Shown here piece by piece: positions 1-64,000 of a stretch of 64,000 nt of DNA. How positions within the stretch are numbered: position 1 is the stretch's first letter; every line of letters begins with the position of its first letter. The translations under genes were made by a program, and so were the position numbers. This DNA comes from Actinomycetota bacterium. GTDB lineage: Bacteria > Actinomycetota > Aquicultoria > UBA3085 > Oleimmundimicrobiaceae. The stretch covers positions 1,050 to 65,049 of the forward strand of contig DSBK01000016.1 in assembly GCA_011046085.1 (NCBI GenBank), written 5' to 3'. The notes under the pieces were generated by a model. It had not been told where the DNA came from, ran no database searches, and was given only the letters and a program-made list of their open reading frames with translations.

Positions 1-69
1 ATGCAATCAACTTTTAACGAATACAGCAAAAAATCTAATATAGTAAAGGGAATCTGGGGCCAGGCCTGA
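1..69 (+). CDS. Possible 3' end of an upstream gene (22 codons in frame from position 1, TGA at 67-69)
   Basis: Open frame from window edge to TGA; no other support. Confidence 0.15.
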   Translation: MQSTFNEYSKKSNIVKGIWGQA

Positions 70-186
70 CAAACTTGAATAACCAACTGACCTATCAGCC
101 AAATCATTTCAAATTCTACGGACCAGCAATGAAAAAATTGAAATATGTTTGTTATTGTTCATATTTTTTATGTAAATATGTGGGGC

Positions 187-283
187 TGAGATTGCCACGG
201 CTTCGCCTCGCAATGACTTGGATGGATTGCCACGCCTCGCAAAATTGCTACCGTTGCGGGGCGTGGCAATCTCGAGCTTACTT
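187..283. repeat. Hairpin-forming intergenic repeat. A 12-bp perfect stem gattgccacgcc/ggcgtggcaatc (225-236/260-271) flanks an inner cgcaa/ttgcg stem; it also carries the cctcgcaatgac module
   Basis: Direct reading. Modules cgtggcaatctc and cctcgcaatgac recur at 4402/4441, 47820 and 62733. Confidence 0.6.
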
Positions 284-432
284 TGTTTCCCGACTTGACG
301 TCGGAGTTCCCATAAGGACAATTGGAATGGATAAATACCGGAAAATAAAGGAGCAAGAGGTATTTTTGTGTAAATTTAGATGAAATAAATGTAAGAAGTT
401 GTTTGTATAACTTTATGGAAATAAAAATTCCG

Positions 433-470
433 TGCCTGACCTGTCTGCCGACAGGCACGGCGGCAGGCAG
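433..470. repeat. Hairpin gtgcctg-N13-caggcac containing the ctgtctgccgacaggca module, 14 nt upstream of the sigma-factor start
   Basis: Same 17-mer module at 40351-40369; inverted copy ctgcctgtcggcag at 4467-4480. Confidence 0.5.
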
Positions 471-483
471 GGATGGAGAAGTG

Positions 484-1035
484 ATGGCCGAAGCGGACGA
501 AGTTCTAGTTCAAAGAATTCTATCTGGAGATGAAGATTGTTTTGAGGAGCTTGTAAATCGCCACTTTAAGGGTCTTTTATTTTTAGCGCTTCAGATGCTT
601 GATAATTTTGAGGAGGCCGAAGAAGTTGTTCAGGAAGCTTTTTTAAAGGCATATACTTCTTTGGAAAGTTACAACCCCAACTGGAGATTTTCAACGTGGT
701 TTTATCGAATTACCACAAATAAATGCTTAAACAGGTTAAGAAGGAAAAAGTTGCGGTTTTTGTGGGAGGCAAGAGAATTGCGAAATCAAAAGCTTAAAGA
801 TGATTTTGTAAATTCACCGGAGAGAACGGTAATTTCAACGGAGCGTCAGGAAAGACTGATGAGAGCAATAAGCAAACTGCCGTCAGATTACCGGGCATTG
901 ATTATCTTTAAATACTTTCAGGAACTCAAATATGAGGAAATTGCCAAAATTTTAAATATCCCGCCCTCGACGGTGGGGACAAAGCTTTTTAGAGCCCGAA
1001 TGCTTTTAAGAAAAAATTTACCGGAGGAGATATAG
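484..1035 (+). CDS. ECF-family (sigma-70 group 4) RNA polymerase sigma factor
   Basis: Region 2 and region 4 motifs (EEAEEVVQEAFLKAY, YRITTNKCLNRLRRKK, DYRALIIFKYFQELKYEEIAKIL). ATG at 484 preferred over the ORF-track 403 start, which lies in the repeat. Confidence 0.85.
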   Translation: MAEADEVLVQRILSGDEDCFEELVNRHFKGLLFLALQMLDNFEEAEEVVQEAFLKAYTSLESYNPNWRFSTWFYRITTNKCLNRLRRKKLRFLWEARELRNQKLKDDFVNSPERTVISTERQERLMRAISKLPSDYRALIIFKYFQELKYEEIAKILNIPPSTVGTKLFRARMLLRKNLPEEI

Positions 1036-1506
1036 ATGGGTTGTCCTTCATTTAAAACGCTGTCCTTTTATCTTGACGAAGAACTGCGTCCGCAGAAGAT
1101 GGCAAGGATTGCTGAACATCTTGAGCGTTGTGAGCTTTGTCGGGTGAAGTTAAAAGAATTTGAGTTTGAGCAAATTAAGATGATTGAGCTCAGTAAAGAA
1201 TTGGAGGGCATTGATTATTTGCCTCCCAGGGTTATGTATGAGGTCAGAAAAAAGAAGCGTGTGCGTTGTCGCATGACTGAGGGTTATGTTGCTCTGTTGT
1301 TGGGTGTAATTATTGCGATTGGAGCGCTCTTTATTCCAGTGGATAAATGTGGGGCGGTGATTAAATTGCTTGGCGAAGGATTATCGTCATTTCTTGTTTT
1401 TCTTCCCAATTCTGCCATCTTCTTTTTAATTCTGGCAATCGTTTGCGTCGGTGTTTTTAACCTTATTTTGCGGGGGATCAAGTCCAATGGTTACAAGAGC
1501 AGGTAG
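1036..1506 (+). CDS. Anti-sigma factor with an N-terminal zf-HC2-like motif (HLERCELCRV) and one TM helix
   Basis: Immediately follows the ECF sigma gene; Cys/His motif; hydrophobic segment ALLLGVIIAIGALFIPV. Confidence 0.6.
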   Translation: MGCPSFKTLSFYLDEELRPQKMARIAEHLERCELCRVKLKEFEFEQIKMIELSKELEGIDYLPPRVMYEVRKKKRVRCRMTEGYVALLLGVIIAIGALFIPVDKCGAVIKLLGEGLSSFLVFLPNSAIFFLILAIVCVGVFNLILRGIKSNGYKSR

Positions 1507-3070
1507 AATAAAATTTAAGATTGTTTTATTCATGGCTTTTTTGTTTTTGTTTGCCGTAAACAGTGATGTTTTGGCGGCCGGCAGGTTTATCGTTCCCGCC
1601 AATACCACTTTTGAAGGAGGCATAGGAGCGGGAGTTGTGCCAATTGAAGTCGATGGCCAACTCAAAGGCAACATTTTTGGATTTCCCGAAGAAGTAATCG
1701 TTCGCGGAGGTGTCGATGGAGATATAGGTGTTGATGCTACCGTGTATCTTAAACCAGGCGCGGTGGTTAACGGCGACATCTCTGCCGGTAAGCTCGTCAG
1801 AGAACTGGGGTCCGAATTTAATGGGAAGTTTACTTCTCGCTCCGAACCGTCTTCTCCGCCTTTTTATTTTATAATCCTGGAGCTCGTTCCCATTCTTATT
1901 TTTATTGGTTTGAGTTTCATCATACAGCGGTTTTTCTTTAATAGATTTGAAACGGTGGTTGAAGGCTGTAAAGGTAGAGGGGTGCTTTTATTTGGGTTGG
2001 GTTTTATGTCGATGATTCTCTGGATTGGTTTTTTGGCTATTATCAACGGGTTTTTTACCTTGTTTTTTTCAAGTGGTCAGGGTAGTGACCTTGGTTTGGA
2101 AACAGGGGGTTTCTCCGTGCCGACCATTATACTGTATTTTCTTGCGGCATCACCTCTCATCATATCCCTGGCAGTTTTCAGTAGGGTAGTTGGAAGGTTT
2201 GTTTTTAGCCGTTTTGTTGACTCGATTTATGCTCAAGTTATATTAGGTTCTTTTTTGATATTGTGGTTGATTTTTCTTAGTTCTTTCTTAAGTATTGTTG
2301 TTTTGCCTGTTTTGGCTATTCCGGCTTTAACTATATTGGGCTCTATTGTGGTAACGCGATACGGTTCTTTTTCGCTCGGGAGGCCCAACAAAAAGCAACA
2401 TTTTTATCTTGTGGCAACCATTTTATTTATGGTTTTTATGATTATAATCCCTGCCTCTTTATATATTTATGTTCCTCAAGTATACGGGTTAGCCTCTCCG
2501 AATTATAGAGCAGGTCAACCATTTGAGATTAATAATTTGTCTTTTAAGAAAGACTACATTGAGATAGTTTTTTTAGAAGGGGTTGGTGTGCCCATTATGT
2601 TGGACGATAATTTGCAAGGGACGGTTGTTTTAGGCAAGGGTTATTTTAACTTTGGTCTGCCTGAGTCAAAAGAGGATGAGCGCATATCCTTTGTGATAGA
2701 TAGGTGCGCTGTTTTAGTTTCAGATAAAGATAACGGTAGCTCTCTTAGCGGAAGACCTGCATCTATTTCAAAAGAGAAAGTTGACGAGGCCATGGTTAGT
2801 TTTGATTTGATGAGCAGGGATGTTATTAGAGTGCCTGCAAATATATTGGGTGTGCAATTTTTTGATTTATACAGGGTGGTAGATGTTGAAAGATTGAGAG
2901 AAACAAAGGGTTTAAATTCTTTAATTTATATGATTAGTCATGGACAAAAGATTGTCTACAAAGAAGAAAAAACTAAGCTTAATGGAAAAGAAACAACAGC
3001 GATCACTCTTTTTGCGGACGAAGGATTTTATGTCTTCCTTACGCCTGATTGCATTGGTCCTTTTGAATAA
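1487..3070 (+). CDS. Polytopic membrane protein: signal peptide, N-terminal bactofilin-like Gly/Val/Asp beta-helix repeats, then about 8 TM helices and a roughly 200-aa C-terminal domain
   Basis: Signal peptide KIVLFMAFLFLFAVNSDVLAAG; repeats VIVRGGVDGDIGVDATVYLKPGAVVNGDISAG; hydrophobic blocks 1850-2500. Start at ATG 1487 overlaps the anti-sigma gene by 20 nt. Confidence 0.5.
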   Translation: MVTRAGRIKFKIVLFMAFLFLFAVNSDVLAAGRFIVPANTTFEGGIGAGVVPIEVDGQLKGNIFGFPEEVIVRGGVDGDIGVDATVYLKPGAVVNGDISAGKLVRELGSEFNGKFTSRSEPSSPPFYFIILELVPILIFIGLSFIIQRFFFNRFETVVEGCKGRGVLLFGLGFMSMILWIGFLAIINGFFTLFFSSGQGSDLGLETGGFSVPTIILYFLAASPLIISLAVFSRVVGRFVFSRFVDSIYAQVILGSFLILWLIFLSSFLSIVVLPVLAIPALTILGSIVVTRYGSFSLGRPNKKQHFYLVATILFMVFMIIIPASLYIYVPQVYGLASPNYRAGQPFEINNLSFKKDYIEIVFLEGVGVPIMLDDNLQGTVVLGKGYFNFGLPESKEDERISFVIDRCAVLVSDKDNGSSLSGRPASISKEKVDEAMVSFDLMSRDVIRVPANILGVQFFDLYRVVDVERLRETKGLNSLIYMISHGQKIVYKEEKTKLNGKETTAITLFADEGFYVFLTPDCIGPFE

Positions 3071-3125
3071 ACTTTTTAAAAATCTCAGATTTATGCCCTA
3101 TTGTTTTTTCGAGAGCCCCATCTTT

Positions 3126-3190
3126 TTGAATAAATTTCCAATTTATTGAATATTTATTGACAAATATTCAAGTTTTATGTATATTATGAC
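3126..3190 (+). promoter_or_regulatory. arg operon promoter (-35 TTGACA 3157-3162, 17-nt spacer, -10 TATATT 3180-3185) overlapped by three ARG-box-like ArgR operators
   Basis: Candidate ARG boxes TTGAATAAATTTCCAATT, TTGAATATTTATTGACAA and TGACAAATATTCAAG match the TNTGAATWWWWATTCANW consensus; argR lies in the same cluster. Confidence 0.55.
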
Positions 3191-3228
3191 GATAATATAG
3201 AAAATTTTAGGATTTTAAGGAGAACAAG

Positions 3229-4272
3229 ATGATTAAGGTTGGAATAATAGGAGCATCTGGCTATACTGGCGCTGAGTTGATGCGGATGTTGATAAACCAT
3301 CCTGATGTGGAAATATCTTATGTGACCGCAAACAAATATGCGGGGCAAAAAGTTGCTTCCCTTTATCATAATTTTTATGGCATATGCGATCTTTTGTTTG
3401 AAAAATTTGACTTAGATACGGCAAAGAAAAATGCTGAAGTGTTCTTCGTTGCTCTCCCCCATGGAACGGCCATGGATGTTGTTCCCGATCTTTTAGGAGA
3501 TAACCGGAAGGTTATTGATCTAAGCGGCGACTTTCGTTTTTTTGAGAAAAGTGTTTATGAAAGTTGGTACAAGATGCCTCACAAATATCCTGAACTCCTT
3601 GGAAAAGCCGCTTATGGTCTTTGTGAGATGAATCGGGAAGAGATTAAGAAGTCTAATTTCATTTCCAATCCGGGTTGTTTTCCCACGGGGTCGGTTTTAG
3701 CGATAGCGCCTCTTTTGAAGAAAAATTTGATTTTTGGGGACGACATTGTGGTTGACGCTCTTACCGGTGTCTCTGGAGCCGGTCGCGGTGCTAAAGAAGG
3801 GACTCATTATTGTTCATGTGATGAAAATGTAAGCACATACAAAGTGGGAGGCATTCATCAGCATATTCCCGAGATGGAGCAGGAAATGGGTAAAATTTCC
3901 GGTAAAGAGGTAAAGCTCACTTTTGCTCCCCATCTTGCGTCCTTTTCAAGGGGTATTTACAGCACAATATATTCCAAGTTAAAAGAAGGTATTTTAACGG
4001 AAGAACTCTTAAAAGTCTATAATGATTTTTATAAAAACGATTATTTCGTTAAGGTTTTATCTAAAGGTATTTATCCTGAGGTTAAATCCGTTGCAGGCTC
4101 GAACTTTTGCCAAATTGGATTGGAGGTTGATAAGAGAACCAGCAGGGTGATCGTGGTTTCGGCAATCGATAATTTGGTTAAAGGGGCATCGGGCCAGGCA
4201 ATTCAAAATATGAATTTAATGTGTGGATTTGATGAGAAAGAAGGTTTAGAAGTAGTGGGACTTGTGCCTTAA
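3229..4272 (+). CDS. argC: N-acetyl-gamma-glutamyl-phosphate reductase
   Basis: N-terminal MIKVGIIGASGYTGAELMRML Rossmann motif; catalytic Cys region NPGCFPTG; RBS AAGGAG. Confidence 0.9.
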   Translation: MIKVGIIGASGYTGAELMRMLINHPDVEISYVTANKYAGQKVASLYHNFYGICDLLFEKFDLDTAKKNAEVFFVALPHGTAMDVVPDLLGDNRKVIDLSGDFRFFEKSVYESWYKMPHKYPELLGKAAYGLCEMNREEIKKSNFISNPGCFPTGSVLAIAPLLKKNLIFGDDIVVDALTGVSGAGRGAKEGTHYCSCDENVSTYKVGGIHQHIPEMEQEMGKISGKEVKLTFAPHLASFSRGIYSTIYSKLKEGILTEELLKVYNDFYKNDYFVKVLSKGIYPEVKSVAGSNFCQIGLEVDKRTSRVIVVSAIDNLVKGASGQAIQNMNLMCGFDEKEGLEVVGLVP

Positions 4273-4340
4273 AATAGTGAGGAGTGGGTAGAGGAATTCA
4301 GCCCTCAGTCGCCAGTCTTCAGGGAAACCAAAAATGTTTA

Positions 4341-4530
4341 GATTGGCTGGAAGCTGGAGACCAGACTGTTGAATTTCGTCATTGCGAGCGACCAAAGGGA
4401 GCGTGGCAATCCCTTTACCAGCGAGATTGCTTCGGTTTGACCTCGCAATGACGCTAAAATGTACTCCTGCCTGTCGGCAGACATGGCATTTTGGCTATTA
4501 TTCAACAGTCTCGAGACCGGAAGCTGGAGG
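4341..4530. repeat. Nested palindromic intergenic element of about 190 bp (MITE/BIME-like)
   Basis: Outer 12-bp perfect arms agactgttgaat (4363-4374) and attcaacagtct (4500-4511); inner 11-bp arms gtcattgcgag/ctcgcaatgac (4378-4388/4443-4453); core hairpin aaaggga-gcgtggcaa-tcccttt; plus the ctgcctgtcggcag hairpin and ggaagctggag repeats. Confidence 0.65.
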
Positions 4531-4548
4531 CTAATATTGGAGGAAATT

Positions 4549-5760
4549 ATGTCTAAGATGAAAATTATACAAGGAGGAGTAACCGCTCCCGCTAGCTTTA
4601 AGGCATCGGGGGTTTCGTGTGGAATAAAAGCAAGCGAAAAAAAAGATTTAGCAGTTATTCTTTCGGAGGTTCCGGCCACAACGTCCGCGGTTTTTACAAC
4701 CAACAAAATGGCTGCAGCCCCCGTGCGTTTTAGCCGTTGCAATGCGCGAAATGGAATTTGCCGGGCAGTGGTCATAAATAGCGGAAATGCCAACGCTTGC
4801 ACTGGTTTAAAAGGAGAAGAAGATGCTTTCGAGATGATCGATAAAACGGCGGAGGCATTAAGCATCCATCCTCAAGATGTAATCGTTGCATCCACAGGTG
4901 TAATTGGTGTTCCTCTTCCAATGGATAAGGTTGAGAAGGGAATAGTCGATGCCATCTCACTTTTAAGTAAAGAGGGGCATACAGATGCGGCTGAGGCCAT
5001 CATGACAACCGATACCTACTCAAAAGAGATTGCTGTTCAGTTTGAATTTCGGGGAAAGACCGTAACAATTGGGGGAATGGCGAAGGGTTCGGGCATGATT
5101 GCGCCAAATATGGCCACAATGCTTGCCTTTTTGACTACCGATATAAATATTTGCCGCACTTGTTTAAGGGCTAGCTTAACTGAAGCTGTTAATAAATCTT
5201 TCAACATGATTACCGTTGATGGGGAAACGAGTACCAATGATATGGTTGCCGTTTTAGCAAGCGGTAAGGCAGGAAATGAAAAACTTATTCTTGGGGACGA
5301 CGATTATAATGTTTTTCAAAAAGCCTTAAATTACGTGGCAACCGAACTTGCAAAAATGATAGTAAAAGATGGTGAGGGGACAACAAAATTCATTGAGATT
5401 GATATTAAAGGGGCCAAAACGGGCAAGGATGCCAAAAAGGTGGCGATGGTGATTGCCAACTCAAATTTGGTTAAGACCGCTTTCTTTGGCGAAGATGCAA
5501 ATTGGGGCAGGATAATCTCCGCATTGGGGCACTCGGGGACCGAGATTGATCCCGAAACGGTAGATATTTACTTTGATGACGTTCAAATTGTAAAAAACAG
5601 CATCGCCCTTTCTTTTGATGAAAACAAGGTAAATGAGATTCTTAAAAACGATGAGATAAGGGTGATTGTGGACTTAAACATTGGTGATGGTAAGGCAAAA
5701 GTTTGGACATGCGATTTAAGTTACGATTATGTAAAGATAAATGCTTCTTATCGGACTTAG
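4549..5760 (+). CDS. argJ: Bifunctional glutamate N-acetyltransferase / amino-acid acetyltransferase
   Basis: ArgJ family motifs (ATMLAFLTTD, TNDM); RBS GGAGG 5 nt upstream of ATG 4549. The ORF-track start at 4459 lies in the repeat. Confidence 0.9.
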   Translation: MSKMKIIQGGVTAPASFKASGVSCGIKASEKKDLAVILSEVPATTSAVFTTNKMAAAPVRFSRCNARNGICRAVVINSGNANACTGLKGEEDAFEMIDKTAEALSIHPQDVIVASTGVIGVPLPMDKVEKGIVDAISLLSKEGHTDAAEAIMTTDTYSKEIAVQFEFRGKTVTIGGMAKGSGMIAPNMATMLAFLTTDINICRTCLRASLTEAVNKSFNMITVDGETSTNDMVAVLASGKAGNEKLILGDDDYNVFQKALNYVATELAKMIVKDGEGTTKFIEIDIKGAKTGKDAKKVAMVIANSNLVKTAFFGEDANWGRIISALGHSGTEIDPETVDIYFDDVQIVKNSIALSFDENKVNEILKNDEIRVIVDLNIGDGKAKVWTCDLSYDYVKINASYRT

Positions 5761-6093
5761 GTGATTTTAATGAAGATAAATTTGTCAAAAACTTGGAAAT
5801 TGATTTTTTTAATCATTTTATTTTTGGAGCTAAGTTTTTTAGTTGGCCTTATTTTCGTCAAAGACAGTTCAATTGCCACTAAAATTGTAAGTATTTTGGT
5901 TTGCGCCGCTTATTTTATTTATATTATTAGGCGGCCCGCGCCGGATGTGTTGTGGGGTATTATTTCTTTGCCATTCGGTCTTTTAATTTTTTATAAAGCT
6001 GCGGGTTTTTCTCTTAGTTTGACGGTTTTATTATCTGTTGGCCTTGCTTTTTTAACCTTAATTTTATTACCTTGGATTCTTTACCGAGGGTAG
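5761..6093 (+). CDS. Small membrane protein of about 110 aa with 3 TM helices, function unknown, inserted between argJ and argB
   Basis: Open frame with GTG 5761 / ATG 5770 starts; strongly hydrophobic; tightly packed between the argJ stop and the argB RBS. Confidence 0.4.
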   Translation: MILMKINLSKTWKLIFLIILFLELSFLVGLIFVKDSSIATKIVSILVCAAYFIYIIRRPAPDVLWGIISLPFGLLIFYKAAGFSLSLTVLLSVGLAFLTLILLPWILYRG

Positions 6094-6105
6094 GATGGTG
6101 AAAAG

Positions 6106-6975
6106 ATGAATATGAACAACGTTTTACGAGCCGAAGTTCTCGTGCACGCTCTTCCTTATATAAAGGAATATTACGGGAAAACTGTGGTCATTAAATATGG
6201 CGGCAATGCCATGGTCGATGAGAAATTAAAAGAGTCTGTGGCCACGGATATTGTTTTAATGAAATATGTGGGCATAAATCCGGTGATTATTCACGGTGGC
6301 GGCCCCGAAATAACAAAAATTATGAAGAAGATGAACAAAAAAGTTCAGTTTGTTAAAGGTTTGCGAGTTACGGATAAAGAGACGATGGAACTTGTTAAGA
6401 TGGTATTGGTTGGAAAAGTAAACAAGGAGATTGTTACCTTGATAAATCGACATGGTCGCATAGCGGTGGGTATCAGCGGGGATGACGCGGAATTAATTAT
6501 TGCAAAGAAATTTGTTTTACCCGAGGTTGATTTGGGCTTTGTGGGCGAAGTTGAAAAAATAAATTCTGAGATTTTAAATGGATTAATCAAGGATGGATTT
6601 ACTCCGATCATTGCCTCGGTTGGAGTTGGAAGTGACGGGCAAAGTTATAATATAAATGCCGACTTGGTGACCGCAAAAATTGCTTCGGCCTTAAAGGCAG
6701 ATAAATTGATATTTTTAACCAATGTGGATGGACTCTATGAAGATTTTGAAAACAAGAGTTCACTTATTTCGGAGTTATCGCTGGCAAAATGTGATGAGCT
6801 TATTAAGGGAGGCAAGGTGGATGAAGGGATGCTTCCAAAGGTCAAGTCATGTGTCGCTGCGTTAAGTGATGATGTTAAAAAAGCGCACATTTTAAACGGG
6901 ACGGTTCCCCACTCGCTTCTTTTGGAAATATTTACCGATGAGGGGATTGGAACGATGATAACCACCAGCCGATAG
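6106..6975 (+). CDS. argB: Acetylglutamate kinase
   Basis: AAK family (KYGGNAM, GGGPEI); position in the arg operon. Confidence 0.9.
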   Translation: MNMNNVLRAEVLVHALPYIKEYYGKTVVIKYGGNAMVDEKLKESVATDIVLMKYVGINPVIIHGGGPEITKIMKKMNKKVQFVKGLRVTDKETMELVKMVLVGKVNKEIVTLINRHGRIAVGISGDDAELIIAKKFVLPEVDLGFVGEVEKINSEILNGLIKDGFTPIIASVGVGSDGQSYNINADLVTAKIASALKADKLIFLTNVDGLYEDFENKSSLISELSLAKCDELIKGGKVDEGMLPKVKSCVAALSDDVKKAHILNGTVPHSLLLEIFTDEGIGTMITTSR

Positions 6976-6993
6976 GTATGGCAGGTGGTTAGT

Positions 6994-7088
6994 GGGTAGT
7001 CGACAGAGGGGAGTGGGGAGTAAAAATAATCACTACCGACTCCCGCTTGCCCGGTCCTGACGGGGCCAAGAGACTACCGACTGATTGG
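6994..7088. repeat. Intergenic element with two actaccgact modules (cactaccgactcccgc 7031-7046; aagagactaccgactgattgg 7068-7088)
   Basis: Near-identical module pair at 11031-11070; gggtagtcgac / actacc imperfect inverted repeat. Confidence 0.5.
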
Positions 7089-7097
7089 CTGATTAGG

Positions 7098-8297
7098 ATG
7101 GGGAAAAGAATGGATTTTGAGGATTATGTAAAAAAAGATTCACAATTTTATATGCACACGTATGCTCGTCTTCCTGTCCTTTTCGTAAAAGGAAAGGGCT
7201 GTACTTTGTGGGACATTGATGGCAAAAGCTACCTTGATTTTGTGAGTGGGCTTGGGGTCGCCAGTATCGGCCACTGCCATCCTGTGATTGTTGAGGCGGT
7301 AAAAAAGCAAGTTGAAGAGTTAATGCATGTATCTAACCTATTTTATACTATCCCACAGGTTGAGTTGGCTGAAAAGTTGATCGATGTTTCGTTTGGGGAC
7401 AAATGCTTTTTTGCAAACAGCGGGGCGGAAGCAAACGAAGGCGTTGTTAAATTGGCGCGCAAATATTCCAAGACCTTTTTAGGTGAAGATAAATACGAAA
7501 TTATAACGGCCCTTCGCTCTTTTCATGGTCGAACTATGAAGATGCTTGCCGCGACGGGTCAACCTGAAAAACAAAAACCCTTTGAGCCGATGCCAATTGG
7601 TTTTAAACACGTTCCCTTAAATGATTTAGATGTTCTAAAAGAGGCGATAACAGATAAAACTTGTGCGATAATGTTGGAACCAATACAAGGAGAGGGCGGC
7701 GTTTATCCGTGTGGTTTAGAATATCTTCAAGGTGTGCGCAATTTTTGTAATGAAGAGGGGTTGCTTTTAATCTTGGATGAAGTGCAAACTGGAATTGGCC
7801 GAACGGGTAAGATGTTTGCGTATGAGCATTACGGTATCGAGCCGGATATAATGAGTTTAGCCAAGGGTTTGGGTGGAGGCGTCCCGATTGGAGCAATCAT
7901 TGCAAGGGATGAGGTGGCCAAGGCATTTGAGCCGGGTGATCACGGCTCGACTTTTGGCGGTGGCCCCGTCGCTTGCGCGGCGGCATTTGCGGCGTTAAAA
8001 GTTATTGAAGATGAGGAATTGGTAAAAAATTCTTACCAAATGGGGAACCTTATCGAAGAGAAGTTGCAAGAATTATCCAAAAGTTTTCCAATTAAAGATC
8101 TTAGGGGGAAGGGTTTGATGATTGGGATTGAACTAGAGGGCGAAATGGCAAAAGAAATCGTTTCCAAATGCTTGAACGAGGGATTAATTATAAATAATAT
8201 TGGTAAAAAGATTATTCGTTTTCTTCCTCCTTTGTGTATAACGGAGGAAGATGTAAATAAGGCAATCAATATTTTTAAGGGAGCATTGTTGAATTAG
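7098..8297 (+). CDS. argD: Acetylornithine aminotransferase
   Basis: Class-III PLP aminotransferase motifs (LDEVQTGIGRTGKMFA, SLAKGLGGG); position in the arg operon. ATG 7098 or 7110; the ORF-track start at 7047 lies in the repeat. Confidence 0.85.
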   Translation: MGKRMDFEDYVKKDSQFYMHTYARLPVLFVKGKGCTLWDIDGKSYLDFVSGLGVASIGHCHPVIVEAVKKQVEELMHVSNLFYTIPQVELAEKLIDVSFGDKCFFANSGAEANEGVVKLARKYSKTFLGEDKYEIITALRSFHGRTMKMLAATGQPEKQKPFEPMPIGFKHVPLNDLDVLKEAITDKTCAIMLEPIQGEGGVYPCGLEYLQGVRNFCNEEGLLLILDEVQTGIGRTGKMFAYEHYGIEPDIMSLAKGLGGGVPIGAIIARDEVAKAFEPGDHGSTFGGGPVACAAAFAALKVIEDEELVKNSYQMGNLIEEKLQELSKSFPIKDLRGKGLMIGIELEGEMAKEIVSKCLNEGLIINNIGKKIIRFLPPLCITEEDVNKAINIFKGALLN

Positions 8298-8317
8298 CGT
8301 TCCTGAGGGTGAGTTAG

Positions 8318-9253
8318 ATGATTTCATTAAAAGGAAAAGATTTTCTGTGTTTAGGGGATTTTGGGCAAGACGAAATTTATCAGATCTTAGCGAAGGCAAC
8401 TGAGCTAAAACGGCTTCATCGCTTGGGTAAATCTATTCGTTTGCTTGAGGGAAAATCGGTGGCTTTGGTGTTTGAAAAGCCATCCACCCGAACCAGGGTC
8501 TCTTTTGAGGCAGGGATTACCCAGCTTGGCGCTTATCCTATAGTGCTTTATGGCAGGGATCTCCAGCTTGGTCGTGGAGAAACTATAGAAGATACGGGGC
8601 AAGTCCTTTCGCGGTATGTAGATGCAATAGTTGTGCGCACATTTAAACATGGTGATTTGGAGACTCTGGCTGAAGCTTCGAGCGTGCCGATTATAAATGG
8701 GCTAACCGATGATTTTCATCCTTGCCAAGCCCTCGCCGATTTTTTGACTATTTTGGAGAAAAAAGACAGGTTAGCGGGCTTAAAGCTTGCTTACGTTGGC
8801 GATGGAAACAATGTTTGTCATTCGCTTATTTCAGGTGCGTCTCATATTGGGTTGAATATATCGGTTGCCGTTCCTTCCGGGTATGAGCCAAAAGCGTGGG
8901 TGGTAAAAAAGGCCGAAAGCGTGCTAAGGAACATTAATCACAAGATATATGTAACAAATGATCCAAAAGAGGCTGTATCGAGAGCCGATATCGTTTATAC
9001 GGATGTTTGGACGAGTATGGGCCGAGAAGAAGAAGCTAATAAGCGAAGGAAAATTTTCTTGCCTTACCAAGTGAACGGCGATCTTTTATCTCTAGCGAAG
9101 CTCGATGCGCTCGTCATGCATTGTTTGCCCGCTCATCGAGGGGAAGAGATTACGGAAGAGGTTATGAAAAGTTCCAATTGTGTCGTTTTTGATCAAGCAG
9201 AAAATAGGATGCATACCCAGAAAGCCCTGTTATCTCTTTTAATCGGTGATTAG
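8318..9253 (+). CDS. argF: Ornithine carbamoyltransferase
   Basis: STRTRVSFE and HCLPAHRGEE motifs. Confidence 0.9.
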   Translation: MISLKGKDFLCLGDFGQDEIYQILAKATELKRLHRLGKSIRLLEGKSVALVFEKPSTRTRVSFEAGITQLGAYPIVLYGRDLQLGRGETIEDTGQVLSRYVDAIVVRTFKHGDLETLAEASSVPIINGLTDDFHPCQALADFLTILEKKDRLAGLKLAYVGDGNNVCHSLISGASHIGLNISVAVPSGYEPKAWVVKKAESVLRNINHKIYVTNDPKEAVSRADIVYTDVWTSMGREEEANKRRKIFLPYQVNGDLLSLAKLDALVMHCLPAHRGEEITEEVMKSSNCVVFDQAENRMHTQKALLSLLIGD

Positions 9254-9255
9254 TT

Positions 9256-9684
9256 ATGAAAGATAAAAAAGAAAGACAGGTTATTATAAAAGAGCTTGTT
9301 AGAAAAAAAAGGATAAGAACTCAAGATGAAATAATGTTTGAGTTAAAGAAAAATGGTTGCGAAACGACCCAGGCAACAATATCGAGGGATATATCTGATT
9401 TAAATCTCGATAAAAATGAAGAAGGTTGCTATGTTTTAGCAGAAGACATATATCTTAGGAAGATGATAAAGGGGTTTGTAAACAGCATTGTTGCGGCCAA
9501 CAATCTCATATTGATTAAATGTTCTGCGGGTTCGGCTCCCGGGGTCGCCGCGGCCATAGATAAGATAGAGTGGAAGGAAATTTTAGGGACAATAGCTGGC
9601 GATGATACCATTTTAATGGTTACCTCTGATGAAAAATCCGCAAAGTTAATTGAGAGTAAATTAGCGAAGCTAAAAGCGGTTTAG
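9256..9684 (+). CDS. argR: Arginine repressor ArgR/AhrC
   Basis: Winged-helix N-terminus (TQATISRDISDLNL) and C-terminal GTIAGDDTILM arginine-binding motif. Confidence 0.85.
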   Translation: MKDKKERQVIIKELVRKKRIRTQDEIMFELKKNGCETTQATISRDISDLNLDKNEEGCYVLAEDIYLRKMIKGFVNSIVAANNLILIKCSAGSAPGVAAAIDKIEWKEILGTIAGDDTILMVTSDEKSAKLIESKLAKLKAV

Positions 9685-9727
9685 TTTATTTTATTTGTCT
9701 GTTTATTGCGGGCAAGGAGGGATTTTA

Positions 9728-10933
9728 GTGGTTAATGGAAAAGTAGTTTTGGCTTATTCGGGGGGTCTCGATACATCAGTTGCTATAAAGTGGCTTCAGG
9801 AAAAGTATAATTTGGAAGTTGTAACTTTAGCTGTGGATTTAGGTCAACCAGGGGACATGGGCGCTATCAAACAAAAAGCTTTGGATATTGGAGCGAAAGA
9901 ATCGTATGTTACCGATACTAAGGAGGAGTTTGTAAAGAACTTTATACTGCCATCTCTCAAAGCAAATGCTCTTTACGAAGGCGAATATCCATTAGCTACG
10001 GCCCTTGCGCGGCCTCTTATAGCTAAACACTTGGTTGAGGTCGCCAAGAAAAGCGATGCTGATTTTGTTGCACATGGTAGTACGGGAAAAGGTAATGACC
10101 AAGTTCGATTCGAAGTTTCGGTTGCTTCTCTTGATCCCTCAATTAAAGTTATAGCCCCAATCCGGGAGTGGAGCATGACGAGGGATGAGGCAATGGAATA
10201 TGCTGAAGAACACGGCATATCGGTGCCGACAACAAAAAAGAGTCCTTATAGCGTTGACGAAAACCTCTGGGGCCGAAGCTGTGAGTGCGGAGCGTTAGAA
10301 GATCCTTGGGAAGAGCCGCCCGAAGAAGCTTATAGCTGGACGAAGAGTCCAATTGAAGTTTCGGACAAAGCTGAATTTATTGAGATAGATTTTATTAAAG
10401 GTGAACCAGTTGGTTTAAATGGGCAACAAATGGATACGGTTAGCTTGATTAAAGAGCTAAATAAGCTGGGAGGAGCTTATGGGGTTGGTCGAATAGACAT
10501 GGTGGAAAATCGGCTCGTTGGTATCAAATCACGGGAGATATATGAATGTCCCGCCGCCATCATTTTAATTAAAGCTCACAAAGAGCTAGAGGCCCTGACT
10601 TTGGAGAGGGACCTTTCTCATTTTAAATCTCTCTTAGAACACAAATATGCCGAACTTATCTATTATGGGCAGTGGTTTTCGCCTCTTAAAAAAGCGCTCG
10701 ACTCATTTTTTGAAAAAACACAAGAGAAAGTTGCGGGAACGGTTCGAATAAAATTGTATAAAGGGTCTGTTGCTATTGTTGGCCGAAAATCGGAAGAATC
10801 GCTTTATGATCGCTCTCTTGCCACTTACGAGGCAGCTGATTCTTTTTCCCACGAGTCGGCAAAAGGTTTCATTGAACTTTTTGGATTACCGTTAAAGGTT
10901 TGGGCAAGTAGAGAAAGAAAGGGTAATGGGTAA
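9728..10933 (+). CDS. argG: Argininosuccinate synthase
   Basis: AYSGGLDTS PP-loop; GTG 9728 start 8 nt after AAGGAGG preferred over the ORF-track 9695. Confidence 0.85.
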   Translation: MVNGKVVLAYSGGLDTSVAIKWLQEKYNLEVVTLAVDLGQPGDMGAIKQKALDIGAKESYVTDTKEEFVKNFILPSLKANALYEGEYPLATALARPLIAKHLVEVAKKSDADFVAHGSTGKGNDQVRFEVSVASLDPSIKVIAPIREWSMTRDEAMEYAEEHGISVPTTKKSPYSVDENLWGRSCECGALEDPWEEPPEEAYSWTKSPIEVSDKAEFIEIDFIKGEPVGLNGQQMDTVSLIKELNKLGGAYGVGRIDMVENRLVGIKSREIYECPAAIILIKAHKELEALTLERDLSHFKSLLEHKYAELIYYGQWFSPLKKALDSFFEKTQEKVAGTVRIKLYKGSVAIVGRKSEESLYDRSLATYEAADSFSHESAKGFIELFGLPLKVWASRERKGNG

Positions 10934-10936
10934 AGT

Positions 10937-11070
10937 TGCATATAGCAGATGGCATATAGTAGATGGCTGAGAGAAAATAGAGTCTGGAGTGTGGGGTATG
11001 GACTATGGTAAAACCAGCAATCTGGCCAACAAACTACCGACTTCCCACCAAGAGACTACCGACTGATTAG
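10937..11070. repeat. Intergenic element: 14-bp tandem direct repeat gcatatagYagatg x2 (10938-10965) plus the actaccgact module pair (11031-11049; 11050-11070)
   Basis: aagagactaccgactgatt is identical to 7069-7086. Confidence 0.5.
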
Positions 11071-11146
11071 TCTAGGGTAAAGATAAAGGGTAGAGTTATT
11101 AAAACTAACAACCGTCAATTAATAGTTAACATTATGAGGAGGCCCA

Positions 11147-12544
11147 ATGAAACTATGGAGTGGTCGTTTTAAGAAGAGTACAAATAAATTGGTCGAAGAG
11201 TTTACATCATCGCTCCTTTTCGACCATCGTTTATATAAGCATGATATAAAGGGAAGCATCGCGCATGTAAAAATGCTTAACAAATGTAAGATAATCTCTC
11301 CAGACGAAGCGGCAAAAATTGAAGAGGGCCTAAGCGAAATTTATGGTGAAATAGAGGCGGGTAAGTTTGTTTTCGATGTTGCCGATGAAGATATTCATAT
11401 GGCCATAGAGCGTGCCTTGATAGAAAAAATCGGACCGGTTGGCGGGAAATTACATACCGCTCGAAGTCGAAATGACCAAGTATCTTTGGATATACGACTT
11501 TACCTTAAAGATGAGAGTATGCTTATTATGGAATTAATTTTAAATCTACAGCGCGAATTGGTATCTTTGGCGAAAAACAATATGAACACTATTATTCCAG
11601 GTTATACTCATCTTCAGCGTGCTCAGCCAATTCTTTTACCCCACCATTTTATGGCTTATGTTTTTATGCTTAAGAGGGATTTTGAGCGGCTTAAAGATTG
11701 TTATTTACGAACAGATGTTATGACCTTGGGGGCTGGAGCCCTTGCGGGGACTTCTTTTCCAATAGATCGGGAATATGTTGCCAAAAAACTTGGATTTTCT
11801 CACGTTAGCGAAAATAGCATAGATAGCGTGAGTGATAGGGATTTTATCGTGGAGTTTTTGTCAGCGGCGTCGATAATCATGGTTCACCTTAGCCGATTTT
11901 GCGAAGAGTTGATTATATGGTCAAGTTCCGAATTTAACTTCATAAAATTGGATGATGCATTCACCACAGGAAGCAGTATAATGCCGCAGAAGAAAAATCC
12001 AGATGTTGCGGAATTAATTCGCGGAAAAAGCGGTCGGGTTTTTGGCCATCTAGTAGGATTGCTGGCAACTCTTAAAGGTCTTCCTATGGCCTACAACCGG
12101 GATTTGCAAGAGGATAAAGAAGGATTATTTGATGCGATTGATACTCTTAAGCTTAGCTTAGAGACGTTTACGGGAATGCTCAAGTCAATGAAGATAGAAA
12201 AAGATAAAATGAAAAAGGCTGCGGAGGGTGAATTTGCCAATGCAACCGATGTGGCGGATTATTTAACGACCAAGGGAATACCGTTTCGCGAAGCTCATGA
12301 AATTACAGGGAAAATGGTGGCGAGTTGCATGGATAAAAGTTGCTATTTTGGAGATATGAGTTTAGCGGATTTTAAGAAATTTTCACCCCTTTTCGATGAA
12401 GATATTTTAGATGTTATAGAAGTCGAGAATTCTGTTAACAAGAAAACTAGTTTTGGCGGAACCTCCACAAAGAGTGTCAAAAAGCAGATTGAAATTGCGG
12501 AAATGATACTTAAAAAAGAAAAAAATTGGCTTTCACGAGATTAA
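11147..12544 (+). CDS. argH: Argininosuccinate lyase
   Basis: Fumarase/ASL family (GSSIMPQKKNPD signature); RBS GAGGAGG. Confidence 0.9.
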   Translation: MKLWSGRFKKSTNKLVEEFTSSLLFDHRLYKHDIKGSIAHVKMLNKCKIISPDEAAKIEEGLSEIYGEIEAGKFVFDVADEDIHMAIERALIEKIGPVGGKLHTARSRNDQVSLDIRLYLKDESMLIMELILNLQRELVSLAKNNMNTIIPGYTHLQRAQPILLPHHFMAYVFMLKRDFERLKDCYLRTDVMTLGAGALAGTSFPIDREYVAKKLGFSHVSENSIDSVSDRDFIVEFLSAASIIMVHLSRFCEELIIWSSSEFNFIKLDDAFTTGSSIMPQKKNPDVAELIRGKSGRVFGHLVGLLATLKGLPMAYNRDLQEDKEGLFDAIDTLKLSLETFTGMLKSMKIEKDKMKKAAEGEFANATDVADYLTTKGIPFREAHEITGKMVASCMDKSCYFGDMSLADFKKFSPLFDEDILDVIEVENSVNKKTSFGGTSTKSVKKQIEIAEMILKKEKNWLSRD

Positions 12545-12583
12545 AATCCCTTGCGATTTTTCTTAAACAACTTGAGGGTTGCG

Positions 12584-14302
12584 ATGGATAATCAAGACAT
12601 TGCTTTCATACTCAATGAAATTGGAGAAATGCTTGAAATTCAAGGTGAACATCCTTTTAGATCACGAGCTTACCACCGCGCGGCATATGCAATTCAAGGA
12701 CTAGCAGAGGACATAAACGATATTTATAAAGAAAATAATCTTGAAAAAATTCCTGGGGTTGGAAAGGGTATAGCCGAGAGAATAGTTGAGTTGCTTAAAA
12801 CGGGAAAGCTTGCTTATTACGAAGAGTTACAAGAGCATGTGCCTCCAGGTCTTTTGCAATTAATTGGCATTCAAAGCGTGGGTCCAAAAAAAGCCAAGCT
12901 TTTTTATGACAAACTTGGGATCGCTGACGTTGAAGAACTTCTTAAAGCTGCGGATGAACATAGGTTAAAGGATTTGCCTGGCATGGGGCCAAAGGCGGAA
13001 GAAAATGTTCGAGCTGGAGTACTGGAGTTTCAACACTTAAGAGAGAGAATACTTTTAAGCGAAGCTTATCCCCTGGCGGAAAACATAATCAGGCAGCTTG
13101 ATGAGTTTGATTTTATCCTCAGAGTAAGCGCGGCCGGAAGTTTAAGACGAATGAAGGAGACCATCGGAGATATCGATATTTTGGCGGCCAGCAATGAATT
13201 TTCTAAGACGATGGATGTTTTCTGCAATCTCTCAGAGGTGTCTCGTGTGCTTGCGAAAGGTGAGACCAAAAGCAGTGTTATCACGCAAATTGGTCTTAAA
13301 GTCGATGTAAGAGTTGTTTCACCCGAGCAATTTGGCGCCGCTCTTCAATATTTTACCGGCTCAAAAGAACACAATATTCATCTTAGAGAAATAGCAAAAA
13401 AGAAGGGGTTAAAAGTAAATGAGTACGGTGTTTTTGAAGTCAAAACGGAAAAAAGAATGGGAGGAGCAGCTGAGGAGGAGGTCTACAATTTGCTTGGAAT
13501 GCAATGGGTTTACCCTGTGTTAAGGGAAAACAAGGGAGAAATCGAGGCGGCAACCCTTAATAATCTTCCAAACATTGTTAATTTATCGGATATAAAAGGG
13601 GATCTTCATGTTCACTCAAATTGGAGTGATGGATTGAACAGGATTAAAGATGTTGCCAGGGCGGCAAAAGAGCGGGGTTATGAGTATGTGGCTATAAGCG
13701 ATCACGCTGAGAAGTTAAAGATTGCGGGAGGATTGACGGTTGATGATTACAGACGTCAATGGGAAGAGATTGAAGTTGCAAATAAAGAGATTGGCGGGGT
13801 AACCATCTTGCGAGGAACGGAAGTTAATATTGACAACGAGGGAAATGTAGATTTTGAAGATGATTTTTTAAGGGAGTTTGATGTTGTAACAGCATCAATT
13901 CATGGTGGATTTTCTCAGAATAAAGAACAGTTAACCAGGCGCATTTTGAGAGCAATTTATAATAAACACGTAAATGTTATCGGACATCCTACTGGCCGAA
14001 TTTTAGGCAAGAGGCCACCGTATTTGCTGGACCTGAAAGCAATATTTAAAGCGGCGGCGGAAACAGGAACTTTTCTTGAGCTCAATTCTTTTCCTGACAG
14101 ATTAGATTTAAAAGACGATTATCTTAAAGAAGCTAAGGATGTGGGGGTAAAATTTGTCATAAATACAGACGCTCACAGCATAGGACAACTTCGGTATATA
14201 TTTTACGGATTAGCAACGGCTCAGCGGGGCTGGCTAGAAGCTGGGGATGTAATAAATACGTATTCTTTAGAAGAAATGATGAAGATGCTGGGTAAGGAAT
14301 AA
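12584..14302 (+). CDS. polX: DNA polymerase X family protein with a C-terminal PHP phosphoesterase domain
   Basis: Pol-beta-like HhH N-terminus, PHP motifs HVHSNWSDG, ISDHA, NTDAH; ATG 12584 preferred. Confidence 0.8.
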   Translation: MDNQDIAFILNEIGEMLEIQGEHPFRSRAYHRAAYAIQGLAEDINDIYKENNLEKIPGVGKGIAERIVELLKTGKLAYYEELQEHVPPGLLQLIGIQSVGPKKAKLFYDKLGIADVEELLKAADEHRLKDLPGMGPKAEENVRAGVLEFQHLRERILLSEAYPLAENIIRQLDEFDFILRVSAAGSLRRMKETIGDIDILAASNEFSKTMDVFCNLSEVSRVLAKGETKSSVITQIGLKVDVRVVSPEQFGAALQYFTGSKEHNIHLREIAKKKGLKVNEYGVFEVKTEKRMGGAAEEEVYNLLGMQWVYPVLRENKGEIEAATLNNLPNIVNLSDIKGDLHVHSNWSDGLNRIKDVARAAKERGYEYVAISDHAEKLKIAGGLTVDDYRRQWEEIEVANKEIGGVTILRGTEVNIDNEGNVDFEDDFLREFDVVTASIHGGFSQNKEQLTRRILRAIYNKHVNVIGHPTGRILGKRPPYLLDLKAIFKAAAETGTFLELNSFPDRLDLKDDYLKEAKDVGVKFVINTDAHSIGQLRYIFYGLATAQRGWLEAGDVINTYSLEEMMKMLGKE

Positions 14303-14499
14303 GGAACAAGGATTAAGTTGTACAGGTTAAGAGGTTAATTCTTATAGCTTAAAACTTATTGCTTATGGTAGAGCTATAAACGATGAACAATGAACTAAAA
14401 AATTTCCAACCAAACGATCGATGGAGCATAGAGCAGAGGGCACAGAGAAAATTCAGATTGAAAATTGCAAAATGTAAATTTTAAATTGGAAAGTGGAGA

Positions 14500-15087
14500 A
14501 TGGAAATACTAAAACGAGATTTTTATGAGAGAAATACAAAAATAGTTGCCAGGGAGCTTTTAGGCAAGATCTTGGTTCATCGGTTACCGGAAGGTAATTT
14601 AACCGGAAAAATTGTTGAAACTGAGGCGTATTTTGGAAATGGTGATCCTGCAAGTCATGCATCCAGAGGGAAAACGCCAAGAAATTCAGTAATGTTTGGC
14701 CCGCCCGGTTATGCTTATGTCTATTTTAACTATGGCATGCATTACCTTTTCAATGTTGTAACGGATAAAGATGGTGTTCCTGGAGCGACACTGATACGGT
14801 CTCTTGAGCCACTTGAAGGTGTCAATTTTATGTTTCAAAGACGAGGGGTTAAAGAATTAAAGTTTCTCACAAATGGCCCAGCGAAACTAACCCAGGCGTT
14901 TGAAATAAATATCTCACATAACGGTTTGGACTTAACTGGAGAAGAAATTTTTATCTGCAATGACGAAACGAAAGTATCCGACATTGTATCAGCTCCAAGA
15001 ATAGGGATATCCACTGGGAAAGATGAGATATTGAGATTTTATATAAAAGATAGCCAATTTGTATCAAAAAAAGCGGTTGATGTTTAA
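14500..15087 (+). CDS. mpg: DNA-3-methyladenine glycosylase (MPG/AAG family)
   Basis: ARELLGKILV, ETEAY, GKTPRN, FGPPGYAYVYFNYGMHY motifs. Confidence 0.8.
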   Translation: MEILKRDFYERNTKIVARELLGKILVHRLPEGNLTGKIVETEAYFGNGDPASHASRGKTPRNSVMFGPPGYAYVYFNYGMHYLFNVVTDKDGVPGATLIRSLEPLEGVNFMFQRRGVKELKFLTNGPAKLTQAFEINISHNGLDLTGEEIFICNDETKVSDIVSAPRIGISTGKDEILRFYIKDSQFVSKKAVDV

Positions 15088-15166
15088 TCCTGTCTCTCAT
15101 TGGTGTAATATTTAAACTTAAACAAATCTGTTGACGTATATCTGTGAGAATATAAAAAGCTGTTTT

Positions 15167-16135
15167 ATGGAGAGGGTGATTTTGTTGAAAATTAAGGAGA
15201 TATATGATTTAGCGATTAAAGAAGGGATGAATGCTGACCCAAGAGGAGAAGAAGAGTTAAAACGGGTTTTAGAGAAAGCAAAGAAAGAATATGATGACTT
15301 AAAGGAAACGGAAAAGGAATTTTTCGATTTGGAAAAATTGACAAATCCGTATTCCGATACTCGTATTCTTATCGGGGATTCTGATGTTGAGGTTAAAAGC
15401 ATTCTTTGCGGAATCGACATTGAGGTTGGCGAGGTATTGCTTGCGGATCGTTTAAAGGAGAAGGGGAAAGACATTGATCTTTTGCTTGCTCATCATCCTG
15501 AAGGGAAATCACTAACTGGTTTACCTGGGGTCATGAAGATGCAAGCTGATATTTGGCACAGAGAAGGTGTGCCGATAAACATCGGGGACGTTTTGATCGA
15601 CAAAAGAATGAAAGAGGTTCAACGATCGCTCATGCCAGTAAATCATAATAGGGCGGTTGATGCTGCTCGAATTCTAGACATCCCTTTTATGAATATTCAT
15701 ACTCCGGCTGATAATATGGTTACCTCTTTTTTACAGAAGCAATTTGATGAATTGTCTCCCTACACAGTGAAGGATGTAATAGATTTCTTAAAAAAGATTC
15801 CCGAATATAAAGAGGCGGCCAAGATGGGCGCAGGCCCGATGATTCTTGTTGGGGATGGCGACAAGAGAGCAGGAAGAGTGGTTGTGGATATGACAGGGGG
15901 AACAGAGGGTCCCGAAGGAGTTTTAGAAAAGTTGGCCGATGCGGGTGTTGGCACTATCGTAGGGATGCATATGGGCAACAAACTCAGAAAAAAGGCGGAT
16001 GAATATCATATAAATGTTGTTATCGCCGGGCATATTGCCAGTGATGCCGTTGGATTAAACTTATTATTGGATAAGTTCGAGAAAAAAGAGATTAATATTA
16101 CACCTTGTTCAGGATTAATGCGCGTAAGCCGTTAA
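15167..16135 (+). CDS. Nif3-like (DUF34) dinuclear-metal-centre protein, tentative
   Basis: DLLLAHHPEG and VIAGHIASD His motifs resemble NIF3/YbgI; the N-terminal 60 aa are atypical. Confidence 0.4.
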   Translation: MERVILLKIKEIYDLAIKEGMNADPRGEEELKRVLEKAKKEYDDLKETEKEFFDLEKLTNPYSDTRILIGDSDVEVKSILCGIDIEVGEVLLADRLKEKGKDIDLLLAHHPEGKSLTGLPGVMKMQADIWHREGVPINIGDVLIDKRMKEVQRSLMPVNHNRAVDAARILDIPFMNIHTPADNMVTSFLQKQFDELSPYTVKDVIDFLKKIPEYKEAAKMGAGPMILVGDGDKRAGRVVVDMTGGTEGPEGVLEKLADAGVGTIVGMHMGNKLRKKADEYHINVVIAGHIASDAVGLNLLLDKFEKKEINITPCSGLMRVSR

Positions 16136-16139
16136 TAAA

Positions 16140-18392
16140 CTAGGGGCTGCTTGTCGGTTCTTCATGTGGTTCTTCTATTTCGGGCGGTTCCTCCGGGGAA
16201 GGGCCCGTGCTAACTACGATACCCACGATAGTTCCTTCTTTTGCTAAACTACCTGGGTTAAGATTTTGTCGAATAACGTAGCCGGCGGGAACCGTGCCAC
16301 TGTTTTCTATAAACACGGTCGTCCCGAGCTTGGCATTTTTTATAGCTTTGATCGCTTCAGTTTGAGTTAAACCAACCACATTTGGCACTTCTATACCATT
16401 GTGAAGTGTGCATTTTTTGGTCGGCTGGGTTCCCTTGATGAAAGTTCCCACCGTTAAATGAGGACAGAATTCTGTGGGAAGAAGTCCCGTTTCCGCACAA
16501 ATAGTTACTCGTATAAGCCCAGATTTTGGAACAGGGAATGCAGTTCGAGGAGTATCCTCTAACGCTTTTAGCATAAATTGTGCCCAGATTTGTGTTGGAA
16601 ATGAACCGCCGGAGACACGAATTCCATGAACATTTTTCATGGGAATTTGTCCTTTAGAATAACCTACCCACACGGCCACAGAAAGGTCCGGAGTATATCC
16701 GACAAACCAGGCATCCTGATAGTTTTGGGCGGTTCCGGTTTTTCCAGCGGCAGGGCGCCCAATTTTTGCTCTGGTTCCAGTACCTCTTTTTATGACATCC
16801 TCAAGTATATTTGTAACGAGATATGCGCTGGCGGGGTTTATCGCAGCTTTGCTCTCAGTTTTGTTTTCTTTTATGATGTTACCGTGAGAATCTATGACCT
16901 TTAAGATGGCAATTGGTTTAGTGTGAATTCCCTCGTTTGCAAGGGTTCCATATGCTGAAGCCATTTCCAGCGGGCAGACTCCTGTTTGTAAACCTCCAAG
17001 AGCTATAGCGGGGTAGGGCTCGAGATGGCTCGTGATACCCATTTTTTTAGCTACCGTAACGACTTTTTCTGCTCCTACATCCATCATTAGTCTAGCGTAG
17101 ACTCCGTTAACGGACTTTATCGTTCCTTGCCAGATTGTCATTGGCCCGCTACCGCCACCGGCATAGTTTGTTACCTTCCAATCTTTTCCTGGTAATTTAA
17201 TTGTTGTTGGTCCAGACTCATAGACTTTGCTTGGAGAAAATCCTTCTTCAATTGCTGTTGCCAAGACAAAGGTTTTGAAGGAGGAGCCCGCTTGTCGCTT
17301 TCCCTGAACGGCTAGATTAAATTTTTGGGTATTAAAATCTCTTCCTCCAACCATTGCTCTTATGTAACCTGTTTTGGGCTCAAGCGCGACAATGGCCGCG
17401 CTTGGATCTCCTTCTCTGTTAAGAGTTTTTGTTATTGCCTCTTCGGCATATGTTTGTTTTTTTAAATCTATTGTTGTGTAAACTTTTAAACCACCCTTAA
17501 AAACGGCATTTTCACCAAATTCTTCAATTAGCAACTGTTTTACATATTCAACAAAATAGGCTGCGCGAATATTTTTTTCTTTTACGGGTTCAACCTCTAC
17601 GGGAGCGGCCCTAGCGGTTTCAGCATCAGATTTGGTTATGAATCCTAACTCTAACATTTTATTTATAACGATGTTTCTTCTTGTTTTTGCTTTTTCGGGA
17701 TTTACGTAAGGCGAATAATTATTTGGCGATTTGGCTGTTCCCGCCAAAAGCGCACATTCTTCAAGCGTCATATCCTTGGCCTTTTTGTTAAAGAACGTTT
17801 CCGCCGCAGTTTCCACTCCATAGCAACCTGAGCCATAATAGATTGTGTTTAAATATTTCTCTAAAATTTTGTCCTTGCTGTATTTTTGCTCGACTTGATA
17901 TGCTAAAGCCATCTCTTTAATTTTTCTTTCAAAGGTTTTTTCATGAGTTAAAAAAATGTTTTTTACATACTGCTGTGTGATTGTGCTGGCTCCCTCAACG
18001 GGTTTTCCACCTGCCTTTATATCGGCGACAAGGGCGCCCAATATTCTTCTTGGGTCAAGACCGCTGTGTAGATAAAATCTTTCATCTTCAATTGCTATCG
18101 TGGCGTTTTTCATATTTGGGGGAATTTCTGAAAACGGGATTATCGTTCTATTTTGCTCTGCGTGAAAAGTTGTAATAAGCTCTCCTTCCGAAGAATAAAT
18201 ACTTGAGGTTTGAGCTGCCGCTGATTGTGCTTGGTCTTCAAGACGGGGAAGGTCTTTTGTTAGACCTACCACAATTCCGATTCCAACAGAAAGGGAAGCA
18301 AGCGTTGTAAAGATAATCAAAATAATAAAGATCTTCAGCGCTCGACCACTTTTTTCCCCTTTACCTTTTCTTTTTTTTCTTGCGTAAGACAT
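16140..18392 (-). CDS. Class A penicillin-binding protein (glycosyltransferase + transpeptidase) with a C-terminal PASTA domain
   Basis: GT motif EDERFYLH; TP motifs SSFK and KTGT; PASTA segment near the C-terminus; N-terminal TM anchor. Confidence 0.85.
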   Translation of the reverse strand: MSYARKKRKGKGEKSGRALKIFIILIIFTTLASLSVGIGIVVGLTKDLPRLEDQAQSAAAQTSSIYSSEGELITTFHAEQNRTIIPFSEIPPNMKNATIAIEDERFYLHSGLDPRRILGALVADIKAGGKPVEGASTITQQYVKNIFLTHEKTFERKIKEMALAYQVEQKYSKDKILEKYLNTIYYGSGCYGVETAAETFFNKKAKDMTLEECALLAGTAKSPNNYSPYVNPEKAKTRRNIVINKMLELGFITKSDAETARAAPVEVEPVKEKNIRAAYFVEYVKQLLIEEFGENAVFKGGLKVYTTIDLKKQTYAEEAITKTLNREGDPSAAIVALEPKTGYIRAMVGGRDFNTQKFNLAVQGKRQAGSSFKTFVLATAIEEGFSPSKVYESGPTTIKLPGKDWKVTNYAGGGSGPMTIWQGTIKSVNGVYARLMMDVGAEKVVTVAKKMGITSHLEPYPAIALGGLQTGVCPLEMASAYGTLANEGIHTKPIAILKVIDSHGNIIKENKTESKAAINPASAYLVTNILEDVIKRGTGTRAKIGRPAAGKTGTAQNYQDAWFVGYTPDLSVAVWVGYSKGQIPMKNVHGIRVSGGSFPTQIWAQFMLKALEDTPRTAFPVPKSGLIRVTICAETGLLPTEFCPHLTVGTFIKGTQPTKKCTLHNGIEVPNVVGLTQTEAIKAIKNAKLGTTVFIENSGTVPAGYVIRQNLNPGSLAKEGTIVGIVVSTGPSPEEPPEIEEPHEEPTSSP

Positions 18393-18545
18393 AAAATCAC
18401 ATCTTATTATTTAAATTTCGATTAATAGTAGATTATAACATATTGTCTCCAAAAAATTGCTTCGTCAATGAGGTGGTTCTTTGTTGGACAGCCCAAAGAA
18501 AACTGTGATAAGATTTTGGCGCTTGGATTGGAGGTTTTTGAATTT

Positions 18546-19769
18546 ATGCATGATTTTAAGGAACAAATGGAGATACTTTGCGGTGGAGCTGAGGAAGTTT
18601 TGCCATTAGATGAATTTAAGGTAAAGTTCAAACGTTCCATTGATGAAAACAGACCATTGATGGTCAAATATGGAGTGGATCCTACCTCTCCGGATCTTCA
18701 TATTGGTCATGCTGTTTCATTAAGAAAATTACGACAATTTCAAAAAATGGGGCACAAGGTGATTTTGTTAATCGGTGATTTTACGGCAAGGATAGGCGAC
18801 CCATCTCAGAGATCCGTTACTCGACCCCAGCTTTCCGAGGACGAAATTAAGTTAAACGCAAAGACTTATACCAAACAAGCTTTTAAGATTCTTGACGAAA
18901 AAGCCACCATCATTGACCACAATAGTAGGTGGTTTAGCATGATGAGCTTCGAAGATATTCTAAAGTTGACCGCCAATTTTACGGTTGCGCGTCTTTTGGA
19001 AAGAGATGATTTTTATAAGCGTTATCAAGAAAATTTACCCATAGGGTTACATGAATTTTTATATCCTGTTATGCAAGGATATGATTCGGTGATGCTTAAA
19101 TCAGATATAGAATTGGGAGGAACCGACCAGAAATTCAACATGTTAGCCGGAAGGAACCTTCAAAAAGTTTACGGTCAGAAACCACAGGTGGTTATCACAA
19201 TGCCCATTTTGGAGGGGATTGATGGTATTCAAAAGATGAGCAAAAGTCTCGGTAATCATGTGGGACTTACCGATAAACCCGATGATATGTTTGGTAAGGT
19301 TATGTCGATTCCTGATGAGCTTATGGTTAAGTACTTTAGACTAACGACAGGTCTTTCAAAGGAAGAGATAGAGACCATAAAGAAAGGTCTAAGAGACGGT
19401 TCTCTGCACCCGGCAGAGATTAAACGTCGTCTCGCTCATGAAATAGTTGCTCAGTATCATGGCAGCAAAATGGCAGATACCGCGGAGAAAGAATTTGATG
19501 CTATATTTAAAGAGCGAGCATTGCCGATGGATATACCTGAAGCTAACTTGCCTTCGGAATTATTTGAGGATGGCAAGATATGGATTGTAAGGCTATTAAC
19601 TTATATTGGTTTTGCAAGGACAAATGGAGAGGCAAGAAGGTTAATTGAACAGGGTGGCGTGAAATTGAACAATGAACTTATTGAGTCAACAGAGATTAAT
19701 GTTGCTGTGTATAGCGGAGATATTTTACAGGTTGGAAAGAGAAGGTTTGCCAAGCTCATTCGATTTTAG
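18546..19769 (+). CDS. tyrS: Tyrosine--tRNA ligase
   Basis: HIGH (HIGH), KMSKS, GGTDQ; C-terminal S4 domain; ATG 18546 preferred over 18468. Confidence 0.85.
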   Translation: MHDFKEQMEILCGGAEEVLPLDEFKVKFKRSIDENRPLMVKYGVDPTSPDLHIGHAVSLRKLRQFQKMGHKVILLIGDFTARIGDPSQRSVTRPQLSEDEIKLNAKTYTKQAFKILDEKATIIDHNSRWFSMMSFEDILKLTANFTVARLLERDDFYKRYQENLPIGLHEFLYPVMQGYDSVMLKSDIELGGTDQKFNMLAGRNLQKVYGQKPQVVITMPILEGIDGIQKMSKSLGNHVGLTDKPDDMFGKVMSIPDELMVKYFRLTTGLSKEEIETIKKGLRDGSLHPAEIKRRLAHEIVAQYHGSKMADTAEKEFDAIFKERALPMDIPEANLPSELFEDGKIWIVRLLTYIGFARTNGEARRLIEQGGVKLNNELIESTEINVAVYSGDILQVGKRRFAKLIRF

Positions 19770-19786
19770 TTTGGAGGGGTGTTGAG

Positions 19787-19996
19787 ATGATATCTCGCTG
19801 TGAAGATTGTAAATGGAATGTGGCGGGGGCAGGGACTTGTCTTCTTGGTAGAAAAGAGGAGACTTGTGATTCTCCTAAAGCAAGACGCGGAGACGATGGT
19901 TTGGCCGTGCGATTAATGGATGCTTACAAAGAGGGTCGTTTACAACTTGAGAAGATGCGCAAGCAAAATGAAGCTTCTAGTGAAAATGAGAGATAA
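19787..19996 (+). CDS. Small Cys-rich protein (69 aa; CxxC-X9-C-X8-C), possible zinc ribbon
   Basis: Open frame exactly filling the tyrS-valS gap; GTG-proximal RBS GGAGGGG upstream. Confidence 0.3.
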   Translation: MISRCEDCKWNVAGAGTCLLGRKEETCDSPKARRGDDGLAVRLMDAYKEGRLQLEKMRKQNEASSENER

Positions 19997-20014
19997 GAGG
20001 TGCTATTTTTTTAA

Positions 20015-22666
20015 ATGACTCAAAAAATATTGCCTAAGGTTTATGACCCTAAGGACGTTGAAGGTAAATGGTACGATTTTTGGCTGAAAAAAAATTATTT
20101 TAGGGCAGATATTGATAAGGCAAAAGAGCCGTTTACTATAATGATTCCTCCTCCAAACGTAACCGGCTCTCTTCATATGGGTCATGCTTTAAATAACACC
20201 TTGCAAGATGTATTGATTCGCAAAAAAAGAATGGAGGGCAAGAGCGTTCTTTGGCTTCCAGGAACAGATCATGCCGGAATTGCTACACAGAATGTGGTTG
20301 GGAAACAGCTGGCTAAGGAGGGGTTGAGCAAGGAGGATCTTGGTCGTGATAAATTTATTGAACGTGTTTGGGAGTGGAAAGAAAAGTATGGGAGTACAAT
20401 TATAAACCAACTTAAACGTCTGGGTTGTTCTTGTGATTGGGATAGAGAACGTTTTACGATGGATGAAAATTATTCTAAAGCCGTAAAAAAGGTATTTGTA
20501 AAGCTCTACGAGGACGGTCTTATTTATAAGGGTAATAGGATTATTAACTGGTGCCCCCGCTGCTTAACAGCTCTTTCTGATATTGAGGTTGAGCATGAAG
20601 ATACCGAAGGTCATTTTTGGTACATTAAGTATCCGTTTAAAGATTCTGACGATTATTTAACCGTGGCAACCACTCGTCCAGAAACGATGCTTGGCGATGT
20701 GGCGGTTGCTGTAAATCCTAACGACCCTCGTTACAAAGACTCTGTTGGGAAGATTTTAATACTCCCCGGGGCTGGCAGAGAAATACCTGTTATTGCCGAT
20801 GAAGCCGTCGACCCAGAATTTGGCACAGGTGCGTTAAAAGTTACTCCGGCACATGATCCCGCCGATTTTGAAATTGGTTTACGCCATGACCTGCCTCAAG
20901 TAAATGTGTTTACACCCGATGCGAAAATTAATGAAAATGGTGGCGATTATCTTGGGATGGATAGGTACGGATGCCGCAAGGCAATAGTGATGGATTTGGA
21001 AGAAGCATGTTTAATTGAAAAAATTGAGCCCCATTTTCATACCGTTGGTCACTGCTATCGATGTCACACCGTAATTGAACCATATCTGTCTGAACAGTGG
21101 TTTGTTAAGATGAAACCGCTAGCTGAGTCGGCAATCAAAGTTGTTAAAGAAGGAAAAATAAAAATTGTGCCCAAGCGCTGGGAAAGGGTTTATTTTGATT
21201 GGATGGATAACATCAAGGATTGGTGTATCTCTCGCCAAATTTGGTGGGGACATCAGATTCCGGTCTGGTATTGCGAATGTGGCGAAGTCATCGTTACAAT
21301 TGATACGCCCGAGAAATGTAATAAATGTGGCAGTAATACATTAGAACAAGAGACAGATGTTTTGGATACGTGGTTTAGCTCGGCTCTTTGGCCATTTGTT
21401 ACGCTTGGCTGGCCCGATAAGACCGATGACCTTTCATATTTTTATCCGACCTCAATTTTAAGCACGGCAAGAGACATCATATATTTATGGGTTGCGAGGA
21501 TGAACATGATGGGCCTGAAGTTCATGAATGACGTGCCATATCATACCGTTATAATTCATCCCACCGTTTTAACAATTGAAGGGAAGAGGATGAGCAAATC
21601 GCTGGGCACAGGGATTGATCCTCTTGAACTTATCGAGAAATATGGCACTGATGCCACAAGATTTGGTTTAATGTATCAAGCACAGGCACAAGACATGCGT
21701 TTTTCCGAGGAAAAACTCGAGATGAGCCGCAATTTTATCAACAAGATATGGAATGCTTCGAGATTTATCCTTATGAATCTCCAAGACTATTCCCCAGAAG
21801 CTGATTTTAAATATGAATTGGCTGACAAATGGATACTCTCCAGGTTCACAAAATTACTGAAAGAAGTAAATGAGGCATTCGAGGTTTATAATTTTAGCTT
21901 TTCTTGTAAACAGATATATGAGTTCTTCTGGAGTGAGTTTTGCGATTGGTATCTTGAGATTTGCAAAGATAGACTCTATGGGTTGGGTAAAGAAGGGGAT
22001 GGCGAAGCCATTGTTAGACGACAAACCGCCCAACATGTGCTTTATTTTGTAATTGACAACATTTTAAGAATCCTTCATCCTTTTATGCCCTTTTCTACTG
22101 AGGAAATTTGGCAAAACTTGCCCGATACGGGAGAAAGTATAATGGTTGAGTCATGGCCAAAAGAAAATGTTTCTCTTGTGGATGAGAAATCTGAGGAGGA
22201 GTTTGGACTTATTAGAAATATAACGGTGGCGATTAGGTCGATACGTTCGACATTTTCGCTTCCTCCATCAAAGCAAATTGAGGTCGTTATGAAAGGTTCA
22301 GATGAAGCGAAAATGTTGGTATTGAAGAATAATTTGAATTATATTTCTCAGTTAACAAATATTTCAAATGTTTCGATTGGTCAAAATGTGAATAAGCCAG
22401 CCAAATCCGCAATTGCTGTGGTGCCTGGTTTTGAGATTTTTCTTTCTCTTGCTGGGTTGATAGATATTGATACGGAAAAAGATAGACTCTTAAAGAAACT
22501 TGCTAAACTAGAAAAGGATCTAAAAAATATACAAAATAAGCTTTCAAGGGGTGAATTTTTGTCAAAGGCGCCGGCAAAGGTTGTTGAAAAAGAAAGGGCT
22601 AAAGAAACTGAGTTAGTTGATGAAAAGGACAAGGTTGAGTTCCAGTTAAAACAACTTTCGCAGTAG
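20015..22666 (+). CDS. valS: Valine--tRNA ligase
   Basis: PPPNVTGSLHMGHA, KMSKS, C-terminal coiled coil. Confidence 0.9.
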   Translation: MTQKILPKVYDPKDVEGKWYDFWLKKNYFRADIDKAKEPFTIMIPPPNVTGSLHMGHALNNTLQDVLIRKKRMEGKSVLWLPGTDHAGIATQNVVGKQLAKEGLSKEDLGRDKFIERVWEWKEKYGSTIINQLKRLGCSCDWDRERFTMDENYSKAVKKVFVKLYEDGLIYKGNRIINWCPRCLTALSDIEVEHEDTEGHFWYIKYPFKDSDDYLTVATTRPETMLGDVAVAVNPNDPRYKDSVGKILILPGAGREIPVIADEAVDPEFGTGALKVTPAHDPADFEIGLRHDLPQVNVFTPDAKINENGGDYLGMDRYGCRKAIVMDLEEACLIEKIEPHFHTVGHCYRCHTVIEPYLSEQWFVKMKPLAESAIKVVKEGKIKIVPKRWERVYFDWMDNIKDWCISRQIWWGHQIPVWYCECGEVIVTIDTPEKCNKCGSNTLEQETDVLDTWFSSALWPFVTLGWPDKTDDLSYFYPTSILSTARDIIYLWVARMNMMGLKFMNDVPYHTVIIHPTVLTIEGKRMSKSLGTGIDPLELIEKYGTDATRFGLMYQAQAQDMRFSEEKLEMSRNFINKIWNASRFILMNLQDYSPEADFKYELADKWILSRFTKLLKEVNEAFEVYNFSFSCKQIYEFFWSEFCDWYLEICKDRLYGLGKEGDGEAIVRRQTAQHVLYFVIDNILRILHPFMPFSTEEIWQNLPDTGESIMVESWPKENVSLVDEKSEEEFGLIRNITVAIRSIRSTFSLPPSKQIEVVMKGSDEAKMLVLKNNLNYISQLTNISNVSIGQNVNKPAKSAIAVVPGFEIFLSLAGLIDIDTEKDRLLKKLAKLEKDLKNIQNKLSRGEFLSKAPAKVVEKERAKETELVDEKDKVEFQLKQLSQ

Positions 22667-22677
22667 CCTGACTGCGT

Positions 22678-23997
22678 ATGAATTTTACAGAGGCAAATAA
22701 GTATATAAACTCATTGGGTCATAATGAAATAAACCCGGGGCTTAAGAGGGTCAAAGCTTTATGTGAGGAGTTGGGGAATCCTCAAAGCGATTTTTCCGTA
22801 ATACAGATTACGGGAACAAATGGGAAAACTTCAACGGCGCGTATGATATCCTCCATTCTTTCGGCTCACGGGATTAAAACCGGTGTCTATACGTCTCCTC
22901 ACCTAGATTCAATTACTGAGCGGTTTGAAATAAACGGAAAACTAATTTCCGAAGAACTTTTTGCATTTTCACTTGGCAAGATTATGCCCAAGATAAATGA
23001 AGCTAACGAGAGGTTTTATCCCGACAGGTTGAGTTACTTTGAAACGGTAACCGTTTTAGCATTTATCATATTTCAGGATGCGGGTATAGATTGCGCAGTC
23101 TTGGAGGTTGGTATGGGCGGAAGATGGGATGCCACAAGCGTTTGTAACCCAAAAATTTCGGTTATAACAAACGTTGAATTGGAACACACAGATAGATTGG
23201 GCGACACGGTTTCCCAGATTGCTTGGGAAAAGGCCCACATTATTAAGGAGGATTCGGTTGCCTTAATCGGTGAGTTATCCAATGAGTCTTTAAAAGTAGT
23301 TAAAGAGCGCTGTTTGAGTGAAAAAGTTGATTTGAGGATCTTAGGAAAAGATTTTTCTTTTCTTAGTGAAGATAAGAACAATTTCTCGGTTAAAGGACTT
23401 TATGGTTGCTACAACGACCTTTCTTTAAACCTAAAAGGAGCATATCAGCTTAAAAATGCGGTTTTAGCAATTTCCGCCTCCGAAATATTTCTTAAAAAAC
23501 CTCTCTTAATTGAAAAGATAAAAGAGGGTTTTAATAAGGTGAGGTGTCCGGGAAGGTTGGAAGTTTTATCCAAAACACCTTTAGTTGTCTTGGATGGAGC
23601 CCATAATCCCGCGGGCGCCAAACAACTTGCAAGCGTTTTAAGAGATGAGTTTAAGTATAATGAGCTCATACTGATACTTGCCATACTTAAAGATAAAGAT
23701 ATAAAGGGAATAATTGATGAAATAGCTCCAGCCGCTTCCCTTATCGTTCTAACAGAGAATAGAAATGAGAGATGCGCGTCGTGCGATTTATTAAAAAAAT
23801 ATATTGTTGGTAATAGGTATATATGCACGAAAAGCATTCCTGAAGCTTTAAATTTATCATTGAAAAACGCAAAGCATTCGGATTTAATTTGTGTAACGGG
23901 CTCTTTGTCGACCGTTGCCGAAGCAAGAAATTTTCTTAAAAGAAAATTGGGAGAAAATTTTGAAGGTAAAGAGAATGGGTTATCGAAATATATTTAA
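22678..23997 (+). CDS. folC: Folylpolyglutamate synthase / dihydrofolate synthase (Mur ligase family)
   Basis: ITGTNGKTST P-loop; conserved valS-folC synteny. Confidence 0.8.
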   Translation: MNFTEANKYINSLGHNEINPGLKRVKALCEELGNPQSDFSVIQITGTNGKTSTARMISSILSAHGIKTGVYTSPHLDSITERFEINGKLISEELFAFSLGKIMPKINEANERFYPDRLSYFETVTVLAFIIFQDAGIDCAVLEVGMGGRWDATSVCNPKISVITNVELEHTDRLGDTVSQIAWEKAHIIKEDSVALIGELSNESLKVVKERCLSEKVDLRILGKDFSFLSEDKNNFSVKGLYGCYNDLSLNLKGAYQLKNAVLAISASEIFLKKPLLIEKIKEGFNKVRCPGRLEVLSKTPLVVLDGAHNPAGAKQLASVLRDEFKYNELILILAILKDKDIKGIIDEIAPAASLIVLTENRNERCASCDLLKKYIVGNRYICTKSIPEALNLSLKNAKHSDLICVTGSLSTVAEARNFLKRKLGENFEGKENGLSKYI

Positions 23998-24111
23998 CGT
24001 TGGCCAAATTGTGCTATTTTTGTTTGGGTTAATGGTTTTATTCTGTCTTTTCTTTTTTGGGTTAGGTTATCTAATTGGATTATTTGTTTTATAAAAAAGA
24101 GGGTTGATAAA

Positions 24112-24549
24112 TTGGATTTCATTACGTCAATATTGAATTTTTTTAGTTCTCCCGTATTTAAAATGGCGGCCAGGTTACTCATTTTGTTCTTGCTTATTTT
24201 ATGGGCAAGCGTAATTTACTGGGTCTATCGGGACGCTGAAAAACGAGGCGCCATTGGAATATATTGGGCTGCTGTAATCCTTTTCTTTAATGTATTTGGG
24301 CTAATAGTATATTTTATTTTAAGACCCCCCGAATATGTTGCCGATGTCCAGGAAAGAGAACTTGAAATTAAGATGAAAGAGGAAATGATTAATTCGAGAA
24401 AGAGTTGTTCCGGATGTCGTCAACCTATTGAACTAGATTTTCTTGTCTGCCCATATTGTATGAAAAAACTTAAAAAAAGTTGCCCCGTTTGTAATCGTCC
24501 TTTAAATTTAAATTGGACTATATGCCCTTATTGTAAGGCTTCCTTTTAA
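24112..24549 (+). CDS. Membrane protein with a PLDc_N-like N-terminal TM domain and a C-terminal double zinc ribbon (3x CxxC)
   Basis: YWVYRDAEKRG...YFILRP segment; CSGC / CPYC / CPVC / CPYC. Confidence 0.45.
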   Translation: MDFITSILNFFSSPVFKMAARLLILFLLILWASVIYWVYRDAEKRGAIGIYWAAVILFFNVFGLIVYFILRPPEYVADVQERELEIKMKEEMINSRKSCSGCRQPIELDFLVCPYCMKKLKKSCPVCNRPLNLNWTICPYCKASF

Positions 24550-24628
24550 TGGTTAGAAAAAATTTCTTGATAGAATATTTAGCCTATTGTAAAATCCCTT
24601 TTAATTGTGAGTTACTTTTAGAGGAGGG

Positions 24629-25039
24629 TTGATTTTTCTGGAAAAAACATTTTTGATGATAAAACCAGACGGTGTAGGGAAAAAGCTTGTAGGAGAGGTT
24701 CTTGGCCGCATAGAAAGAAGAGGTCTTGTCATAGAAGAAATGAAGTTGATGCGTTTAGATAAAGAGATGGCCGAAGAACACTATGCTCAACATAGAGATC
24801 AGCCATTTTTCGATGATTTGATAAATTATGTTATCTCTGGCGCTGTTGTTGCGATGGTTGTAAGTGGCAAGAACGCTGTTTCTGTTATTAGAAAAATGAT
24901 TGGGGCAACAAATCCCTTTGAGGCTGAACCAGGGACTATACGCGGGGATTTTGCCTTAGATGTCTCTGAAAACATTGTGCATGGTTCAGACTCGGCAGAA
25001 AGCGCTAAAAGGGAAATTTTACTTTTCTTCGGTGAATAA
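24629..25039 (+). CDS. ndk: Nucleoside diphosphate kinase
   Basis: TFLMIKPDGV; active-site His in NIVHGSDS. Confidence 0.9.
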   Translation: MIFLEKTFLMIKPDGVGKKLVGEVLGRIERRGLVIEEMKLMRLDKEMAEEHYAQHRDQPFFDDLINYVISGAVVAMVVSGKNAVSVIRKMIGATNPFEAEPGTIRGDFALDVSENIVHGSDSAESAKREILLFFGE

Positions 25040-25126
25040 ATATTCTTTAACGGAGGGGTTTTTCTGGGCATATTTGGGCAATTAAGAACTTTAAAAAAGG
25101 GGTTTGAATTCTCACACGAGTATGAT

Positions 25127-26413
25127 TTGGTGAAAAAAGAGCTCGGGAAAAAGCCGATCGAAGAAGCATCACTGCCAGATGAAATAGTTATTCCTCTTTC
25201 ACAGAATCTGGGTTCGCCATGTAAGCCATTGGTGGAAATTAAACAAAGGGTTTTGGTTGGACAAAAGATTGGTGATTCCGATGGTTTTGTATCAGCACCT
25301 GTGCATTCCAGTGTCTCGGGTGAAGTGGTTGCTATTGAGCCCCGGTTGAGCTTCTCGGGCGATAAAGTTTTAAGTGTAATTATCGCCCCCGATGGAAATC
25401 AAGAAACATCAAGTTTTAGTGGGTTTTCGGAAAGCGAAGCCAAAGATGCGGATAAGGTGCGTGTCGCCATCAGGGAAGCTGGGATTGTTGGTTTGGGAGG
25501 AGCGGCTTTTCCATCACACGTGAAACTTTCGCCCCCAAAAGATAAACCAATTACAGACGTGATCGTAAATGGGTGTGAGTGTGAACCCTACATAGCGGGA
25601 GATCATCGCAACATCCTTGAAAATGCTGAAATTATAATAGATGGATTGAAAATTATTATGCGCGTACTCGGGGCGGAGCGTGGCTATATTGCAATTGAAA
25701 CAAATAAAATTGACGCCATACACCACATGAATAATTTGGTTTCTTCCGAAGGGAATATGAGAGTAGTTCCTCTAAGTGTGAAGTATCCTCAGGGAGCTGA
25801 AAAGCAACTAATTCAAGTTATCCTAGATAAAGAAGTTCCGAGTGGCGGTATTCCATGTGAAGTTTCGGCTTTAGTTCATAATGTTGGGACAACCATAGCG
25901 ATATCGAAAGCGGTACGGGAAGGGAAACCTCTTTTTGAGCGCGTTCTTTCGGTTGCGGGACCTGGTATAAAAGAATCAAAAAATCTTAAAGTAAAAATAG
26001 GAACACCCGTTAACCACCTAATTGAAGAATGTGGTGGTTTTAAAGGAGAACCCGGTAAAGTAATTCTCGGTGGGCCGATGACCGGTTTTGCTCTTTTTGA
26101 TTTATCTGTTCCCATCGTTAAGGGGACATCGGGCGTTGTTGTATTTCCCAGAGAGATGACGATAGCGTCAAACCCAAGGGCTTGCATACGATGTGGAAGG
26201 TGTGTCCAGGTGTGTCCGGTGCGTATAATGCCTAACTTTATCGGCCAGTATATCGAAGTAGGTATGATAGACAGGGCAGAAGATGCTGACGTAATGGATT
26301 GTATAGAGTGCGGGCTTTGTGGATACGTGTGCCCCGCTCAAAGGCCACTCATTCAACTTATAAGACACGCTAAAGCAAAAATTATAGCTGATCGAAAGAA
26401 AGGCGGGAGTTAA
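25127..26413 (+). CDS. rnfC: Rnf electron transport complex subunit C
   Basis: Two 4Fe-4S motifs CIRCGRCVQVCP and CIECGLCGYVCP; NADH/FMN-binding fold. Confidence 0.85.
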   Translation: MVKKELGKKPIEEASLPDEIVIPLSQNLGSPCKPLVEIKQRVLVGQKIGDSDGFVSAPVHSSVSGEVVAIEPRLSFSGDKVLSVIIAPDGNQETSSFSGFSESEAKDADKVRVAIREAGIVGLGGAAFPSHVKLSPPKDKPITDVIVNGCECEPYIAGDHRNILENAEIIIDGLKIIMRVLGAERGYIAIETNKIDAIHHMNNLVSSEGNMRVVPLSVKYPQGAEKQLIQVILDKEVPSGGIPCEVSALVHNVGTTIAISKAVREGKPLFERVLSVAGPGIKESKNLKVKIGTPVNHLIEECGGFKGEPGKVILGGPMTGFALFDLSVPIVKGTSGVVVFPREMTIASNPRACIRCGRCVQVCPVRIMPNFIGQYIEVGMIDRAEDADVMDCIECGLCGYVCPAQRPLIQLIRHAKAKIIADRKKGGS

Positions 26414-27367
26414 ATGAATTCAGAATTAATAGTTTCTGCGCCGCCGCATATAAAAAGTCATGAAACAATTGGAAAGTTGATGGGGTGGACATTTCTGGCC
26501 CTTCTGCCTGTAGTGCTTTTAGATATTTATCTTTTTGGCGGTCATGCTATTCGAACAATTTCTCTATCTATGATTGCTGCAGTTTTAACGGAAGCTGCGA
26601 TTCTTATGTATAGGCGAATGCCGGTTACAGTGATTGACGGCAGCGCGGCATTAACGGGTCTAATTTTGGCGCTCACATTACCTCCCAAGGTTCCTTACTG
26701 GATTCCTCTTGTTGGCGGTTTTCTTGCGATCACCTTTGGGAAGCAACTTTTTGGAGGTCTGGGGTATAACATATTTAATCCCGCCCTTGTCGGAAGGGCT
26801 ATGCTTTTTGTGTCTTGGCCTGAAATATTGTCAAATAGCTGGTTTGCTCCATTAAAAGAGCTTGACGCGATCACCAGCGCCACCCCGCTTATGGCTTTGC
26901 GCGAAATAAGCGCCGGGAACCTTATTGCGGATATTTCGGTTGTTTACAAGCCGCTGCTATTTTTAAATCGCGGTGGTTGTCTGGGAGAAATATCCGCCTT
27001 GCTGCTTATATTGGGTGGCATAATTCTCGTCTCAAGAAAGGTTATTGATTGGCGCATTCCCGTTTCTTTTATCGGCACCGTTATCTTTCTTAGCTTTTTT
27101 GCAAGAACAAATATTTTAATCACCCTTCTTGGAGGGGGACTTCTATTAGGCGCCTTCTTTTTGGCTACGGATCCGGTAACTTCACCGGTTACAAGAAAGG
27201 GAAGGGTTGTTTACGGTATCGGTTGTGGATTGGCAACCATGCTTATACGGCTTTATTCCGGTTATGTAGAAGGAGTTATGTTTGCGATTTTGTTCATGAA
27301 TTCGTTCGTTTCTTTAATAGATAGATACACATTACCTAAGAAATACGGGTTGGTGAAGGCCAAGTGA
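26414..27367 (+). CDS. rnfD: Rnf subunit D (NqrB-like membrane subunit)
   Basis: Polytopic membrane protein; flavinylation-type motif region GLATD. Confidence 0.85.
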   Translation: MNSELIVSAPPHIKSHETIGKLMGWTFLALLPVVLLDIYLFGGHAIRTISLSMIAAVLTEAAILMYRRMPVTVIDGSAALTGLILALTLPPKVPYWIPLVGGFLAITFGKQLFGGLGYNIFNPALVGRAMLFVSWPEILSNSWFAPLKELDAITSATPLMALREISAGNLIADISVVYKPLLFLNRGGCLGEISALLLILGGIILVSRKVIDWRIPVSFIGTVIFLSFFARTNILITLLGGGLLLGAFFLATDPVTSPVTRKGRVVYGIGCGLATMLIRLYSGYVEGVMFAILFMNSFVSLIDRYTLPKKYGLVKAK

Positions 27368-27948
27368 AAAAGGTGTTTTATTTCTTAAGGTTATCGTTAA
27401 CGCTTATGCTGGTTTGCGGCATCGCCGCAGGCGCTTTGGCTGCCACTTATTCGGTAACTCAACCTGTAGTTGAAGAACAAGAAAAAAGGGAAACGATAGA
27501 GAAATATAAGGATGTATTAAAGATTTTTGAAGTTCAAGGTATTGCCCCGGTTGAAAATGTCGAAGCCCTAAAAAATGGTAAAGAGGTTGTGGAAGGTTTG
27601 GAAGCCGTTTTTGACATAGTTAAGGGGACTGAAAAAATTGGCGTTGCGATTACCACGGGGGCAAATGGTTACGGTGGTTTGGTTAAGGTTGCCGTTGCCA
27701 TAAAAGCCGATGGCGCTATAGCGGGAATTAAAATTTTAGATATTTCTGGCGAGACAAAGGGAGTTGGAGACAAAGTTGTTGAGGAGCCTGGATTCATCAA
27801 GCAGTTTATAGGGAAAACCGTGAACGATCCTCTGAAAATAAGTACTGACATAGATGCGATTTCTGGAGCTTCCATAACTTCAAGAGCTGTAACTCAGGAT
27901 GTTAGTGATGCGGCCAAGATCTTCAAGGAATTTGCGGGAGGCAGTTGA
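27364..27948 (+). CDS. rnfG: Rnf subunit G (FMN-binding)
   Basis: FMN_bind domain (ISGASITSRAV flavinylation Ser/Thr motif). Confidence 0.8.
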   Translation: MKKVFYFLRLSLTLMLVCGIAAGALAATYSVTQPVVEEQEKRETIEKYKDVLKIFEVQGIAPVENVEALKNGKEVVEGLEAVFDIVKGTEKIGVAITTGANGYGGLVKVAVAIKADGAIAGIKILDISGETKGVGDKVVEEPGFIKQFIGKTVNDPLKISTDIDAISGASITSRAVTQDVSDAAKIFKEFAGGS

Positions 27949-28556
27949 TGAAAAGAAGCGTCTGGCGGGATTTTACCATCGGGCTAATTGAAGAAAATCC
28001 TTTGTTTGGCCTGGTAATTGGGCTTTGTGCTGCTTTGGCGGTTTCGAGTAAGGTTGAAAATGCCATCTTCATGGGCGTGGCCGCCAGCTTTGTTATGGTC
28101 GCTTCAAATATTTTAATTTCGGTGATTCGCAAAGCGGTTCCAAACGAAATAAGAATTCCCATATTTATCGTAGTTATCGCATCGTTTGTAACGATTGTGG
28201 ACTTAACTATGAAAGCATTTTTCCCTGCTGTTTATGCGGCACTGGGGGTTTGGATTCCCTTAATCGTTGTAAACTGCATAATTCTTGGCAGGGCTGAAGC
28301 TTTTGCCTATAAGAATGGCGTTATTCGTTCTATCGCCGACGGGTTGGGCAAAGGGCTAGGTTATACGTTGGTTATTCTGGTTATGGCCGTTATCCGCGAG
28401 CTTGGCGGGACAGGCCAAATAGTTGCTTTTGAAAATACAATAATATCTTTGAAGGGATTTCAGCCTCCCCAAATATTGCAGAGTTTTCCGGGGGCTTTCT
28501 TTACGTTTGGCCTGTTGATGGGGTTGTTGCGCAAGCTTCAGGGGAAAGGAGAATAA
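27945..28556 (+). CDS. rnfE: Rnf subunit E
   Basis: NqrD/RnfE family membrane protein. Confidence 0.85.
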   Translation: MMKRSVWRDFTIGLIEENPLFGLVIGLCAALAVSSKVENAIFMGVAASFVMVASNILISVIRKAVPNEIRIPIFIVVIASFVTIVDLTMKAFFPAVYAALGVWIPLIVVNCIILGRAEAFAYKNGVIRSIADGLGKGLGYTLVILVMAVIRELGGTGQIVAFENTIISLKGFQPPQILQSFPGAFFTFGLLMGLLRKLQGKGE

Positions 28557-29168
28557 ATGCAACGGTTATTCTTGATATTTCTGGCCGCATTTTTAATAAA
28601 TAATATCTTACTTATTAAATTTATTGGGCTCTGTCCTTTCTTAGGAGTTTCCAGCCGATTTGATACTTCTATCGGGATGAGCATGGCTGTGATTTTTGTT
28701 ATGACGCTAGCTTCGATGGCGTGTTGGGGGGTTTGGAATCTCTTGCTTGACCCGCTCGGTGTTGGGGATTTTTTATATATACCTGCTTTCATTCTTGTTA
28801 TAGCGGCGCTTGTGCAATTTATTGAGATGGTTATAAAAAAAGTAAGCCCCACACTATTTAAAGCGTTGGGCATTTTCTTGCCTCTTATCACAACAAACTG
28901 TGCCGTTTTAGCTGCGGCCACGGAGAGCGTTAAGCCCGGTTTCTGGAAACTTAGTCTGGAATATAATTATGGCTTAGGAGAAGCTCTGGTCTATACGATT
29001 GGCATCGCTCTGGGTTTCTCAATGGTAATTATAATGTTTGCTGCCATGAGAGAAAGGATTGAAATAGCTCCGATACCACATTCATTAAAAGGTATTCCAA
29101 TAGCATTTATAGCGGCGGGGCTTTCTTCGTTGGCTTTCCTTGGATTCAAAGGATTATTTGGAATATAA
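28557..29168 (+). CDS. rnfA: Rnf subunit A
   Basis: NqrE/RnfA family membrane protein. Confidence 0.85.
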   Translation: MQRLFLIFLAAFLINNILLIKFIGLCPFLGVSSRFDTSIGMSMAVIFVMTLASMACWGVWNLLLDPLGVGDFLYIPAFILVIAALVQFIEMVIKKVSPTLFKALGIFLPLITTNCAVLAAATESVKPGFWKLSLEYNYGLGEALVYTIGIALGFSMVIIMFAAMRERIEIAPIPHSLKGIPIAFIAAGLSSLAFLGFKGLFGI

Positions 29169-29262
29169 GATAGATGCTTAGAGAGATGGCGACTTAGGGC
29201 ATTGCAAAGAATTTTAAGAATTTGTAATTGGCAAGAATTTTTGAAGGGTGAATGATTGAAGA

Positions 29263-30105
29263 ATGGATACAAGCATAATAATTAAAGCAGCTTTAATACT
29301 TGGCGGAACGGGACTTGTTTTAGGAGCTCTTTTGGCGGTTGCCTCGAAGATTTTCTATGTTGAAGTGGACCCGAAGGTTGAGCTCATTAGAGAGGCTCTC
29401 CCGGGCGCTAACTGCGGGGCATGTGGATATCCTGGGTGTGACGGTCTTGCCGAAGTCATTGCAAAAGGCGAAGCTCCACCTTCCGCCTGTGTTGCGGGAG
29501 GGGCGGAAATAGCAAAACAAATTGCGGCTATATTGGGAATTGAAGTGAAAGAAGAGAAAGTTGCAAAAAAAGCGCTTGTTCGTTGCGGCGGAGGGAAAAA
29601 CGAAGTTGCTCATCGTTATATATATGATGGAGAGTTGGATTGTGAAATGGCTCAGCAGATAGGAAAAGGCCCGTCTCTTTGTTCTTATGGTTGTTTAGGT
29701 TTTGGAAGTTGCGCAGCAGCCTGTCCTTTTGGGGCAATTGTTATGGGCGAGGATGGGCTACCCAATATAGATTGGCATAAATGTCGAAGTTGTGGAGTTT
29801 GTGTAGAGGTTTGTCCGCGAGGAATAATTACGCTGGTGCCAGAAGACAAAAAGGTTCATGTTCTCTGTTGCTCGCAAGATAAAGGAAAGGATGTTCGCTC
29901 GATATGTAAAAAGGGTTGTATCGGGTGCAAGGCTTGCGAAAAAATCTGTGAATTTGATGCAATTCATGTTGTTGATAATCTTGCTTCCATCGATAATGAT
30001 AAATGTACTCAGTGCAAAAAATGTGTAGAAAAATGTCCAACCGGATGTATTTCTGTTCTCCTCAAAGGACATCACTCGGTAGAAGAAGTTGCTGGAACCG
30101 TTTGA
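29263..30105 (+). CDS. rnfB: Rnf subunit B (polyferredoxin)
   Basis: N-terminal TM helix plus multiple CxxCxxCxxxCP clusters. Confidence 0.85.
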   Translation: MDTSIIIKAALILGGTGLVLGALLAVASKIFYVEVDPKVELIREALPGANCGACGYPGCDGLAEVIAKGEAPPSACVAGGAEIAKQIAAILGIEVKEEKVAKKALVRCGGGKNEVAHRYIYDGELDCEMAQQIGKGPSLCSYGCLGFGSCAAACPFGAIVMGEDGLPNIDWHKCRSCGVCVEVCPRGIITLVPEDKKVHVLCCSQDKGKDVRSICKKGCIGCKACEKICEFDAIHVVDNLASIDNDKCTQCKKCVEKCPTGCISVLLKGHHSVEEVAGTV

Positions 30106-30211
30106 TTTTAATCAACCCACACCTAGTTCAATTGTAAATCCCAAGAAATTAGTGTTAAATTTGTTATTCGAAAAGATATATATTGATATTCTTTAAATTT
30201 TGAGGTTATTT

Positions 30212-30598
30212 ATGTTAACCCGTTATGATAAAGCTTTTATTGGCTCCCTGCTCTTTGTTGCCCTAGTTATTCTTATCGGCGGAGCTGGTATGTTAAATTT
30301 CTCAATGAAAAAAGGGGAAGAAGTTGTTGTTCTGGTAAATGGTCAAGAGGTTGAGCGTTGTAGGCTTGATTATGAACATCCAAAGAGAATGGAGATTGAA
30401 GGTCCTTTTGGTGAAAGCATAATAGAAGTTGCTAATGGGAAAGTGAGAATGGTTTCCTCTCCTTGTCCAAATCATAATTGTGTGGCACGGGGATGGATCA
30501 GCGCTCCAGGGGACATGATAGTATGTGTCCCAAATCAAGTAGTTGTTAAAATTATCGGGTGCGAAGCTAAGAATAAAGTTGATGTCTTTAATGGATGA
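30212..30598 (+). CDS. NusG domain II-containing protein (DUF1312)
   Basis: N-terminal TM helix; conserved SPCPNHNC...GWIS...GDMIVCVPNQVVVKI motif. Confidence 0.7.
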   Translation: MLTRYDKAFIGSLLFVALVILIGGAGMLNFSMKKGEEVVVLVNGQEVERCRLDYEHPKRMEIEGPFGESIIEVANGKVRMVSSPCPNHNCVARGWISAPGDMIVCVPNQVVVKIIGCEAKNKVDVFNG

Positions 30599-31173
30599 TG
30601 AGAATGATGGGCTCTTTTGAAATTAGAAAAATGGTAATTTTGGCTCTTCTCCTCGGGGCGGGGATAGTGCTTTACGTGATAGAGTACCTTTATTTACCAG
30701 TTTTCCCCATCCCTGGTGTTAGATTGGGATTGGCAAACATAGTTACACTTTTTTTGATTGTATTTTTCTCTTGGAAAGAGTGTTTTTTTAATGCGATAGC
30801 TCGCACGGTTGTTGGCTCGATAATAACAGGTTCTTTTTTTACCCCCGCTTTTATTTTTAGTTTAAGCGGCGCTTTCGTGAGTATCCTGATTATGTTAATT
30901 GTTTATAATTTTTTTTACGGAAAACTTAGTTTGGTTGGAGTGAGCGTAGCTGGGGCAACCTCTCACAACATAACCCAGTTGCTTTTGGCGGCAACGTTAT
31001 TTGTCAAACATTGGGGTATTCTTTTTCAAGTTCCACTACTTCTTTTTGTTGCAATTGCAACAGGAACAATCAACGGGGTTATAGCAAACCTTTTTGTGAA
31101 AAAAGCTGCTCTCATCCCTATATTTGGGAAAGTTTTTGTCGCTAATGCGCGATTGCGAGAATATGATGAGTAA
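30595..31173 (+). CDS. Gx transporter family protein (Hpre_diP_synt_I / heptaprenyl diphosphate synthase component I-like membrane protein)
   Basis: 5-6 TM helices; translationally coupled to DUF1312. Confidence 0.65.
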   Translation: MMRMMGSFEIRKMVILALLLGAGIVLYVIEYLYLPVFPIPGVRLGLANIVTLFLIVFFSWKECFFNAIARTVVGSIITGSFFTPAFIFSLSGAFVSILIMLIVYNFFYGKLSLVGVSVAGATSHNITQLLLAATLFVKHWGILFQVPLLLFVAIATGTINGVIANLFVKKAALIPIFGKVFVANARLREYDE

Positions 31174-31192
31174 CACCGGGTATCGCTTGACT

Positions 31193-31861
31193 ATGAAAAA
31201 ATTACCACCGGATATTCGACCTCGGGAGAGACTCCTTCGTTACGGCGCAAACGGTCTCTCTGATGTCGAGCTGTTGGCCATTATTTTGGGAACCGGGACC
31301 AAAAAGGAAACTGTTTTACAGTTGAGTCAACGTATTTTAAGTAAGTTTGAGGCCTTACATAACTTATCAACCGTCACTTTTGAAGAATTAACTGAAATTT
31401 GTGGAGTGGGCGAGGCCAAGGCATCTCAAATATTGGCGGCCATTGAGGTTGGAAAAAGGGTAAATGCTACCGCCAACCGGAAAATTTTTTTTATATCATG
31501 TCCAAATGATGTTGCGAACCTATGCATGTCCGAGATGAGGTGTTTTGAGAAAGAATGTTTTAAGGCCTTATTTTTAAATACAAAGAATCGAGTTTTAAAG
31601 GTCATTGAAATCTCTACCGGTAGTTTAAGTTCTTCCATAGTTCATCCTCGAGAGTTATTTAAGTTTGCGGTTAAGTGTAGTGCGGCTTCAGTGATAGTTG
31701 TCCATAATCATCCCAGCGGGGATCCTGCACCCAGCAAAGAGGATATCTGTTTAACCAAACGTTTAAAGGATGCGGGGAAGATTTTAGGCATAGACTTATT
31801 AGACCATGTTATAATCGGCGATGGCAACTATATTAGTTTAAAAGAGAGCGGTTTTATTTAA
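31193..31861 (+). CDS. radC: RadC-family JAB/MPN domain protein
   Basis: HhH N-terminus (LSDVELLAIILGTG); JAMM motif HNHPSGDPAPS. Confidence 0.85.
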   Translation: MKKLPPDIRPRERLLRYGANGLSDVELLAIILGTGTKKETVLQLSQRILSKFEALHNLSTVTFEELTEICGVGEAKASQILAAIEVGKRVNATANRKIFFISCPNDVANLCMSEMRCFEKECFKALFLNTKNRVLKVIEISTGSLSSSIVHPRELFKFAVKCSAASVIVVHNHPSGDPAPSKEDICLTKRLKDAGKILGIDLLDHVIIGDGNYISLKESGFI

Positions 31862-31991
31862 AGAGTTGCATCAAGGCATACGACGCTATAAACTGTTTTT
31901 TTGTTTATTGTTTTGAGGAAATTTGGTAATATTTATGAGTCTTGGTTTGTAATTGATTTTTTATAGAAAGGATGATTCGGTGTTCGATTTT

Positions 31992-33005
31992 ATGCCGTTT
32001 GGAAAAGATATGGCAGTGGATTTAGGAACTGCGACCACCCTTGTTCATGTTAAAGGTAAAGGCATTGTGCTTATGGAGCCCTCCGTGGTTTCGATCGAAA
32101 AAGTAACCGGCAAAATACTTGCTGTGGGCGCGGAAGCGAAAAGGATGTTAGGAAGGACGCCGGGCAATATTGTTGCGATTCGGCCAATGAGAGATGGGGT
32201 AATTGCTGATTTTGAAGTAACCGAGAGCATGATTCGTTATTTTATACAAAAGGTACACAAGAGAAGATTTGTTGTTAAACCGCGCGTTGTTGTGTGTGTT
32301 CCCTCTGGAGTTACCGAGGTGGAAAAAAGAGCGGTTTTTGAAGCCACCATTCAGGCGGGAGCGAGGGCAGCGTATTTAATTGAGGAGCCAATGGCAGCAG
32401 CAATTGGAGCCGGCCTTCCAATCCACGATCCGGCGGGTAATATAATTTGTGATATCGGTGGAGGAACTACGGAGGTTGCGGTGATATCGCTCGGCGGAAT
32501 TGTTTGTAGTGAGTCGATTCGTGTTGGTGGAGATGAATTTGATGAAGCCATAATTAATCATGTTAAAAAAGAAAATAATGTGATGATTGGTGAAAGGACA
32601 GCCGAAGAGATAAAAATAGAGATCGGCTCCGCCTATCCGCTTGAAGAAGAAGAAGATGTAGAAGTTCGCGGGAGGGATCTTTTGACGGGTATGCCGAAAA
32701 ATGTCACGCTTTCTTCAGAAGAGATAAGAACAGCCATTGAAGAACCATTAAACGCAGTTATTTCTGCCATAAAAACCACCCTGGAAAGAACTCCACCGGA
32801 ACTTTCAAGCGATATAATGGAGAGGGGACTTGTTCTTGCTGGCGGGGGCTCTCTTTTAAGAGGATTAGATGAAAGATTAAGGCAGGAAATCGGAATGCCG
32901 GTTTACTTGGCGGACGATCCAATGACTTGTGTTGTTATGGGTTCAGGAAAAGCGCTAGAAGAAATAAATGTGCTTAAAAAGATACTTATCGGAGTTCAAC
33001 GCTAA
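31992..33005 (+). CDS. mreB: Rod shape-determining protein MreB
   Basis: Actin fold motifs ([21 protein letters not shown]). Confidence 0.9.
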
Positions 33006-33047
33006 TTATCATTTTGTAGCGTTAAGATAATTGAGAGGTGTTATATC

Positions 33048-33902
33048 TTGCGGTTAAAGAGGGGTAGTTTGAATAAGCTTACCCTCGTCTTATTGATATT
33101 TACAAGTATATTAATTCTTACATTCTATCTCAGGGAAGCCGATGAAGGAGTTTTACATAGAACACAGCTTCTTACAATAAATTCTTTCGCAACTCTGCAG
33201 TCTGGGGTTTCAAAAATTGTTTCTCCTTTTAATAGTGCGTGGAAACTTATAACCAGCATAGGAAATTTGGAAGCAGAAAACCAACAGCTTAAAAAAGAGT
33301 TAGTGAAATTGAAACAACAGATTGTTTCCATAAAGAACATGGAGATGGAAAATAAACGCTTAAGGACACTGGTCGGCTTCAAAGAAAAAACTCATTATCA
33401 TACCTTGCCAGCAGTTGTTGTTGGAAGATCTACAAATAATTGGCAATCGGCTTTTGTGATAGATAAAGGGTCTAAAGATGGCATAAAGAAAAATATGGTC
33501 GTTTTGGTTGGGGAAGGACTTGTTGGGCAAGTGGTTATGGTTTCTTCACATGCTTCTAAGGTTCAGCTTATAATTGATCAGAAGAGCGGGGTTGCCGCGC
33601 AATTGATGAATTCAGGGGAGACCGGTATCGTTGAAGGGCAAGTAACTGGGGAATTGGTGATGAATTATATTTCTAAAGATATTGAAATAACCAAAAATGA
33701 ACCCATATTAACCTCAGGCTTGGGCGGGATTTTCCCCAAAGGTTTATTTATTGGAACGGTTAGCGAGGTTAAAGAAACTCCCTACGATTTGTATAAACAG
33801 GTACGAGTAAAAACGCACGTGAATTTTTCTGGTCTTGAAGAAGTTCTTGTCATCACGGAACTTGTGCCTGCTCCCTCTTTCTTGTCCAAAGAAGGAGAGT
33901 AA
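33048..33902 (+). CDS. mreC: Rod shape-determining protein MreC
   Basis: N-terminal TM helix and coiled coil; beta-rich C-terminal domain; synteny. Confidence 0.8.
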   Translation: MRLKRGSLNKLTLVLLIFTSILILTFYLREADEGVLHRTQLLTINSFATLQSGVSKIVSPFNSAWKLITSIGNLEAENQQLKKELVKLKQQIVSIKNMEMENKRLRTLVGFKEKTHYHTLPAVVVGRSTNNWQSAFVIDKGSKDGIKKNMVVLVGEGLVGQVVMVSSHASKVQLIIDQKSGVAAQLMNSGETGIVEGQVTGELVMNYISKDIEITKNEPILTSGLGGIFPKGLFIGTVSEVKETPYDLYKQVRVKTHVNFSGLEEVLVITELVPAPSFLSKEGE

Positions 33903-33904
33903 TT

Positions 33905-34450
33905 GTGCAGTCTATTTTAACTTTCTTAACGGTTATATTTGTGGCTTTTTTAGCTCAAACAACGATTGTTCCTTATTTTAGTATCGGGAAAATTCAGCCG
34001 GATTTAGTTTTAGTCGTGGTATCAATTTATGCCTTTATCGAAGGGCCAATTCTTGGTTCATTAGCGGGTTTTACGGGTGGATTGTTGCAAGATTTGATGA
34101 CAATAAGGAACATGGGCCTCGGGTCTTTATCTAAAACCGTAGCCGGTTATTTTGCGGGTTTAATGGAGAAGAATTTAATAGGTGAAAATCTTATTTTACC
34201 TATGGTTGCTGTTTTCTCAATCTCATTAATTTCTCAGATTGTTTATGTTTTACTCTCCTTTTTGGTCGGTGACATAATTGCTCTTCATGAAGTTTTTTTT
34301 AGATTGATTATTCCATGCGCTCTTTATGATGGTTTGTTGGCATTGCCGATTTATTTGCTGTTATTAAAGTTGCTGATGAGACAAAAAGATGTTTATTACC
34401 TGGAAGATAAATGTATTTCAAAAAAAAAGGGAAAGCTTAGATTGAAATAA
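33905..34450 (+). CDS. mreD: Rod shape-determining protein MreD
   Basis: Small polytopic membrane protein after mreC. Confidence 0.65.
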   Translation: MQSILTFLTVIFVAFLAQTTIVPYFSIGKIQPDLVLVVVSIYAFIEGPILGSLAGFTGGLLQDLMTIRNMGLGSLSKTVAGYFAGLMEKNLIGENLILPMVAVFSISLISQIVYVLLSFLVGDIIALHEVFFRLIIPCALYDGLLALPIYLLLLKLLMRQKDVYYLEDKCISKKKGKLRLK

Positions 34451-34465
34451 ATAGGTAGGTTAGCA

Positions 34466-36325
34466 ATGGTAAAGCTAGATGATTCGATACAGAAAAGATT
34501 GGTGGTTTTGGAAGCGATAATCACCGTTGTGTTTAGCATACTTTTAGGTAGACTCTGGAGTCTTCAGGTGCTTGCCGGAGAAAAATATGTGGAAATGGCC
34601 GAAAGCAACAGGATAAGAACCATTACTACCAGCGCTCCCAGAGGAGTTATTTATGATAAAAACGGAGAAATCCTGGTTAATAACCGTCCAAGTTTAGCTG
34701 CTACAATCGCTCCCTCTAAATTAAAGAACAAAGATTTGATGTTGAAACTGGGCGAAATTTTAAATATGGCTCCTGATGAAATTAAGGAAAAACTAAAAGA
34801 GAAAACAGCCGACCCTTTAAAACCGCGGGTGATTAAATATGACATTGAGGAAGATGTTGCAGTTTATATCAAGGAACACTCCTTTGATCTTCCTGGAGTG
34901 GAAGTAAAACTAGAATATGTTAGAAATTATCCCACCTCTACAATAGCAGCTCATGCTCTTGGTTATCTGGGAGAAATATCTGAAGAAGAATTAGATAAAA
35001 AGGATGAGGCGGAATACGAACCTGGTGATTTGGTTGGAAAAAGCGGAATAGAAAAACAGTATGAAGGGATTCTTCGTGGCGGAAAGGGTTCCCAGGAAGT
35101 TGAAGTAGATGCCTCGGGAAAGATTATTCGAGTTTTAGACGATAAGGAGGCCATTGCCGGTAACAATCTTGAACTAACAATTGATGCTAACTTACAGGTG
35201 GCTACCGAAAAATCTTTGGTGGATGCCATTAAAGCGGCTCAAAGAGATGGTTATCCTGAGGCACAGGCGGGAGCCGCTGTTGTAGTTGATCCTAATACCG
35301 GCGAAGTGTTGGCGATGGCAAGTTATCCCGCTTACGATGCCTCAAAATTTATTGGAGGCATTTCTTCGAAAGAATGGGTCCGACTAAACGATAAATCTTC
35401 AAACTTTCCTCTCATTAACCGAACCATGATGTGCTCTTACGCGCCGGCTTCGGTTTTTAAACCCGTCACTTACTTGGCAGGATTAATGGAGGGGGTAGTG
35501 TCTTATAATAGTACTTTTAATTGTGAAGGCAAATGGACAGGGATGGGCGAGGACTGGCCCAAGCACTGTTGGAACAGGGCAGGTCATGGTCTAGTGGATT
35601 TAAGCTTAGGTATGAGCGAGTCCTGTGACGTTGTGTTCTATGAGATTGGTTATATGTTGTATAAAAAAGGAGGAGAGCTGCTGCAGAAATGGTCTCGTGA
35701 GTTTAATTTTGGGCGCCAAACGGGCATTGACTTACCATCGGAAACCAAAGGCAGAGTTCCCGACATAGCGTGGAAGAAGAGATTTAATGAAAAATATCCC
35801 GAATACCAAAAATGGGTGCCTGGGGACACGGTTAATTTAGCAATCGGGCAAGGAGATTTATTGACTTCACCGCTCCAAATTGTCAACCTGTATGGCACAA
35901 TAGCCAATGGCGGGACGCTTTGGAAGCCACATTTGGTCAAGAGAGTTTTAACTGCCGAAGGGGAGCAAATTCACTTATTTAAGAAAGAAAAAATAAGGGA
36001 TGTAGCTATTTCTAAAAATACCATAAAGAGATTGCAAAAAGAATTGCGTAGAGTGGTGACTGATGGAACTGCAGAAAGAGCTTTCTCCGGTTTTCCCATT
36101 GATGTGGCTGGCAAAACGGGTACTGCGGAGGTCAAGGGCAAGGATGATTTCGCATGGTTCGCTTGCTATGCTCCAGCAAATAATCCTCGTTATGTTATTG
36201 TTGTTATGGTTGAACAGGGCGGGCACGGCGGTTCTATCGCGGCCCCGGCGGCTCGTCGAATATTAGCGGCAGCGTTTGGTTTTCCCCAGACTGGACCAAT
36301 GAGCGTTGTAGATAATTCCAGGTAA
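34466..36325 (+). CDS. mrdA: Penicillin-binding protein 2 (elongasome transpeptidase)
   Basis: SVFK and KTGTAEV motifs; synteny with rodA. Confidence 0.85.
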   Translation: MVKLDDSIQKRLVVLEAIITVVFSILLGRLWSLQVLAGEKYVEMAESNRIRTITTSAPRGVIYDKNGEILVNNRPSLAATIAPSKLKNKDLMLKLGEILNMAPDEIKEKLKEKTADPLKPRVIKYDIEEDVAVYIKEHSFDLPGVEVKLEYVRNYPTSTIAAHALGYLGEISEEELDKKDEAEYEPGDLVGKSGIEKQYEGILRGGKGSQEVEVDASGKIIRVLDDKEAIAGNNLELTIDANLQVATEKSLVDAIKAAQRDGYPEAQAGAAVVVDPNTGEVLAMASYPAYDASKFIGGISSKEWVRLNDKSSNFPLINRTMMCSYAPASVFKPVTYLAGLMEGVVSYNSTFNCEGKWTGMGEDWPKHCWNRAGHGLVDLSLGMSESCDVVFYEIGYMLYKKGGELLQKWSREFNFGRQTGIDLPSETKGRVPDIAWKKRFNEKYPEYQKWVPGDTVNLAIGQGDLLTSPLQIVNLYGTIANGGTLWKPHLVKRVLTAEGEQIHLFKKEKIRDVAISKNTIKRLQKELRRVVTDGTAERAFSGFPIDVAGKTGTAEVKGKDDFAWFACYAPANNPRYVIVVMVEQGGHGGSIAAPAARRILAAAFGFPQTGPMSVVDNSR

Positions 36326-36334
36326 GGTGATTAA

Positions 36335-37441
36335 ATGAAGAATAAGGGTTTTTTCGAATGGGTCAGGCTCATAGATTTTAGTTTGATAATTGGGACATTT
36401 TTATTGGTTGCATACGGAAATCTGATGGTTTATAGCGCGTCTTATGCCAATCAAGGAGATCCTTTTGTTTTACTAAAAAAGCAATTGATTTTCACTTTGT
36501 TAGGTGTTTTGGTCGCTGCTGGCATGGCATTCTTTAATTACAGTTGGCTTAGGCACTACATGTTGCCTTTGTATATCGGCAATGTTGTTTTATTGCTCCT
36601 CGTTTTTTTTATCGGACAAACTACACTTGGGGCTACCAGGTGGATATCGATAGGATTTTTTAATCTTCAGCCCTCGGAATTAGCAAAGATAATTTTAATT
36701 CTAACCTTGGGAGCGTTTTTGGCCGACAAAAAAGGAAATGTTCAAACATTTTCTGAATTGGTTGTGGTGTTTGCTCATGTTGGCCTGCCGCTAATTTTAA
36801 TTTTAGTCCAACCGGACATGGGAACTGCTCTTGTCTTGATGGCCATAACGTTGGGAATGCTGTTTATCTCAGGATTACGTTGGCAACATGCTCTTTTAAT
36901 TCTTGGGATTGGCATCATTGCAATCCTGCTTATTTTTCAATTTAATTTATTGAGGGAATATCAGATGGACAGATTGATGATCTTTATTAATCCGAGCGTG
37001 GATCCAATGGGAGCGGGTTATAATTTAATGCAATCCAAGATAGCGATTGGCTCAGGTAATTTTTTCGGCAAAGGACTTTTTTCAGGAACTCAAAGTGGCC
37101 TGAGATTTTTACCTGTGCGCCATGCAGACTTTATATTTTCGGTCGTTGGAGAAGAGCTAGGATTTTTTGGCGCGCTCATTCTTTTGGGTCTATATTTTCT
37201 TTTAATTTCAAGAGGTATAGCGATAGCAATGTCGGCAGGAAATCTCTATGGCACGTTGGTGGCTACTGGGGTTTCAGCTATGTGGTTATTTCAGGTTTTG
37301 GTAAATACCGGCATGACCATGGGGATTATGCCGATAACTGGAATACCTCTTCCGTTTTTCAGTTATGGGGGAAGCTCGATGCTGGTAAATTTTATTGGAG
37401 CAGGCCTTTTATTAAATGTTTACGCGAACAGATTTAAATAG
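36335..37441 (+). CDS. rodA: Peptidoglycan glycosyltransferase RodA (SEDS family)
   Basis: FtsW/RodA/SpoVE family, 10 TM helices. Confidence 0.85.
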   Translation: MKNKGFFEWVRLIDFSLIIGTFLLVAYGNLMVYSASYANQGDPFVLLKKQLIFTLLGVLVAAGMAFFNYSWLRHYMLPLYIGNVVLLLLVFFIGQTTLGATRWISIGFFNLQPSELAKIILILTLGAFLADKKGNVQTFSELVVVFAHVGLPLILILVQPDMGTALVLMAITLGMLFISGLRWQHALLILGIGIIAILLIFQFNLLREYQMDRLMIFINPSVDPMGAGYNLMQSKIAIGSGNFFGKGLFSGTQSGLRFLPVRHADFIFSVVGEELGFFGALILLGLYFLLISRGIAIAMSAGNLYGTLVATGVSAMWLFQVLVNTGMTMGIMPITGIPLPFFSYGGSSMLVNFIGAGLLLNVYANRFK

Positions 37442-37454
37442 TTGGAGGATAAGT

Positions 37455-38390
37455 ATGAAAAAACGAAAGAAATTGCCGCTTAAAATGAGAACGATTATAA
37501 AATCATTGAAAAAAATCAAAAAGGAATCTATTTTGCCCGTGTCAATTCTGGTTGCGGGAGAAGAGGATGTTGGAAAAAACTCTTTGATTGACAGACTGGC
37601 CATTGGGTCAAACGAGGTTTTTTCCACGGTGGAATTGAGCGATAAAAATATCTTGCCAGATTTTGCTTCAAGGCTAAGGAAGGCGAATTTGATTTTGGTG
37701 GTTGTTGATGTAACGGGAAAAATAAGTAAAAGAATCAAAAATTTGCTAACTTACTTAGAAGAGAGCAAGCTACCCTTTTTGTTAGTTATTAATAAAATAG
37801 ATTTGCCAAAAAATTTGGAAGCCCAACTTGAGCCTGCCAGCAATTATCTTGGCAAGTTTGTTTCAAAATTAGTCTTAATTTCCGTTAAAAAAGATATAAA
37901 TATCAATAATGAATTAATTCCAGCTATCATTGATCGGTCTGGTGAAAAAAAACTTTCTTTGGCAGTTAGTCTCCCTGTTTTTAAGTTGCCCATAATAGAG
38001 GAAATAATAAAAAGCACTGCCGCGCAGAATGCTGCTATAGCAGGAATACCCATTTATCCGGGCGCCAATATGCCGATACTTACGACGAATCAAATTAAGA
38101 TGATATTAAAAATCGCCGTTGTTTATGATAAAGAGATTGATGTTTCAAGGGCAAAAGAGGTTATTATGGTCGTTGGCGGAGGTTTTACATTTAGGGCCAT
38201 TGCCAGAGGATTAGTATCTTTTCTGCCGGTGATAGGTCTTGTCACCAAGGCCGCAATTGCATATTGCGGGACCGTGGCTATAGGAAAAACTGCCAATAAA
38301 TATTTCGAGAAGGGTATCAGTGATTTATCTGTTGATGAGACATGGGATATGGCGGCAGAAGCGGCGAGGAAGTTGAAGGTCGTAAATTGA
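37455..38390 (+). CDS. P-loop GTPase-like protein with a C-terminal DUF697-like membrane-associated domain
   Basis: G1-like AGEEDVGKNS, NKID (G4), C-terminal GGGFTFRAIARGLVSFLPVIG. Confidence 0.45.
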   Translation: MKKRKKLPLKMRTIIKSLKKIKKESILPVSILVAGEEDVGKNSLIDRLAIGSNEVFSTVELSDKNILPDFASRLRKANLILVVVDVTGKISKRIKNLLTYLEESKLPFLLVINKIDLPKNLEAQLEPASNYLGKFVSKLVLISVKKDININNELIPAIIDRSGEKKLSLAVSLPVFKLPIIEEIIKSTAAQNAAIAGIPIYPGANMPILTTNQIKMILKIAVVYDKEIDVSRAKEVIMVVGGGFTFRAIARGLVSFLPVIGLVTKAAIAYCGTVAIGKTANKYFEKGISDLSVDETWDMAAEAARKLKVVN

Positions 38391-40225
38391 AAAATCTTTG
38401 GCCAAAAATTGAAAAATGCCTGCCTTTTGTCGAGAAACCCGTTAGATATATAAACAATGAGTGGAACTCAAAACGAAAGATTCCCAAATCGGAAGATATA
38501 ATTTTTGCCTTAGCTTATCCTGATATCTACGAGATTGGGATGTCCAATCTAGCTATTCAAATTTTATATGAAATTCTAAACGAGTGTAAGAATATTGTGT
38601 GCGAGCGTGTTTTTGCTCCCTGGGTTGATATGGAAGCGAAAATGAGGGAAGAAAACATCCCTCTTTTTACCCTTGAATCTCATTTTCCCGTAAATAACTG
38701 CGATGTTTTGGGTTTTACGCTTCAATACGAGATGATCTATACAAATGTACTCAATATGCTCGATTTAGCCCAAATTCCACTTTTTGCTAAAGATCGAGAG
38801 GAAGCATGTCCTTTGGTTATAGGCGGCGGTCCATGTGTTTTTAATCCCGAACCTCTTGCGCCCTTTTTTGATCTCTTTATTATAGGTGATGGGGAAGATT
38901 TGCTTCTTGAATTTATTGGTGAATTTAAGAAGCAAAAGAGAGCTGGCGAAAAAAGGGAAAAGATATTAGAAATTTTAGCTAAAATGCCTGGGATCTATGT
39001 TCCTTCCCTATATAAGGTCGATTATCATTCGTTGGGGCTAATAAAAAAAATTGAACCAGCGTCAAACGAGATTCCAAAAACCATTACAAAAAATTTGTTC
39101 AAAGATATAAATGAGGCAAAGTTTCCCACCGCGCCAATTATTCCTTTTACGCAAGTGGTTCACGATAGATGTTCGCTTGAAATTGCGAGAGGTTGCACCA
39201 GGGGATGCAGATTTTGTCAGGCTGGGATGATATATCGCCCCGCTAGGGAGCGTTCTAAAGAAAATCTTAAAAATTTATCCGAAACCTTGTTAAACAACAC
39301 TGGTTATGAGGAAATATCGCTTCTTTCTTTGAGCAGCGGCGACCATAAAGAAATTAAAGGATTAATAACCGACATAATGATGCGAGACGAAGATAAGGGT
39401 ATTGCCGTATCTTTGCCTTCTTTAAGGATGGATTCATTCTCAGTAAAGCTTGCCAAGCAAATTCAAAGAGTTAAAAAAACGGGCCTTACGTTTGCCCCCG
39501 AAGCAGGAACACAACGGCTCAGAGATGTGATTAATAAGAATTTAACCGATGAAGATATACTTTTGGCTGCGAAGTCGGCGTTTAAGAATGGATGGAGGAA
39601 ACTCAAACTCTATTTTATGATTGGTTTGCCTACGGAAACGCAAGAGGATTTGCAGGGGATAGTTGAGTTGGTTAACAGGGTGGTTAGTTTGGGATTAGAT
39701 ATTGTTCCCCGCAATGAACGGGGAAGGTTAAAGATAAATGTTAATGCCTCTTCGTTTGTGCCCAAAGCTCATACTCCATTTCAGTGGGTTGGGCAGAATA
39801 CGCTGGATCAGTTACTAGAAAAACAAGGATTTTTAAAGAAGCACTTAAGAGGCAAGAATATTTCTTTCGGTTGGCATGAGGCGAAACTTAGTGTTATTGA
39901 GGGTGTTATGGCGCGAGGAGATAGGCGACTTGCTAAGGTAATTGAAATGGCCTGGAATTCAGGCTGTAAATTTGATGCATGGATGGAATATTTTGATTTT
40001 GAAAAATGGAGAGAGGCCCTCGAAAAAACAGATCTCTCCATCGATTTCTATGCATACCGTGAGCGCTCCCTAAATGAGGTTTTCGCGTGGGATCACATAA
40101 GCGCCGGAGTTACCAAAAACTATCTTGAGATCGAGTACAATAAGGCATTAAAGAAAGAAACGACCGGTGATTGTCGATTTGGTTCTTGCAACAAATGCGG
40201 GGTATGTGGATTGACTGATAGCTGA
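38387..40225 (+). CDS. B12-binding-domain radical SAM protein (TIGR03960-like)
   Basis: CxxxCxxC cluster CTRGCRFC; TTG 38387 start overlapping the upstream stop. Confidence 0.75.
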   Translation: MKNLWPKIEKCLPFVEKPVRYINNEWNSKRKIPKSEDIIFALAYPDIYEIGMSNLAIQILYEILNECKNIVCERVFAPWVDMEAKMREENIPLFTLESHFPVNNCDVLGFTLQYEMIYTNVLNMLDLAQIPLFAKDREEACPLVIGGGPCVFNPEPLAPFFDLFIIGDGEDLLLEFIGEFKKQKRAGEKREKILEILAKMPGIYVPSLYKVDYHSLGLIKKIEPASNEIPKTITKNLFKDINEAKFPTAPIIPFTQVVHDRCSLEIARGCTRGCRFCQAGMIYRPARERSKENLKNLSETLLNNTGYEEISLLSLSSGDHKEIKGLITDIMMRDEDKGIAVSLPSLRMDSFSVKLAKQIQRVKKTGLTFAPEAGTQRLRDVINKNLTDEDILLAAKSAFKNGWRKLKLYFMIGLPTETQEDLQGIVELVNRVVSLGLDIVPRNERGRLKINVNASSFVPKAHTPFQWVGQNTLDQLLEKQGFLKKHLRGKNISFGWHEAKLSVIEGVMARGDRRLAKVIEMAWNSGCKFDAWMEYFDFEKWREALEKTDLSIDFYAYRERSLNEVFAWDHISAGVTKNYLEIEYNKALKKETTGDCRFGSCNKCGVCGLTDS

Positions 40226-40244
40226 TAGTTAAAAGGGTAAAGAC

Positions 40245-40580
40245 GGGATTAAGGAGTAAGGAGAGTAACCGTAGTGTTTATTATGAGTATCTCACCCCAG
40301 TCTTATTGGAGTGATTTTCGGATACCGATCTGACGAAAGAAATCGCCAGACCTGTCTGCCGACAGGCAGTGATGGTAAAGACATCATTGCGAGGCTTCAG
40401 CCGAAGCAATCTTGCTGGTAAGTATAGCCTCTGTATTAGAAAGAGATCACCACGCTCACTTCATTCGCTCGTGATGACGATGAAGAAGCGAGGATATCAC
40501 TACGGGTTAAAGCTCTTGTGATGGCAAAAATAGGGTCATTGCGAGCCCCGATATTCATCGGGGCGCGACAATCTTATAAG
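40245..40580. repeat. Chain of intergenic hairpin repeats (GGAGTAAGG unit, ctgtctgccgacaggcag, cattgcgagg...gcaatc, gccccgat-attc-atcggggc)
   Basis: Modules shared with 187-470, 4341-4530, 47721-47875 and 62667-62740. Confidence 0.6.
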
Positions 40581-40633
40581 CGGTAGATGATGGAGTAAAG
40601 AATTTAAGGTTAACAAAGGATACAGTTTTGGAA

Positions 40634-41365
40634 ATGAAAAATGAAAATATGAAAATAACCAACAAACAGGTGTTGCATCGCCTAAGAATAAAATATGGCA
40701 AAAAGGATAGACTTAAATTTATATCTCATCTTGACCTTATCTCCACATTAGAAAGAGCTTTAAGGAGGGCGCGTCTCCCCTTTGTTTTAACGCAGGGGTT
40801 TAATCCCAGGGCAAAACTATCTTATGGCCCTCCTCTTCCGATTGGGATTGACAGTGAATCTGAATACGTAGATATATTTTTAAGCAAGAAGCTTGATTTA
40901 AAGGAAGTTACAAGTCGCATTAATTTAACGTTACCCGATGGCTTGCACGTTTTTCGGGCCGGATACATTCAACTTAACGAACCATCGATAACAAAATTTA
41001 TCGATCGTGCTAAATATCGAATAGAAATCAAAATCTTGGCCACAGACCTTGATGATGTTCAATGTTTAATTAACAAGTTGTTGTCAAAAAAGGAGCTTAG
41101 ATTTTTGAAAAGGGGAAAAGAAAAAAAAATATTTACACAAGAGGCAGTTTTTTCTATCCAAATTGTGGAGCGCAAGTTGGATAGAATTGTTTTAGAGGTT
41201 TTATTATCTATTGGAGATCAGGGGGAAATAAGGCCAGATATATTAATAGAGTTACTTTTTGATGGGTTTAAAAGCGGGATGGACTATGAAATACTGGGTA
41301 TTTATCGTATTGGGATGTATGCTAAAATTGGCAATGAACTTCATTGTCCTTTGGATACGAGGTGA
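40634..41365 (+). CDS. TIGR03936-family radical-SAM-linked protein (DUF2344)
   Basis: KFISHLDLISTLERALRRARLP...GFNPRAKLSYGPPLPIG. Confidence 0.75.
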   Translation: MKNENMKITNKQVLHRLRIKYGKKDRLKFISHLDLISTLERALRRARLPFVLTQGFNPRAKLSYGPPLPIGIDSESEYVDIFLSKKLDLKEVTSRINLTLPDGLHVFRAGYIQLNEPSITKFIDRAKYRIEIKILATDLDDVQCLINKLLSKKELRFLKRGKEKKIFTQEAVFSIQIVERKLDRIVLEVLLSIGDQGEIRPDILIELLFDGFKSGMDYEILGIYRIGMYAKIGNELHCPLDTR

Positions 41366-41379
41366 AACAAGGAGATTTA

Positions 41380-42891
41380 ATGAAAACAGAAATTAAAGAG
41401 ATGATGATTGCCGTGGACGAAGACGAGGTTCGGGTGGCTATTGTTGAAGATGCAAAACTTGCCGAAATTTACATAGAGCAAATTGACTCTTATTCCATAG
41501 TTGGGAACATCTATTTGGGTAGGGTAAAAAATGTGTTGCCTGGGATGGAAGCTGCCTTTGTTGATATAGGATTAAGAAAAAGCAGCTTTTTGTATGTGGA
41601 TGAGGTTCTTTTCCCTGAAGAGGAACTGGATCCCGCATCTCTAAAAATTCAACACATGCTGAAAGAGGGACAAGATATTTTAGTTCAAGTTATCCGGGAC
41701 CCTATGGGAACCAAAGGGGCACGGGTTACAACTTTTATAAGCTTAGCGGGCAAATATATGGTCTTGATGCCATATGGAGATAACGTAGGAGTTTCACGAC
41801 GTCTTCCTGATAATGAAAAGGCGAGGCTTAAAGAACTTGGTCTAAAAATTAAACCTCGCAGCATGGGTTTAATAGTAAGAACCGCTGCGGAGGGTGCAAA
41901 GTTCGACGATTTAAAAAAGGATTTAAATTACCTCAAAGGTTTATGGAAAAACATCAAAGCAAAAACTACCCGGGCTAAACCTCCAAAACTAATTTACTCT
42001 GAAGAAGATTTGGATTTAAAAATGATAAGGGATGTATTTACATCAGATTTTAAACGTTTGATGGTCGATTCTTCTGCGAGATATAAAAAAATAATGAACT
42101 ATTTAAAGAAAACAAACCCGGAGCTTAGGGAACGAGTCTATCTTTATAGAGACAGAATGCCTCTCTTTGATAAGTTTAACATCAACAATCAAATCAAGGA
42201 TGCCTTAAAGAGAAAAGCTTGGCTTCGCTCGGGAGGATATATTAGCATTGATCCCACAGAAGCTCTCACGGCAATCGATGTAAATACGGGTAAATATATT
42301 GGGAAAACAAGTTTGGAAGAAACAATTCTTAAAACAAATCTTGAAGCGGCTGAAGAAGTCGTCCGTCAGATACGCCTAAGAGACATAGGTGGAATTATCG
42401 TCATCGATTTTATAGACATGACAAACCCACGGCACAAAAAGCAGGTTTCCAAAATATTAAACGAAGCTCTTGAAAAAGATAGGACTAAAAGCAGAGTTGT
42501 TGAGATATCCAAACTGGGCTTGGTTGAAATGACCAGAAAAAATGTTTCAGAGGGAATATTAGATATTTTAAGTGAGCCATGTTTATGTTGCGGCGGTATA
42601 GGAAAAATTCCCTCAAAAAGAACGGTTTTTATCGACTTAAAAAGAAAATTAACCTCGTTTTTAACATCGAATCCTGAGAGAGCTTTTTTGTTCAAATTGC
42701 ATCCCGATGCGGCTGCTTTTATGGTCGGTAAAAATCAAGAAGATTTGCGAAAATTGCGTAGACGAACAGGGAAAGCGATATATATGATTGGGGATTCAGG
42801 CGTTGAGCTTGGTGAGTTTGAAATGGTTTTAAGTGGTATCAAAATGACCGTAAGAAAAGTCTTTATGGAAATGTCTAAATCTCTGGATTGA
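41380..42891 (+). CDS. rng: Ribonuclease E/G family (RNase G-like)
   Basis: S1 domain and catalytic core (DFIDM). Confidence 0.85.
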   Translation: MKTEIKEMMIAVDEDEVRVAIVEDAKLAEIYIEQIDSYSIVGNIYLGRVKNVLPGMEAAFVDIGLRKSSFLYVDEVLFPEEELDPASLKIQHMLKEGQDILVQVIRDPMGTKGARVTTFISLAGKYMVLMPYGDNVGVSRRLPDNEKARLKELGLKIKPRSMGLIVRTAAEGAKFDDLKKDLNYLKGLWKNIKAKTTRAKPPKLIYSEEDLDLKMIRDVFTSDFKRLMVDSSARYKKIMNYLKKTNPELRERVYLYRDRMPLFDKFNINNQIKDALKRKAWLRSGGYISIDPTEALTAIDVNTGKYIGKTSLEETILKTNLEAAEEVVRQIRLRDIGGIIVIDFIDMTNPRHKKQVSKILNEALEKDRTKSRVVEISKLGLVEMTRKNVSEGILDILSEPCLCCGGIGKIPSKRTVFIDLKRKLTSFLTSNPERAFLFKLHPDAAAFMVGKNQEDLRKLRRRTGKAIYMIGDSGVELGEFEMVLSGIKMTVRKVFMEMSKSLD

Positions 42892-42950
42892 CATGGAAAG
42901 AGACGTGCGTTAATATTATACGCTGTGTGAATGAAAAGGAGGAGTTTATT

Positions 42951-43520
42951 CTGTACGCGCTGATTAAATCCGGTGGAAAACAATATAAGGTTAAAGCGGG
43001 CGATGTGGTATTGCTTGAAAAGATTGAAGGCAAAGTTGGCGACTCACTGAACCTTAAAGATATAGTTTTTTTGTCAGATGGGAATGAAAATGTGGTTGGT
43101 TCAGAGAATTTGTCTAAGGCCAACATTAAAGGGACTATTGTTGAACAGACCAAAGGTGATAAGGTAATCGTTTATAAGCATAAAGCTAAAAAAGGTTATA
43201 GGAGAAAAAGAGGGCATCGTCAACTTATAACAAAAGTGCATATTGACGAGATTAATTTTGGTGAAAAAAGGTCTGTTCCTGTAGAAAAACCAAAGAAGGT
43301 TATCGAAAAGAAAGAAGTAAATAAAAAAGCAGAGAAGGCACCTGAAAAAAAGGAAGTAAAAAAGTCTGTGCCAAAAACTGTCAAAAAAACGACGGCGAAG
43401 GCGGCAACAAAAAAATCTTCAGGGAAATCGACCACCAAAAAGCTCGCTACGAGCAAGGTAAAAACAACTTCAAAGCCGAAGGCCAAATTGAAATCTACCA
43501 GTGAATCGAAATCTAAATAA
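42951..43520 (+). CDS. rplU: 50S ribosomal protein L21 with a Lys/Ala-rich C-terminal extension of about 85 aa
   Basis: YALIKSGGKQYKV core. The only in-frame start after the RBS AAAGGAGG is non-ATG (CTG 42951 / ATT 42948); GTG 42927 is the alternative. Confidence 0.7.
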   Translation: MYALIKSGGKQYKVKAGDVVLLEKIEGKVGDSLNLKDIVFLSDGNENVVGSENLSKANIKGTIVEQTKGDKVIVYKHKAKKGYRRKRGHRQLITKVHIDEINFGEKRSVPVEKPKKVIEKKEVNKKAEKAPEKKEVKKSVPKTVKKTTAKAATKKSSGKSTTKKLATSKVKTTSKPKAKLKSTSESKSK

Positions 43521-43540
43521 GGTTTACGAAGTGCGTTTTA

Positions 43541-43570
43541 TTGACAAAAACTGTATATTTTTGATATAAG
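43541..43570 (+). promoter_or_regulatory. Internal promoter-like element before rpmA (TTGACA, 17-nt spacer, extended -10 TGaTATAAG)
   Basis: Consensus match only. Confidence 0.35.
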
Positions 43571-43600
43571 TATTTTATAATAAATTTTGGGGGAATATAA

Positions 43601-43855
43601 ATGGCGCATAAAAAAGGGTTAGGAAGCAGCCGAAACGGAAGAGATAGTAACTCGAAAAGATTGGGTGTAAAAAGATTCGGGGGTCAATTTGTTACCACCG
43701 GAAGCATCATAGTTAGGCAAAGAGGGACCAAAGTTAGACCCGGCTTAAATGTGGGGCGCGGTAGCGATGACACTCTTTTTGCTAAAGCCGATGGTGTGGT
43801 GAAGTTCTACAAAAGTAACAACAACAAAAAAGTTGATGTTGTTGTCGAAGCATAA
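43601..43855 (+). CDS. rpmA: 50S ribosomal protein L27 (no N-terminal propeptide)
   Basis: [16 protein letters not shown]. Confidence 0.9.
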
Positions 43856-43884
43856 CGGTAGATATCATAGATTTGTGATTTTAA

Positions 43885-45243
<1,359 letters not shown>

Positions 45244-45265
45244 ATTAAGTGTATTTGGGAGAAAA

Positions 45266-46390
45266 ATGAAAAAGAAGTGTTTAGGAAACGGAAAAAAAAT
45301 TGTAGTTAAAATAGGTTCAAGCTTAATTACTGCGTCATCGGGCAAACTGGATTCGCGTCGGATGAAAAGTTTGGTTAATCAGGTGGCAACGCTCAAAAAG
45401 CGGGGGCATCAAGTTCTTATCGTTACTTCGGGCGCGATTGCTGCCGGGGTAGAATGCTTAGGATTAAAAACCAGACCCAAGGAAATCCCCGAGCTTCAGG
45501 CGGCTGCCTCTGTGGGGCAAGGCTTATTGATTGAGCGATACGCAAATCTTCTAGATAAACATGGTTTTAAAGTTGGTCAAGTTTTGATAACCCAGTTTGA
45601 TATCATACATCGACAACAATATTTGAACGCTAGAAACACACTCAATAAGCTCTTTGCTTTAGGGGTTGTTCCAGTTGTTAATGAAAATGACACTACGGCG
45701 GTAGATGAAATAAAATTTGGCGATAATGATACTCTTGCGGCTTTAGTGGCGAGCTTAATACAGGCAGATCTTTTGATACTTCTTTCTGACATTGAAGGCC
45801 TATATACGGTGGATCCTCGTTTAAATAAAGACGCGCAACTTATTCGCGAAGTTAAAAAGATAACCCCTGAAATCGAGTTATTAGCTGGTGGAGTGGGAAC
45901 GAAATTTGGCTCAGGGGGTATGGTAACCAAAATTCAGGCGGGCAAGATTACAACATTTGCCGGTGTTCGTATGGTTATAGTTGATGGAAGTAAACCCAAT
46001 GTGATTCTTGATGTGGTGGAAGGGAAACCGATCGGGACAGTTTTTCTACCTAAAAATAAACGAACTTCAAGTAAAAAACTCTGGATAGCGTTTGGCCGAA
46101 CATCTGAAGGCAAACTTATGGTCGATGACGGAGCAAAAAAAGCCATTGTCGAGGGTAAAAAAAGTTTGTTGCCCGCGGGTACGGTTGATTGTTATGGGAA
46201 ATTTAATATCGGGGATGCGGTAGATATCATAGATTTGAATGGAGCTCCATTTGCGAAGGGTTTGACAAACTTTGATTCCGATGAAGTAAAGAAGATTAAG
46301 GGCTTGCGAAGGAACGAGGTCATAAAGAAGCTTTCGGACGGGGCGAGCGAGGAGATAATCCATAGGGATTGTTTGGTGGTTCTTCATTAG
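45266..46390 (+). CDS. proB: Glutamate 5-kinase (with PUA domain)
   Basis: AAK fold (KIVVKIGSS) and C-terminal PUA. Confidence 0.85.
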   Translation: MKKKCLGNGKKIVVKIGSSLITASSGKLDSRRMKSLVNQVATLKKRGHQVLIVTSGAIAAGVECLGLKTRPKEIPELQAAASVGQGLLIERYANLLDKHGFKVGQVLITQFDIIHRQQYLNARNTLNKLFALGVVPVVNENDTTAVDEIKFGDNDTLAALVASLIQADLLILLSDIEGLYTVDPRLNKDAQLIREVKKITPEIELLAGGVGTKFGSGGMVTKIQAGKITTFAGVRMVIVDGSKPNVILDVVEGKPIGTVFLPKNKRTSSKKLWIAFGRTSEGKLMVDDGAKKAIVEGKKSLLPAGTVDCYGKFNIGDAVDIIDLNGAPFAKGLTNFDSDEVKKIKGLRRNEVIKKLSDGASEEIIHRDCLVVLH

Positions 46391-46452
46391 TTGTTGTGTG
46401 TATTTTAGAAACGATGAGCCAAAAGCTATTACTTGATTAGACGGGGGTTAAA

Positions 46453-47703
46453 ATGAGCGAAGTTTTAAAGTTGGGAAAGAAAGCCAAAGAAGCGGCGATA
46501 AAACTTGCGACAGTATCGGCCGAGGTAAAAAATTCTGCTTTAAACACAATGGCCGACGCATTGGTTGCGAATGCCGATAAAATTATCGATGCAAATAAAA
46601 AAGACTTAGAAGAGGGTAAAAGAAGGAAGATTTCTAAGGCGCTTATGGATCGTTTGTTTTTAAATAAGGCGCGGATAGAAGATATGGCTCAGGATTTAAG
46701 AGAAGTTGCTTTTTTAAAAGATCCCGTTGGTGAGATTGTAAAGGGTTGGAGGTTACCCAATGAGCTTGAAATACTACAAGCGAGAGTTCCGTTGGGTGTA
46801 ATTGGTTTAATCTATGAGGCGAGGCCGAATGTTACCGTGGATGCGGCGGGCCTTTGTATTAAGTCGGGCAATGTCGTGATTCTAAGAGGCGGCTCGGTTG
46901 CCATAAATTCCAATCTCGCTTTGACTAAAACAATTGCTGATGCGGCAATTAGGGCGGGGCTTCCCGAAAACTGTATTCAATCCATTGCGTCCACCGACAG
47001 GGCCGCTACAACCGAATTAATGAAAATGCGCTCACACGTTGACGTTTTAATACCGCGCGGCGGGGCATCTTTAATTCAATCGGTTATTGAAAATTCAACC
47101 ATTCCTGTGATTGAAACAGGCGTGGGCAACTGTCATGTGTATTTGGATAGAGGGGCGGATTTGGATATGGCCAAAAAAATTGTTATAAACGCGAAATGTC
47201 AACGTCCCGGTGTGTGTAATGCGGCTGAGACCTTGCTAATTCATAAAAGTTTGGTGGAAAAAGGGTTTCTTCCTGAAATTCTAAATGAACTCAAAGGAAA
47301 AAATGTTGAGATATTTGGTTGCGAAGTCACTTGCTCAATTGGTTCAGATATACTTAAGGCAACCGAAGAGGATTGGAAGACGGAATATCTGGATTTCAAG
47401 ATGGCTGTTAAGGTGGTTCAGTCTTTAGATGAAGCGATTGCTCATATCCAGAAATATGGAACCAAACATTCCGAAGCAATAATCACCGAGGATTATTCCG
47501 CTGCAAAGAAATTTACAGAAGAGGTTGATGCGGCGGCGGTATATGTAAATGCTTCAACTCGTTTTACCGATGGCGGGCAATATGGTTTTGGCGCTGAGAT
47601 AGGAATAAGCACGCAGAAACTTCACGCAAGGGGTCCAATGGGGCTAGAGGCATTAACTACGACAAAATATATTATTCATGGCAGCGGACAAATTCGCTCT
47701 TAG
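46453..47703 (+). CDS. proA: Gamma-glutamyl phosphate reductase
   Basis: Aldehyde dehydrogenase family; catalytic Cys in NAKCQRPGVCNAAETLL. Confidence 0.85.
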   Translation: MSEVLKLGKKAKEAAIKLATVSAEVKNSALNTMADALVANADKIIDANKKDLEEGKRRKISKALMDRLFLNKARIEDMAQDLREVAFLKDPVGEIVKGWRLPNELEILQARVPLGVIGLIYEARPNVTVDAAGLCIKSGNVVILRGGSVAINSNLALTKTIADAAIRAGLPENCIQSIASTDRAATTELMKMRSHVDVLIPRGGASLIQSVIENSTIPVIETGVGNCHVYLDRGADLDMAKKIVINAKCQRPGVCNAAETLLIHKSLVEKGFLPEILNELKGKNVEIFGCEVTCSIGSDILKATEEDWKTEYLDFKMAVKVVQSLDEAIAHIQKYGTKHSEAIITEDYSAAKKFTEEVDAAAVYVNASTRFTDGGQYGFGAEIGISTQKLHARGPMGLEALTTTKYIIHGSGQIRS

Positions 47704-47720
47704 ATATTGGCTGGTAAAAT

Positions 47721-47875
47721 TAAGGAGTAAGGATTAAGGAGTAAGGATTAAGGAGTAAGGAGAGTAACTGTAGGGGTCATTGACGTGCCTACCGGCAGGC
47801 AGGCGAGGAGCGATAGCGACGTGGCAATCTCAAAGAATTGGAAAGTGCAAAATGTAAATCCAGGGAAGAATATTT
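47721..47875. repeat. Tandem 14-bp repeat taaggagtaaggat x3 followed by ggggtcattgacg, ccggcaggcaggc, cgtggcaatctc, attggaaagtg and tgcaaaatgtaaat modules
   Basis: Direct reading; modules shared with 40245-40274, 262-273, 14459-14495. Confidence 0.6.
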
Positions 47876-47914
47876 CTTTTATCAGGGGAAACGGATATAA
47901 TAAAATTACTTTAG

Positions 47915-48559
47915 GTGATTACGTTGTCTCAAAAAAGGCCAATTAAAATCGGTATTATGGGTGGAACTTTTGACCCTATTCACAACGGTCATCTTGTAAC
48001 CGCTGAGGAGGCTTTAATTCAGTTTGATTTGGATAAAGTAATTTTTGTTCCAGCCGGTTATCCGCCTCACAAAGAAGAAAGAAAATCTTTAGATCCTGTA
48101 GAAAGATATCTCATGACCGTTATTGCAACGGCATCCAATTCGGATTTTGAAGTGTCAAGAATTGAAGTCGATAGAAAAGGACCCTCTTATACAATTGATA
48201 CCATCTCTGAATTTCGGGAGATGTATGGCGGTGGGACGGAAATATTTTTTATCACAGGAGCCGATGCGATACTTGAGATTATTACCTGGAGGGATGCCGA
48301 TAAGCTTGCCGGGATGTGCAAGTTTATCGCGGCAACTCGGCCGGGTTACTGCTTGAAAAAACTTAAAGAACTTCACGTTCTTCCCTATGAGAATAAAGAG
48401 CCGGAACAGGGGAAGCCAAAAATTTACATAATGGAAATACCGGCTCTTGCCATTTCTTCAACGGATATTAGAGAGCGTGTCAAAGAAGGACTTCCCATTA
48501 GATATCTTGTTTCGGAAGGAGTGGCAAACTACGTCCTTAAGTGTGGATTCTACAGGTGA
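47915..48559 (+). CDS. nadD: Nicotinate-nucleotide adenylyltransferase
   Basis: GGTFDPIHNGH motif. Confidence 0.85.
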   Translation: MITLSQKRPIKIGIMGGTFDPIHNGHLVTAEEALIQFDLDKVIFVPAGYPPHKEERKSLDPVERYLMTVIATASNSDFEVSRIEVDRKGPSYTIDTISEFREMYGGGTEIFFITGADAILEIITWRDADKLAGMCKFIAATRPGYCLKKLKELHVLPYENKEPEQGKPKIYIMEIPALAISSTDIRERVKEGLPIRYLVSEGVANYVLKCGFYR

Positions 48560-48566
48560 TGTTTTT

Positions 48567-49145
48567 TTGAGCCATAGCGAGCCTAAAATTTTAAACTTAC
48601 TTGCCGACTGGTTTGATAAGGAGCTTTTTGCTCACAGCTTGAGGGTAAGAGATGTCGCCAAAGAGATGGCAAAACACTTTAAAGTTGATGTAGAAAAAGC
48701 TTCTTTGGCCGGTTTGCTTCATGATTTTGGCAGGGGAATAAGAGAGGCTGATATGCTTTCTGAAGCGAAAAAGCTAAATATTCCCGTAAATTATGTTGAA
48801 AAGATTAATCCTTGTTTGCTTCATGCTCCCCTGGGAGGGAAGCTGGTAGTCTCACGCTTAGGAATTAAGGATGTCGATACAATAAATGCCATAAGTCGGC
48901 ACACGGTAGGCGAACCGCAAATGTCTGATTTGGATATGGTAGTATATATAGCCGATATGATTGAACCGGCCAGATCTTTTTCTGACTTGGAAAAAATTAG
49001 AGATTTTGGGCATAAAAGATTATTGGAAGTTTTTGAATTGGCATATGTTTGCACGCTTTATCACCTTTTAAAATGGAAGAAATTTATTCATCCTAAATCT
49101 TTTGAGGTTTGGAATTGGATCCAGTCATCAAAAATAGAAGAGTAA
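48567..49145 (+). CDS. yqeK: HD-domain bis(5'-nucleosyl)-tetraphosphatase YqeK
   Basis: HSLRV...LLHDFGR HD motif; TTG 48567 preferred, because the ORF-track start at 48447 overlaps nadD by 113 nt. Confidence 0.7.
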   Translation: MSHSEPKILNLLADWFDKELFAHSLRVRDVAKEMAKHFKVDVEKASLAGLLHDFGRGIREADMLSEAKKLNIPVNYVEKINPCLLHAPLGGKLVVSRLGIKDVDTINAISRHTVGEPQMSDLDMVVYIADMIEPARSFSDLEKIRDFGHKRLLEVFELAYVCTLYHLLKWKKFIHPKSFEVWNWIQSSKIEE

Positions 49146-50179
49146 AAATCAAAAGAGGTATCAGGTTAAGTAGACGGCTGGAGAGAAAGCGAAAGCTTAA
49201 ACGCATTCTTTTAATTGTCGCTGGGATTGTGGTTCTTGTTGGCGTGTTGGCTGGAGGTTTTGGTTTTCGTTTTCTAGGTCAGTTTTCAAAATATTTAACC
49301 TCTTTGAAGCCGAAAACTGCCTCTTTAAATCGGAACGTTGAGTCGAGCGGGGCTCCTTCAAAACCTAAACTTGGCGATAAAGTCATTTTTCTTGTTATGG
49401 GTGTGCAAACCGAAGACGGAAAAGTGAGTGTAGATGAGACGTTGACGTTGTTTTGTGATTTAAAAGAGGGGATTTTAAATGGAATATCTATACCCAAAGA
49501 TACGTTCATTGAAATTCCCGGGTTGGGATTCGAGAGGGTTGGAGGGATGCTTTCTTCTGGCAAGGATTCAACCGCCGTATCTGCAATCCAAAATCTTTTT
49601 GGAATTGAGCTTCATGGCTATGTTAAGCTTGACTACTTAGATCTCGAAAGAATTATGGATAAAAACGATTTTGAGAAGGTTTTTAAATTGGCAATAGACT
49701 CTGATATTTTGTCTGATCACAAAGAAAAGATATCGGAGGCGATTGAGAAGATGGATCCTCAGGAAGACATAAGTGTTGTCCCTCTTCCCGTCAAAAATCA
49801 TGCCGTTGGAGAAGGCATCTATTATGAACCAGACAAAGATAGAATGGAGGAGCTGCTTGCGGTTCTTTGGGGGGTGAGGATTAAGAAAGAAGAGACCGTA
49901 AGGGCCATGGTTTTAAACGGATGCGGCGTACCCGGCATAGCAGGAGAAGTTGCGGACAAATTGATAAATATGGGATATCAAGTGGTGGGAACGAAGAATG
50001 CGGATAATTTCAGTTATGAAGAGACTCAGATATTGGTTTATGGAGAGCACAATGAGGTCTCAACCAACATTCAAAAAACATTGGGGGTTGGTATAATTGT
50101 AAACCGTTCAATCACCCAAGACTTAGCGGATATCGTTGTGGTTGTGGGGAAAGATTATGTTTCAGATGAGGGAGAATAG
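49109..50179 (+). CDS. LytR-CpsA-Psr (LCP) family protein with a LytR_C domain
   Basis: N-terminal TM anchor; LCP core; C-terminal VLNGCGVPGIAGEVADKL segment. Confidence 0.7.
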   Translation: MELDPVIKNRRVKIKRGIRLSRRLERKRKLKRILLIVAGIVVLVGVLAGGFGFRFLGQFSKYLTSLKPKTASLNRNVESSGAPSKPKLGDKVIFLVMGVQTEDGKVSVDETLTLFCDLKEGILNGISIPKDTFIEIPGLGFERVGGMLSSGKDSTAVSAIQNLFGIELHGYVKLDYLDLERIMDKNDFEKVFKLAIDSDILSDHKEKISEAIEKMDPQEDISVVPLPVKNHAVGEGIYYEPDKDRMEELLAVLWGVRIKKEETVRAMVLNGCGVPGIAGEVADKLINMGYQVVGTKNADNFSYEETQILVYGEHNEVSTNIQKTLGVGIIVNRSITQDLADIVVVVGKDYVSDEGE

Positions 50180-50190
50180 AGGGAGATTGT

Positions 50191-50556
50191 TTGCTAGATA
50201 CAAAAGAGATTGTAAGAATAGCTACATATAAAGCTTATGAAAAAAAAGCTGAAAACATCATTGTTTTAGACTTAAGAAATCTGTTGAGCATCACCGATTA
50301 CTTTGTAATTTGTGAAGGTAAAAATGAGCGGCAGGTTGACTACATTTCTGATTTCATCCAGGAAAAGCTACGTGAGAAGAAAGAAAAGCCAATTGGGGTT
50401 GAAGGAAAAGGGAAAAATGGGTGGATTTTGCTCGATTATGGAAGTGTGGTCATCCATGTGTTTACCACTGAGGTAAGAGACTATTATCAGATTGAGCGTC
50501 TCTGGAAAGATGCTCCTCAAATTGAGTGGGAAGAAAACCCGAAACATAAGGTTTAA
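50191..50556 (+). CDS. rsfS: Ribosome silencing factor RsfS (Iojap)
   Basis: Iojap family; conserved nadD-yqeK-rsfS order. Confidence 0.85.
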   Translation: MLDTKEIVRIATYKAYEKKAENIIVLDLRNLLSITDYFVICEGKNERQVDYISDFIQEKLREKKEKPIGVEGKGKNGWILLDYGSVVIHVFTTEVRDYYQIERLWKDAPQIEWEENPKHKV

Positions 50557-50619
50557 CCATTTTATTATCCTTTGTGCAAAAACATATCCATAAATCAATG
50601 TTTGTTTAGACAAAATGCG

Positions 50620-50648
50620 TTGATTAATTAAGCTGCGTTTTATATAAT
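50620..50648 (+). promoter_or_regulatory. Consensus sigma-A promoter driving the leuS leader (-35 TTGATT 50620-50625, 17 nt, -10 TATAAT 50643-50648)
   Basis: Direct reading. Confidence 0.6.
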
Positions 50649-50666
50649 ATTCTGGCAATTGAATAT

Positions 50667-50842
50667 GAGGCGTTGAGAAGGAGTATTAGGTTTTAAGCTA
50701 GATTTAAGAGAGTTGGGAGGGTGCGAACCAACATCTGGCCAAATCAAACTCGCCTTGGAGCCCGAAGCTGAAAGCCAGGTTTGGTGTTAAGCGTAGCGTC
50801 TGGCGAACGTTAAGTCGCAAAAAGTGAGCAAAAGGTTTAAGT
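50667..50842 (+). promoter_or_regulatory. T-box leader 5' part: Stem I (GCGUUGAGAAGGAGUAUUAGG GA/AG boxes, AGAGAG bulge, distal loop, specifier CUC-G at about 50748-50751) and Stem II/IIA-B region with an F-box-like CGAACGUUAAG
   Basis: Close match to the B. subtilis glyQS Stem I 5' consensus (GCGAUGAGAAGAAGAGUAUUAAGG); the Leu codon CUC matches downstream leuS. Confidence 0.6.
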
Positions 50843-50917
50843 GGGGATGTAGCTCAGTGGGAGAGCGCCTCCTTGGCGTGGAGGAGGCCGAGGGTTCAAT
50901 CCCCTCCATCTCCACCA
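50843..50917 (+). tRNA. tRNA-Ala (anticodon GGC), CCA encoded
   Basis: Full cloverleaf: acceptor GGGGAUG/CAUCUCC with G3:U70, D-arm GCUC-AGUGGGA-GAGC, anticodon arm CCUCC-UUGGCGU-GGAGG, T-arm GAGGG-UUCAAUC-CCCUC. Confidence 0.9.
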
Positions 50918-50931
50918 ATATATCTTTTGTT

Positions 50932-50987
50932 AAGTAGGGTGGTACCGCGAGATGGCCTTTCGTCCCTTTGGATGAAAGGTTTTTTTG
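50932..50987 (+). promoter_or_regulatory. T-box conserved sequence AAGUAGGGUGGUACCGCGA (antiterminator) and overlapping intrinsic terminator (10-bp stem CCUUUCGUCC/GGAUGAAAGG + U7)
   Basis: 15/15 match to the T-box core GGGUGGUACCGCG; hairpin + U-run. Confidence 0.8.
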
Positions 50988-51008
50988 TTAGTTTTGAAAC
51001 CAAAAAAA

Positions 51009-51098
51009 GGGGTCAGGTCTTTAATCTTGACATTTTAAAAATGAAACTGTTTAATTAAATGTCAAAAAACAAGACCTGACCCCAAAGCCAAGCTTTGG
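51009..51098 (+). other. Long nested hairpin in the leuS 5' UTR (13-bp outer stem ggggtcaggtctt/aagacctgacccc; 9-bp inner stem ttgacattt/aaatgtcaa) followed by the ccaaagc-caa-gctttgg hairpin at the RBS
   Basis: Perfect inverted repeats read directly; contains a promoter-like TTGACA-17-TTTAAT. Confidence 0.5.
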
Positions 51099-51105
51099 AG
51101 GGGTT

Positions 51106-53568
51106 ATGGCAAAGTATGATTTTGCAAAGATTGAGAAAAAATGGCAGAAAAAATGGGAAGAATCGAATATATATGAGATAACCGAAGATTTAAAGCTTAC
51201 CAAAAAATACATCCTTGAAATGTTTCCATATCCTTCCGGAAATATCCACATGGGTCACGTAAGAAACTACTCCATAGGTGATGTCGTCGCTCGTTATGGC
51301 AGGATGAAGGGCTTCAATGTGCTTCATCCAATTGGCTATGATGCATTTGGGATGCCTGCTGAAAATGCGGCAATTAAACACGGTGTTCATCCTCGAAAGT
51401 GGACTTATGAAAATATCGACATAATGCGCGACCAACTAAAAAGCTTGGGTTTAAGTTACAACTGGGATCGTGAGGTTATAACCTGTGACCCCGATTACTA
51501 TAAATGGGGGCAGTGGCTCTTCTTAAAATTTTACAAGAGAGGTTTGGTGTATCGTAAACAATCGAAAGTTAATTGGTGCAGTTCTTGTGAAACGGTTCTC
51601 GCCAATGAGCAGGTTGAAGGTGGTGGTTGCTGGAGATGTAGTACTCTCGTTGAGCAAAAAGAACTTGAACAGTGGTACTTCAAAATTACAGACTACACCG
51701 GACCCTTGCTAAACGACCTTGAAAAACTCAAAGGGTGGCCCGAAAGGGTAAAAGTTATGCAGAAAAACTGGATTGGCCGGAGCGAAGGCGCCATGGTCGA
51801 TTTTATCCTTAAAGATGGAAAAACTGTCACCGTCTTTACAACCCGTCCCGACACGCTCTTCGGTTGCACTTTCTTTCTTCTTGCGCCGGAACATCTTCTT
51901 GTAGATGAGCTTGTCAAGGGAACTCCTTATGAGGAAGATATCGTAAAGTTTAGAGAAAAAGTTGCAAAGGAAACCGAAATCGACAGAACCTCAGCTGAAA
52001 TTGAAAAAAACGGGTGTTTTACGGGCACATACATCATAAATCCCGTAAACGGCAGAGAAGTGCCGGTTTGGATAGCAGATTATGTTCTAATGGAATACGG
52101 AACCGGTGCGGTTATGGCGGTTCCAGCCCACGATGAGAGGGACTTTGCTTTTGCCAAGAAATACGAGCTTCCAATCGAGCTGGTTATTCAACCTGCGGGC
52201 GAGGATTTAAGCTCCGGTCTCGATAAGGCATATACTGGCGAAGGACTAATGATAAATTCAGGCAAGTTTAACGGGATGCCCAGCAAAGAAGGGGCAAAAG
52301 CGATAGCCAAATTTTTAAAAGAGCAGAACAAAGGCGAGCTTGCGGTAAATTACCGTCTTAGGGACTGGCTGATTTCGCGCCAGCGTTATTGGGGAAACCC
52401 AATTCCCATAATTTATTGTGATAAGTGTGGCATAGTTCCCGTTTCCGAAGAAGATCTGCCTGTTATACTTCCCGATGATGTAAAGATTACCGAAAAAGGC
52501 GGCTCTCCTTTGGCAAAACACGAGAGGTTTGTGAATACAGTCTGTCCAAGGTGTTCTGGGCCTGCAAGAAGAGAAACAGATACTATGGATACGTTTACCT
52601 GCTCTTCATGGTACTTTCTTCGTTATTGCAGTCCAAATGAAGGCAAATTGCCCTTTGATGGCAGTGCCGCAAATTACTGGATGCCCGTTGACCAATACAT
52701 CGGCGGCATAGAACACGCCATTATGCATCTTCTTTACGCTCGTTTTTTCACTAAAGTCATAAAAGATATGGGAATGTGTGAGGTTGAAGAGCCTTTTTCC
52801 AATTTGCTAACCCAAGGGATGGTCATAAAAGATGGGGCCAAGATGTCAAAGTCCAAGGGTAATGTGGTAGACCCCAACGAAATTATCAAAACTTACGGGG
52901 CCGATACCGCCCGACTCTTCATCCTCTTTGCATCTCCGCCAGAAAAGGAGCTTGAATGGAGCGATCAAGGGATTCAAGGCTCATATAGATTTTTGAACAG
53001 AGTGTGGAGAATTGTTGTAAGAAATATCGAATCCTCCAAAAAAGGAGACGACACCGGGCTCGACGACACCGATAGAGAGCTTTTGAGATTTGTCCATAAG
53101 ACGATTAAAAAAGTTACGGGCGATGTAGAGCGGTTTAACTTAAACACCGCCATAAGCGCGATAATGGAGCTGGTTAACGCAAATTATAAATATTATGACG
53201 ATAAAGGCGAGGGCAAGGTTAATTCAGATCTTTTGACCGAAGTTAATGAGAAGCTGTTGCTTCTTCTTGCTCCTTTTGCACCCCACATTGCCGAGGAACT
53301 TTGGGAGACGATGGGTAAAATAGGCAGCGTTCATCTTGGTAAATGGCCAACTTTTGATGAGAAACTCGCTAAAGCGGAGGAGATAGCGCTAATAGTCCAG
53401 ATTAACGGCAAGGTAAGGGACAAGATAACCGTTTCTGCTGATGTTTCTGAAGAAGAGATGAAAAAAACAGCACTTTCAAGCGAGAAGCTAAAACAGTTTA
53501 CGGAAGGCAAAGAAATTGTTAAAGTGGTTGTTGTCCCCAAAAAACTTGTAAATGTAGTTGTGAGGTAG
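51106..53568 (+). CDS. leuS: Leucine--tRNA ligase
   Basis: [10 protein letters not shown] (HIGH), KMSKS, CP1 editing domain. Confidence 0.9.
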
Positions 53569-53569
53569 A

Positions 53570-54151
53570 GTGAAAAAAGAGAATATGGGTGGATTTGAGC
53601 AAGAGGATATGGAAGAAATTCCCCATTGGAAGTCAAAAACTGGTTCATTTTTATCTTTCATAAAAGAGACGGTTTTTATTGTAATTGCTGCTTTTTTAAT
53701 TTCTCTTGTTATTCGTTTCTTCGTCATAGAAGCATTTACCATTCAACAGCACTCGATGGACCCGACGCTTTTTGAAGGAGAAAGGGTTCTGGTTAGCAAA
53801 CTGGTTTACCGTTTTTCTCCTGTCGAATATGGTGATATCATAATTCTCAAGTCTCCGATGAGGTCTGCTGATTATGTTAAGAGGGTAATAGCCACAGAGG
53901 GTGAAACGATAGAGATTAAAGACGGCGATTTATTTATCGACGGTAAACAAGTTGATGAGCCCTATGTGAAATCGGTAGATGTGAGCAACTATGGACCAGT
54001 TAAGATTCCCTACGATAAAGTTTTTGTAGCGGGAGATAACCGCCCAAACAGTTTGGATAGCCGAATCTTTGGTCCCATCTCTGAAGACGATATTATAGGG
54101 AAGGTGTTCTTCATCTATTGGCCAATGGATAAAATTGGGTTTGTAAACTAG
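53570..54151 (+). CDS. lepB: Signal peptidase I
   Basis: SMDPTL (catalytic Ser box), KRVIA (Lys box), GDNRPNSLDSR. Confidence 0.85.
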   Translation: MKKENMGGFEQEDMEEIPHWKSKTGSFLSFIKETVFIVIAAFLISLVIRFFVIEAFTIQQHSMDPTLFEGERVLVSKLVYRFSPVEYGDIIILKSPMRSADYVKRVIATEGETIEIKDGDLFIDGKQVDEPYVKSVDVSNYGPVKIPYDKVFVAGDNRPNSLDSRIFGPISEDDIIGKVFFIYWPMDKIGFVN

Positions 54152-54485
54152 TTTTTTGTCTAATTAAACTTTTCTTCGAAATCCTCTTGTTTTTACATCT
54201 GCTTGTTTAGCTTAATTTTACTAGTTTATTTTTTTAGAAGACAATACTATCCCCAAAGATACCAATGGACTTGAAGGAAGATTTGGTTCGCTAAAACAAC
54301 ATTATCGTCAACATAGAGGACTCTCAAAATCAAGAAGGGAAGCTTACCTTTATTGGCATGCCAGGTACTGGTCTGACGATAAGTGTTGTAATAAATAAAG
54401 AAAAACCAACACTTTTTTAGTATTAACCCGAAAACAATGGACTAAAGTTAATAGAAGTGTGATTAAGCAGTATTAATGTGACGAA

Positions 54486-55271
54486 TCATTTAAGTCTTTC
54501 TAATCCATCAACACCAACGTCTGATGAAATGTTTATTCTTTTTATCTCATAAGGATTAAAAACAAAGTCATCGAAAAAGTTAAATTTTTTAGCCTCATCA
54601 CGCTTTCTGGTCCCGGAAAGCGAATTGTAACCAAGCTCTTTGGCGATGAGTCTTACTATTTCATCGGATTTACCATATGGGACTATCAAGTGGTCACAGG
54701 CGCCGAGTTTTTCTTCGATAACCTCCTTTGACTTTGTTAACTGGTATCTTATTTAATTCTTCTCTAATGTGGTTAAATCCACGTGATCATATGAATGGCT
54801 TGCTACCTCAACGATCTTGGATTCTTTCATCTCTTTTAATTGTTGCCAGGTGATTTTGTTGACTTTTGCAAGTGGTTCATATTTGCCGGGAAAATAAGCG
54901 ATGGTAAACTTTATGTTGTATTTTAGCGCCAAAGGGTAGGCATACTTGTAAACACTCAGGAGGCCATCGTCGAAGGTTATGAGAATGGGTTTCTTATTTT
55001 TAAACCTTAAATCTTTGTTGTGATAAGCGAGAAGTTCATCATAGGTAATTGCTTCAAAGTTTTGAGATATGTATTTGAGGTGAGTTTCTAAATTATTTTT
55101 TGAGATATCAATGTAGCTTTTTTCCGATACAATTCCATTTTTGACGTTGTGATAAACGATTATAGGAATATTTGAGCGACTATAAAGATTCACGCAAAAG
55201 GTTGCTAAAAAGGTTGCTATAAGCGGAACCGATACACTTAATATTTTTCTTTGAAACAACTCGCCTCCCAA
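54486..55271 (-). pseudogene. Polysaccharide/peptidoglycan deacetylase (NodB domain) interrupted by a single in-frame TAA at 54753-54755
   Basis: Motifs TFDDG, HSYDH upstream of the stop and IVPYG downstream. Both ORF-track pieces are in the same frame with 21 sense codons between them. Confidence 0.6.
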
Positions 55272-55525
55272 ATTTTAAAGCTCGGTTATTTGCTGCTTAT
55301 GAAATTTTTCTTTTATATTTTAACCATTTTTCCTTCTGTTTTCCAATATTTAATCTATCCAAATCTGCGGCTTACAAAACGGACTGTCAAAACTCCCAAC
55401 TGATAACCTCCTCCTTTCTTTCTGCTCTTAAGTTTTCAGGATGTTGGAAACGGATAGCTAATTTTTCCCTTGCGTAACGTGCAATCTTTTGCAAAAATGG
55501 AAATTGAGACGGAAAGGTGGCTGAT

Positions 55526-56386
55526 ATGGAAAAAGTTATTTCGGCTGAGAAGATAGCTTATTCTTACAACAAAAAACTCGCGGTGGATCACATTTCTTTT
55601 CACATCGACAAGTGCGAGATTTTGGGTTTTCTTGGCCCCAATGGAGCGGGCAAAACCACCACGTTAAAAATGCTTATTGGTCTCCTAATTCCCCAGGATG
55701 GAAAAATATCAATTCTTGGAATGGATACAGCAAAAGAGCTAAATAAAATACAAGCTCAAATCGGCGTCTGCTTTGAGGAGAAAAACCTATATGAGGAGAT
55801 GTCTGCCGTTGAGAATCTCAAATTCTTTGCCTCTCTCTTTGGTGTAAAAAAGCTTGATGTTGTCGCTCTCCTGGAAAAGGTAAATCTTCCTGTTGACAAA
55901 AGACAAAAGGTTGCCAGTTTTTCAAAGGGGATGAAACAGCGCTTGATGATGGCTAGGTCCCTTGTGAATCAACCCAAAGTTTTATTCCTTGATGAGCCAA
56001 CCGATGGACTTGACCCTGTTTCCGCGAGAGCTGTTCGAGATGTTATTTTAAAGGAGAAGGAAAAAGGAGCCACCATATTTCTTACCACTCACGATATGTT
56101 GGAAGCGGACAAGCTCTCGGATAGGGTCGCTTTCATAAATGAAGGTAAAATTTCCGTAATTGACACGCCCGAAAACCTAAAACACGAGCACGGAAAACGA
56201 ATCTTAAAAGTTCGCTATCGGTTAGACGGGGAAGTGAAAGAAGAAGAGCTTTCTCTTGAAGATAAGGATATGAGCAAACGCATCGATGAGATTAATTCCA
56301 AGCATTCCATTTTGGATATGCACACCGAAGAGGCGACTCTCGAAGACATCTTCATCAAATTTACCGGTAGGAAGTTAGAAGGATGA
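55526..56386 (+). CDS. ABC transporter ATP-binding protein
   Basis: Walker A GPNGAGKTT, signature FSKGMKQR, Walker B LFLDEPT. Confidence 0.85.
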   Translation: MEKVISAEKIAYSYNKKLAVDHISFHIDKCEILGFLGPNGAGKTTTLKMLIGLLIPQDGKISILGMDTAKELNKIQAQIGVCFEEKNLYEEMSAVENLKFFASLFGVKKLDVVALLEKVNLPVDKRQKVASFSKGMKQRLMMARSLVNQPKVLFLDEPTDGLDPVSARAVRDVILKEKEKGATIFLTTHDMLEADKLSDRVAFINEGKISVIDTPENLKHEHGKRILKVRYRLDGEVKEEELSLEDKDMSKRIDEINSKHSILDMHTEEATLEDIFIKFTGRKLEG

Positions 56387-57420
56387 ACCGCGTTCTTTCA
56401 ATCGTCAAAAAGGATGTTACTCAGATTTTCCGCAACCGCTTTATGGCGGTTATAACTTTTCTGGCAATTTTTATCTACGCCATCGTATTCCATGTTATGC
56501 CTTCCAAAGTTGAAGAAACATATAGCATGGGTTTTTATTTTGAAAAAGGGCGAGAGGCGGTTGAAGAACAAATCTCTGAAGAAGAAGGTGTGGAAGCAGT
56601 ATGGGCCGATAATGAAAAAGAGTTAAAAAAGCTTGTTGAAGATGAGGATGTTCAGGCGGGACTCTCTTTTACCCTGCCTGAAGGAAAGCCAAAAATTGTT
56701 TTATATACTTCCAGCCAAACTCCCGAAGAAATAAGGGAAGCAGGCGATGTTATTGCCAGGGAGGCCGCCTATAATCTTTCAGGCTATCCCCTTAACGTGG
56801 CATTTGACGAGGTTGTCATCGGGCCCGATTTGTTAGGGAAGCAGATTCCCGCAAGAAACAAGATGCGCATCCTCTTTGTGGTGGTGCTTCTCGCGGTTGA
56901 ATTTTATGCTTTAGGTAATTTAATTTCAGAGGAGATTCGCAAAAAAACCGCCGATGCTATTCTTGTTACTCCTGTAAGTATCTCTGAGTTTATGACTGCC
57001 AAGGTGGCCACGGGCATCTTTTTAACTTTTTTCGAAGGTCTTCTGGCTGCTTTTTTATTGAATATCATTAGCATCAACACGGTGGTTCCTTTTATCGTTT
57101 TTCTCCTCCTCGGCGCTCTTCTTGTTGTTGCCTTTTCTTTTGTTTTAGGGACGATAAGCAGAAGTTTTTTAGGATTAACCGCGTACGGAACTCTCTTTAT
57201 GGTTGTCTTTATGGGTCCCGCTTTTACTCTCATTTTTCCCGGTGGCTATTCCTTTTGGATTAAAGCCGTGCCTTCTTATTATTTAATTATCCCGCTGGAT
57301 GGGATAGTAAATTACGGGTACGCCCTTTCCGATTATCTGTCCGAGATAGCTTATCTTGCTTCATTTGATTTGGTTATGTTGCTACTTGGGCTTTATGTTT
57401 TAAGAAGGAGGCTTACATGA
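56383..57420 (+). CDS. ABC-2 type transporter permease
   Basis: Large extracytoplasmic loop then 5 TM helices; coupled to the ATPase gene. Confidence 0.7.
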   Translation: MNRVLSIVKKDVTQIFRNRFMAVITFLAIFIYAIVFHVMPSKVEETYSMGFYFEKGREAVEEQISEEEGVEAVWADNEKELKKLVEDEDVQAGLSFTLPEGKPKIVLYTSSQTPEEIREAGDVIAREAAYNLSGYPLNVAFDEVVIGPDLLGKQIPARNKMRILFVVVLLAVEFYALGNLISEEIRKKTADAILVTPVSISEFMTAKVATGIFLTFFEGLLAAFLLNIISINTVVPFIVFLLLGALLVVAFSFVLGTISRSFLGLTAYGTLFMVVFMGPAFTLIFPGGYSFWIKAVPSYYLIIPLDGIVNYGYALSDYLSEIAYLASFDLVMLLLGLYVLRRRLT

Positions 57421-58466
57421 GCATATCACGTATTTTCTCCATCATAAAAAGAGAAATAAGCTTGGGACCTCGCAGCCCGATACTTTTATTCGCTCTTGCT
57501 GTTCCGCTAATATTAACCGCGGTTTTTCAGTTAATTTTTGGGGGCCTGTGGCAAGAAAAGCCAGTGTTGGCTGTTTATGGTGTTGGAGATGGAATCGTTG
57601 TCTCAGAACTTGAAAAAAATAAAGCGGTAGATATTATCAATGCTGATTCAGAGGATGAAATTTTAAATTTAGTTGAAGTTAAAGAAGCGGATGTAGGTGT
57701 AATTTTTCCTCAAGATATCGAAGACATATTAAAGGAAGGTAAAGAAGTTGTCTTAAAAACTTATATTGACGGTGAGGCATACGCGAAAGATAGGGCGGTA
57801 ATTGCTGCCAGCATAGTATCTGCCCTAAGGAGTATTGCCCCCGAAGGCCCTGAGGTAGATTTTGAACAAACTCTTCTTGGAGAAGAGAGGGGGCTTAACA
57901 TTTTAGAGATGATGCTTCCGTTTCTCGTTTTGTACGGTGTCTTAGCGGGCGCATTCCTAGGTCCCGCGGTTCTTCTTGTTGGGGCGAAAGAAAAGAAAAC
58001 CATCACAGCTCTTCTGGTTACCCCCTCAAGCAAAGCTGAGATTCTTACGGCATTCGGTCTCTTGGGAGGGGTGCTTGCCGTGATTATGGGAATAGTGATT
58101 CTTTTGTTAAATGGTGGCTGGACCCAGCCGCTTCTGATGATTCTTTTGCTCATTTTGAGTTCAATGTTTATGGTTGACTTGGGGCTCATAGCGGGCCTTG
58201 CGGTTAACGACATGAACGCGCTTTTTGCTAACATGAAGCTCTTTGGCATCTTTTTAATAGCCCCGCAACTCTTCATTTTTTTTCCAAAATGGCCGCAGTG
58301 GATTGCAAAAATTTTTCCCACTTACTATATTATGCATCCCATATTGAGAATAAGCATTTATGGAGAGGGCTTTGCCGAAATTGGCTGGGAATTATTGGTT
58401 CTGCTCGGTTTTATAATCCTCTTTTTTATCCCCATTCCTTTATTGGCCAAGAGATTGGGTAAGTAG
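57417..58466 (+). CDS. ABC-2 type transporter permease (second)
   Basis: Same architecture; overlapping start/stop. Confidence 0.7.
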   Translation: MSISRIFSIIKREISLGPRSPILLFALAVPLILTAVFQLIFGGLWQEKPVLAVYGVGDGIVVSELEKNKAVDIINADSEDEILNLVEVKEADVGVIFPQDIEDILKEGKEVVLKTYIDGEAYAKDRAVIAASIVSALRSIAPEGPEVDFEQTLLGEERGLNILEMMLPFLVLYGVLAGAFLGPAVLLVGAKEKKTITALLVTPSSKAEILTAFGLLGGVLAVIMGIVILLLNGGWTQPLLMILLLILSSMFMVDLGLIAGLAVNDMNALFANMKLFGIFLIAPQLFIFFPKWPQWIAKIFPTYYIMHPILRISIYGEGFAEIGWELLVLLGFIILFFIPIPLLAKRLGK

Positions 58467-58519
58467 AGAATATAGTCTGATTAAATAATCTTTAAAGCTT
58501 TAAAAAACGTACTAGTATT

Positions 58520-59520
58520 TTACTCAATTATGTTTTTGATTTTGTCTGTGTCGAAGTCATCTTCCCACGCTTGGTAAAAGATTAATCCACCTCCAGGCAT
58601 TTCGATAAAAGCAATTTTACCTGGTGGCCAAGCGATAAAGTCGTCATCCAAAAGAGGAGCGCTGTTATAGACCTGATAATGAAAACTTTTGTTTTTTATT
58701 CGAAAAAATCCTTTCTCAACTTCTTCATTTTCTTTTCTTACCCTGTCTGCAAACATTTCAGTTTTTGCTTTTTTTCAAAAATTATGATTTCTTCATGGTG
58801 ATTTAAATAATCTGATTTAATTAGGTGAAAAGAGGACGTAGCTTTTTTCCATCCTGCAGGAAAACTAAATATCAAATTATTAACCTCAATTACTTTTGCG
58901 GGCTCAGAATAGGTGCCACCAGTTCGGCAACTAATTGCCAATGTGCTTAGTGAGAAAACAAATAAACAAGCGAGGATGGAGAGCCCGACTATTTCAACCA
59001 TACGGCCCTTTTTTATTTTTTTGTTGTTCTTTATTTTTCTTCCCCAATTGGCCGCGATAGTAATTAAGAAAAGTGGAAAAATAGAGGTCAGAATATTATC
59101 GATTAATCCTATAATATTTTTGGTTTCTTCCACAAAAAAAAGAAAATTTAAATTTACAAATTTTGGAGTAAAAAATGGAATAGTAATGCTAAATAAAAAA
59201 TTGGAAAGTAAAAAAACGATAATTGAAAAAATGATATCCTCCCAAACACTTTTAGAGAAATGAAATCCAAAATAAAATCCTAAGAAAAGATTAGTCAGAA
59301 GTGGGAGGAAAAACATAACTCCTGTTAAAACACACACAAATAATAAGGAAGGGACTTCGCCAACTAAGCCTATACTAAAAATGATCGTTCTTAAAAGAAC
59401 GCACATAAACAAAAGAGCAGATAAAACGATAGCAACAAGACTGAAGCTAATTCCTAATCCCAAACCAGGGAGCCATCTGACAAAACGCTCTTTGGTCGAT
59501 TCTTTCAATCTTGTCTCCAT
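58520..59520 (-). CDS. Polytopic membrane protein, apparently split by a +/-1 frameshift in an A7 run (58769-58775)
   Basis: The two ORF-track pieces (58738-59520 and 58520-58756) overlap out of frame; one extra A fuses them into about 338 aa. Confidence 0.45.
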
Positions 59521-59688
59521 CGAAACCTTAATGGTATTACTTATGCGTGTGCAAAATTATTTTTCCACAAACGAGTTTATTTATCAACTTTAATCTGTTT
59601 TAACTATGAAAAATAATTTAAAGGATTTCGAAAATTTTTGAGGAAATTAAGTTTTCAGTTGCTTTTGTATACGAAAGGCTGATGATTT

Positions 59689-60315
59689 GTGATTTTAAAC
59701 AAACTAAAAGATTTGGCGGAAAAAATCTTCGATGAATTTTACTTAAACAGAGGGCAGGTTTACGCGATAGGTGGCATTGTTGTTATTTTGGTTTTAGGAA
59801 GCTGGATTTTATATTTAAGAAACAAACCCGTGACTGAGATTAAAAAAATAACGGAAGTTGAAGAATCATCGGACGCGGAGGCGGAAAAAACAAAGCAAAT
59901 TTATGTTCACGTCTGCGGAGCCGTTAAAAATGCTGATGTCTATGAGTTTAAAGAAGGAGATAGGACAAAGGATGCTGTCGCTAAGGCAGGTGGAACAACC
60001 GATGAGGCAAATTTGGATGCGTTAAATCTTGCGGCAAAACTTATAGATGGTCAAAAGATTTATGTTCCAAAAGTTGGAGAAGATATCTCTTCTGAAGTAA
60101 TCGGAACATCCTCAACGGGAGACCTTGTTAATCTCAACGGCGCAACATGCGAGCAGCTTGAGGAACTTCCCGGAATCGGCGAAGTGATTGCCCAAAGGAT
60201 AGTTGACTATAGGCAAGAGCACGGGTCTTTTAAGTCGGCAGATGAGCTGATGAAAGTCGAAGGGATTGGTCCAAAGAAGTTTGAGAGCATAAAAGATAAG
60301 GTTGTAGTTAATTGA
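59689..60315 (+). CDS. comEA: Competence protein ComEA (tandem helix-hairpin-helix DNA-binding)
   Basis: LNGATCEQLEELPGIGEVIAQRIVDYR...VEGIGPKKFESI. Confidence 0.85.
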   Translation: MILNKLKDLAEKIFDEFYLNRGQVYAIGGIVVILVLGSWILYLRNKPVTEIKKITEVEESSDAEAEKTKQIYVHVCGAVKNADVYEFKEGDRTKDAVAKAGGTTDEANLDALNLAAKLIDGQKIYVPKVGEDISSEVIGTSSTGDLVNLNGATCEQLEELPGIGEVIAQRIVDYRQEHGSFKSADELMKVEGIGPKKFESIKDKVVVN

Positions 60316-62645
60316 AAAAAGACAGCACAACTCCTTACCGGACTCCACCGATCTTTTGGCTCACGCTTTTATATGTTTTTGGTCTTATTTTAGGCAGCTT
60401 TTCCAGTCTTCAGATTTATCCTATATTGATAACCATTTTTGCTGTTCTTTTAATTCTTATTTTTGGGCATTTGAAATCTTCAAAGTTTGAGAAAGCACTT
60501 GCTCTTTTGTTGTTTTTGCTGCTCGGTTTATTTTTGTTTACATTTAATGTTAAAAGGGTCGAGAACGGTCAGCTTGTTCAATGCGCTAAAGATAAAAAGA
60601 TGGTTATCGCCAAAGGGGTTATTGTTGGGGACTCCTTGAGTAAAGGCGATAAAATCGTTTTCGATTTAAAGATAAACGAGATAAATGATGGCAAAAAGAT
60701 TTTTTCTGTATCGGAGAAAACCAGGGTAAATGTCCAAAGAGGTTATGATTTAAAGATTAAGTTGGGGCAATCTGTATTGATTGAAGGCACACCCTATATG
60801 CCAAGCAATATAGATTCCTTTGACTACAAAAAATATCTTTTAAGAAAAAGAGTCGGAACGTTATTTTCGGTTTATCCTAAAGGTATAACAATTTGTGGCG
60901 AGAACAAAACATATATTGCTGCGCTACGTGAAAAATTGAAGGCTCAAGCTGAAGAAGCGCTTAGCTTAGAACAGTCGGTCCTTTTGAACGGGATCTTACT
61001 GGGAGACCGTTCAGGGATTTCAGATGTTGTAAATGATGATTTTGCTAAAGCGGGAGTAGCTCACCTCTTGGCGGTATCGGGTTTACACGTTGGAATCGTT
61101 GCGGGCATTGTATTTTTGCTCTTCAGTAGAGTATCGCTTCCAGTAAGAAGTATATTTGCGATTGCAGCGGTTATTTTTTATGCAATTTTGGTTGGCAATC
61201 AACCTTCCGTTCTTAGGGCTTCGATAATGCTCATAATCGGTTATTTCGGGTGGTTGCTTGCGAAAGAAAAGGACATTTTATCGGCAATTTCTGCCGCCGC
61301 TTTAATTTTATTGGTCTACGATCCTTTCATGATTTATAGCGTTGGATTTCAATTATCTTTTCTCGCGACACTTGGAATAATATTTATAACGCCCATTATT
61401 CAGTCTGTTTTGAATTCCCCTTTTAAAAAATTAAATATGGCAATCTCTGTAACGCTGGGAGCGCAGTTGGGGGTGGTTCCTATTTCGGTTTATTACTTTC
61501 AGCGGTTGCCCTTAATGACAACCATCTCTAATTTGGTTGTCACTCCTTTTCTTGCTCCAACGTTTTTTGCGGGGATGGCGGCATCGTTTGCGGGACTGTT
61601 TTCTCGGTGCTTTGCAGCTCCTTTTTATAAACTAACAGGATTTTTTTTAAATTTTTTAAGAAGTTCTGCTGGGTTATTTGCTTCTATTCCCGGCAGTAAC
61701 ATAAATTTTACCCGCCCATCAATTTTATCCGTTTCTGGATATTATGGAGCACTTATTGGCGGTTTGTTTTATGTGAAGCGCAAAAAGTTTTCGTTGAATT
61801 TAAAGTGGCTTGTGGTTTTTTTCTTGCTCGTTTTATCGTTTGTTGTATGGTTTCAAGTTGGGGAAAGCACACTCCCTAAGAATTTTACAGTTAATTTTTT
61901 GGATGTTGGGCAGGGGGATTCAATTTTGATTAGAGCGCCAAAGGGGGAAACGATACTTATCGACGGCGGAGAAAGCTATAATTGCTTAAGAAACCATTTC
62001 ATTCAATTTGGCATTAGGAAAATTGACTTGCTCGTTTTAACCCATCCGCATGCCGATCATGTTGGGGGACTTCCAGAGGTTGTTCGAGATTACAACGTGG
62101 GAATGGTTTTAGATGGCGGGCAATCTCACACATCTTCGCTTTATATGGATTTTCTTTCCATCATAGAAGAAAAAGGTGTTGCTTATAAGCTTGCTCGGAG
62201 TGGGCAGAAGTTTTTGATTGGGGATGAGATTCAATTAATCATACTTCATCCTCAAAAAGAATTTATTGTCGGAACGGATTCGGATTTAAACAACAACTCA
62301 GTTGTTATCAAGTTACGATATGGTGAAGTATCTTTCTTGTTTACGGGTGATATTGAGGAGGAAGCCGAAAAAGAAATAATATTGGGGGGCAAAGATTTAT
62401 CGAGTGGTATTTTAAAAGTTCCGCATCACGGGAGCGCTGGCGGTTGTTATGTGGAATTTCTAAAAAATGTAAGTCCAAGGGTTGCGATAATATCTGCGGG
62501 TAAAGGAAATCGGTATGGCCATCCAGCAAACTCAACTCTTAAGAAGCTTAAAGAACTTGGGATAAAAATTTATAGAACGGATAGAGACGGGACCGTAACC
62601 ATAACGTCTGATGGTAAGAAGGTTTGGGTGGAGAAGGAAAAATAG
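60312..62645 (+). CDS. comEC: DNA internalisation competence protein ComEC/Rec2 with a C-terminal metallo-beta-lactamase domain
   Basis: Competence domain TM core; HPHADHVGG. Confidence 0.85.
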   Translation: MKKDSTTPYRTPPIFWLTLLYVFGLILGSFSSLQIYPILITIFAVLLILIFGHLKSSKFEKALALLLFLLLGLFLFTFNVKRVENGQLVQCAKDKKMVIAKGVIVGDSLSKGDKIVFDLKINEINDGKKIFSVSEKTRVNVQRGYDLKIKLGQSVLIEGTPYMPSNIDSFDYKKYLLRKRVGTLFSVYPKGITICGENKTYIAALREKLKAQAEEALSLEQSVLLNGILLGDRSGISDVVNDDFAKAGVAHLLAVSGLHVGIVAGIVFLLFSRVSLPVRSIFAIAAVIFYAILVGNQPSVLRASIMLIIGYFGWLLAKEKDILSAISAAALILLVYDPFMIYSVGFQLSFLATLGIIFITPIIQSVLNSPFKKLNMAISVTLGAQLGVVPISVYYFQRLPLMTTISNLVVTPFLAPTFFAGMAASFAGLFSRCFAAPFYKLTGFFLNFLRSSAGLFASIPGSNINFTRPSILSVSGYYGALIGGLFYVKRKKFSLNLKWLVVFFLLVLSFVVWFQVGESTLPKNFTVNFLDVGQGDSILIRAPKGETILIDGGESYNCLRNHFIQFGIRKIDLLVLTHPHADHVGGLPEVVRDYNVGMVLDGGQSHTSSLYMDFLSIIEEKGVAYKLARSGQKFLIGDEIQLIILHPQKEFIVGTDSDLNNNSVVIKLRYGEVSFLFTGDIEEEAEKEIILGGKDLSSGILKVPHHGSAGGCYVEFLKNVSPRVAIISAGKGNRYGHPANSTLKKLKELGIKIYRTDRDGTVTITSDGKKVWVEKEK

Positions 62646-62666
62646 GCAAGTTGTCGGCTCCCAGCC

Positions 62667-62740
62667 ATCAGTCTCCAGCTTAACTGGAAATTAAGTATGC
62701 AAAACTAAAAAGAAGTCATTGCGAGCGAAGCGCGGCAATC
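62667..62740. repeat. Copy of the intergenic repeat (cagtctccagct, gtcattgcgagcgaagcgcggcaatc)
   Basis: Shares modules with 4378-4411 and 4506-4527. Confidence 0.5.
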
Positions 62741-62781
62741 TAACTTCTCTACCTCGACGGGAGGGGTTGGGTTTGTCTGTT

Positions 62782-62830
62782 TCTGGCGGGGGAGGATCGT
62801 CCACGAATAACCCGCCAGAGTTTTAAAAAA
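62782..62830 (+). terminator. Hairpin tctggcggg-N20-cccgccaga (9-bp perfect stem) followed by a short T-run; candidate comEC terminator
   Basis: Direct reading; the U-tract is short (UUUU). Confidence 0.4.
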
Positions 62831-62973
62831 CCAAAATCGACAAAAACACTTTTGATTTTCCTAAAGGTTAAAACCTGGAAGATTGGTGGTCGATGCATGG
62901 CAGATGATAAAACGATGAACTGAATTTTTGTTTATGTTAATCTATTTTCAGATAAACATAAGGGGAGTTTGGC

Positions 62974-63942
62974 TTGAAAAAAGAGAGCGCTAAAGAGTTA
63001 AAACCAGTCTATATAATTTTTGGGGAAGAGAAGCTGCTCCTCGAAGAGGCTCTTGAGAGATTAAAGAAAAAGTTGGTCGGTGAGGTTGATTTAACCTTAA
63101 GCTATGATGAATTCAGGGGGTCTGAAGCGAATGTAGATTCAATTTTAGGAGCGGCAAATACAATGCCGTTTCTCGGCAGCAAGCGGTTAATTGTTGTGAA
63201 AGAGGCGGATAAGTTAACCGTATCTGATGGTTTAGTAGACTACATTGAGAATCCATCCGAATTTACTTATTTTATTCTAATGGCTGATAAGATTGATAAA
63301 AGAAGTCGGCTTTATAAGGGCGCGAGCAAAAAGGGGTATGTTTATGAATATAAATCGCCAAAAGGAAGGGAATTGCCGAAGTGGGTAAAGGAGAAATTTT
63401 CTAAAAGAGGCATAAAAATAAGCGATGATGCTGTCCAATACATTTGTTTAAATGTTGACAACGATTTGATGAGACTGCAAGGTGAAATAGACAAAATTTG
63501 CCTCTATCATCAAGATAAAAAATCACTTGGTTTAGACGATACAAAACCCTTAATAAAGAAGTCCGCAGAAAGCTCTATCTTTGAACTCGTTGATTTGATT
63601 GGCAGGCATAAAAAAGAGATGGCTTTTAATGTCTTAAACAATTTGGTAGAGAGCGGAGAACCTGTAACCTATTTATTTCATATGATGCTTAGGCAGTTTC
63701 GATTATTGCTCAAAACGAAGGTTCTTATGGAAGAAAGAAGGGTTTCGTATTCAAAACTAATGGAAGAGTTAAAGCTTCCTCCATTTGTAGTTAATGGCTA
63801 CCATGAGCAGAGTCGTAATTTCACTATAGGTCAATTAAAAAGAGCTCATGAGCTTTGTTTGGAAGCGGAGATTAGTCTTAAAACCACCAACAAAGATCCG
63901 AATTTGATTTTGGAGATGTTAATTGCCAAAATTATTCCGTGA
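62974..63942 (+). CDS. holA: DNA polymerase III subunit delta
   Basis: HolA N-terminus (IYIIFGEEKLLLEEA); conserved comEC-holA synteny. Confidence 0.8.
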   Translation: MKKESAKELKPVYIIFGEEKLLLEEALERLKKKLVGEVDLTLSYDEFRGSEANVDSILGAANTMPFLGSKRLIVVKEADKLTVSDGLVDYIENPSEFTYFILMADKIDKRSRLYKGASKKGYVYEYKSPKGRELPKWVKEKFSKRGIKISDDAVQYICLNVDNDLMRLQGEIDKICLYHQDKKSLGLDDTKPLIKKSAESSIFELVDLIGRHKKEMAFNVLNNLVESGEPVTYLFHMMLRQFRLLLKTKVLMEERRVSYSKLMEELKLPPFVVNGYHEQSRNFTIGQLKRAHELCLEAEISLKTTNKDPNLILEMLIAKIIP

Positions 63943-64000
63943 TTTAAATCACTTTCGGAACATTTTCTTTCGGGTTTTCGTCTAATTGCTGAATAACACA

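Follow-up and report, generated by a model that had tools for sequence, protein, structure and literature searches.

The spacer between argC and argJ in the 64,000-nt stretch of DNA analysed here (hereafter, the window) probably harbors a piece of mobile repeat DNA. With a probability of roughly 0.72, positions 4363-4512 represent a non-coding, non-autonomous, MITE-like mobile element that carries a head-to-head dimer of CGTC-type REP hairpins and landed in this spacer. The element would have inserted into a 14-nt tandem tract, duplicating the hexamer GAGACC, and three layers can be proposed for it. The first would consist of the outer termini of 12-13 nt (GAGACTGTTGAATAA), which are presumed to be the recognition sites of a transposase acting in trans. 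The second would be the head-to-head dimer of CGTC-class REP hairpins, with a (C/T)GTC tag, a stem starting with A-T, and a short tail, and the third would be a small hairpin, rich in G+C, that lies within one of the arms. As layers 2 and 3 were also found repeated separately, the nested symmetry reflects palindromic units lying inside one another and not a layout peculiar to the arg genes.

The window belongs to a metagenome contig of 131.7 kb (ENA ERZ27245514, k141_115722), and an ArgJ with 100% identity carries the label of an 'Actinoba...' MAG in NCBI. The arg operon of the window has the standard order, argC, argJ, a small unknown ORF, argB, argD, argF, argR, argG, and argH, and its argC-argJ spacer is 276 nt long. 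A sequence-only reading of the same DNA had described a nested palindrome over 4341-4530; the element delimited here is narrower, comprising the 150 bp of 4363-4512. The arms, hairpins, and direct repeats listed in that reading were all found where it had placed them. The outer arms, AGACTGTTGAAT at 4363-4374 and ATTCAACAGTCT at 4500-4511, were complementary at 12 of 12 positions and constitute terminal inverted repeats of 12-13 nt. The inner arms, CGTCATTGCGAG at 4377-4388 and CTCGCAATGACG at 4442-4453, were likewise complementary at 12 of 12 positions, one more than the 11 counted before, and they turned out to be the tags and stems of two inverted modules, A1 and A2. The hairpin formed by AAAGGGA (4394-4400) and TCCCTTT (4410-4416) was also present, as an alternative hairpin in the loop of A1. 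The element has no coding capacity, and the only ORFs crossing it were argJ extended in the upstream direction and an ORF on the opposite strand that overlaps argJ. Table 1 summarizes the corresponding coordinates.

Table 1. Coordinates of the arg genes, the element, its flanks, and its module copies in the window
Feature	Positions	Strand	Remarks
argC (N-acetyl-gamma-glutamyl-phosphate reductase)	3229..4272	+	Upstream gene of the spacer; ORF and translation; Pfam Semialdhyde_dh found for the identical L001 gene
Conserved left spacer flank, AGCCCTCAG..GATTGGCTG	4296..4349	+	Outside the insertion; aligns with L002, L004, and L026, and partly with L025
11-nt direct repeat GGAAGCTGGAG, left copy	4349..4359	+	First unit of the putative split 14-nt tandem
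Putative left target-site duplication, GAGACC	4357..4362	.	Exact 6-nt repeat; abuts the left end, with 1 nt between it and the 12-mer on the right
Left terminal inverted repeat, AGACTGTTGAAT	4363..4374	+	Family consensus GAGACTGTTGAATAA
REP module A1	4377..4411	+	CGTC tag; stem ATTGC 4381-4385 / GCAAT 4406-4410; tail C
REP module A2	4425..4453	-	Head-to-head with A1; CGTC tag 4453-4450; stem ATTGC 4449-4445 / GCAAT 4430-4426
Side arm around hairpin B	4453..4495	+	9-bp stem GCTAAAATG 4453-4461 / CATTTTGGC 4487-4495; stem not listed in the sequence-only reading
Hairpin B, CTGCC-TGTC-GGCAG	4467-4480		Small, G+C-rich; inside the side arm
Right terminal inverted repeat, ATTCAACAGTCT plus terminal C	4500..4512	-	Minus strand reads GAGACTGTTGAATAA
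Putative right target-site duplication, GAGACC	4513..4518	.	
11-nt direct repeat GGAAGCTGGAG, right copy	4519..4529	+	Second unit of the putative split 14-nt tandem
argJ	4540..5760	+	Includes Shine-Dalgarno GGAGG 4540-4544; ATG 4549 (CDS 4549-5760)
Solo A module, AGTC-ATTGC...GCAAT-C	190..217	-	
Two partial A modules	224-280		
Other B hairpin copies	445-458; 40356-40369		
Interior paralogue without terminal repeats	40350..40480	+	In order: B hairpin, 12 nt, A module, CTGGTAAG, A module in inverted orientation (stem ATCAC/GTGAT)
A module within the paralogue	40385-40411		
Inverted A module within the paralogue	40445-40478	-	Compensated stem ATCAC/GTGAT
Solo A-like module	40537..40573	+	CCCCGAT..ATCGGGG hairpin nested in the loop
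Solo A module, AGTC-ATTGC-GAGCGAAGCGCG-GCAAT-C	62715..62740	+	

The sequence-only reading had held that symmetry of this degree is not expected in a plain intercistronic spacer and had suggested folding both strands. Each strand was predicted to fold far more stably than shuffled sequence. As RNA, 4341-4530 reached -72.1 kcal/mol on the plus strand (z = -4.0) and -70.2 kcal/mol on the minus strand (z = -5.65), and in both cases 0 of 200 shuffles were as good. As DNA, 4357-4518 folded with z = -6.9, and again no shuffle was as good. On both strands, the predicted fold is symmetric and has the shape of a closed three-way junction. More than chance is also indicated by the inner arm CGTCATTGCGAG; with at most 1 mismatch, the window contains it 6 times, whereas 0.08 occurrences would be expected.

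To place the element in its lineage, the argC-argJ spacers of six related loci (L002, L004, L005, L006, L024, and L026; ArgJ 79-81% identical) were compared, and a seventh locus, L025, contributed the part upstream of argJ only, as its contig stops 207 nt upstream of argJ. Three of these loci (L002, L004, and L026; ArgJ about 80% identical) had in common with the window both the left flank, running from AGCCCTCAG to AAACCAAAAAYGTTTAGATTGGCTG and ending in GATTGGCTG, and the right flank, TGGAGGAAATTATG. Between these common flanks they carried GACAGCTGGTGATGAGCAAGA, about 20 nt, whereas the window carried about 170 nt. The other three (L005, L006, and L024) had short unrelated spacers of 102-110 nt without a counterpart of the element. 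At the orthologous spacer of the six related loci, neither a single layer of the element nor an intermediate was found. From these alignments, 4363-4512 is an insertion of approximately 150 bp into the argC-argJ spacer relative to the closest relatives, which are themselves only about 80% identical in ArgJ and do not provide an exact empty site.

The repeats flanking the element were then considered as possible target-site duplications. The 11-nt direct repeat GGAAGCTGGAG was ruled out in this role, as neither copy adjoins an end of the element; 3 nt separate the left copy from the terminal repeat on its side, and 7 nt the right copy from the other, and because these spacings are unequal, the pair is not a simple target duplication. 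In L025, the same left-flank block is followed by a 14-nt tandem, TGATAGCCAGTGAC / TGACAGCTGGTGGC, at the place where the window has GGAAGCTGGAGACC ... GGAAGCTGGAGGCT. When 4363-4512 and one GAGACC were deleted in silico, the window likewise yielded a 14-nt tandem of the L025 kind (GGAAGCTGGAGACC / GGAAGCTGGAGGCT), and further tandems of 7 and 14 nt were present in other spacers of the same genome. We infer that the GGAAGCTGGAG pair is an older 14-nt tandem (GGAAGCTGGAGACC / GGAAGCTGGAGGCT) that was split by the insertion and that GAGACC is the true target duplication, because the 11-mers stand 3 and 7 nt off the ends, other tandems occur in spacers of this genome, and conservation drops sharply at the ends of the family described below. 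Since the flanks in this lineage consist of short tandem repeats, part of the flanking repetition would be older than the insertion.

Flanking repetition was also evaluated across the family. The best exact flanking repeat within 2 nt of the ends had a mean length of 4.0 nt and reached at least 5 nt in 8 of the 15 family members, while a null set of mismatched flank pairs gave a mean of 1.0 and a maximum of 4, the latter in 3 of 208 pairs. The flanking repeats of the family include CTTAG, CCCTCTT, GTGAGA, TCTAAG, GCTCC, TACAC, and CTAG. The length of the duplication was not uniform, with 3-7 nt being exact and perhaps 9 nt being reached with mismatches. Such a variable length is unusual for a single transposase with a fixed stagger.

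The family itself was defined by the termini. JGI metagenomes were scanned for the terminus pair AGACTGTTGAAT-N(110-140)-ATTCAACAGTCT, and the GTDB species genomes were scanned with an N(108-138) version of the AGACTGTTGAAT/ATTCAACAGTCT pattern. In all, 13 JGI metagenome stretches and 4 GTDB genome contigs were matched, the latter belonging, by record title, to Acidimicrobiales, Endomicrobiaceae, Cloacimonadota, and Candidatus Bathyarchaeia. The Endomicrobiaceae and Cloacimonadota matches were identical in sequence, and the 'Bathyarchaeia' label of L022 is that of the record title only, with flanking genes (TrmB-like, NUDIX, PPDK_N, CsoR-like, and MnmA-type) that neither confirm nor refute it. 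After removal of identical sequences, 14 distinct elements of 134-161 bp were retained, all of them intergenic, on contigs with a GC content of 0.32-0.66. Their neighbor genes were unrelated to arginine, for example hisB and hisH in L011 or, in L015, prfB and a gene for a transketolase; the sites also included spaces between divergent genes. Two members, in L018 and L019, were single copies on separate contigs of the same sample.

Conservation at the ends of the family extended beyond the positions fixed by the search pattern: of the 28 ends, 20 have G at -1, 22 have A at +13, and 20 have A at +14. It stopped at -1, since base composition was random from -2 outward. Accordingly, these positions define the consensus end GAGACTGTTGAATAA with a sharp boundary. 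In L020, two copies that were 98% identical were located 2 kb apart, each beside CTAG (two within 8 kb), which points to recent mobility. Among the options offered by the sequence-only reading, that of a mobile miniature element is thus supported by the absence from relatives, by the terminal repeats with their flanking duplications, by the unrelated intergenic sites of the family, and by this near-identical pair. The same reading had also stated that the window contains related elements, which was correct for the inner modules (190-217, 224-280, 40350-40573, and 62715-40) but not for the outer arms. None of the related elements in the window carries these arms; a single occurrence of the outer termini was found over about 75 kb of source contig, these termini being unique in the window and missing from a further 10 kb.

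Within the termini, most members of the family contain REP-type modules. The core module has the form (C/T/A)GTC-AT-xyz-loop-z'y'x'-AT-C, in which the loop usually reads GAG...(C)GA, and 11 of the 14 distinct terminal-repeat elements contained a head-to-head pair of such modules. An exact 5-nt complement was found in 15 of 21 arms, while chance alone would give about 7% for a span of 70 nt. Seven versions of the stem were observed (ATTGC, ATTCT, ATCGC, ATCCT, ATTTC, ATCCC, and ATCTC), each exactly complementary to its partner. Because all seven pair exactly while GTC, AT, and the closing C are fixed, the stem is evidently maintained by compensatory change. All modules read AT-xyz...z'y'x'-AT, that is, the stem starts with A-T, and the partner stems within a dimer often differ, such as ATTCT with ATCCT or ATTGC with ATCAC. 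Over 20 module-bearing arms, the tag was TGTC in 11, CGTC in 4, and AGTC in 5; both A1 and A2 have CGTC, and the solo copies in the window have AGTC, CATC, or GGTC. In A1 and A2, 5 Watson-Crick pairs are followed by a loop of 14-20 nt starting with GAG. Among the modules in general, a conserved C after the stem precedes variable sequence (CCCT, CTCG, CTAG, and CTCA).

The modules were also found on their own. At least 9 A modules are present in the 64 kb; a strict pattern gave 7 matches against 1.6 expected from 200 dinucleotide-matched simulations, 2 of the 7 being chance-like. The A-module and B-hairpin copies in the window were all located in larger intergenic gaps. One of these copies, at 40350-40480, aligns with the whole interior of the element (B, 12 nt, A, CTGGTAAG, and A'). 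In the relatives, solo modules were located in other arg spacers, for example in the argB-argD gap of L002 and L025, which measures only 71 nt in the window. REP dimers without terminal repeats were found in L009, in L025, and at 40382-40479 of the window, with L009 carrying three tight, textbook CGTC heterodimers beside its copy with terminal repeats. The reverse arrangement, terminal-repeat pairs with non-REP interiors, was found in L007, L010, and L020. Moreover, L018 and L011 differ by a B-like hairpin insert, CCCCTGCCTGCCGGTAGGCAGGGG, inside a REP loop, and hairpins inside REP loops were also present in L005, L014, L019, and at 40537 of the window.

Such independent layers would fit an alternative in which the element was built up stepwise in place, where a terminal-repeat palindrome or a REP dimer came first, the other layers, namely the REP dimer and then the B hairpin, entered in succession the single-stranded loop of the existing hairpin, and the 150-bp unit never moved as a whole. 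Each layer does exist alone in the loci just named, B-like or G+C-rich hairpins behave as indels in REP loops (L018 versus L011, L005, L014, and window 40537), and REP dimers inside palindromes are reported from other species (PMC3733652). However, all layers are missing at this site in the relatives, no intermediate was seen there, a complete B-A-A' interior is already present as a single unit at 40350-40480, and the duplication flanks the outermost layer. Stepwise build-up is therefore regarded as unlikely, and arrival of the 150-bp unit in a single step was given more weight because the site has no intermediate and the interior can be found assembled as a unit at another place.

The position of the element raised the question of whether it serves the arg operon. 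As it lies inside a co-directional operon, it is presumably co-transcribed with argC and argJ, and it could be a selected cis-acting RNA, that is, a stabilizer, processing site, or attenuator between the two genes. Its very stable predicted fold (-72 kcal/mol) and the location of family members between hisB and hisH (L011) and between prfB and the transketolase gene (L015) would agree with such a function. E. coli REP/BIME elements can protect upstream mRNA. RNA roles have also been discussed in the literature (PMC3733652). However, the same spacer was without the element in all six related loci, the family occupies unrelated contexts that include the space between divergent genes, and both strands fold equally well, so that a selected RNA function appears very unlikely. 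No Rfam match at the gathering score was obtained for the window or 13 related loci; with E values up to 10, only a chance snoRNA match outside the element appeared. On the sense strand, no intrinsic terminator was detected, as the sole terminator-like site of 4150-4650 is on the minus strand and the sense strand has no U-tract. A promoter scan inside the element returned one weak sigma-70-like match at chance level.

The sequence-only reading had also offered a protein-binding site as an option, which was considered here as a site for ArgR. The outer arms contain TTGAATAA / TTATTCAA, which resemble half-sites of an ARG box; TTGAATAA is also part of an ARG-box-like operator upstream of argC (3126-3173), and argR is in the operon. 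The ARG box was taken as an 18-bp palindrome with the core TGAATWWWWATTCA. Upstream of argC, matches were located at 3127 and 3147, and the ARG-box-like operator of about 3126-3190 overlaps the promoter. However, no full ARG box (TGAATWWWWATTCA, at most 2 mismatches) was present within 4341-4530, the half-sites are 125 nt apart, and the same termini lie beside non-arginine genes in many organisms. An ArgR site is accordingly considered extremely improbable. Because the element is absent in orthologous spacers, its family is found in unrelated contexts, and Rfam match, sense-strand terminator, and full ARG box are all lacking, no link between the element and arginine is apparent. Tolerance of the element by the operon would be explained by its self-contained predicted fold and by a free ribosome-binding site of argJ, since the Shine-Dalgarno sequence at 4540-4544 lies outside the fold and was unpaired in the centroid structure. 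The effect of the element is most likely neutral and would at most be REP-like, impeding 3'-5' degradation of the mRNA segment that lies upstream.

A non-autonomous element would depend on a transposase supplied elsewhere, and candidates were sought in several ways. No transposase was found among the scanned ORFs of the window, and no Y1 transposase (Y1_Tnp) was found in the window or in the fetched loci except L012, where one is flanked by CCCGTCACTGAGCGAAGCGAAGGGACGGG hairpins. A link to IS200/RAYT through L012 is retained merely as a lead, as these hairpins differ in architecture from the element and the window and other loci have no Y1 gene. A DDE fragment (IS66/Mutator-like) beside the L012 element was rejected as a partner, as its far end is without a matching terminus. 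No autonomous insertion sequence with these termini was found in the fetched loci. The ends of the element may resemble those of IS903 (GGCTTTGTTGAATAA) and IS26 (GGCACTGTTGCAAA). When the element and two family members whose interiors are not REPs were compared with plasmids by BLAST, no match was obtained, and a scan of viral contigs for the terminal pair gave 0 matches. Searches of the literature with the literal sequences CATTGCGAG, ACTGTTGAATAA, and AGACTGTTGAAT returned primers or nothing, and the termini were in no paper found. Two further candidates were discarded. A hammerhead-like reading of CUGAGG...CGAAG was rejected by eye, as the core CUGANGA is not kept and the copies in the window read GCGAG, and 27364-28556 of the window could not serve as a hisB-hisH empty site for L011, as the proteins are unrelated.

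With the mobile-element reading, the long structured spacer of a compact arg operon is explained as selfish repeat DNA, and caution is advised against annotating the overlapping ORFs or an extended start of argJ. The element is an ordinary kind of genomic repeat, its distinctive point being end sequences that recur in very distant microbes. CGTC-tagged REPs, a mechanistically orphan class, are thereby linked to sharply conserved termini of 13-15 nt with target duplications in very different uncultured lineages, and REP mobility of this class would become testable if a transposase for the termini were found. The recurrence of hairpins within hairpin loops is also useful for models of repeat insertion. 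It is possible, though doubtful at this stage, that the termini GAGACTGTTGAATAA define an undescribed cross-phylum superfamily, by record title extending even to an archaeal MAG, that is the usual carrier or landing pad of CGTC-type REP dimers. If so, an enzyme recognizing GAGACTGTTGAATAA could explain the movement of the whole CGTC REP class, which is currently without a known transposase, and the nesting of palindromic repeats could be explained as well, for example by insertion into single-stranded hairpin loops.

Among known systems, MITEs are similar to the element and its family in the size of 134-161 bp, the non-coding nature, the conserved terminal inverted repeats, the short flanking repeats, the presence or absence among relatives, the intergenic location, and the near-identical copies within one genome (L020). 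In the present case, however, no parent insertion sequence with such ends was found, the duplication length is uneven, and the interior is usually a REP dimer and not a deleted insertion sequence. E. coli BIMEs and Pseudomonas REPINs are alike in consisting of a pair of inverted REP hairpins and a spacer, able to form one long hairpin, in occupying sites between co-directional genes of operons, and in being dispersed genome-wide. Their REPs are GTAG-tagged and RAYT-linked, whereas the modules described here have a CGTC/TGTC tag and no RAYT was seen in the window or in the loci other than L012, where the Y1 gene is flanked by different hairpins; the linker motifs and the IHF and gyrase sites of E. 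coli BIMEs are specific to E. coli, and REPINs, unlike the element, are without outer terminal repeats or target duplication. The description as BIME-like in the sequence-only reading therefore holds for the core, which is a head-to-head dimer of REP-type hairpins, but the hairpins belong with the CGTC-tagged class and not with the REPs of E. coli. Neisserial intergenic mosaic elements (NIMEs), made up of CGTC-1 (dRS3) repeats interspersed with those of other families, may be compared with the mosaics at 181-290 and 40226-40627 of the window, although sequences and host differ and the comparison draws on one sentence of PMC3733652 and on general background.

The closest comparison is with the CGTC-tagged REPs themselves (Di Nocera, De Gregorio and Rocco 2013, BMC Genomics 14:522; PMC3733652). 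In that class, an unpaired CGTC tag, often TGTC and with CCTC allowed, is followed by a stem whose positions 1 and 2 are complementary A-T residues and by a short 3' tail with the consensus CCA (PMC3733652). These repeats are extragenic, form mostly head-to-head dimers that are often heterodimers, and have no dedicated transposase; the superfamily includes Neisseria dRS3 and Rickettsia RPE-4/RPE-6, and REP dimers within larger palindromes are known from Halothiobacillus and Anabaena (PMC3733652). The element is alike in the tag, the A-T start of the stem, the head-to-head (hetero)dimers, the extragenic site, and the larger palindrome, and no linked transposase was found for it. The four published families, CGTC-1 to CGTC-4, have stems of 8-9 bp and loops of 4-5 nt (PMC3733652), whereas the perfect stem in the modules of the element and its family comprises 5 bp and is followed by an internal loop, GAG...(C)GA, and by long loops (11-60 nt), many of which contain further hairpins. 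The tail, likewise short, is C(T/C)N instead of the published CCA, and the hosts (an 'Actinobacteria'-labelled MAG and other uncultured lineages) are outside the five phyla of the published ones. As the tag, the A-T stem, and the dimer arrangement agree with the published class while the stem and loop sizes do not, with only the tight dimers of L009 having the published sizes, the A modules appear to be divergent relatives of the CGTC-tagged REP superfamily and not members of CGTC-1 to CGTC-4.

The element at 4363-4512 in the argC-argJ spacer, a MITE-like unit with terminal inverted repeats and GAGACC duplications, appears to have landed in a tandem tract. Such tracts, built of heptanucleotide or 14-nt repeats, were found in intergenic spacers of the window at 47719-47762, 10938-10967, 14293-14317, 4299-4322, and 62662-62678, with TAAGGAG (six copies), GCATATAGCAGATG (two copies), and CAGNNNN in 7-nt phase as units. 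Comparable tracts were present in L002, L005, and L006 (related arg loci) and in L018 and L019 (contigs carrying elements with the same termini). These tracts are reminiscent of cyanobacterial STRR heptamers.

A spacer block of about 54 nt, AGCCCTCAGTCGCCAGTCTTCAGGGAAACCAAAAATGTTTAGATTGGCTG (4296-4349), was conserved in the related loci L002 and L026 and partly in L025, despite an ArgJ identity of only 80%. In L025 (1-130), the same spacer held a decaying doublet of an A module (CGTC-type REP hairpin) and its inverted partner A', closely similar to the interior of the window element. This doublet marks an independent hit on that spacer; about 60 nt separated it from the conserved block, on the upstream side rather than on the downstream side as in the window, and its right side was without a terminal repeat. 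Both mechanical ORFs crossing the window element are artefacts of the repeat, and the argJ start backed by the relatives is the ATG at 4549.

Upstream of argC, a good match to a sigma-70-like promoter (TTGACA ... TATATT) was overlapped by the ARG-box-like palindromes, which are probably the ArgR operator of the arg operon. The small ORF between argJ and argB had no match in Pfam and occupied the corresponding position in every relative examined (L002, L005, L006, and L024-L026). It is a conserved, unannotated member of this arg operon. The coordinates of the features are summarized in the table.

Features of the window and of contig L012
Feature	Position	Strand	Remarks
A-type modules (three, clustered)	181-290		within mechanical ORF 75-383
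B-type hairpin tract	436-470		CCTGTCTGCCGACAGGCACGGCGGCAGGCAGGG; after the A-module cluster
ARG-box-like palindromes	3062-3190		TTGAATAAATTTCCAA, TTGAATATTTATTGACA, TGACAAATATTCAAG; upstream of argC
Mechanical ORF, antisense	4338-4865	-	175 aa; crosses the element
Mechanical ORF, extended argJ version	4459-5760		433 aa; crosses the element
Small ORF	5761-6093		about 107-110 aa; between argJ and argB
argR	~9256-9684		
IS200-like Y1 transposase	L012 434-865		within 361-905; Pfam Y1_Tnp, E = 1.4e-28
Degraded IS66/Mutator-like DDE gene	L012		between the Y1 transposase and the terminal-repeat element at 2034-2169

In an Acidimicrobiales MAG (GC 0.66; L020, 3488-5675), two 157-bp elements, 98% identical and in the same orientation, enclosed one 601-aa ORF, an arrangement that looks like a composite transposon. 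A different set of loci (L010, L013, L021, and L023), comprising two contigs from JGI metagenomes and MAGs assigned to two different phyla, Endomicrobiaceae and Cloacimonadota, shared one element together with its flanks, identical in sequence. This suggests either misbinning or a mobile or viral contig common to these sources. In contig L012, direct hairpins CCCGTCACTGAGCGAAGCGAAGGGACGGG were found on each side of the Y1 transposase, and GAGCGAAGCGAAG was common to the loops of these hairpins and of many A modules.

A modules also occurred elsewhere in the window. Since the cluster of three lies inside a mechanical ORF, that ORF is probably spurious. The 402-nt intergenic stretch at 40226-40627 was a mosaic of a B hairpin (CTGCC-TGTC-GGCAG type), an A/A' heterodimer with ATTGC and ATCAC stems whose mutual pairing gives G-T wobbles, an additional hairpin of the form ATCAC...GTGAT, and an A module in which a CCCCGAT..ATCGGGG hairpin was nested. 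This mosaic resembles the Neisserial intergenic mosaic element (NIME) mosaics of Neisseria, which are mentioned in PMC3733652.

Follow-up and report, generated by a model that had tools for sequence, protein, structure and literature searches.

In E. coli, BIMEs (bacterial interspersed mosaic elements), in which REP/PU units cluster in alternating orientation with short linker motifs, act on mRNA by stabilisation or attenuation. REPIN-RAYT systems were reportedly described by Bertels and Rainey in 2011, and STRR, the heptanucleotide tandem repeats of cyanobacteria, are said to have been reported by Mazel et al. in 1990. REPINs have been characterised as lineage-specific and vertically inherited (10.1101/2022.05.22.493013). 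The survey of Di Nocera, De Gregorio & Rocco (2013, BMC Genomics 14:522, PMC3733652) splits the REPs into GTAG- and CGTC-tagged superfamilies, the latter including Neisseria dRS3 and Rickettsia RPE-4 and RPE-6. As described there, CGTC REPs carry the tag CGTC, often TGTC and also a CCTC variant, their stem starts with an A-T and then a T-A pair, and they end in a short unpaired tail, which is mostly CCA. They occur in several phyla, are extragenic and lie chiefly between co-directional or convergent genes; HH dimers (tags outside) predominate among them, and they "apparently lack a dedicated transposase". The families CGTC-1 to -4 have a contiguous stem of 8-9 bp and a loop of 4-5 nt, and the GTAG-3 REPs have a split stem with a self-complementary "complex loop". 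Roles of REPs in mRNA protection and processing are reported in the same survey.

The repeat chain analysed here was found in a window of 64,000 nucleotides (contig DSBK01000016.1 of an Actinomycetota bacterium, G+C about 40%), in the spacer between the gene of a B12-binding radical SAM protein of the TIGR03960 family (rSAM) and its radical SAM-associated partner TIGR03936. The spacer contains a heptamer tract (with module A), one module B and three copies of module C in +, -, + order. It resembles an E. coli BIME in that palindromic units alternate as +, -, + with a partly conserved linker, within an operon and past a stop codon, and similar effects on mRNA would be expected of it. However, the PU (Y/Z) units of E. 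coli are GTAG-3 REPs of unrelated sequence, and the spacer has in addition module B, a heptamer microsatellite and long unique linkers. A BIME proper consists of enterobacterial PU units with the motifs A, B, L, S and others, and the spacer shares only the mosaic alternating architecture with it. Like STRR, module A belongs to short arrays of 7-nt units in intergenic DNA with variable copy number; unlike STRR, the unit here is the Shine-Dalgarno-like TAAGGAG, the organism is another one, and the tracts begin at or across stop codons.

The spacer and its parts

The TIGR03960 gene occupies 38342-40225 (+) and scored 854 bits against the NCBIfam cutoff of 462. The TIGR03936 gene (40634-41365, +, start ATG at 40634) scored 181 bits with its NCBIfam model, its product is a 100% match to the public protein HDP69460.1, and it is followed by the RNase E/G gene (rng). 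The original prediction had placed the two genes about 400 bp apart, and the non-coding spacer between them measures 408 bp (40226-40633). Both belong to a single co-directional string at 30-51 kb, consisting of mreBCD, pbp2, rodA, GTPase, rSAM, TIGR03936, rng, L21, L27, obg, proB and proA, and every repeat array of the window sits between co-directional genes. The gene tables of about 71 kb around the spacer contained housekeeping genes only, with no transposase and no Y1 transposase Pfam. The spacer is genuine sequence and no assembly artefact: it is the same in two independent public assemblies (ENA and JGI), the sole difference being a SNP at 40285, and its 3' half is also the same in a third assembly from another run (Logan), which ends mid-spacer. 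The repeats account for short-read assembly breaks at this place.

The first part of the spacer is a tract of heptamer period (40205-40275, +), recognised by its recurrence and by the arrays of the relatives. It spans the rSAM stop codon, and the last rSAM codons (..LTDS*) already lie inside the heptamer tract CTGATAG CTGATAG. Module A (GGGATTAAGGAGTAAGGAGAGTAACCGTAG, 40245-40274) has a second copy at 47745-47773 with 28 of 29 bases identical, where it forms the end of an array of six TAAGGAG units. The 14-nt unit at 47719-47761 is present in three copies in the window and in the JGI assembly and in two in the ENA assembly; since its copy number differs between the assemblies, the heptamer tracts act like microsatellites. 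The tract is followed by a linker (40276-40344) which has no significant repeat elsewhere and is part of the lineage-specific extra DNA. Module B, with the core CCTGTCTG-CCGA-CAGGCAG at about 40351-40369, forms a hairpin with the short flanking stem GCCA/TGGT (40345-40376, +), identified by its fold and by two further exact copies, one at 440-457 and one in reverse orientation at 4467-4483 (-).

The first copy of module C (C1, ATCATTGCGAG-GCTTCAGCC-GAAGCAATCTT, 40383-40413, +) is the left arm of a tags-outside dimer. The dimer linker GCTGGTAA...AAAGA (40414-40442) agrees at its ends with the 9-nt linker of the dimer at 4378-4452, and the second copy (C2, 40443-40478, -) reads GTCATCACGAG...CGTGGTGATCTC on the minus strand. 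The "cttcat...atgaag" pair which had been listed as a module of its own lies inside this reverse-oriented, degenerate copy. Another unique linker, with a weak ATCAC/GTGAT hairpin (40479-40534), separates the dimer from the third copy (C3, GTCATTGCGAG-CCCCGATATTCATCGGGG-CGCGACAATCTT, 40535-40575, +), and the spacer ends with the A+T-rich leader containing the ribosome-binding site of the TIGR03936 gene (40576-40633, +), whose 3' end (ttggaaATGaaa...) resembles the leader in the relative L004. The linker at 40479-40534 is possibly a fourth, decayed C copy. The similarity of 40488-40530 to C2 was not significant (32 of 500 shuffles equalled the score), nor was the kinship of two unique linkers.

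The recurrence of module C was measured in two ways. The 9-mer CATTGCGAG is found six times in the window against an expectation of 0.26, and none of 100 shuffles reached six. A covariance model (R1), built from 25 copies of other organisms only and run over the window with the filters off, detected seven copies at E<0.05, three of them in the spacer: C1 (26.1 bits, E = 0.0016), C2 (19.6 bits, E = 0.036) and C3 (28.1 bits, E = 0.0006). The same model located the copies at 188-217 (-), 4378-4413 (+), 4423-4452 (-) and 62715-62742 (+), and gave a partial match inside an interrupted C copy at 47776-47832. The density is approx. one C per 8-9 kb of the window. The tag is CGTC in three of eight window copies, GGTC or AGTC in four, and ATC in C1. 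A CRISPR array was ruled out by eye, the spacing being irregular and the orientation alternating, and the likeness to integron attC sites and K-turns was dropped, as their consensus sequences do not fit.

The original prediction described the spacer as filled with modules of one family. Module A, B and the three C copies do recur, but the repeat modules make up only about half of 40245-40580 and the linkers are unique. Folding clearly above that of shuffled sequences was limited to B (-14.4 kcal/mol, z -3.19; 0 of 200 shuffles as good) and C3 (-20.9 kcal/mol, z -3.75), and was moderate in the case of C1 (z -1.6). The unrepeated linkers 40276-40344 (z -0.30), 40414-40442 (z +0.36) and 40479-40534 (z -0.18) were no more structured than shuffles, and the leader gave z +0.18. 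For the whole spacer the sense strand had a modest z of -2.45 and the antisense strand a z of -4.87. By module count the chain is indeed the largest array of the window, with five modules against at most four at each of the other sites (188-457, 4290-4530, 47713-47832 and 62650-62742).

Composite paralogy and absence from relatives

Module B, C(+), the linker and C(-) constitute one composite unit: 40351-40480 aligns with 4376-4485 on the opposite strand. This reverse-oriented paralogue (4376-4485, -), found by alignment, BLAST and R1, lies between the Semialdhyde_dh (aspartate-semialdehyde dehydrogenase) and argJ genes. The alignment runs through B (17 of 17 bases), an approximately 14-nt spacer of differing sequence, C(+), the linker and C(-), in this order. 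In both copies the linker starts with GCTGGT and ends with AAAG, and there are 20 extra bases in the copy of the spacer. C dimers stand in the window at 4378-4452 and 40383-40478, and the C dimer as a type has GTCATTGCGAG at its two outer ends. Comparison of the single arms gave 87% identity over 38 nt between C1 and the copy at 4415-4451 (-), the linker start included, and 78% over 41 nt between C2 and 4376-4416. In C2 the foot helix is ATCAC/GTGAT instead of ATTGC/GCAAT, so that each strand of the helix differs at two positions while none of the five pairs is lost, a double compensatory change. Since an inverted paralogue of the composite is present and the change of the foot between the paralogues is compensatory, units of about 130 bp appear to have been copied within the genome in either orientation with the pairing maintained. 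The sequences next to the two composites showed no direct repeat, and no target-site duplication was identified; a MITE would have such a duplication besides its terminal inverted repeats, and a related full-length IS.

The original prediction also proposed a comparison with the same gene pair in related genomes. The protein database offers no sequence whose identity to the TIGR03936 protein lies between 55% and 100%, and the nearest relatives by this protein are L004 (53%) and L005 (55%). The gene order is that of the window over the whole string in L004, and from the rSAM gene onward in L005, a contig of 7.7 kb. Between rSAM and TIGR03936, L004 has 96 bp and L005 has 136 bp; in both, a heptamer tract follows the stop codon immediately and the rest is a short leader rich in A+T. 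The heptamer array of L004 is TATGGAA x3.7, and L005 has GGCTGAT x5.3 and TATGGAG x3.7. In 28 kb of these two relatives R1 found no C and a pattern search of L004 found no B, whereas the syntenic part of the window holds four to five copies.

Since heptamer arrays occupy the same place in both relatives, the heptamer tract is ancestral, and module A was ruled out as an inserted element. Because the syntenic relatives have short spacers without B or C, the approximately 300 bp at 40276-40580 are, on this comparison, a lineage-specific addition predicted to have been gained in the lineage of the window. Unique sequence makes up roughly half of the addition. The short spacers of the relatives, together with the inverted composite paralogue, support the insertion that the original prediction had considered. 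No presence/absence polymorphism was seen between the window and the relatives compared, which are distant (53-55% protein identity), and because of this distance we infer the timing and the unit of insertion.

The C and B hairpins in other genomes

A pattern scan with GTCATTGCGAG-N6-32-GCAATCTC gave at least 120 loci in viral contigs and at least 120 in GTDB species genomes. The genome matches listed include Planctomycetota, Chloroflexota, Nitrospirota, Alpha-, Gamma- and Deltaproteobacteria and Bacteroidota, as well as Oscillospiraceae, Sporomusa, Patescibacteria, Omnitrophota, Caldatribacterium, Armatimonadota and others; isolates among them are Sporomusa malonica, Chloroflexus islandicus, Flavobacterium defluvii, Chryseobacterium herbae, Mucilaginibacter and Litorivivens. 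Among these matches, viral contigs and genomes of many phyla alike contain copies whose ends are identical. The copies are built as YGTC-ATTGC-GA-G[variable stem-loop]C-G(A/T)(A/G)-GCAAT-CTC: the foot has 5 bp (ATTGC/GCAAT), the internal loop is one of 2 x 3 nucleotides (GA opposite GAA, GTG or GCG), one G-C pair is invariant, and the apical helix, which is from 2 to more than 8 bp long, differs in nearly every copy. Among the matches listed, the 3' triplet is GAA in 53%, GTG in 27% and GCG in 10%, the loops are mostly 3-nt GNA triloops, and 94% of 410 copies have a pyrimidine (T or C) just before GTC, at the -1 position that the search pattern left free. GNA triloops combined with tandem G.A pairs would point to exceptionally stable hairpins of ssDNA. 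The tail, partly fixed by the search pattern, is CTC or CCC.

Both helices covary. The foot variants ATTAC, ATCGC, ATTCC and ATCAC mostly retain the AT start; all 28 of the 28 variants changed on both sides keep 5/5 pairs, the ATCAC/GTGAT of the window included, and no both-sided change breaks the pairing. In the inner helix there were 46 double-change cells, against 13.6 +/- 2.8 in the shuffled control and at most 16 with a slid partner. On the tagged strand of the inner C stems G.T was found 34 times and A.C 13 times, a modest sign that one single strand may matter.

Adjacent C pairs within 150 nt were oriented '+-' in 51 of the 76 cases among the matches listed ('-+' 9, '++' 8, '--' 8). With crude gene calls, the C copies of the genome loci listed lay between 81 co-directional, 32 convergent and 18 divergent gene pairs, and their orientation relative to the genes showed a weak bias at most, the ratio being 21 to 8 for genomes and 31 to 25 for viral contigs. 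Clustering of 4552 ORFs from 240 C-bearing loci revealed no recurrent transposase within about 4 kb of the 240 foreign copies and no parent IS; what did recur was a phage capsid/portal module, an ABC-F ATPase and a response regulator. In string searches of the literature, the C motif and its complement matched nothing but primers from papers on other subjects, and Rfam 15 had no relevant family for C or the spacer, either at the gathering score or at E up to 10.

The 17-mer family of module B is likewise widespread in metagenome contigs among the matches listed. The flanking bases outside the search pattern are CC in 95% and G in 93% of these matches, which extends the module to the 20-mer CCTGTCTG-CCGA-CAGGCAGG, an 8-bp hairpin with one T.G pair that wobbles on the sense strand only. 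Module B has no general linkage to C, and 1.9 Mb of C-bearing loci contain almost no copy of it. It is occasionally nested within a C copy (metagenome loci L250, L319 and L351), and a similar nesting is seen in the window at 47776-47832. Variable complementary flanks, i.e. basal stems, gave no general signal around the B copies examined.

When compared with the CGTC superfamily as described in the survey (PMC3733652), C has the unpaired YGTC tag, the A-T/T-A start of the stem, HH dimers, the location relative to gene pairs, the occurrence in several phyla, and no dedicated transposase was found for it. In contrast to the contiguous 8-9-bp stem and 4-5-nt loop of CGTC-1 to -4, the stem of C is divided into a foot of 5 bp and a variable apical helix by the GA/GWR internal loop. 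Its tail of three unpaired nucleotides reads CTC where CCA is most common in CGTC REPs, but the search pattern fixed this tail in part. The split stem with complex loop of the GTAG-3 REPs resembles the format of the C stem. Canonical CGTC REPs such as TGTCATTCCCGCGAAGGCGGGAATCCA are present in the same loci as C, and so are canonical TGTC REPs with CTC tails. Since the tag, the start of the stem, the dimers and the location fit but the format of stem and loop differs, C was filed as at most a new sub-type of the CGTC/TGTC-tagged REP superfamily, set apart by description from the four published families. The survey lists VIAGLDPAIH as the peptide for intragenic CGTC-3 copies (PMC3733652). This peptide would be encoded by GTC-ATY-GCC-GGG..., so the tag and foot of CGTC-3 would be nearly the same as those of C, which suggests that C may overlap CGTC-3.

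The REPIN-RAYT systems share with C the inverted doublets as the commonest arrangement and a high extragenic copy number. They differ in that the tag of C is YGTC and not GTAG, the two doublet arms of C usually differ in their apical helix, and no RAYT or Y1 transposase was seen near C (about 71 kb of the window region and about 4 kb around the 240 foreign copies); neither a GTAG tag nor a single-copy RAYT gene flanked by REPs accompanies C in the regions examined. REPINs are described as restricted to lineages and inherited vertically, whereas the ends of C are identical from phylum to phylum and C is also present in viral contigs.

Explanations of the spacer and their consequences

We consider it likely that the spacer is a BIME-like pile-up of REP-type elements in a permissive gap of the mreB...rodA-rSAM-TIGR03936-rng operon. 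It is an ordinary kind of bacterial feature, and a separate gene product is not needed to explain it. The ancestral spacer would have been about 100-140 bp long, with a heptamer microsatellite at the stop codon and an A+T-rich leader, and would have gained about 300 bp, that is one composite (B, then the tags-outside C(+)/C(-) dimer) and a single further C(+), with unique linkers between them. We infer that the elements moved by copying, with predicted insertion or duplication of units of 30-130 bp; by analogy, the copying could act on single-stranded hairpins. The REP-type elements would accumulate passively in a gap within the operon that tolerates them. No sigma-70-like promoter or intrinsic terminator was found in the spacer; the chain is probably co-transcribed with the operon, and on read-through the message would carry three or four stable hairpins. 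As in the case of the E. coli REPs, the sense-strand hairpins B, C1 and C3 might hold up 3' exonucleases, offer sites for processing or attenuate transcription weakly; in this way they may affect mRNA decay and might uncouple rSAM from TIGR03936-rng expression, altering the ratio.

The same hairpins could be explained as a selected intercistronic RNA module that sets the rSAM : TIGR03936-rng ratio, either by protection of the upstream message or by RNase E/G or RNase III processing. Such roles of REPs have been published (PMC3733652). B, C1 and C3 are sense-oriented, B and C3 being very stable (z -3.2 and -3.75), the T.G pair of B wobbles only on the sense strand, G.T exceeds A.C in the C stems (34 to 13), neither terminator nor promoter interrupts the operon here, and the RNase E/G gene itself is two genes downstream. 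However, the relatives do without these modules in spacers of 96-136 bp, the same modules are found in unrelated operons, and the sense strand folds only modestly (z -2.45), less than the antisense strand (z -4.87). We regard such a selected module as unlikely.

The original prediction had also suggested a stable structured RNA or a small non-coding RNA, and a cis-regulatory leader of TIGR03936-rng (riboswitch-like, or an autoregulatory 5' UTR) belongs to the same class of explanation. The E. coli rne gene has a long autoregulatory 5' UTR, a precedent which fits with the long (408 bp) structured gap just upstream of a pair that includes an RNase E/G homologue. Nevertheless, the single Rfam 15 match in the window was the tRNA at 50843-50914, the best score in the spacer was 16 bits (snoRNA models, against a gathering score of 65), and even at E up to 10 no family matched. 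Besides the lack of promoter-like and terminator-like sites, the region is missing in the syntenic relatives, only B and C3 fold clearly, and the parts are generic repeats of other operons and phyla, so that a discrete RNA gene or a dedicated leader is very improbable. A decayed coding region, for example what is left of the linker in a former rSAM-TIGR03936 fusion or of a small gene, can be imagined as TIGR03960 and TIGR03936 are often adjacent or fused and a 50-aa ORF is present at 40369-40521, and an assembly artefact as the Logan assembly ends within the spacer. Stops fill all three frames of the spacer, though, and tblastn with the proteins of the relatives matched the flanks only, by which a pseudogene remnant was ruled out; the 50-aa ORF had no family match in a profile search, and the two assemblies that span the spacer agree. 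Neither of these two explanations is credible to any real degree.

The repeat cluster accounts for the splitting of the normally tight TIGR03960/TIGR03936 pair, a 50-aa ORF or an "sRNA" annotated in the spacer is probably spurious, and the spacer is a point where the expression of the operon may be uncoupled. A much wider reading, which we hold to be doubtful, is that C, and separately B, are pan-bacterial phage-borne hairpin families in which the foot and the internal loop stay constant and the apex is replaced in almost every copy. If it were true, it would mean a very widespread and undescribed copying of hairpins, e.g. on ssDNA or by template-independent regrowth of the apex, or alternatively a universal host factor that recognises the GA/GWR foot, and in the spacer one product of the process would be visible. 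Of the whole locus, only the C sub-type shared across phyla is possibly worth more work. As its ends are identical in isolates, in viral contigs and in MAGs to which many different phyla have been assigned, and as it covaries cleanly, the conserved foot of C is a candidate recognition site that lends itself to testing, and the C hairpin offers a convenient case for the question left open by the 2013 REP survey, namely how the transposase-less CGTC REPs spread.

Further module arrays in the window

The gap that separates argJ from the gene for aspartate-semialdehyde dehydrogenase (Semialdhyde_dh) carries a second mosaic array, at window 4290-4530. It contains a dimer of module C, the YGTC-tagged REP-type hairpin, with the tagged ends pointing outward, together with the short hairpin module B, and it is a paralogue, in reverse orientation, of the composite that lies between the TIGR03960 radical SAM gene and the TIGR03936 gene. 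The mosaic is flanked by tracts of the NNCAGNC type with a 7-nt period (4296-4330, 4340-4365 and 4510-4535).

Module copies were also detected upstream of the first genes of the window, where a strong C copy on the minus strand (188-217) is adjoined by an inverted repeat with 12-bp arms, GATTGCCACGCC...GGCGTGGCAATC (225-273), which looks like a long hairpin derived from module C. The same upstream region also has, at 434-470, a B copy and after it a second GGCAGGCAGG.

In the gap between proA and nadD (47713-47832) a TAAGGAG/14-nt tandem array runs into the end of module A, the heptamer-tract piece (..GAGTAACTGTAG), and a C copy lies 3' of this end. The 5' box of this C copy is interrupted by a B-like hairpin (GTCATTG|ACGTGCCTACCGGCAGGCAG|GCGAGGAGCGATAGCGACGTGGCAATCTC), apparently as a nested insertion. 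The 14-nt unit is present in three copies in the window and in the JGI assembly, as against two in the ENA assembly.

The leucyl-tRNA synthetase gene (51106) is directly preceded by an inverted repeat with 27-nt arms of 85% complementarity, GGGGTCAGGTCTT...AAGACCTGACCCC (51009-51083), at which Rfam gave no T-box call.

Modules B and C in viral and metagenome contigs

Among the matches listed from the IMG/VR viral contigs (L006-L125), module C was frequent, as in L015, L061 and L033, the last of which carries six copies in 6.6 kb. It often occurred in these matches as a single copy per intergenic gap, immediately upstream of a ribosome-binding site, and approximately 30 of the C-bearing contigs listed had a capsid/portal gene module in common. 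Where related viral contigs among them carry C copies at similar positions, these copies differ in their apical helices. Another widespread hairpin, CTCTCCCTTGA(T/C)GGGAGAGG(GT...), was seen in the phage intergenic gaps of L016, L079, L098, L101 and others, where it either adjoins the C copies or replaces them.

Module B (CCTGTCTGCCGACAGGCAGG) was widespread across unrelated metagenome contigs among the matches listed (L246-L365). In contig groups such as L255/L299/L314 and L247/L271/L341 it is embedded in longer conserved sequences, which appear to be structured. GTAG-tagged palindromes of the GTAGGGGCGACC...GGTCGCCCCTAC type are present in L304.

Assemblies and source label

Within the spacer between the radical SAM and TIGR03936 genes, a lone G/A difference at 40285 separates the window from the ENA and JGI assemblies. 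L003, the contig from the Logan short-read assembly, terminates inside the spacer, its start corresponding to window position ~40424; the repeats are the probable cause of this break. The source MAG is labelled 'Actinobacteria bacterium' at NCBI, yet the G+C content of the window is 40%. The closest named relatives of the TIGR03936 protein are from Lutispora and Chloroflexota.

Heptamer tracts and lineage-specific repeats

A TAAGGAA heptamer array (x3.6) at 14293-14317 lies across the stop codon of a DNA polymerase X-family gene (ORF 12551-14302) and resembles module A, both being Shine-Dalgarno-like heptamer tracts. An AAATGAA heptamer repeat (40632-40657) spans the start of the TIGR03936 gene, which gives several ATGs 7-8 nt apart. 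Since the same feature is found in the syntenic relative L004 (9985-10015), this repeat is conserved, though of low complexity. The equivalent spacer of another relative, L005, has its own 15-nt tandem repeat, ACTCCCGACTAAGAG x2.7 (1000-1039), and therefore the gap between the radical SAM and TIGR03936 genes collects repeats that differ between lineages.

Follow-up and report, generated by a model that had tools for sequence, protein, structure and literature searches.

The leuS leader of Bacillus subtilis is an example of a canonical leuS T-box. Joint transcription of tRNA and mRNA is exemplified by the thrU-tyrU-glyT-thrT-tufB operon of Escherichia coli, where both derive from one promoter and are parted by RNase P and 3′ processing. 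Cleavage of a T-box leader is also on record: in the 1996 work of Condon, Putzer and Grunberg-Manago, the thrS leader of B. subtilis was reportedly cut just upstream of the terminator. The cut is said to occur at a site without structure and to be the work of a general endonuclease of mRNA, and the readthrough mRNA, left with a hairpin at its 5′ end, is said to be stabilised.

Extra RNA is tolerated in the variable 3′ sensing domain of T-boxes, and insertions have been described: Stem Sa in staphylococcal glyS and, in translational T-boxes, insertions into Stem III and into helix A2 (PMC7583486). Both the stem and the loop of Stem III are known as variable, and the discriminator motif has been defined as 5′-RRRxG, Stem III, AA-3′ (PMC7583486). 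A tRNA embedded in a large structured non-coding RNA, and possibly withheld from processing, has been reported for GOLLD RNA (PMC12990946).

The locus described here lies in a 64-kb stretch of DNA, hereafter called the window. T-box riboswitches are the best-understood tRNA-sensing RNAs, and in this case the gene of a different tRNA is found inside the sensing domain. From the sequence comparisons presented below, it is highly probable that the leader is a working, Leu-specific, transcription-terminating T-box of leuS, that a genuine tRNA-Ala(GGC) gene is accommodated in the structurally tolerant loop of its Stem III, and that the leader is at the same time the precursor of this tRNA.

Anatomy of the leuS leader

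The initial annotation of this DNA had proposed a T-box leader with a Leu CUC specifier upstream of leuS. The proposal was borne out by the Rfam T-box model RF00230, which in a search of a 650-nt region was aligned end to end, from model position 1 to 219 (90.3 bits, E 2.5e-20). The alignment runs from 50664 to 50970 across the tRNA and covers Stem I upstream of it. Within the loop of Stem III, at the site of the tRNA, it contains an insertion of 85 nt. This insertion accompanies a shortfall of 2.7 bits relative to the gathering score of the model (93), and the T-box was not reported when the whole 64-kb window was searched at the Rfam gathering threshold. The F-box, the T-box sequence, the antiterminator, the terminator and a 14-nt gap from the 3′ end of the tRNA to the T-box sequence were found by RF00230 and in the sequence itself where they had been annotated. 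The features of the locus are as follows.

50620–50648, + strand: promoter-like site of sigma-70 type, TTGATT-17-TATAAT, just 5′ of Stem I (10/12 matches)
50664–50970, + strand: T-box leader spanning the tRNA (Rfam RF00230, full-length alignment)
50670–50761, + strand: Stem I with AGAGAG, distal loop GGUGCGAA and Specifier Loop (Rfam alignment; long hairpin in the MFE fold)
50749–50751, + strand: CUC, specifier codon for Leu, with the purine G50752 and then CC directly 3′ of it (Rfam and family alignments)
50808–50813, + strand: F-box CGUUAA, aligned to CGUUA of the Rfam consensus and kept in the family alignment
50822–50826, + strand: 5′ purine string AAGUG (RRRxG) of the T-box discriminator (read from the sequence)
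50827–50836, + strand: Stem III 5′ arm AGCAAAAGGU (RNAduplex, MFE fold, Rfam Stem III arms, family covariation)
50843–50917, + strand: tRNA-Ala(GGC) gene with G3:U70, A73, encoded CCA and U(-1) at 50842 (ARAGORN, Rfam tRNA)
50922–50931, + strand: Stem III 3′ arm AUCUUUUGUU (RNAduplex, MFE fold, family covariation)
50932–50949, + strand: T-box sequence AAGUAGGGUGGUACCGCG, including the AA after Stem III (50932–50933) and UGGU
50936–50967, + strand: antiterminator with A1 AGGG/CCCU, 7-nt bulge UGGUACC (50940–50946) and A2 GCGAG/UUCGU (Rfam alignment)
50954–50988, + strand: intrinsic terminator, 12-pair stem (50954–50981) and U tract (sequence, MFE fold)
51097–51103, + strand: ribosome-binding site GGAGGGG upstream of leuS
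51106–53568, + strand: leuS, leucyl-tRNA synthetase of 820 aa (Pfam tRNA-synt_1 and Anticodon_1; NCBI name leucine--tRNA ligase)

Every conserved T-box motif is present in the window. Stem I displays AGAGAG, GGUGCGAA and CUC followed by G (50749–50752), and the discriminator region displays AAGUG, Stem III, AA and the 7-nt bulge UGGUACC. UGGU is the pairing partner for the ACCA end of uncharged tRNA. The 5′ strand of the terminator overlaps the 3′ strands of the antiterminator, with positions 50954–50967 common to both, and the two structures are hence mutually exclusive. The product of the downstream gene corresponds to the amino acid of the specifier.

On one point the initial annotation was in error. 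It had the tRNA replacing Stem III, which in fact is intact and carries the tRNA in its loop. The two arms (50827–50836 and 50922–50931) form a duplex of -9.5 kcal/mol in RNAduplex, and the loop of about 85–90 nt is made up of the tRNA gene and its linkers.

A lineage-specific hairpin (51009–51083) is located between the terminator and leuS. It was not found in the relatives compared and its two arms make up a single copy in the window; on both grounds its interpretation as a repeated mobile element was rejected. A promoter-like TTGACA-17-TTTAAT element at 51027–51055 lies within this hairpin and, if active, could bypass the riboswitch.

Features of the embedded tRNA

The tRNA-Ala(GGC) at 50843–50917 had been annotated as complete and canonical, which was confirmed with ARAGORN and with the Rfam tRNA model (68.6 bits for a gathering score of 29, E 7.5e-13); G3:U70, A73 and CCA can be read directly. 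It measures 72 nt as aligned to the Rfam model and 75 nt with the encoded CCA. ARAGORN detected no other tRNA gene in the 64-kb window. When the exact tRNA sequence was compared with metagenome contigs, one contig matched, and it displayed the same arrangement of a tRNA within a T-box.

Conservation of the tRNA was analysed in the family of similar loci described in the next section. The anticodon GGC, G3:U70, A73, U8 and A14 were each found in all 89 listed copies (59 distinct sequences), and G3:U70 in 80/80 distinct sequences of a covariance-model alignment of the listed matches. In the same 80 sequences the tRNA stems are 98–100% paired with many compensatory changes. The embedded tRNA is thus under selection as a tRNA. 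CCA is encoded in 70 of the 89 listed copies and is missing from the other 19. Directly upstream of the tRNA, U occupies position -1 in 65/80 distinct sequences (81%) of the listed matches, against about 24% U in the remaining linker. U at this position is a known preference of bacterial RNase P, and the embedded tRNA looks like a substrate of this enzyme. It is probably matured and used in translation.

Could the tRNA-shaped element instead be a structural module that is never matured and that serves, for example, to assist folding, to introduce a delay or to bind a protein? The approximately 90 nt added between Stem I and the decision point would leave more time for tRNA-Leu binding, a point in favour of such a role. 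A module of this kind needs neither the invariant GGC, G3:U70, A73, U8, A14 and T-loop nor the mostly encoded CCA, nor does it need U at -1. Furthermore, in 12 listed Chloroflexota loci a tRNA-Ala(CGC) gene precedes the embedded tRNA on the same strand, at a distance of up to about 370 nt, and these loci resemble an ordinary tRNA cluster. A purely structural role is therefore considered hardly probable at all, and a genuine tRNA gene remains the preferred interpretation.

Two interactions in cis between the tRNA and its leader were evaluated and rejected. Decoding by tRNA-Ala(GGC) of the GCC after the CUC specifier was dismissed because R-CC at this place is generic T-box consensus and because family members carry GUC, ACC or GUU instead. 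Pairing of the ACCA end of the embedded tRNA with the UGGU bulge is not conserved, since 19/89 listed copies encode no CCA, and the 3′ end of the embedded tRNA is also not free in the precursor.

Occurrence in other genomes

Contigs from one genome per species were scanned with a pattern consisting of a tRNA T-loop, a spacer of 22–52 nt and the T-box core. At least 120 loci were recovered; as the pattern required both T-loop and T-box core, the frequency of the arrangement among all leuS T-boxes is not deducible from this number. Among 120 matches listed, 88 overlap a tRNA, and 85 of these tRNAs are tRNA-Ala(GGC). According to record titles, in which the taxonomy labels of metagenome-assembled genomes are the depositors' own, the 85 listed loci comprise 49 from Chloroflexota and 26 from Bacillota, with single loci from Atribacteria, Coprothermobacterota and an 'actinobacterium'. 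A homologue of LeuRS is encoded downstream in most of the 85 listed loci; ilvE follows the leader in one locus of the family. Asp, Thr and Glu tRNAs near a T-box core (one each among the listed matches, one of them archaeal) were set aside as chance co-occurrences of the pattern.

Related leuS regions were also compared directly, as the initial annotation had suggested. The nested tRNA is present in relatives of the window with 82, 71 and 66% LeuRS identity and in Thermoanaerobacterales 50_218. The close LeuRS relatives are a mix of tRNA-bearing T-boxes, tRNA-less T-boxes and genes without any leader. In the tRNA-less leuS T-box of a member of the Thermosediminibacteraceae (L130), a minimal hairpin GGC-AUUG-GCC occupies the exact site of the tRNA.

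Besides the window, 14 family members were tested with RF00230, and in every one of them the model was aligned over its full length across the tRNA. Despite the insertion, 9 of the 14 exceed the gathering score of the model, and scores of 96.5–133.2 bits were obtained for members with the same architecture. The relative at 82% LeuRS identity (L123) has a much weaker T-box (42.3 bits, core GGUGGUAUUGCG) and a tRNA identical to that of the window; therefore the riboswitch may be less constrained than the tRNA in the clade of these two. The linkers between Stem III and the tRNA span at least 1–18 nt on the 5′ side and 3–25 nt on the 3′ side among the listed matches. In one further locus (L124) about 170 extra nt are found, giving a Stem III loop of about 250 nt.

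Conservation of the riboswitch around the tRNA

Leaders of the listed matches were aligned in order to examine the riboswitch part. Almost all of the 83 aligned leaders carry CUC at the aligned specifier position, which reads (G/A)AA-CUC-R almost without exception; AAA precedes the specifier in the window and GAA in most of the nested-tRNA family. The discriminator 5′-RAGxG-Stem III-AA-3′ is conserved around the tRNA, with frequencies in its 5′ string of 95% for R, 92% for A, 92% for G and, after one variable position, 80% for G (matches listed). All six modelled pairs of Stem III vary on both sides, for example UA 32 and CG 29 in one pair and AU 29, CG 19 and GC 16 in another.

For the whole structure, 96.5% of cells were paired in 80 distinct sequences of the listed matches, compared with at most 55% when the partners were slid, bearing in mind that a covariance-model alignment is fitted to the structure of the model and favours pairing. 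When the Stem III region was aligned with MAFFT alone, 68.6% were paired and some sequences, that of the window among them, were misplaced, so the covariance model was needed. Pairing is better between Stem III arms of one leader than between arms taken from different leaders (p 1.6e-7). The T-box part, like the tRNA, is under selection.

These data bear on the possibility, raised in the initial annotation, that a recent tRNA insertion disabled the T-box, leaving the leader as a relic and leuS expressed by other means. Such an event would agree with the window score slightly below the Rfam gathering score, with the degraded-looking core of the relative at 82% LeuRS identity and with the possible extra promoter-like element downstream of the terminator. 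It is at odds with the same tRNA occupying the same place in at least 85 loci, mostly under Chloroflexota and Bacillota labels, and with the CUC specifier, the intact discriminator motifs and the Stem III covariation across these loci. Neither the family members that pass the Rfam threshold nor the complete set of motifs and the mutually exclusive terminator in the window fit a relic. This explanation is regarded as extremely improbable. The recurrence of the same nesting in 85 or more further genomes, the majority of them from Chloroflexota and Bacillota, marks it as an old and maintained design and not as a recent accident.

Promoter sites and transcript

As initially annotated, TTGATT-17-TATAAT precedes Stem I. 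It was the only + strand site obtained in a consensus scan of 50400–51300, in which no promoter-like + strand site was detected between Stem I and the tRNA of the window. The relative at 82% LeuRS identity carries TTGACT-17-TATAAT at the aligned position. Among the listed matches, promoter-like sites with at least 10/12 matches (many with 12/12) end 150–260 nt upstream of the tRNA in 38/80 loci, and only 3/80 have a site within 120 nt of it. A TTGYCG-17-TATAAT site was found 40–64 nt upstream of the tRNA in three loci of Ktedonobacteria (L004, L008 and L048); therefore an additional internal promoter is possible in that clade.

Six listed Chloroflexota loci have their only strong promoter site upstream of a tRNA-Ala(CGC) gene, which is itself located shortly upstream of Stem I (an estimated distance of about 50 nt or less, abutting in some). 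In these six loci the T-box is flanked by two tRNA-Ala genes in one apparent operon.

The placement of promoters is consistent with a single transcript, which is probable. For the T-box to work, its Stem I and T-box parts must share one transcript. The two arms of Stem III, of which the 5′ arm precedes the tRNA and the 3′ arm follows it, covary and must therefore be in one RNA. The alternative would be two transcription units: a tRNA with its own promoter and a leuS leader starting downstream of it, Stem I being unrelated or vestigial. The Ktedonobacteria sites near the tRNA are what one would expect from such a layout, which is contradicted by the lack of a corresponding site in the window and its rarity among the listed loci. 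Moreover, F-box, purine string and 5′ arm of Stem III together fill the 30 nt ahead of the tRNA, and this arm covaries with the 3′ arm on the other side of the tRNA. A core deprived of Stem I would have no means of recognising tRNA-Leu, but both Stem I and the CUC within it are conserved. Two separate units are thus judged very improbable, and the following model assumes one transcript.

A model for the nested leader

One promoter 5′ of Stem I would give rise to a single RNA in the order Stem I with CUC, Stem II region with F-box, Stem III 5′ arm, tRNA-Ala, Stem III 3′ arm, T-box and antiterminator/terminator. Uncharged tRNA-Leu(GAG) would bind to Stem I, and its ACCA end would pair with UGGU of the T-box bulge and stabilise the antiterminator. 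Charged tRNA-Leu would be unable to pair with UGGU, and the terminator would form. This decision would be taken while RNA polymerase transcribes the approximately 70 nt 3′ of the tRNA, presumably in most cases before any cleavage. The precursor of tRNA-Ala would be contained in the RNA under both outcomes, and therefore the leader would not be wasted RNA. Release of tRNA-Ala would involve RNase P on the 5′ side and, on the 3′ side, either trimming to the encoded CCA or, in members without CCA, RNase Z and CCA addition. The leader would then act as a constitutive transcription unit for tRNA-Ala(GGC), leaving leuS alone conditional.

A reading that is compatible with this model and goes one step further considers excision of the tRNA as part of the regulation, since the cuts would detach Stem I, the sensor, from the expression platform. 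Sensing time might be limited in this way, a 'split' T-box might be held together by Stem III, or the 5′ end and the stability of the leuS mRNA might be altered. The tRNA is always inside the discriminator Stem III, whose arms could remain paired once the tRNA has been excised; the enrichment of U(-1) is what an RNase P substrate would show; a 3′ cut would leave the T-box and a hairpin as the mRNA 5′ end; and the reportedly cleaved thrS leader of B. subtilis, mentioned above, offers a parallel. On the other hand, the wide variation of the linkers between Stem III and the tRNA, up to the locus with about 170 extra nt, argues against a precise geometric coupling of excision and regulation. The existence of a tRNA-less leuS T-box in L130 means that the tRNA is not needed by the switch, and no sequence feature was found that demands coupling. 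A regulatory role of excision is accordingly seen as rather unlikely.

A bolder proposal joins two ideas and is, taken as a pair, doubtful. The first is that the nested tRNA is no passenger, and that cleavage by RNase P and at the 3′ side would be obligatory for this class of riboswitch. If true, the T-box would function as two pieces held by Stem III, the cuts would set the 5′ end of the leuS mRNA and thereby its stability, and leuS output would depend both on the charging of tRNA-Leu and on the capacity for tRNA processing. The second concerns evolution: in Terrabacteria, the ancestral T-box of leuS might have arisen within a tRNA-Ala operon. The order tRNA-Ala(CGC), Stem I, tRNA-Ala(GGC), T-box and leuS is still seen in some Chloroflexota.

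If the preferred model of a working T-box that doubles as a tRNA precursor is correct, a riboswitch leader, usually deemed to be discarded RNA upon termination, can be a productive gene, and one promoter would provide constitutive tRNA-Ala along with conditional LeuRS. The nesting, kept across large parts of Chloroflexota and Bacillota, would also constitute a natural experiment on timing, as the decision would have to be made before, or despite, the cuts that separate sensor from switch. Its wide but patchy distribution offers material for reconstructing the joint evolution of T-box and tRNA operons. Finally, the insertion drops some real T-boxes, that of the window included, below the Rfam threshold, with the consequence that annotation pipelines report the tRNA only.

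Comparison with described systems

The initial annotation knew of no T-box with an embedded tRNA gene, and likewise none is described in the full-text literature searched, although earlier comparative surveys may mention one. The TBDB preprint, Wels 2008 and Zhang 2020 contain no mention of a nested tRNA.

The nested leaders share with the canonical leuS T-boxes of B. subtilis and L130 a Stem I with CUC, the F-box, the purine string, Stem III followed by AA, the UGGU T-box, the competing antiterminator and terminator, and leuS downstream. They differ in the Stem III loop, which consists of a few nt in the canonical leaders and of a whole tRNA gene with linkers here. The discriminator insertions known from glyS (Stem Sa) and from translational T-boxes are plain helices, for which a function in folding or in contacting the tRNA has been proposed; not one of them is a gene with its own product, whereas the insertion in the nested leader is a tRNA with all alanine identity elements.

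Operons of the thrU-tufB type resemble the loci of some Chloroflexota, in which the leader follows tRNA-Ala(CGC) in an apparent operon. The tRNAs of such operons are separate modules upstream of the mRNA. In the nested leader, by contrast, the tRNA lies within the regulatory fold, so that its excision would part the sensor from the switch. The difference from thrS resides in the nature of the cuts, which in the nested leader are predicted to be those of tRNA maturation and would also yield a functional tRNA. GOLLD RNA has no known function and occurs in phages and tRNA arrays, and its embedded tRNA is variable and not universal; the host of the nested tRNA is a riboswitch of known mechanism, and its guest is always tRNA-Ala(GGC).

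Anatomy of the leuS leader

A tRNA-Ala(GGC) gene inside the leuS T-box leader had been proposed in the initial annotation from the sequence alone. ARAGORN, applied to the whole window, returned this gene as the sole tRNA in 64 kb, and the Rfam tRNA model scored it at 68.6 bits (threshold 29), confirming it. No T-box was reported in the whole window at the Rfam gathering threshold. The T-box claimed around the tRNA was nevertheless upheld when 50500-51150 was scanned with an E-value threshold: the Rfam model RF00230 aligned over its full length (1-219) to 50664-50970 with 90.3 bits (E 2.5e-20), 2.7 bits under its gathering score of 93. Stem I through antiterminator were all matched, and the shortfall is due to an 85-nt insertion in the Stem III loop that contains the tRNA. 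The promoter, specifier, F-box, T-box sequence and terminator were also found where they had been placed. The leader lies downstream of an RsfS ORF and consists of the following elements.

Features of the leader in the window
50620-50648, + strand: promoter-like TTGATT-17-TATAAT, the single + strand site found in 50400-51300
50749-50751, + strand: CUC specifier, followed by G (sequence and RF00230 alignment)
50808-50813, + strand: F-box CGUUAA (sequence and RF00230 alignment)
50827-50836, + strand: Stem III 5' arm AGCAAAAGGU (RNAduplex, MFE fold)
50843-50917, + strand: tRNA-Ala(GGC)
50922-50931, + strand: Stem III 3' arm AUCUUUUGUU (RNAduplex, MFE fold)
50932-50949, + strand: T-box sequence AAGUAGGGUGGUACCGCG (sequence and RF00230 alignment)
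50954-50981, + strand: terminator stem of 12 pairs, then a T run (terminator scan)
51106-53568, + strand: leucyl-tRNA synthetase ORF (leuS), downstream of the leader

One element of the earlier reading, that the tRNA takes the place of Stem III, proved wrong, as the arms of Stem III still pair on both sides of the tRNA. Their pairing amounts to -9.5 kcal/mol (RNAduplex), and the MFE fold of 50655-50992 contains the Stem III helix together with the Stem I hairpin, the cloverleaf and the terminator. The arms are bordered by AAGUG (5') and AA (3'), which is the 5'-RRRxG-Stem III-AA-3' purine string of the T-box discriminator. This string is conserved and functionally required in T-box discriminators, and Stem III itself varies among T-boxes in both stem and loop (Zhang 2020, PMC7583486). 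The tRNA therefore sits in the sole variation-tolerant part of the 3' sensing domain. By all structural criteria tested, the leader is a T-box riboswitch with a nested tRNA gene that is predicted to be independently functional.

Distribution of the nested arrangement

A pattern consisting of the tRNA T-loop GGTTCRANNCC, 22-52 nt and the T-box core GGTGGNACCRCG was searched in a one-genome-per-species collection and matched at least 120 loci. Among the matches listed, 88 are overlapped by a tRNA on the same strand, which is tRNA-Ala(GGC) in 85; Asp, Thr and Glu tRNAs account for the remaining three (one is archaeal), apparently as chance pattern matches. By record title, where a few taxonomy labels are possibly binning errors, 49 of the 85 listed loci belong to Chloroflexota (Chloroflexia, Thermomicrobiales, Ktedonobacteria, Anaerolineae, Limnocylindria) and 26 to Bacillota (Syntrophomonadaceae, Peptococcaceae, Desulfotomaculum relatives, Thermoanaerobacteraceae and others), with single listed loci in Atribacteria, Coprothermobacterota and an 'actinobacterium'. 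A LeuRS homologue (45-68% identity to that of the window) follows in most of the 85, and in most of the remainder the sequence stops short of the gene.

The MAG to which the window belongs comes from an uncultured organism; it is labelled Actinomycetota, and Candidatus Aquicultor is one of its relatives. Comparison of the regions upstream of leuS in related genomes revealed three states. The tRNA lies within a full-length T-box match in Thermoanaerobacterales bacterium 50_218 and in relatives with LeuRS identities of 82%, 71% and 66%. A close LeuRS relative from Thermosediminibacteraceae (L130) has a compact leuS T-box without tRNA, in which a minimal GGC-AUUG-GCC hairpin forms Stem III, exactly where other loci have the tRNA. 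Neither T-box nor tRNA was found upstream of leuS in the close LeuRS relatives L126, L127 and L132. The many carriers in several phyla, together with relatives lacking the tRNA or the leader, indicate that the arrangement is old and widespread, with repeated losses.

Several loci depart from the common layout. At L124:1186-1470 (the 71% LeuRS relative), about 170 extra nt separate the tRNA 3' end from the T-box core, so that the Stem III loop can reach about 250 nt; such members are undetectable by the 22-52 nt pattern. In the Chloroflexota locus L066, the gene behind the CUC T-box and its embedded tRNA-Ala(GGC) is ilvE (branched-chain amino acid transaminase), and the same leader type stands before a fatty-acid CoA ligase family gene, not leuS, in Desulfotruncus alcoholivorax DSM 16058 (L026). 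In L018:5241-6625 and other Limnocylindria loci, the tRNA-bearing leader is separated from leuS by genes for a GNAT acetyltransferase and a class I methyltransferase, hence the leader may control a three-gene operon there. A Peptococcaceae MAG (L131:1070-1170) has a T-box core and terminator before leuS, no Stem I, and TTGACT-17-TATAAT immediately 5' of the core, which looks like a truncated T-box relic. In an Anaerolineae MAG, a class A RNase P RNA gene (L029:3051-3420, 282 bits) lies some 4 kb away from the leuS leader with its tRNA, probably by coincidence, and a second T-box is at 1035-1275.

Selection on both RNAs

The full-length Rfam T-box match across the tRNA was obtained in all 14 family members tested beyond the window, and nine of them exceeded the gathering score despite the insertion. 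Alignment of 83 leaders gives (G/A)AA-CUC-R at the specifier with almost no exceptions, the window having AAA before the specifier and most of the family GAA. The purine string is conserved across the family (R 95%, A 92%, G 92%, x, G 80%; then AA 97% and 94%). A covariance model (R1) covering Stem III, tRNA and T-box core was built, and 81 members were aligned to it (A4). Double-sided changes occur in all six modelled Stem III pairs; one is UA 32, CG 29, AU 4 and GC 4, another AU 29, CG 19 and GC 16. Pairing over the whole structure reaches 96.5% of cells in A4, an alignment whose fitting to the model favours pairing, versus at most 55% when partners are slid by 1-3 columns. The double changes in all six pairs are already visible in an unfitted MAFFT alignment, and cognate Stem III arms out-pair non-cognate arms (p 1.6e-7) independently of model fit. 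The 5' arm, upstream of the tRNA, thus covaries with the 3' arm downstream of it, which is selectable only if both are in one RNA. These patterns indicate that the T-box half is under selection.

The same can be concluded from the alignments for the tRNA half. Anticodon GGC, G3:U70, A73, U8 and A14 are invariant in 89 copies (59 distinct sequences), and CCA is encoded in 70 of the 89. The four tRNA stems are 98-100% paired in A4 with many compensatory changes. Bacterial RNase P favours U at -1, and U precedes G1 in 65 of 80 distinct sequences, versus about 24% U across the remaining 5' linker. A purely structural module would have no need of the alanine identity set and anticodon that are kept here. 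Position 37 of the tRNA (window 50878) is G in the window, as in 6 of the 89 family members, and A in the rest.

Promoter-like sites and apparent tRNA-Ala operons

Consensus scans (at least 10/12 matches), as distinct from transcript maps, place the end of a promoter-like site 150-260 nt before the tRNA in 38 of 80 loci, i.e. just 5' of Stem I; many of these sites are perfect TTGACA-17-TATAAT. Sites within 120 nt of the tRNA were obtained in only three of the 80 loci, all Ktedonobacteria (L004, L008, L048). There, 40-64 nt separate the end of a TTGYCG-17-TATAAT site from the embedded tRNA; the site lies near the F-box region and may be an additional internal tRNA promoter in that clade.

Twelve Chloroflexota loci (L004, L008, L040, L048, L063, L064, L066, L092, L096, L097, L108, L114) carry a second, co-oriented alanine tRNA gene, tRNA-Ala(CGC), which precedes the embedded tRNA-Ala(GGC) by 182-366 nt. 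It lies a short distance 5' of Stem I, and in some loci the two abut. A promoter-like site stands just 5' of this gene in 11 of the 12 and is the sole site in six. From this placement, the T-box appears to be set between two tRNA-Ala genes within a single operon in those Chloroflexota.

The lineage of the window

In the 82% LeuRS relative (L123:1153-1457 and L128), the tRNA is identical to that of the window and the T-box scores just 42.3 bits. The bulge is UGGUAUU versus UGGUACC, conserved Stem I motifs are altered, and the specifier region is GAGUUUAUC, perhaps UUA, which points either to a decaying switch or to a changed specifier.

In the window, a long, near-perfect 75-nt hairpin (GGGGUCAGGUCUU...AAGACCUGACCCC, 51009-51083), found there only once, separates the leader terminator from the leuS ribosome-binding site. 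The 115-nt stretch containing it (50996-51110) folds with -40.8 kcal/mol (z -5.5). The hairpin was absent from the relatives L123 and L125 and is lineage-specific. It includes a promoter-like TTGACA-17-TTTAAT (51027-51055), whose -10 has no A at position 2; if active, this element would bypass the T-box.

Proposed mechanism and comparison with known systems

We infer that a single transcript begins upstream of Stem I, where tRNA-Leu(GAG) would be captured via CUC. Transcription of tRNA-Ala would follow, and the T-box bulge and terminator would both be made in the ~70 nt after it. With uncharged tRNA-Leu, ACCA would pair with UGGU and lock the antiterminator; otherwise the terminator would form. 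RNase P and 3' processing enzymes would release tRNA-Ala from the precursor, and the switch decision would normally come before this cleavage. Since a complete tRNA-Ala precursor would be in the RNA in both outcomes, the leader would be a constitutive tRNA gene, with leuS alone conditional. Variable linker lengths, the extra ~170 nt in L124 and the tRNA-less leuS T-boxes argue that the tRNA is not required for switching.

Cleavage, which might itself bear on regulation, would cut Stem I off from the switch, with Stem III perhaps still keeping the two parts joined, and the leuS mRNA would then begin with the hairpin. Cleavage of the Bacillus subtilis thrS leader likewise leaves a hairpin at the mRNA 5' end, but by a different nuclease. 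Full-text literature searches and T-box papers yielded no account of a tRNA gene nested in a T-box, and an earlier remark may exist in other key comparative papers. The closest parallel is offered by some GOLLD RNAs, in which a tRNA is also embedded in a structured RNA.
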